Origin: Microcoleaceae cyanobacterium
GTDB taxonomy: Bacteria > Cyanobacteriota > Cyanobacteriia > Cyanobacteriales > Microcoleaceae
Direction of reading: 5' to 3'
DNA length: 17,348 nt
Assembly: GCA_051652765.1 (NCBI GenBank)
Contig: JBOFUV010000067.1
Location: forward strand, 1 to 17,348
Shown: piece by piece, positions 1 to 17,348 of the stretch
Numbering within the stretch: the stretch's first letter is position 1
Layout: each line of letters starts with the position of its first letter
Program-made: the position numbers and the translations under genes
Notes under the pieces: generated by a model
The model's database searches: none
What the model was told of the DNA's origin: nothing
Seen by the model: only the letters and a program-made list of their open reading frames with translations

Positions 1-578
1 AACACCTGAATAAAGGCTTCCATTGGGGTTGCGCCCAAATCCAAAGCCGCCTCCTCCAAATACGGGTTCAAGTCTGCCAAGCGAGTCGAAACGACCAATG
101 CAACGTAGGACAGACAGAATACTACATGGGCGGCAATAATCGTCCAAAGGCTCAAGGGAATCGCCACAGCCGCCAGAAACACTAGGGTTGAAACGGCGAT
201 CGCAATATCCGGGATAATCAACGGCAAGTAAGCCACCCCTTGATAGACCCCTTTGCCAGGAAACCGAAACCGCGCCAATCCCGCTGCCATCAACGTGCCA
301 ATCACGGCTGAGATTCCCACGGCAACTAAAGCAACCGTCAAACTATTTTCTAGGGCGGATAGGATGCGAGTATCTTGAAAGAGTTTACGATACCAGTCCA
401 GGGTAAAGCCTTCCCATCCAGCACTGTAGCGGGATTTATTGAAGCTGTAAAACGTCAGAACAAAGATGGGCAGGTACATGTAGAAAAACATTAACCCGAC
501 AAAAATGGCCTGCCAAGATACCTGAAATTTTGGTTTGTTTTTTTTCATCTCTTCAGGAAGGTTATCTGGTTTGATCAT
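1..578 (-). CDS. potC: Spermidine/putrescine ABC transporter permease PotC (3' end runs off the window)
   Basis: Not in the ORF track; translated by hand from ATG at 578 (AGGAAG RBS-like upstream): MIKPDNLPEEMKKNKPKFQVSWQAIFVGLMFFYMYLPIFVLTFYSFNKS...GFTLDWY...LEEAALDLGATP. It has the EAA loop and PotC-type N-terminus and follows potB. Confidence 0.92.
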   Translation of the reverse strand, partial: MIKPDNLPEEMKKNKPKFQVSWQAIFVGLMFFYMYLPIFVLTFYSFNKSRYSAGWEGFTLDWYRKLFQDTRILSALENSLTVALVAVGISAVIGTLMAAGLARFRFPGKGVYQGVAYLPLIIPDIAIAVSTLVFLAAVAIPLSLWTIIAAHVVFCLSYVALVVSTRLADLNPYLEEAALDLGATPMEAFIQV

Positions 579-598
579 CAACGTCTTCCTACTCTTTA

Positions 599-631
599 TT
601 TATACTGAATTCATACTGAATTTATATTGAG
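599..631. repeat. Short 11-bp tandem repeat x3 between potB and potC
   Basis: TTTATACTGAA / TTCATACTGAA / TTTATATTGAG. Confidence 0.6.
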
Positions 632-641
632 TATTTTGAGT

Positions 642-1550
642 TTATTTTGAAGGTTTGCCGTCGCCATATTTTAAGAGCAGGGCGATCGCAATGCTGACCC
701 CCATAATCAACACCATGCTCAAAGCTGAACCAAAGCCCCAATTCTGGGTCGCCCCTAAAAATTGGTTGTAGATCAGCCGAGAAACCGTCATGCTAGAGGC
801 TCCCCCCAACAGTTCAGGATCGACAAAGTCTCCTAGAGCACTGATAAACACCAGTAATGATCCAGCCGCAATCCCTGGGAGCGTTTGAGGCACAGTGACC
901 TTCCAAAAGGTCTCTCTGGGTTTTGCTCCCAAGTCGGCTGAAGCTTCTAGTAGCCGTCGATCCAGCTTTTCCAGGGAGGCATACAAGACCGTGACTAAGT
1001 ATGGGAGGTAGCTGTACGTCATGCCAATAAATACTGCAGGGGTGCGGTTCAAGAGTTCTAAGGCAGGCAATCCCAACAAGGCCAAAAAAGAATTGAGTAC
1101 CCCAGTGGGTCGCAAAATGGTAATCCAGGCATAGGAACGAAGTAGAGAAGAAGTCCAGAGCGGTAGGACAAAGCCTAACAACAGCAAGTTGCGCCAGCGT
1201 TGCGGCGCAAGAATGGCAATCCAATAGGCAACCGGAAATCCCAGCAGTAAACAGAGCAGCGTTGTTCCAGTGGCAAAAAAGAGCGATCGCCCAATCACCT
1301 TCAAGTTAATCGGCTGAAACACCCGCAGATAGTTGTCAATGCCATCCGGAATCACCACATCTCCGGGGCGAATGTCCTTGACTAAACTCAGTTGAAAGAT
1401 GACGAGGGTCGGTAAAACTAGGAGCAGTAACAACCACAGTCCAGCAGGGCCCAGCATCACCAATGGGCCAATCAGCCTGGAGCCCAGGGGTTTGATACCC
1501 GGTTTGGGTTCGGACGGAACAGGAGGGGGAGGTTGGGTAGAGACAGCCAT
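642..1550 (-). CDS. potB: Spermidine/putrescine ABC transporter permease PotB
   Basis: Hydrophobic permease with LPLWTSSLLRSYAW, EAA motif LLEASADLGAKP and NWGFGSALS; operon context. Confidence 0.93.
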   Translation of the reverse strand: MAVSTQPPPPVPSEPKPGIKPLGSRLIGPLVMLGPAGLWLLLLLVLPTLVIFQLSLVKDIRPGDVVIPDGIDNYLRVFQPINLKVIGRSLFFATGTTLLCLLLGFPVAYWIAILAPQRWRNLLLLGFVLPLWTSSLLRSYAWITILRPTGVLNSFLALLGLPALELLNRTPAVFIGMTYSYLPYLVTVLYASLEKLDRRLLEASADLGAKPRETFWKVTVPQTLPGIAAGSLLVFISALGDFVDPELLGGASSMTVSRLIYNQFLGATQNWGFGSALSMVLIMGVSIAIALLLKYGDGKPSK

Positions 1551-1583
1551 TGATGATCTTTTTTTAACCTTATCTAGCTTGAT

Positions 1584-2714
1584 CTAACCGCTGGTCAACT
1601 TTGTCCAGTATCGCTCATACACTTCGCTAAATTTTCCCACGGGGGCGATTCCTTCGGATTTTTCAATCACAGACTCTGGTGGGAACAGGGTCGGATCATT
1701 CTGAATTTCCTTGGGTAGCTTTTTGAAAGCCAGTTGAGATGGGGTGGCAAAGCTCAACCGTTCGACAATTTGAGCGGCGATTTCGGGCCGGATCATAAAG
1801 TTAATCCATTGGTAAGCTGCCTCCGGATTGGGGGCAGACTTGGGAATGACTAAAGCATCTGTCCACAGGGAAGAACCACTGCGCGGAGTCACATACCGCA
1901 AGACTTCATTTTCCGGCATGACCTCTGCGGCATCAGACGAGTAACACATACACAGGGATAAATCCTCAACAATAATTTGGGGTCGCCAAGCATCGGTGGT
2001 AAAAGAGGCGATCGCGGGCTTGAGTTCTACTAATTTTTCATAGGCTGTTCGAACTTGGTTGAGATCGGTGGAGTTGTAGGAATAGCCCAGCATTCTCAAG
2101 GTCGCTCCCATAACTTCCCGGACATCATTCAGCAGGGTAAAGCGTTTGGCAATATCGGCTTGGTTATCCCAGAGATAATCCCAATCTTCCGGCAGTTGCT
2201 GCAAAATTCGGCTGTTGTACAGGAGTCCAGTCGTTCCCCAACTCACCGGAACACTATGACGATTACCAGGATCATAGGCTGGACTTTGAAACAGGGGAAA
2301 TAAGTCTTCTAAGCCCAGTAACAATGAGTGATCCAACTCCATCAACAGGCCCAGCTCTACCATTTTCTGCACCATGTAGTCTGATGGATAAATTATGCTG
2401 TAGGCACTGGCTCCTCCCGCCTGAATCCTTGCCAACATGGATTCATTGGAGTCAAATACATCAGCAATGACCTTCAAGCCAGTTTCTCGGGTAAAGAGAG
2501 TGATCAAATCTTGATCGACATAGCCTGCCCAAGTGTAGATGTAGAGAGTATCTGCGGCGACTTGAGTATTGGGTGTTGTTCTGACCTCCGCCAATGTCCA
2601 GCCACAGCTAGACAGCGTCGATGCAGTCAGTGCTGTGATAGAGGCTTGAAGGAACTGACGACGAGTTTGAGCGCTTGTTGTGTAAAGCCGTTTCCGTAAA
2701 GACGTTGGAGGCAC
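1584..2714 (-). CDS. potD: Polyamine ABC transporter substrate-binding protein PotD/PotF family, probable lipoprotein
   Basis: YTWAGY, FDSNESM, PSDYMV and WGTTGL motifs; N-terminal TRRQFL twin-arginine motif and LSSC lipobox; GTG start. Confidence 0.92.
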   Translation of the reverse strand: MPPTSLRKRLYTTSAQTRRQFLQASITALTASTLSSCGWTLAEVRTTPNTQVAADTLYIYTWAGYVDQDLITLFTRETGLKVIADVFDSNESMLARIQAGGASAYSIIYPSDYMVQKMVELGLLMELDHSLLLGLEDLFPLFQSPAYDPGNRHSVPVSWGTTGLLYNSRILQQLPEDWDYLWDNQADIAKRFTLLNDVREVMGATLRMLGYSYNSTDLNQVRTAYEKLVELKPAIASFTTDAWRPQIIVEDLSLCMCYSSDAAEVMPENEVLRYVTPRSGSSLWTDALVIPKSAPNPEAAYQWINFMIRPEIAAQIVERLSFATPSQLAFKKLPKEIQNDPTLFPPESVIEKSEGIAPVGKFSEVYERYWTKLTSG

Positions 2715-2825
2715 GAGTTACCTACTGCTGAAATTCGAATTCATGGAATTATGCTCATCAATACTGTACTTCATTGTTTCACAGAAATTTTCTGACCGGA
2801 TATTCCTACAAGAGAGTCACAGTCC

Positions 2826-3983
2826 TCACTCCCCCAGAACAGTACAATCTGTTGGCTGCCAACTGACATAGACGGCAACCTGTTGATCCGATAAGCTCTC
2901 TAATCCTTGGGTCTGTCGCACTGTGACTTGTTCCCCAGAGTGAAGCTGTACGAGGTATTGCACATGGGTTCCCAAGTACATGGAATTGATCAGGTGTCCG
3001 GAAAACCCGTTAACTGCTTCTGCGGGAGGGTGGCAACTGAGGGAAATTTTCTCGGGGCGAACACTGACAACGACTCTTGTACCATTGCCAATCCCAGCGT
3101 AAGACAATTTCTTGCGGCTGAGTTCTGTAGGGCGAGATTCAATTTTCAGCCCCGTATCTGTTGTGATCAACTGGCTGACTGGATCAACGTGTTCAACTCG
3201 GCCCCTGAAAAAATTGGTATCTCCAATAAAGTCGGCAATAAAGGGGGTTTGGGGATATTCATAAATATCACTGGGGGAGCCGATTTGTTCAATCCGGCCC
3301 TCATTCATGACTGCAATCCGATCGGACATGCTCATGGCTTCTTCTTGGTCGTGGGTGACCATGATGAAGGTCATGCCCAAATTGTGATGCAGATTGGTTA
3401 ACTCTAGCTGCATCTGCTTGCGAAGCTTCAGATCTAAGGCTCCAAGGGGCTCATCCAGTAACAACACGGCTGGACGATTCACCAAGGCCCGTGCTAAGGC
3501 GACCCGCTGCTGTTGTCCCCCGGACAGTTGATAAGGAAATTTGTGAGCAAATGCCTCTAGCTTTGCCAGTTGAAGCACCTCCCGCACTCTTTGTTCAATT
3601 TCAGCTTTTCCCTGGCGTTTAATCCGTAAGCCAAAGGCGATATTATCCCAGACATTGAGATGATTAAACAGGGCATAGCTCTGAAAAACCGTATTGACCG
3701 GGCGCTGATAAGCAGGAACCTGATTCACTGACTTTCCCCGAATCAGCACCTCTCCGCCCGTGGGAATCTCGAATCCTGAAATTAGCCTCAAGGTTGTTGT
3801 TTTGCCACATCCCGAAGGGCCTAATATACTGAAAAACTCTCCCTGACGAATCTCAAGATCAACTCCCCGAACAGCCGTCTCTCCATTAAAGACCTTGAAG
3901 ACTTTGCGGAGTTCAATATCTAATGGCATTACGTTAGTCTCAGTTGCACCTTGGCCTGATGTTGCTGTCTGGAGCATAGCCAC
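2826..3983 (-). CDS. potA: Polyamine ABC transporter ATP-binding protein PotA
   Basis: Walker A GPSGCGKT, signature LSGGQQQR, Walker B LLLDEPLGALD, H-loop VTHDQEEA, C-terminal TOBE-like region; start may be GTG 3983 or ATG 3977. Confidence 0.95.
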   Translation of the reverse strand: MAMLQTATSGQGATETNVMPLDIELRKVFKVFNGETAVRGVDLEIRQGEFFSILGPSGCGKTTTLRLISGFEIPTGGEVLIRGKSVNQVPAYQRPVNTVFQSYALFNHLNVWDNIAFGLRIKRQGKAEIEQRVREVLQLAKLEAFAHKFPYQLSGGQQQRVALARALVNRPAVLLLDEPLGALDLKLRKQMQLELTNLHHNLGMTFIMVTHDQEEAMSMSDRIAVMNEGRIEQIGSPSDIYEYPQTPFIADFIGDTNFFRGRVEHVDPVSQLITTDTGLKIESRPTELSRKKLSYAGIGNGTRVVVSVRPEKISLSCHPPAEAVNGFSGHLINSMYLGTHVQYLVQLHSGEQVTVRQTQGLESLSDQQVAVYVSWQPTDCTVLGE

Positions 3984-4142
3984 CCGTTCACGTTACGCTT
4001 AGATCAAGAATCTCCCTTAAGCTTATCCAAATAAGCCTAGACTGACAAGACAATTAGTGATTAACTGTAAAGTCAGGTGTAAAATAGCGCAGCAAAAAGG
4101 TAGACGCTTGAACCACCGGATTTGGTGTGAGGAGATAGAGGC

Positions 4143-4961
4143 ATGAATTGGCAAATGGATGCACTGGAAGTTCTTCAAGAAACCAGTCGAACGTTTTACA
4201 TTCCGATCAGCCGTTTGCCTCCAATTCTTCAAAGGGCAGTTGCATCGGCCTACCTTTGTATGCGTGCCATTGATGAAATTGAAGACCATGCTGAACTGGA
4301 TAATTCAACAAAGGTCAAACTGCTACAGCATATCAGCCTGAGTTTGCAGGGAAGTGTTTCTGGCCCCAACTTGGAGGGGACATTGTCTGGTTTCTTTTCC
4401 CATCACCCACTCTTGCCAGAGGTCACTCTGCGAGTTGGGGAATGGGCACAATTGGCTCCAGCCAGTATTGCTCCCCGGATCTGGGATGCAACAGCCGCCA
4501 TGGCCGATCGGATGGCGTACTGGGCCGATCGGAACTGGCGAATTGATTCAGAGTTGACCCTGGATCAATACACGTTTAGTGTGGCTGGGGCCGTGGGATT
4601 ATTGCTCTCTGACCTGTGGGCTTGGTACGATGGGACTCAAACGAACCGAACCAACGCAATTGGTTTTGGACGGGGGTTGCAGGCTGTTAATATTCTGCGT
4701 AACCACCGAGAAGACTTGAAACGGGGGGTTGATTTTTTCCCCCCAAGTTGGACTTCTGAGCAGATGAATAGCTATGCTCATCGCAATCTACTTTTGGCAG
4801 ATGCCTATGCGGAAGCCTTACCCAACGGCCCTGCTCTGGATTTTTGCCGCATCCCTCTTGCTCTAGCCCATGCTACGTTGAGCGTTTTGGCAGACGGTCA
4901 AGACAAGTTGAGTCGGGGGGCTGTCGTCGAGCTAATTGAGCGGGTTTGTAGTGGCACTTAG
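4143..4961 (+). CDS. Squalene/phytoene synthase family protein (cyanobacterial squalene synthase-like)
   Basis: TSRTFYIPI, YLCMRAIDEIEDH (first Asp-rich motif), YTFSVAGAVG and FGRGLQAVNILRN; resembles the Synechocystis Sll0513-type squalene synthase. Confidence 0.85.
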   Translation: MNWQMDALEVLQETSRTFYIPISRLPPILQRAVASAYLCMRAIDEIEDHAELDNSTKVKLLQHISLSLQGSVSGPNLEGTLSGFFSHHPLLPEVTLRVGEWAQLAPASIAPRIWDATAAMADRMAYWADRNWRIDSELTLDQYTFSVAGAVGLLLSDLWAWYDGTQTNRTNAIGFGRGLQAVNILRNHREDLKRGVDFFPPSWTSEQMNSYAHRNLLLADAYAEALPNGPALDFCRIPLALAHATLSVLADGQDKLSRGAVVELIERVCSGT

Positions 4962-4969
4962 GTTAAGCC

Positions 4970-6919
4970 TTAGGATTCAATCCTCTTTTCGAGTTCAGCA
5001 AAAGGAGTTAACCAAGCAACATCATAGGGTTGGAGGGCGATCGCCAAGGATTCATTCCTTGGTTTTTCACTAGCTCTTTCACTGACCAGGGCTGTCCAGC
5101 CCCTACGACCCACTAAGTCGTACCACTGAAGTGCAAATATTCCCAGTTGATCTAGAGAAATCTCAACGGCACAGGGACGGCTAGTCACATTTGTTAAGGT
5201 CAATATGTGTTGATCGCCTTGAGGAGACGTTCGCAAAACGGCAAAGATTTCTGGAGCAAGCTTCAAAATTTTCTGCGCCCCGTTGGGATGAAAGGCGGTT
5301 TGTTGGACTCGAATGTCTAGCAACCGCCCCAGCTTTCGCAACAGATAGGCCAATTTAGAATCTGGATCATTGAGGTCTTCCAAAAGACGGCGCTCATCAA
5401 TCACCCGGCGGTTGATGTCGCGTTTCGATTTAGTTCTCAAGACAGCATCCACATCGTTGCGGCTACCAATTAGACCATGGAAGTAAATCCCAGGAACCCC
5501 CCGGAGCACCAACGCAATACTACGGGAGGCTACAAACCGCTTGACCTGGAAGGTAATATCCTCACCGTTATTGTCCATATTCAAGGCACTGAACCAGGTG
5601 GTATTGATTTCATAGGGTTCCTCCTGACCGCCTTCTCCCGTTTTATAGGAGATCAGTGCCCCATGTTCTCTGGCATTTTGGATAATGAACTCAATTTCCT
5701 CCTCTGGCAAAATGGTCTTGACCCCCATGAGCCCTACTCCATCATGGGTATCTAACATATTGAAAAAGGTTGTCGTTGAGGAAAGAAACTGCAAATCCTT
5801 CGCCCAATCAGACAAAACGGTTGAGTCTGATTTGTAGAAGGTATAGAGCACCAAAGGGGGCAGGGCAAAGTTGTAAACCATTTGAGCTTCGTCGTTGCCG
5901 TTGCCAAAGTAGGAAACGTTCTGCTCGTGGGGCACGTTTGTTTCGGTAATCAGGGCAACGGTAGGAGCCACGATTTTTAGGATATCCCGAAATAGTTTGA
6001 TCACCTCATGGGTTTGTTCCAGGTTGGCACAGGGAGTGCCGGGTTCTTCCCAGAGATAGGTGACAGCATCCAGACGAACCATGTTGGCTCCCCGACGAAC
6101 ATAGAGCAACAGGGTTTCTAACACCCCGAGGAGCACTTTAGGATTTTTATAGTTCAGGTCAATTTGGTCAGGGGAAAAGGTTGTCCAGACCCAGATAGGG
6201 CCATTAATCGATTGAAATTGGGTCAGAACATCGGAGGTGCGAGGACGAACAATAATTTGCCGTTGTTCGGGGGTAAGTTCATCAGGGGAATGATAAACGG
6301 TAAAAAAGTCCTTGTAGTCTGGGTTCCCGTTCAGCATCCGCTGGAATAGAGGACTGTGGGAAGAAACATGGTTAAACACCCCATCAAACATCAGTTGATA
6401 GTAGTTGCCCATCTCTTCAATATCTTTCCAAGATCCCAGGTTCGGATCAACGCTGTCAAAGTCAATCACCGAAAAGCCTCGATCTGAGGAATAGGGAAAA
6501 AAGGGCAAAATGTGCAGGGTGTTAATACTGAGTCCCAAATGGTGATTGAGAAACTGCGCTAGGGTTGCCAAAGGCGATCGCCCTTGGCCTTTGAGTAAAT
6601 CTCCATAGGTAATCAGAATCAAATCCCACTCAGTAAAGCGATTGGCCGGGTCAAACTCTTTCTCTGCGTCAACTAGGGCTTGAGGTTTGTGGGCAGAATG
6701 CACTTTTAGAATGCGTTTCAGTTCTGGCATGTAGACTTTGGCTTGTTCATCCCCGTAGAGAAAGCACAACCGTTGAAAGATCAGAGCTTGAGCCTCCGGT
6801 GCAATTTCTAGGGGCGATCGCGTGTAGTCCGGAGCGTCATCGTAGCGCACCCGATCTCGTCTCATCGATTTCTGCAATGATTCGCCCTGATTTGAGGTTC
6901 CAGTCGTCATCGTTTCCAT
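4970..6919 (-). CDS. GH13_18 sugar phosphorylase, probably glucosylglycerate phosphorylase (YcjM-like)
   Basis: HILPFFPYSSDRGF, WTTFSPDQIDLN, nucleophile motif RLDAV, acid/base motif ITETNVPH, THDG and PYEIN. Confidence 0.85.
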   Translation of the reverse strand: METMTTGTSNQGESLQKSMRRDRVRYDDAPDYTRSPLEIAPEAQALIFQRLCFLYGDEQAKVYMPELKRILKVHSAHKPQALVDAEKEFDPANRFTEWDLILITYGDLLKGQGRSPLATLAQFLNHHLGLSINTLHILPFFPYSSDRGFSVIDFDSVDPNLGSWKDIEEMGNYYQLMFDGVFNHVSSHSPLFQRMLNGNPDYKDFFTVYHSPDELTPEQRQIIVRPRTSDVLTQFQSINGPIWVWTTFSPDQIDLNYKNPKVLLGVLETLLLYVRRGANMVRLDAVTYLWEEPGTPCANLEQTHEVIKLFRDILKIVAPTVALITETNVPHEQNVSYFGNGNDEAQMVYNFALPPLVLYTFYKSDSTVLSDWAKDLQFLSSTTTFFNMLDTHDGVGLMGVKTILPEEEIEFIIQNAREHGALISYKTGEGGQEEPYEINTTWFSALNMDNNGEDITFQVKRFVASRSIALVLRGVPGIYFHGLIGSRNDVDAVLRTKSKRDINRRVIDERRLLEDLNDPDSKLAYLLRKLGRLLDIRVQQTAFHPNGAQKILKLAPEIFAVLRTSPQGDQHILTLTNVTSRPCAVEISLDQLGIFALQWYDLVGRRGWTALVSERASEKPRNESLAIALQPYDVAWLTPFAELEKRIES

Positions 6920-6951
6920 GCCTTTTGTCTATATTAGGAGCGAGATACAAC

Positions 6952-6980
6952 AAAAGACGTTCCTGTAGGAACGTCTTTTT
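6952..6980. terminator. Perfect inverted repeat / intrinsic terminator-like hairpin between divergent genes
   Basis: AAAAGACGTTCCT-GT-AGGAACGTCTTTT: 13-bp perfect arms that give a T-tract on either strand. Confidence 0.6.
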
Positions 6981-7169
6981 AGCTATTTGTTAAAAATTAT
7001 AACAAGTCACTCCAGTTTTAATTGAAAATGGACTCAAATCCTGCTGAAAGTGTGTTGGAATTTTAACAATAGTAACTGATCAACAGTTTTACAACTGTCA
7101 CATGACTTTTTTCCTGGATAAAACCGATAGTCATAATCAAATTATCTCCATATTTTTCCTGAGTTAACG

Positions 7170-7946
7170 ATGAGAACTTCCTTTAACTTTGCTGGATTGA
7201 GTGTCGGTCTAGCCGGTTTGACTTTGGCCACATTTGCTGTACTTAAATGGATTAATATTCCAGTGGGTAGTTTTCTCGATTGGATAATTGGTGGTGCGAT
7301 TTTTTGGTGGTTGTTGCTGATTGTTACAGTCCCCTGGAATATTCACTTTGAAGCCAAAGAAACCTTGGCAGCGGCAGAAGAATCCAAGGAAAAAAATATC
7401 AATCTTGAGGGTCGGCAACTACAATATGTTCGTCTGATTGCTAAGCGATCGCTCTGGATTGCGATTACTTTGCATCTATTCTCTGCAATTGGACTCTATG
7501 CTTTGGCCGTTGCTGGCATTAGCTCAATTGGTTATCTCAGTTCAGGGGCAGCACTGCTGTTAACGGCTTTGCGTCCGGCAGTGCGAACTTATCAATATTT
7601 GGCAACTCGTTTGGCTATGATTCGGCAGGAATTTATTTATCCCCGTGAAGATATTCTGGAATTGAGAGGTCGATTTTCAACCCTAGAATTTCAGGTTCAA
7701 GACTTACAAGAACGGTTCAATCTTGATAATCCAAACTCTTGGGTTACGACTCAAGATAAAGGATTGGAAGCCATGCGTCAGGATATTAACCGTTTGGCTG
7801 CTGGGCTCGAAACGTTCAAGGCCACCAATCAATCTGAACATACTCAATTGTCCAGGGATGCAGAAAAAGCGATCGCCCAACTCTCCACGGATGGACAAGT
7901 GCTCAACAACGTTCGAGAAATTATTCGATTTTTCAAAGACGCTTAA
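7170..7946 (+). CDS. Hypothetical membrane protein with C-terminal coiled coil
   Basis: 258-aa ORF with about 4 hydrophobic segments and a heptad-like C-terminal third; two HIP1 sites inside. Confidence 0.8.
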   Translation: MRTSFNFAGLSVGLAGLTLATFAVLKWINIPVGSFLDWIIGGAIFWWLLLIVTVPWNIHFEAKETLAAAEESKEKNINLEGRQLQYVRLIAKRSLWIAITLHLFSAIGLYALAVAGISSIGYLSSGAALLLTALRPAVRTYQYLATRLAMIRQEFIYPREDILELRGRFSTLEFQVQDLQERFNLDNPNSWVTTQDKGLEAMRQDINRLAAGLETFKATNQSEHTQLSRDAEKAIAQLSTDGQVLNNVREIIRFFKDA

Positions 7947-8210
7947 TCCTCAACCTGACAGAATCCATCACTGGAGGATAGCTCTTGCGCTTTTCCAACC
8001 AAACCGATAGCCAACTCTGTCAGGTTCATCTAATGTTTGTTGGAGTTCACGGGGGTCAAGATTATCCCAGATAAACTCACTCAGTGCTGTCCTTGATCAG
8101 TCAATCATGATGAATGTAGCTGTTTTGGAGCAGCAGACTGTCTATCGCTGTTCACGGGTGACTCAAGACTGCTATATTTCTGGTAGTCTTATCCAAATCA
8201 ACCCGAAAAG

Positions 8211-8822
8211 ATGAAACATTTAAAGTTAGCTGGCCTTTTTATTGTGGCCGCACTCGTTGCGTTGGCATTGTATGGTCAACCTCAATTGACAACAAAAGTG
8301 GCTGTTGCTGACACAACAGCACAAGCAGCAAAGCCCACTATTACTTTACAAATGATCAATGATGCCCAACAGGCTTGGATTGATGCGCTTGTGAATATTG
8401 GCAGGGTCTATAAAGAGGGGGGCGACTACAAAAAAGTAGCCAACGATGTATTGTCAAATCTTTACGATTATGACAACGGTCAGGTGTTGTTTAAGCCAAC
8501 TCTTGCTTTCGGTGCTAACACCTTCCGTCTCAATCGTGAGGCGGCGGCTGCCTATTTTATTGGTGGCAATCCCAATTTTCCTGAAGATAAGGGTTTTGCC
8601 TTGAAGCCCTGGGTTCGTGGCAAGTATGATAATGCAGGAGAAGGTGAAGATGGGGTAATCATTCATAACGACATTGCGATTACCATGGGCAATGTGTTTC
8701 TCTACGACGAACAAGGGAATGAAACTGTGGTTGACAAAACCTTTGTATTTAAGCAAGGCAATGATGGCAAACTTCGCCTGATTGTGCACAAGTCTGCATT
8801 ACCATTTTCCCCCCTAAAATAG
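8211..8822 (+). CDS. Secreted COG4337-like protein, putative iota-class carbonic anhydrase (SnoaL/NTF2-like fold)
   Basis: Signal peptide (MKHLKLAGLFIVAALVALAL); VLFKPTLA, AYFIGGNPNFPEDKGFALKPW, TMGNV, VDKTF, and C-terminal HKSALPF (cf. HHSSLPY). Confidence 0.72.
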   Translation: MKHLKLAGLFIVAALVALALYGQPQLTTKVAVADTTAQAAKPTITLQMINDAQQAWIDALVNIGRVYKEGGDYKKVANDVLSNLYDYDNGQVLFKPTLAFGANTFRLNREAAAAYFIGGNPNFPEDKGFALKPWVRGKYDNAGEGEDGVIIHNDIAITMGNVFLYDEQGNETVVDKTFVFKQGNDGKLRLIVHKSALPFSPLK

Positions 8823-8850
8823 TCTGTATTGAACGTTAATTCTGTTAACT

Positions 8851-8890
8851 AAAGCTGTTGCAATCTTGGTAGCAACAGCTTTTATTTTTT
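8851..8890 (+). terminator. Rho-independent terminator
   Basis: AAAGCTGTTGC-N10-GCAACAGCTTT followed by TATTTTTT, ~30 bp after the stop of 8211..8822. Confidence 0.85.
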
Positions 8891-9015
8891 GATATAAGTA
8901 TAATTATTCATCAGCCCAAAATCAACGAACACTGAATATATTTCATATATTTCATAACTTTTCTCTATCTTGCTGAATATTAGTTAGAAGTCTTTCTACA
9001 CCAAACACTTTAAAA

Positions 9016-9807
9016 ATGAACCAAGATAATCTTCCATCTTACTCACCCCCTAAATTACAAGAACCTCAACAAACTCCAGAAGGATTTTTGTTTGTGGCGG
9101 AGAATGACTGCCATTTAAGATCAATATTTACTCTTATTTCCATAGCGGTGTTTGCAGTTCTCTTTATGATGGGATCTGGATTGTGGTTCGTGGTTGGAGC
9201 TTTACGAGATTTCAACATGGGTCAACCAGCTCCCCTGCCAGTAGTTTTAATTCTCAAGATGTTTGGTCTACTTTGGGTTTTAGGAACGGGATGCCTATTA
9301 GTAGTATTAGTAAAGGGTTGCCAGGAATCAATAATTTTTGAGAAAAATTCTAAAAAATTTCAAGGTTCTGGACAGTTATTGCTCTCTCAATATCCTTTAA
9401 AGCTTAGAGATACCTGTCAAATTCAGTTTCGTAGATCATTGGCAGTCGGAAATGGTTTACAGCAAACTGGGCAATTAAAAGTTCGTTTATTGTGCTCTGA
9501 GGTTGTCACTTATCGAGTTGGAACGGATAACACAACTGTCCGAAAAATTGTTCTGGAGCAACCACTAGGAGGTCGATTCCTGCCCTTAGGAATGCAAACG
9601 ATTGAACATGCCGCAACTTTTACAATTCCTCGCAACGTTGCTCCTTCCTTTCAGGCAGAAAACAATCGAATCCTGTGGGAAATTGAGGCAAAGATAGATC
9701 TTAACAGTTCAGCTTTGCAGAAAAAAAATATGAAAGAAGATCCATGGGTTCAAGATGGAACCTTATCCACTTTTGCATTTGCAGTTGATCCAGAAGTTGC
9801 AAGTTAG
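9016..9807 (+). CDS. Hypothetical protein: two TM helices plus an arrestin/Ig-like C-terminal domain
   Basis: Two hydrophobic stretches (about aa 37-63 and 75-99); beta-rich C-terminus with FTIPRNVAPSFQAENNRILWEIEAKI. Confidence 0.7.
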   Translation: MNQDNLPSYSPPKLQEPQQTPEGFLFVAENDCHLRSIFTLISIAVFAVLFMMGSGLWFVVGALRDFNMGQPAPLPVVLILKMFGLLWVLGTGCLLVVLVKGCQESIIFEKNSKKFQGSGQLLLSQYPLKLRDTCQIQFRRSLAVGNGLQQTGQLKVRLLCSEVVTYRVGTDNTTVRKIVLEQPLGGRFLPLGMQTIEHAATFTIPRNVAPSFQAENNRILWEIEAKIDLNSSALQKKNMKEDPWVQDGTLSTFAFAVDPEVAS

Positions 9808-9879
9808 TCAATTAAAGTATTGAGTAGTTTCTGTCTGTAACTTGTCCATAACCCATCTATAACCTGGAAATAAAAACTA

Positions 9880-10239
9880 ATGATTATTGTAGAATTACCA
9901 GACGATATCCTTGAGCTTGGTCAAGACCTTTCTGGAAACTTTCGGTGGACAGGCAACAAACCGCCAAAAGCCATTAGTCTCAAAGTGAGTTGGCGCACAG
10001 AAGGCCGAGGAACCGTAGATACTGAGGCGGTTTATACTAATTCTTTTGTTGGCGAAACTTTTTCCTTCTTCTCCTGCAAGCTTCCTGCCCTAGGGCCTAT
10101 TTCTTATGACGGTCAGATTCTGCGGATCATTTGGGAAGTAACGGCAGAGGCAGAATTTTCAGGGTTCCTCGGCAAAAAAGTGAAGAAAAGAGAAGAAAGA
10201 GAGGTGAAGGTCTTTCGAGTCATTCCCCGAGGTGCGTAA
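9880..10239 (+). CDS. Small hypothetical protein, arrestin/SpoOM-like beta-sandwich
   Basis: 119 aa; alternating beta pattern; WRTEGRG and LPALGPISYDGQILRIIWEV resemble the upstream gene's C-terminal motif. Confidence 0.7.
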   Translation: MIIVELPDDILELGQDLSGNFRWTGNKPPKAISLKVSWRTEGRGTVDTEAVYTNSFVGETFSFFSCKLPALGPISYDGQILRIIWEVTAEAEFSGFLGKKVKKREEREVKVFRVIPRGA

Positions 10240-10898
10240 TGTCTAAATCATGGACTGATCCTTACGAAGAGTTAGGACTGCGCTGTAACCCGTTCATCGC
10301 TGAACAAACTGCGGGTGTTTCTAAAGGCTTATGGCTAGATCGGGGCTTTTCTCAAGCGCCTCAACCGGGAAGACGCATGTTAGTTCAATTCATGGGAGAA
10401 AAGGGAGCCGGAAAAACCTCTCACCTGCTCCATTGGCAGCAACAAACTGGAGGCTCCTACGCTTACTATCCGCCGGGATGGGGACGCTGGCAGATCCCTC
10501 CGATAGAACCCATTGCCTACTGGGATGAAGCAGATCGCATTCCTCTGCCTTTACTCTTTGGGGCGCTGGCTCAAGCCTCCCGTCAGAGGGCTACGATTGT
10601 GGTCGGAACTCACAGAGATCTGAGTTGGGCAGGGCGTTCTGTGGGGCTGAAAGTTCGGACGATTCAGTTCTCTAGTCTAACTCCAGAGGCGATCCTCGCT
10701 TGGGCAAAACAACGGATTGAGGCGGCGCGGTTACCAGGATGCCAATCGGTTGATTTACAGTTGCATCAAGCAGAGATTGAACAAATTGCTACGAAATCTG
10801 GCACGTCTTGGCGGAAAGTTGCAACTGAGTTGCACATTTTAGCGGCTCAAGTTGCCCATTCAAAATTAGGAGAGAACCCTCCTAACCTGAAGAAATGA
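10239..10898 (+). CDS. P-loop (AAA-like) ATPase, 219 aa
   Basis: True start is probably ATG 10239, overlapping the upstream TAA (TAATG); Walker A GEKGAGKT, Walker B-like AYWDEAD, N-terminal YEELGLRCNPF. Confidence 0.75.
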   Translation: MSKSWTDPYEELGLRCNPFIAEQTAGVSKGLWLDRGFSQAPQPGRRMLVQFMGEKGAGKTSHLLHWQQQTGGSYAYYPPGWGRWQIPPIEPIAYWDEADRIPLPLLFGALAQASRQRATIVVGTHRDLSWAGRSVGLKVRTIQFSSLTPEAILAWAKQRIEAARLPGCQSVDLQLHQAEIEQIATKSGTSWRKVATELHILAAQVAHSKLGENPPNLKK

Positions 10899-11027
10899 TA
10901 AGCGTCGAATCCGTTTTAGAACGATTGGTCTATCATATAATTCTTTGAGCAGCGTGATTTCCTAGAAGATGTTTCTTCAAGAACACGCCAATTATCTGAA
11001 GGCTGATTTCCTTCTGCAAAATTTGCC

Positions 11028-12299
11028 ATGCTAAATCTGAATCTGGATGACACCCAGTTAACAAAAGACGAATATGAGCGCTACTCGCGCCATCTCATCC
11101 TGCCGGAGGTTGGGCTGGAGGGACAAAAGCGCCTGAAAGCAGCGAAAGTGTTGTGCATTGGGACAGGTGGCCTGGGTTCTCCTCTATTGCTTTATCTGGC
11201 CGCTGCCGGGGTCGGACGCATTGGAATCGTAGACTTCGACGTTGTAGACAGTTCCAACTTGCAACGTCAGGTGATTCATGGCACTTCTTGGGTGAACAAA
11301 CCCAAGATTGAGTCTGCCAAAAGTCGCATCCATGAGATCAACCCCGCTTGCCAAGTCGATCTGTATAATACCCGACTGAGTTCTGAAAATGCACTGGCAA
11401 TTCTTGAACCCTATGACATTGTTGTAGATGGGACAGACAACTTCCCAACCCGATATTTGGTCAACGATGCTTGCGTATTGCTGAATAAGCCCAACGTTTA
11501 CGGGTCTATTTTCCGGTTCGAGGGACAAGCAACCGTGTTCAACTACAAAGGTGGTTGGCAGCGACCAGAGGGTTGGAGCCGTTTAACTCCAGAGGCCCAA
11601 AAGAATTTACGGGACAAGAAGCAGGATTGGGTCTATGACGAACAGGCGATCGCCCCCAACTATCGAGATCTCTATCCCGATCCGCCGCCTCCTGGAATGG
11701 TTCCCTCCTGCGCCGAAGGGGGTGTATTGGGAATTCTCCCTGGATTAATTGGGGTGATTCAGGCCACTGAAACCGTTAAAATTATCCTAGGGAAGGGCCG
11801 TAGTTTGAGTGGTCGATTGTTGCTGTACAACTCTCTGGATATGACCTTCCGGGAGCTGAAGTTGCAGCCCAATCCGGAACGACCTGTGATTGAAAAGTTA
11901 ATTGACTACGAGCAGTTCTGTGGCATTCCCCAAGCTAGGGCAGAGGAGGAGAAAAAACAGATGGAAATAGCTGAAATGACGGTACAGGAGTTGAAGGCAC
12001 TCCTCGATAGCGGGGCAGATGATTTTGTCCTGATTGATGTTCGCAATCCCAATGAATCCGAAATTGCCCAAATTCCAGGGGCTGTGTTGGTTCCTCTCCC
12101 AGAGATTGAACAGGGGGAAGGGGTGCAAAAAGTGAAGGCAATGCTGAATGGCCACCGTTTGATTGCCCATTGTAAGATGGGTGGGCGCTCAGCAAAAGCC
12201 CTGGGAATTCTCAAGGACGCTGGAATTGAGGGGATTAACGTCAAAGGTGGAATCACGGCTTGGAGTCAGGAGGTCGATCCGTCAGTTCCCCAGTATTAG
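11028..12299 (+). CDS. moeB: Molybdopterin-synthase adenylyltransferase MoeB with C-terminal rhodanese domain (MoeZ/MoeBR type)
   Basis: RYSRHL, GTGGLGSP, SNLQRQ, DGTDNFPTRY, SCAEGGVLG; rhodanese active-site HCKMGGRS. Confidence 0.95.
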   Translation: MLNLNLDDTQLTKDEYERYSRHLILPEVGLEGQKRLKAAKVLCIGTGGLGSPLLLYLAAAGVGRIGIVDFDVVDSSNLQRQVIHGTSWVNKPKIESAKSRIHEINPACQVDLYNTRLSSENALAILEPYDIVVDGTDNFPTRYLVNDACVLLNKPNVYGSIFRFEGQATVFNYKGGWQRPEGWSRLTPEAQKNLRDKKQDWVYDEQAIAPNYRDLYPDPPPPGMVPSCAEGGVLGILPGLIGVIQATETVKIILGKGRSLSGRLLLYNSLDMTFRELKLQPNPERPVIEKLIDYEQFCGIPQARAEEEKKQMEIAEMTVQELKALLDSGADDFVLIDVRNPNESEIAQIPGAVLVPLPEIEQGEGVQKVKAMLNGHRLIAHCKMGGRSAKALGILKDAGIEGINVKGGITAWSQEVDPSVPQY

Positions 12300-12463
12300 A
12301 ACAGTATTAATTTAGGACAGTATTAATCCGGTAATCCTCATTGCTCTTCCAAAATCTCCCTGGTCAAGGGGGATTTTGAATTGACTATTTTGAATTGACT
12401 TCTCCCTTGCTTTTGGGAAAACTTGTTTTTGGGAAGAATTGACATGGATTTTTGACAAGATTT

Positions 12464-12491
12464 TTTACAAATCAATCGGATCTGGTATAAG
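12464..12491 (+). promoter_or_regulatory. Candidate sigma70-type promoter for argH
   Basis: TTTACA-N16-TATAAG with an extended -10 TG, ~35 bp upstream of the argH ATG. Confidence 0.4.
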
Positions 12492-12525
12492 TGACAAATA
12501 ACACGTGACAAACAGTAGCTAGGGA

Positions 12526-13920
12526 ATGACACCAAAAACCTGGAGTGAACGGTTTGAAATAGCTCTGCATCCAGCGATCGCAGCGTTCAACGCTAGTATT
12601 GGCTTTGACATTGAACTGATTGAATATGACCTCACAGGCTCAATTGCTCATGCCAAAATGTTAGCTAAAGCAGACATTATTTCCCCTGAGGAGGGAGAGC
12701 AACTGGTCTTCGGCCTAGAACAAATTCGCCAAGAGTATCGTCAGGGCACGTTTCAACCCGGAATTGAGGCTGAGGATGTTCATTTTGCAGTAGAACGGCG
12801 GTTAATTGAAATCATCGGCGCTGTTGGCAAGAAACTACACACTGGGCGATCGCGCAATGATCAAGTCGGCACGGATACTCGGCTGTACCTGAGAGATCAG
12901 ATTCAGCAGATCCAAACTCAGCTACTCGACTTTCAACGGGCGCTGTTAGTCTTGGCTGAGGCCCACATTGAAACCTTAATTCCTGGCTATACCCATCTCC
13001 AACGGGCTCAACCCCTAAGCTTGGCCCATCATCTATTGGCCTATGGGGAAATGGTACAGCGAGATTGGGAACGACTGGCCGATGTCTACAAACGGGTTGA
13101 TATTTCGCCCTTAGGGTGTGGAGCCCTTGCTGGTACTACCTTTCCGATTGATCGCCACTACAGCGCTGAACTGTTGGGGTTTGATCGTATTTATGCCAAC
13201 AGCCTGGATGGAGTCAGTGACCGGGATTGGGCGATTGAATTTCTCTGTGCCGCGAGCTTGATCATGGTACATTTGAGCCGTTTGGCCGAAGAAGTGATTT
13301 TATGGGCCTCTCAAGAGTTTGGATTTATCACCCTGAACGATAGTTGTTCAACGGGGTCAAGTATCATGCCCCAAAAGAAAAACCCCGATGTTCCTGAACT
13401 GGTGAGAGGCAAAACCGGGCGGGTATTTGGTCATCTGCAAGCCCTGTTGGTGATGATGAAAGCGTTGCCCTTAGCCTACAACAAAGATTTACAGGAAGAC
13501 AAAGAAGCATTGTTTGACAGTGTAAAAACGGTGAAAGGTTGCCTAGAGGCAATGACAATTTTACTCCAGGAGGGTTTGGAATTTCGTCCCCAAAGATTGG
13601 CCGAGGCAGTGAATGAGGACTTTTCCAATGCCACAGATGTGGCTGATTATCTGGCCACCAAAGGAGTGCCATTCCGAGAAGCTTATAACTTGGTGGGAAA
13701 GGTGGTCAAAACCTGCTTAGAACAGAGAAAACTTTTAAAAGATCTGACGCTGGAAGAATGGCAAGCGCTCCATCCCGCTTTTGCTCAAGACATCTATGCT
13801 GCCATCACGCCACAACAGGTTGTGGCAGCAAGAAACAGTTATGGGGGTACAGGATTTGAACAGGTCAGATCGGCTCTGAAAACTGCTCAAGATCGCCTAA
13901 AACAGTTATCACAGCCTTAA
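12526..13920 (+). CDS. argH: Argininosuccinate lyase
   Basis: [22 protein letters not shown], fumarate-lyase signature [22 protein letters not shown]. Confidence 0.98.
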
Positions 13921-13948
13921 CCCAATTCACACTTCAAATCGACGCACC

Positions 13949-14380
13949 CTAACAACAGTAGGTCAAAAGATTTGCTGGATATAACGTTAGTTCTCCAGAC
14001 TGAAACCGAGACAACGGCATCCAGAGAGCGGTTTTTTGGCGATCGCCCTCTTGGAACGTCACTTGTTCGGATTTATACAAGGTTTGATCTTCAAAGTCAC
14101 AGCGATAAAGTTGAATAATTTCGTGACCGGGTTTTCCATCGTATACAAACACACTTTCTAGACAGCCGAGATACTGAATCTGAGTTAAGCCCGCGTCTAA
14201 CTCCTCCAAAAACTCCCGTTTCAGCGCCTCCTGGCTCAGTTCCCCAAACTCAACTCCACCTCCTAGAGGCCGATAAAATGTCTCTTGCTGAGTTGGATCG
14301 TAACCTTCGGATAAAAACAAGTGATTCTCCCGCTGAATTAAGCCCAACGCCAGTACCCGAATTTTTTTTGATTTAGGCAT
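13949..14380 (-). CDS. NUDIX hydrolase
   Basis: Nudix box GGGVEFGELSQEALKREFLEEL; the start at ATG 14380 (MPKSKK) avoids overlap with CRR6. Confidence 0.9.
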   Translation of the reverse strand: MPKSKKIRVLALGLIQRENHLFLSEGYDPTQQETFYRPLGGGVEFGELSQEALKREFLEELDAGLTQIQYLGCLESVFVYDGKPGHEIIQLYRCDFEDQTLYKSEQVTFQEGDRQKTALWMPLSRFQSGELTLYPANLLTYCC

Positions 14381-14390
14381 ACTGTTAAAG

Positions 14391-14870
14391 CTAAGGTTGG
14401 GCAATCAGCGCAAAAAATTCATCTTCCAGATCATATCCTAGCATTTGAGCCATTGACTTCAGCCGTGATTGACTTGGGAGTTGCTGGGACTTCATCCAGG
14501 TTGTCAGGGCAAATATCTTATGCATTAAAAAAATTTCCAAGGCTTCCGGGTTGTATTGAATGCCTTCGGTGCGATGAAACTGATGAGGAACTAACATCGC
14601 TGCATAGCGAACCAGTTCACCTGATTTCCAGTCTAGCAAAAAGGGCAACCAGGGATAACAGGTATCTAAACGCACAAACCACAGCCGAATCTCTGGAATC
14701 TCCGAGAGTTCACGAGGATCTTGAGGATCGCGGGGGTAGTCGATTTCAAGCTGGATTTGTTGTTCGTAAGTTGCAATCTCTCCATTCTCCAACCATTGCT
14801 CAATCAGCCCCTGTACTGGAGAGAGATCAAGGGTGTTGAGGGTTGTAACATCAAGTTTGACCGTTGGCAT
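14391..14870 (-). CDS. crr6: CRR6 family (DUF1817) NDH-1 assembly/NdhI maturation factor
   Basis: DPRELSEIPEIRLWFVRLD..YPWLPFLLDW..GEL.RYAAMLVPHQF...EGIQYNPEALEIF. Confidence 0.9.
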   Translation of the reverse strand: MPTVKLDVTTLNTLDLSPVQGLIEQWLENGEIATYEQQIQLEIDYPRDPQDPRELSEIPEIRLWFVRLDTCYPWLPFLLDWKSGELVRYAAMLVPHQFHRTEGIQYNPEALEIFLMHKIFALTTWMKSQQLPSQSRLKSMAQMLGYDLEDEFFALIAQP

Positions 14871-15051
14871 AAAGGCTGAATCGTGCTGAATCTGTAACTC
14901 ACCTCCGCTATTATACGCTCTGGCTATCAGTCCCTATAGAATCCATTTGGTATCTATCTAAGCCATAGCAAGTCTTTTGAGCATCAACCGGACAAAGCAA
15001 AGATTAACTTTATCATTTCTGACGGTTGAGTTTACAGATGAAACAGTGATT

Positions 15052-15589
15052 GATCAATGCGGGTTTGATATTGAGATCAACGCGGGTTTAGAGAAAGATC
15101 AAGGCGGGTTTGGTACTGAGATCAACGCGGGTTTAGTAAAAGATTAAGGCGGGTTTGGTGTGAGATCAAGGCGGGTTTGGTGTGAGATCAACGCGGGTTT
15201 GGTATGAGATCAACGCGGGTTTGGTATTGAGATCAACGCGGGTTTGTTATGAGATCAACGCGGGTTTGGTATGAGATCAACGCGGGTTTGGTATGAGATC
15301 AACGCGGGTTTAATGTGAGATCAACGCGGGTTTGGTACTGAGATCAACGCGGGTTTGATGTGAGATCAACGCGGGTTTAGTATGAGATCAAGGCGGGTTT
15401 GGTGTGAGATCAACGCGGGTTTAATGTGAGATCAACCCAGGTGCGAAGCACGATCAACTTGATCTGAGTGTGAGATCAACGGGCAAGTACTCTGCGATCA
15501 ACTTGATCTGAGTGTGAGATCAACGGGCAAGTGCTCTGCGATCAAGTTGATCTGGGTGTGAGATCAATGGGGGTTTGATGAACGATCAA
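15052..15589. repeat. Non-coding tandem array, 22-23 bp period, 24 units plus a terminal GATCAA
   Basis: Units 1-17 (15052-15429) have consensus GATCAACGCGGGTTT plus a 7-8 nt variable tail ending mostly in TGA. Units 18-24 keep GATCAA at an exact 22-bp spacing but diverge and include a 44-bp dimer repeat. Confidence 0.97.
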
Positions 15590-15634
15590 TCTGAACTTAA
15601 GCGTAACCCACCACGGATTTATTCAATAATCAGG

Positions 15635-15718
15635 CTAGAAATAACTTCTTCCATCATAGTGCTTGAGTTGAATCACATCGCGTACCTGATCCAGCAGCTT
15701 TTTGAGACGTTGTTCCAT
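15635..15718 (-). pseudogene. intI: Truncated integron integrase (IntI N-terminal SAM-like domain remnant)
   Basis: Hand translation: MEQRLKKLLDQVRDVIQLKHY-DGRSYF*. The first 21 aa match the IntI N-terminal pattern KLLDQVR..IR.KHYS, then similarity stops. Divergent from the attC-bearing cassettes. Confidence 0.8.
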
Positions 15719-15731
15719 TGTGGGATAGACG

Positions 15732-15870
15732 GAAAGTTTCAGAATAATCCCGAAATAGGCTGGCATATCCAGAAAGTTTTAGTATAATCGTATTATCAGG
15801 GTAGATTATATGGAAAGTTTCAGGGTAATCCTCCCAGAATTGGTGACTATAAAGAAAGTTTCAACATAAT
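15732..15870 (+). repeat. Four direct repeats GAAAGTTTYARNRTAAT at 40/41/41-bp spacing in the intI-attI region
   Basis: 15732 GAAAGTTTCAGAATAAT; 15772 GAAAGTTTTAGTATAAT; 15813 GAAAGTTTCAGGGTAAT; 15854 GAAAGTTTCAACATAAT. Confidence 0.85.
15760..15788 (+). promoter_or_regulatory. Candidate cassette promoter Pc
   Basis: CTGGCA-N17-TATAAT pointing toward attI and the cassettes. Confidence 0.45.
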
Positions 15871-15882
15871 AACTAGTTATCT
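15864..15882 (+). mobile_element. Putative attI recombination site (crossover G|TT at 15876/15877)
   Basis: ACATAAT-AACTA-GTTATCT: degenerate L box, 5-bp spacer, R box. GTTATCT is the exact reverse complement of the R'' (AGATAAC) of the first attC. It lies ~160 bp upstream of the intI start. Confidence 0.72.
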
Positions 15883-16085
15883 TGCTAGCGTACCACAGTT
15901 TCCCTGTGGGGTGGAATCGAAAGGTTGCTGACTCTGTTGAGAGAGGGTTTGCATCATCTGCGCTGGCGTTCTGCTGAGTGAGAGAACGTCGGCAATACCC
16001 AAACAAGATAACAAATCACTGCACCCGACCGACCGCAAGTTATTGGATTAATTCTGAAGCTGTTAGCAGCGGGTGAGTTCAACCG
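15877..16085 (+). mobile_element. Integron cassette 1, 209 bp, apparently gene-less
   Basis: Bounded by the attI G|TT and the attC1 G|TT; only ~130 bp precede attC and no convincing ORF is present. Confidence 0.65.
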
Positions 16086-16091
16086 TTAGGC
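16006..16091 (+). mobile_element. attC site 1 (86 bp)
   Basis: R'' AGATAAC, 5-nt spacer AAATC, L'' ACT(G)CACC-CG(A)C ... GCGGGTGAGT L', 6-nt spacer TCAACC, R' GTTAGGC; two unpaired bases in canonical positions. Confidence 0.9.
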
Positions 16092-16107
16092 AAAAATAGG
16101 GGAATTT

Positions 16108-16662
16108 ATGCTTCCACAAACCATCGAAGAACTGAACGCGTTGCGGGATGAGTGCAAATCAATGATCACAAAGCGCGCAAGTCTATCTGCCGGGGCTGCG
16201 ATAATTCCTATTCCAGGAGTTGACATCAGTGCAGACGTTACTTTGCTCCTCGAAATGATTCCTACCATCAATCGAAAATTCGGCCTTACACCTGAACAGA
16301 TTAACGATCTCGACCCTCAGATCAAAAAAATCATTCTCGTCGCCATCACAAACATCGGCAGCGGATTGATCGGCAGAACGGTGACAAAGCAATTAATCAT
16401 GCAGGTGCTGAAGCGTGTAGGAATTCGAGTGACTACAAAATCTGTTGCCAAATTCATTCCGATTCTTGGCCAAGCCTTAGCTGCATCAATCAGCTTTGGT
16501 GCCATGAAAATGGTTGGCGACTCTCATGTTGATGACTGTTACGAAGTGGCCAAAAAAGTGATTACTGCGAGAATTATTAATCAACTAGAAGCGATTAAAC
16601 CGGGCACCACAGCCTACACCGAAGCTCAACAGTTATTGCAGTTTGCCCGTAAGCGATTGTAG
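16108..16662 (+). CDS. DUF697-like protein carried in integron cassette 2 (16086..16874)
   Basis: ATG ~22 nt after the attC1 crossover with an AGGGG RBS; AGAAIIPIPGVD...INRKFGL...KFIPILGQ motifs typical of DUF697/YcjF-like small proteins. Confidence 0.75.
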   Translation: MLPQTIEELNALRDECKSMITKRASLSAGAAIIPIPGVDISADVTLLLEMIPTINRKFGLTPEQINDLDPQIKKIILVAITNIGSGLIGRTVTKQLIMQVLKRVGIRVTTKSVAKFIPILGQALAASISFGAMKMVGDSHVDDCYEVAKKVITARIINQLEAIKPGTTAYTEAQQLLQFARKRL

Positions 16663-16795
16663 GAAGGGTGGGGATAGAGAAATAGAGAATGTTGGCGGAG
16701 TTTAAATTGAAAGGGCTATGCTACGTTGAAAGTCGGTTTGTCGGGTTCGCGCTGGCAGTCCTGCTGAGTAAGAGAACGTCGGCAATCCCCAAACA

Positions 16796-16880
16796 AGATA
16801 ACAAATCACTGCACCCGACCGTTCCAGGGTAGTCGATGAGTTGCAAAGATATTGGCGGTGGGTGAGTTCAACCGTTAGCT
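16796..16880 (+). mobile_element. attC site 2 (85 bp)
   Basis: AGATAAC-AAATC-ACT(G)CACCC(G)ACCG ... CGGTGGGTGAGT-TCAACC-GTTAGCT; arms nearly identical to attC1, with a different central loop. Confidence 0.9.
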
Positions 16881-17211
16881 GTCTTCCTTGATTCGAGGTT
16901 CCTATTACCGAGCGGTTATCTGTTGGTGGCAGAGGTTGAGTTGGCGAAGGTTGAGTCAGTGGGGGCGATCGCAGGAGTGGCGCAAAGTCTCAGCAGCTTT
17001 GGGGTGAGTGTCAGAGGTTGAGTATTGAGGGCGATCGGTGGTGGGTTTCAAGGTTCAGAGCGGTTTGCTGTAGCGGGTGCGATCGCTTTTGTAGCGAGAG
17101 GTTGAGTTCATTGAGGTTGTTGCGCGTCAGCCAGCTAATAAATCAGTGCAGCGGACGGTCGGAAGCCGCTGGTGCTGAGTTCGAGGTACTTGCAGCCGCT
17201 GACCTCAGCCG
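16875..17211 (+). mobile_element. Integron cassette 3, 337 bp, apparently gene-less and G/T-skewed
   Basis: Starts (G)TTAGCT; its attC R'' is AGCTAAT, the reverse complement except for one base; no credible ORF within the boundaries. Confidence 0.65.
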
Positions 17212-17217
17212 TTCGAC
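17133..17217 (+). mobile_element. attC site 3, degenerate (85 bp)
   Basis: AGCTAAT (AAC>AAT)-AAATC-AGT(G)CAGCGG(A)C ... GCCGCTGACC-TCAGCC-GTTCGAC; same 5/6-nt spacer geometry as attC1 and attC2. Confidence 0.78.
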
Positions 17218-17348
17218 CGCTAGGTTATCCGTGGGGCGGCAGCATGAAATTTATCTGTTAGAGTTCAGCCTGAAGTTAACTTGAGGCTGTTGATAAGACA
17301 GTGTTTCGAGGTTACTGGCGGGGCGATCGCGCAGTTAAGCTGACTAAT

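Follow-up and report, generated by a model that had tools for sequence, protein, structure and literature searches.

An integron platform is found at the right end of the window, which is the entire contig C67 (17,348 nt) of a 5.04-Mb draft genome, labelled G000. The integrase gene is reduced to its first 21 codons, while a predicted attI, a promoter region and a cassette array are in place. That this is a real integron platform is virtually certain. It is one of a family: 22 attI-like cores are identified in the genome by profile search, and in 12 of the 22 the tail of a repeated element is joined to intI at codon 21, identically to the base. The most probable reading, in our opinion, is that of an integrase-less platform that multiplied, spread after its truncation and was loaded with cassettes in trans. 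Taken alone, the window locus is an ordinary integron remnant; what is new beyond known remnants is the multiplied, differently loaded family, together with the retention of intI 5' ends across the order. In usual descriptions a genome has one integron platform or a few, which are not self-mobile.

Genomes used for comparison include G001 and G002, of the same genus, and G017, of the same family, which has an intact IntI. The features of the window are the following.

14935-15014, plus strand: TA followed by the opening ~80 bp of an IS5-family (DDE_Tnp_1) element, with its left terminal inverted repeat; this platform copy has its left boundary here
15015-15051, plus strand: linker, common to the C45, C50 and C101 platforms, longer there and partly deleted here
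15052-15590, plus strand: 22-bp GATC-containing tandem array (TRF), regular up to 15436 (17.3 copies), with variant 22/44-bp units beyond
15591-15655, plus strand: tail of the repeat element, ~65 bp and conserved, which runs into codon 21 of intI; junction identical in 12 copies
15656-15718, minus strand: intI 5' stub, codons 1-21 of an integron integrase, ATG at 15718, by homology to G017 IntI
15719-15875, plus strand: promoter/attI upstream region, with palindromes and sigma70-like sites
15864-15882, plus strand: predicted attI core, ACATAAT-AACTA-GTTATCT, 5-nt spacer, crossover between G and TT at 15876/15877; conservation among 22 copies ends at the GTT-type triplet
15877-16085, plus strand: cassette 1, 209 bp, ORF-less, by comparison within its family in the genome
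16006-16091, plus strand: attC1, 86 bp; R'' AGATAAC, L'' ACTGCACC, L' GGTGAGT, R' GTTAGGC (geometric scan, profile, covariation)
16086-16874, plus strand: cassette 2, a chimera, by protein and nucleotide comparisons
16796-16880, plus strand: attC2, 85 bp; R'' AGATAAC, R' GTTAGCT (evidence as for attC1)
16875-17211, plus strand: cassette 3, 337 bp, no convincing ORF
17133-17217, plus strand: attC3, 85 bp; R'' AGCTAAT, R' GTTCGAC (evidence as for attC1)
17212-17348, plus strand: start of cassette 4, a two-copy cassette collapsed in the assembly, by contig-end comparison

A sequence-only reading of the window had proposed integron architecture, with an intI remnant, attI and three attC sites, and this is borne out by the homology of the stub, the attI core, and the geometry and covariation of the attC sites. 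When tested against IntI N-termini, as had been suggested, the stub peptide matches: 15 of its 21 residues are identical to the intact 321-aa IntI of G017 (E 5e-8), a protein to which TIGR02249, the model for integron integrases, gives 470 bits (cut-off 265). The ORF containing the stub is 27 aa long and reaches 15635; its last 6 codons are not intI, and derive from the tail of the repeat element. Next to attI, the integrase gene is present as a remnant only; longer paralogous remnants elsewhere in the genome match TIGR02249. Searches of the draft assembly by TIGR02249, PF13495 and tblastn return only 5' pieces of intI, none past codon 117, in keeping with the supposed loss of the integrase; with no contig below 1,614 bp in this draft, a repeat-flanked intact intI may have escaped assembly. 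The seven PF00589 matches in the genome, considered as possible intact intI genes, are other tyrosine recombinases, none located at a platform. As the window locus carries three attC sites, and its stub gives no TIGR02249 or PF13495 match, it would be classed as a CALIN; it probably functions like an integron minus the enzyme.

The window attI is a predicted site, with a GTT crossover, heading the array: homology among the 22 attI-like copies ends at a GTT-type triplet, and the cassettes beyond it differ. The region upstream (15719-15875) contains four imperfect palindromes centred on AAAGTTT, 40-41 bp apart, and two sigma70-like sites facing the cassettes, at 15760-15788 and 15843-15870, scoring 10/12 and 9/12 (shuffles about 1). 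The latter site, which shares bases with the L box of attI, probably represents the cassette promoter Pc, as predicted from its sequence; its equivalent in G017 is a 12/12 match, TTGACA-N16-TATAAT.

Exactly three attC sites are found in the contig by the geometric scan. Each has spacers of 5 and 6 nt and a bulged fourth base of L''; when 500 shuffles of 15601-17348 are scanned, 495 yield no site and five yield one. An alignment of 27 attC sites from the window and eight relatives has pairing in 96.3% of cells and double-sided changes in 58; none of 500 shuffles reaches the real alignment, and slid alignments pair at 22-45%, although the 27 sites were picked by our own profile, so that the test leans towards structure. 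Whole-site folding energy, tried as proof of the attC sites, is no better than in shuffles for any of the three (bottom-strand z 0.64, -0.12 and -0.33), and geometry and covariation are used in its place; no match in the window reaches the Rfam gathering score. The first extrahelical base on the bottom strand is C in 27 of the 27 aligned sites; in class 1 attC sites it is usually G. By our own iterated nhmmer profile, which also picks up sites in relatives, 88 attC sites are found in the genome and none in the reversed genome. Of the 88, 41 chain to an attI on their own contig, and many of the remainder lie near contig starts.

Cassette 1 is a member of a family that has 10 or more cassette starts in this genome, and two others interrupted by an IS; a promoter scan inside it found none. 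ORF-less cassettes with promoter activity have already been reported (PMC6557892; 10.1101/2023.11.21.568050). Cassette 2 is composite. Its ORF (16108-16662) is DUF697-like, with a Pfam score below cut-off; over its first ~151 aa it shares 87% identity with a Methylomonas protein, the last ~30 codons come from a host-type gene (86% nucleotide identity to C35:62438-62536), and the 3' part consists of the tail and attC of an ORF-less-type cassette. A fourth cassette, expected from 17212 onwards, is real: contig C45 ends in the same 139 nt as the window, and contigs C35 and C50 open with a common stretch that closes with an attC. The R'' of this attC (GTCGAAC) is complementary to the cassette 4 start (GTTCGAC), and the two parts are presumably joined.

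Footprints of insertion by IntI had been recognized at cassettes 1 and 3. The start heptamer complements the cassette's own R'' at 7/7 positions in cassette 1, 6/7 in cassette 3 and 4/7 in cassette 2, where complementarity is missing because the cassette is a chimera. The observation holds genome-wide: 63 cassettes bounded on one contig show, at positions 4-7, 1.13 mismatches to their own R'', compared with 2.03 in shuffled pairs (0/10,000 as low). Two pairs of cassette copies begin precisely at the crossover between G and TT, with unlike upstream sequences: those of C67 and C45 are identical at 130 of 130 positions, and those of C146 and C132 at 294 of 298, the C146 copy being placed first at the attI of a junction platform. 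Such near-identical copies point to recent activity of IntI in trans. The copies are 98.5-100% alike and the tails of the junction platforms 85%; cassette traffic thus appears younger than the truncation, and loading by an IntI acting in trans is accordingly thought likely. Of the suggestion that a single platform may still be usable by IntI in trans, probable use stands, on the strength of the footprints and of the cassette copies beginning at the crossover; the single-integron framing does not.

The 22-bp array, the IS5 end and the chimerism of cassette 2 are features absent from the sequence-only reading. The platform copy in the window begins at the end of an element matching Pfam PF01609, which we take to be of the IS5 type; in relatives, this end corresponds to the 3' end of the transposase. 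The same IS end, within differing flanks, is found at C45 and C101, and an empty site inside an ORF-less cassette indicates a TA target for the element. A TA is found outside the IS ends at platforms, a 2-bp duplication being too short to be informative. An inverted right IS end closes the arrays at C50 and C68; both ends are seen at C50, where the left one is eroded, and at C101/C68, if these non-overlapping contigs are joined. In the window copy the left end is in place and the array runs off the contig on the right. No intact IS5 transposase is found in the assembly.

The 22-bp array belongs to a dispersed family: there are 23 candidate arrays in the genome (one of them, at C17:26k, false), some lacking a platform, and the repeat tail occurs without intI at C74:26.9k and C116:6.8k. 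Apart from G000, the fusion of array and intI is seen in a single short contig from sequencing run X1, where the tail-stub junction shows 4 differences in 182 nt. One DNA run, with a small share, and no RNA run were listed for this sequence, and two short contigs were obtained from it. Neither the tail nor the junction nor the 22-bp array is matched in pattern scans of metagenome and genome contigs (0 matches), from which near relatives may be missing. A DNA search across the family has matches in 8 of 144 genomes; among those listed (5 scored candidates per genome), the tail is in G000 only. Both 22-bp array and platforms are present in G002, apart from each other.

Outside the 12 junction copies, platforms break near codons ~24, 33, 54, 103 and 117, or lack the stub. 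Left neighbours of the platforms are unrelated host genes. The first cassettes of the 12 junction copies are all different and unrelated, with at most 61% likeness over the 130 nt that follow attI. Mean identity of the tails is 85% over 11 junction copies (C146, having a changed start, is excluded). Along tail and stub, the four-gamete test is failed by 191 of 378 informative site pairs, whereas 295 simulations of clonal descent give 0.07 on average and 0.33 at most; incompatibility increases with distance, failures being fewer at short range (p=0.004): the platform copies are recombination mosaics. The codon-21 junction occurs on both attI/promoter types, and both types are also present in G002. 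Stub variation among the junction copies is mostly synonymous (pN/pS 0.22), indicating that the stub alleles stem from several once-functional intI genes. Selection on the stub as a peptide is not favoured, since codon 11 is a stop in 2 of 11 junction copies.

At orthologous loci, none of nine G002 platforms has a G000 platform at the corresponding left-flank gene. At four G000 loci compared with G001 and G002 no empty site is resolved, the flanking genes not being adjacent there. The homologue of the C17 right flank lies 3.6 kb from a G002 platform, a near-coincidence. G000 and G002 share 69-92% identity in platform pieces and 89-93% in cassettes, compared with about 67-80% in most flanking genes; platforms and cassettes would therefore have been exchanged, or be younger than the species split. 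Several platforms are present in G002, truncated to varying extents, and one intI there is full-length, interrupted by a single stop.

In the history that we propose, one deletion would have fused the tail of the 22-bp element to codon 21 of intI, sparing Pc and attI. The resulting tail-stub-attI unit would then have spread by riding on small mobile ends, in the window copy an IS5-type end served by a transposase in trans, and ectopic recombination between copies would have dispersed it further. An IntI in trans, encoded by an intact copy that was later lost, by a visiting plasmid or by a copy missing from the assembly, would have loaded each attI by attC x attI recombination, and may also have copied cassettes between arrays. 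The outcome would be a distributed integron, with many expression and landing sites and no resident enzyme found. There are good grounds to think that the platform spread after truncation. As possible modes of spread, IS ends, ectopic recombination and cassette capture have all left footprints, none decisive. For the window copy, the IS5 route has about an even chance; against it, only three platforms begin at an intact IS5 end, other junction copies having eroded or different left ends. As possible sources of IntI may be mentioned the G002 gene with one stop, a cyanobacterial plasmid with an annotated full-length integron integrase, and near-identical intact integrase regions in different families (G063 and G109, 92-97% identical to G017). 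Relatives in viral contigs reach 58% identity only, and no close donor is found among them.

Alternatively, complete integrons may have been copied or acquired at many loci and loaded in cis, intI being lost later and the codon-21 junction spread by gene conversion. The stub variation, and with it the inference of several once-functional intI genes, fits this sequence of events as well: it is mostly synonymous and is also found in non-junction copies. The mosaicism of the copies, the other breakpoints and the range of states in G002, from variable truncation to full-length intI, also agree with it. Conversion, however, needs a homologous repeat array already to the left of each intI, and the cassette copies, being more alike than the junction tails, look younger than the junction; we regard this explanation as unlikely. 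Less likely still is that IntI itself moves the platform, an attC recombining at a secondary GTT on the intI side, so that a platform between two attC sites behaves as a giant cassette. In G002 C63 the R' of an attC does cross over exactly at a GTT within intI, near codon 70; platforms are found just downstream of a same-strand attC in G016 (in tandem units), G088, G029 and G017, as well as at C116 and C138 of G000 (2 of 22 on the same strand, 0 of 22 on the opposite one). Insertion of attC at genomic GWT sites is described by Loot et al. (bioRxiv 10.1101/2022.09.11.507474). Yet the window copy has no upstream attC, C63 is the one clear case of a clean GTT crossover among the distinct left junctions aligned, and the G016 units also hold, by eye, a release-factor gene fragment, so that plain tandem duplication fits too. 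The same aligned junctions led us to reject, as a general rule, the idea that all platforms were born truncated at a GTT.

Contig C67 carries crr6 (PF08847), a cyanobacterial marker gene, and the window platform adjoins it. The chromosomal position next to a core gene, and the canonical order of intI, attI and cassettes, speak for a single sedentary integron decayed in place. A sedentary chromosomal integron occupies a fixed locus common to relatives; in a comparison named beforehand as one of the refuting tests, no platform is found beside crr6 in either G001 or G002 (2/2 congeners empty). Moreover, there are 21 further attI cores in the genome, 11 with the same breakpoint, and the left boundary of the window platform is an IS end; decay in place is thus very improbable. 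That the platform copies are an assembly artefact can practically be dismissed: contigs of this draft do often break within arrays, but the copies differ by about 10-15% and sit inside contigs with distinct flanks, the independent short contig from run X1 carries the tail-stub junction, and dispersed intI fragments are also found in a second species and in near-complete genomes. A multiplied platform, truncated before it spread and loaded in trans, remains the preferred reading.

Retention of intI 5' ends extends beyond the genus. Among 121 genomes of the order, 54 match IntI aa 1-60 (40 at 60% identity or above), 16 match aa 187-246 and 15 match both, although some weak N-terminal matches may be other integrases. 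Where both regions occur, the middle one is about as well conserved or better, so that divergence does not explain the difference between 54 and 16. Several loci with the N-terminal part alone are present in the near-complete genomes G022, G029 and G088, and correctly oriented attC sites lie within ~3 kb downstream in 6 of 13 N-terminal fragment loci inspected. Stub-headed platforms may therefore be common in the order, and an overlooked source of CALINs.

Several known systems are comparable. Cury et al. 2016 (PMC4889954) report one integrase in most genomes and more than one in 36; they give four possible routes for the origin of CALINs, and only 15 of their 279 CALINs lie near a pseudogene of the C-terminal domain of IntI. 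As that domain was the one sought, a 5' stub would presumably escape their search. The arrays described here resemble CALINs in lacking a functional intI nearby, with possible use by IntI in trans, but differ in retaining attI, promoter region and 5' stub, and in the number of platforms, 22 in one genome. MITE-flanked class 1 integrons and IMU-flanked defective integrons (PMC3575428) are likewise defective integrons moved by non-autonomous, IS-like ends with transposase in trans; those are single class 1 insertions in plasmid or chromosome, between identical flanking MITEs, whereas a native cyanobacterial platform is found here at many loci, with IS ends at some only, and carries a minisatellite. 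In the sedentary integrons of Xanthomonas (bioRxiv 10.1101/2025.06.18.660453), too, intI is truncated or lost and arrays persist; there, in contrast, a single ancestral locus (ilvD) holds intI, and after its inactivation the arrays are reported to be more stable, while the present loci are not common to congeners and the arrays show recent traffic. Insertion by IntI at genomic attG (GWT) sites explains scattered cassettes and SALINs (Loot et al., 10.1101/2022.09.11.507474); in the same work genomic insertion of attI1, unlike that of attC, is not above background, so that attG insertion alone does not explain scattered attI platforms. Off-target rearrangements by IntI are known (PMC10127599), cyanobacterial integrons and an attC model for them have been published (PMC8618304, PMC8352920), and strains with four complete integrons have been described, along with the inflation of CALIN counts by drafts (PMC9024848). 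No description of multi-copy stub-attI platforms or of the 22-bp repeat was found in the literature, mainly the main text of open papers; the tables of Cury and of Neron may list such genomes.

The arrays capture foreign genes, as in the Methylomonas-like part of cassette 2, and provide a route for cross-phylum gene gain in cyanobacteria. With 22 attI sites in one genome, 12 of them sharing one breakpoint and yet differently loaded, a landing pad can spread apart from its enzyme. The origin of CALINs becomes testable through attI and the 5' intI stub, instead of the C-terminal domain, and the asymmetry between 54 and 16 of 121 genomes suggests that stub-headed platforms are common in the order. 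Tentatively, and with somewhat less than even confidence, the attI-promoter platform may be regarded as a non-autonomous mobile unit, which multiplies through IS ends, ectopic recombination and giant-cassette capture, is kept without integrase and is reloaded by visiting IntI. If this distributed-integron reading is true, many CALINs of the order would be stub-headed platforms reloaded in trans.

Outside the platform copy (repeat tail, intI stub, promoter region and attI, with the elements on its left) and its cassettes, the window looks like a stretch of ordinary host genes. A Pfam check covered two of them, encoding NUDIX and Crr6; the remaining ones are presumably those for a polyamine ABC transporter, a phytoene/squalene synthase-like protein, a sucrose phosphorylase-like protein, MoeB and ArgH. 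The features discussed here are listed below, where G000 is the genome containing the window and C-numbers are its contigs.

Features of the window and of the rest of its genome
Window 642-3983, 4143-6919, 11028-14870: apparently ordinary host genes
Window 15052-15590: 22-bp GATC tandem array, including 44-bp variant units
Window 15723-15871: four palindromic units, GATTA-N5-AAAGTTT-N5-TAATC, period 40-41 bp, upstream of attI
G000 C35:62438-62536: host-type gene end with a counterpart in the cassette 2 fusion
G000 C68:1706-1972, C134:25174-25459, C35:63885-64155: IS5-derived MITEs, about 270-285 bp, ends TAGAACCCATTTGG

Arrays of the 22-bp type number about 22 in G000, where those on C63, C109, C134, C145 and C49 lie apart from any platform. 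The same-genus genome G002 features one, and pattern scans of public collections gave no match. Units related to the palindromes are present both in G002 and in G017, a same-family genome with an intact IntI; the four units of the window could represent either an array of IntI half-sites or a series of promoter repeats.

When 27 attC sites from nine genomes were aligned, their length was found to vary narrowly across families of the order (84-89 bp), and every one has a bottom-strand C as its first extrahelical base. In one G002 locus (L093:2614-2902, on that genome's own contig C63) the attC R' crossover falls exactly at a GTT inside the antisense strand of intI, near codon 70. In G016, a related genome, intI occurs six times, as a copy or a fragment, in a stretch of about 50 kb (4.445-4.503 Mb, L101-L103). 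Several of these belong to tandem units beginning at an attC crossover; part of a release-factor-like gene and pairs of toxin-antitoxin-like genes were recognised by eye in these units. A full-length integron integrase is encoded by Kovacikia plasmid pB (L154:4995-5957), whose first-cassette position is occupied by a DNA cytosine methyltransferase gene.

G002 (L094, L089) and G000 (C64, C74) share cassettes that sit at differing platforms in the two species; these exceed host genes in identity (e.g. 89% of nucleotides over 1.1 kb). One of the G000 MITEs sits at a TA within the ORF-less cassette, the family of cassette 1. At window 16108-16880, the reading frame of a cassette gene continues into the 3' part of a host-type gene, followed by the tail of an ORF-less cassette with its attC: this cassette 2 fusion is possibly a snapshot of new-cassette formation.
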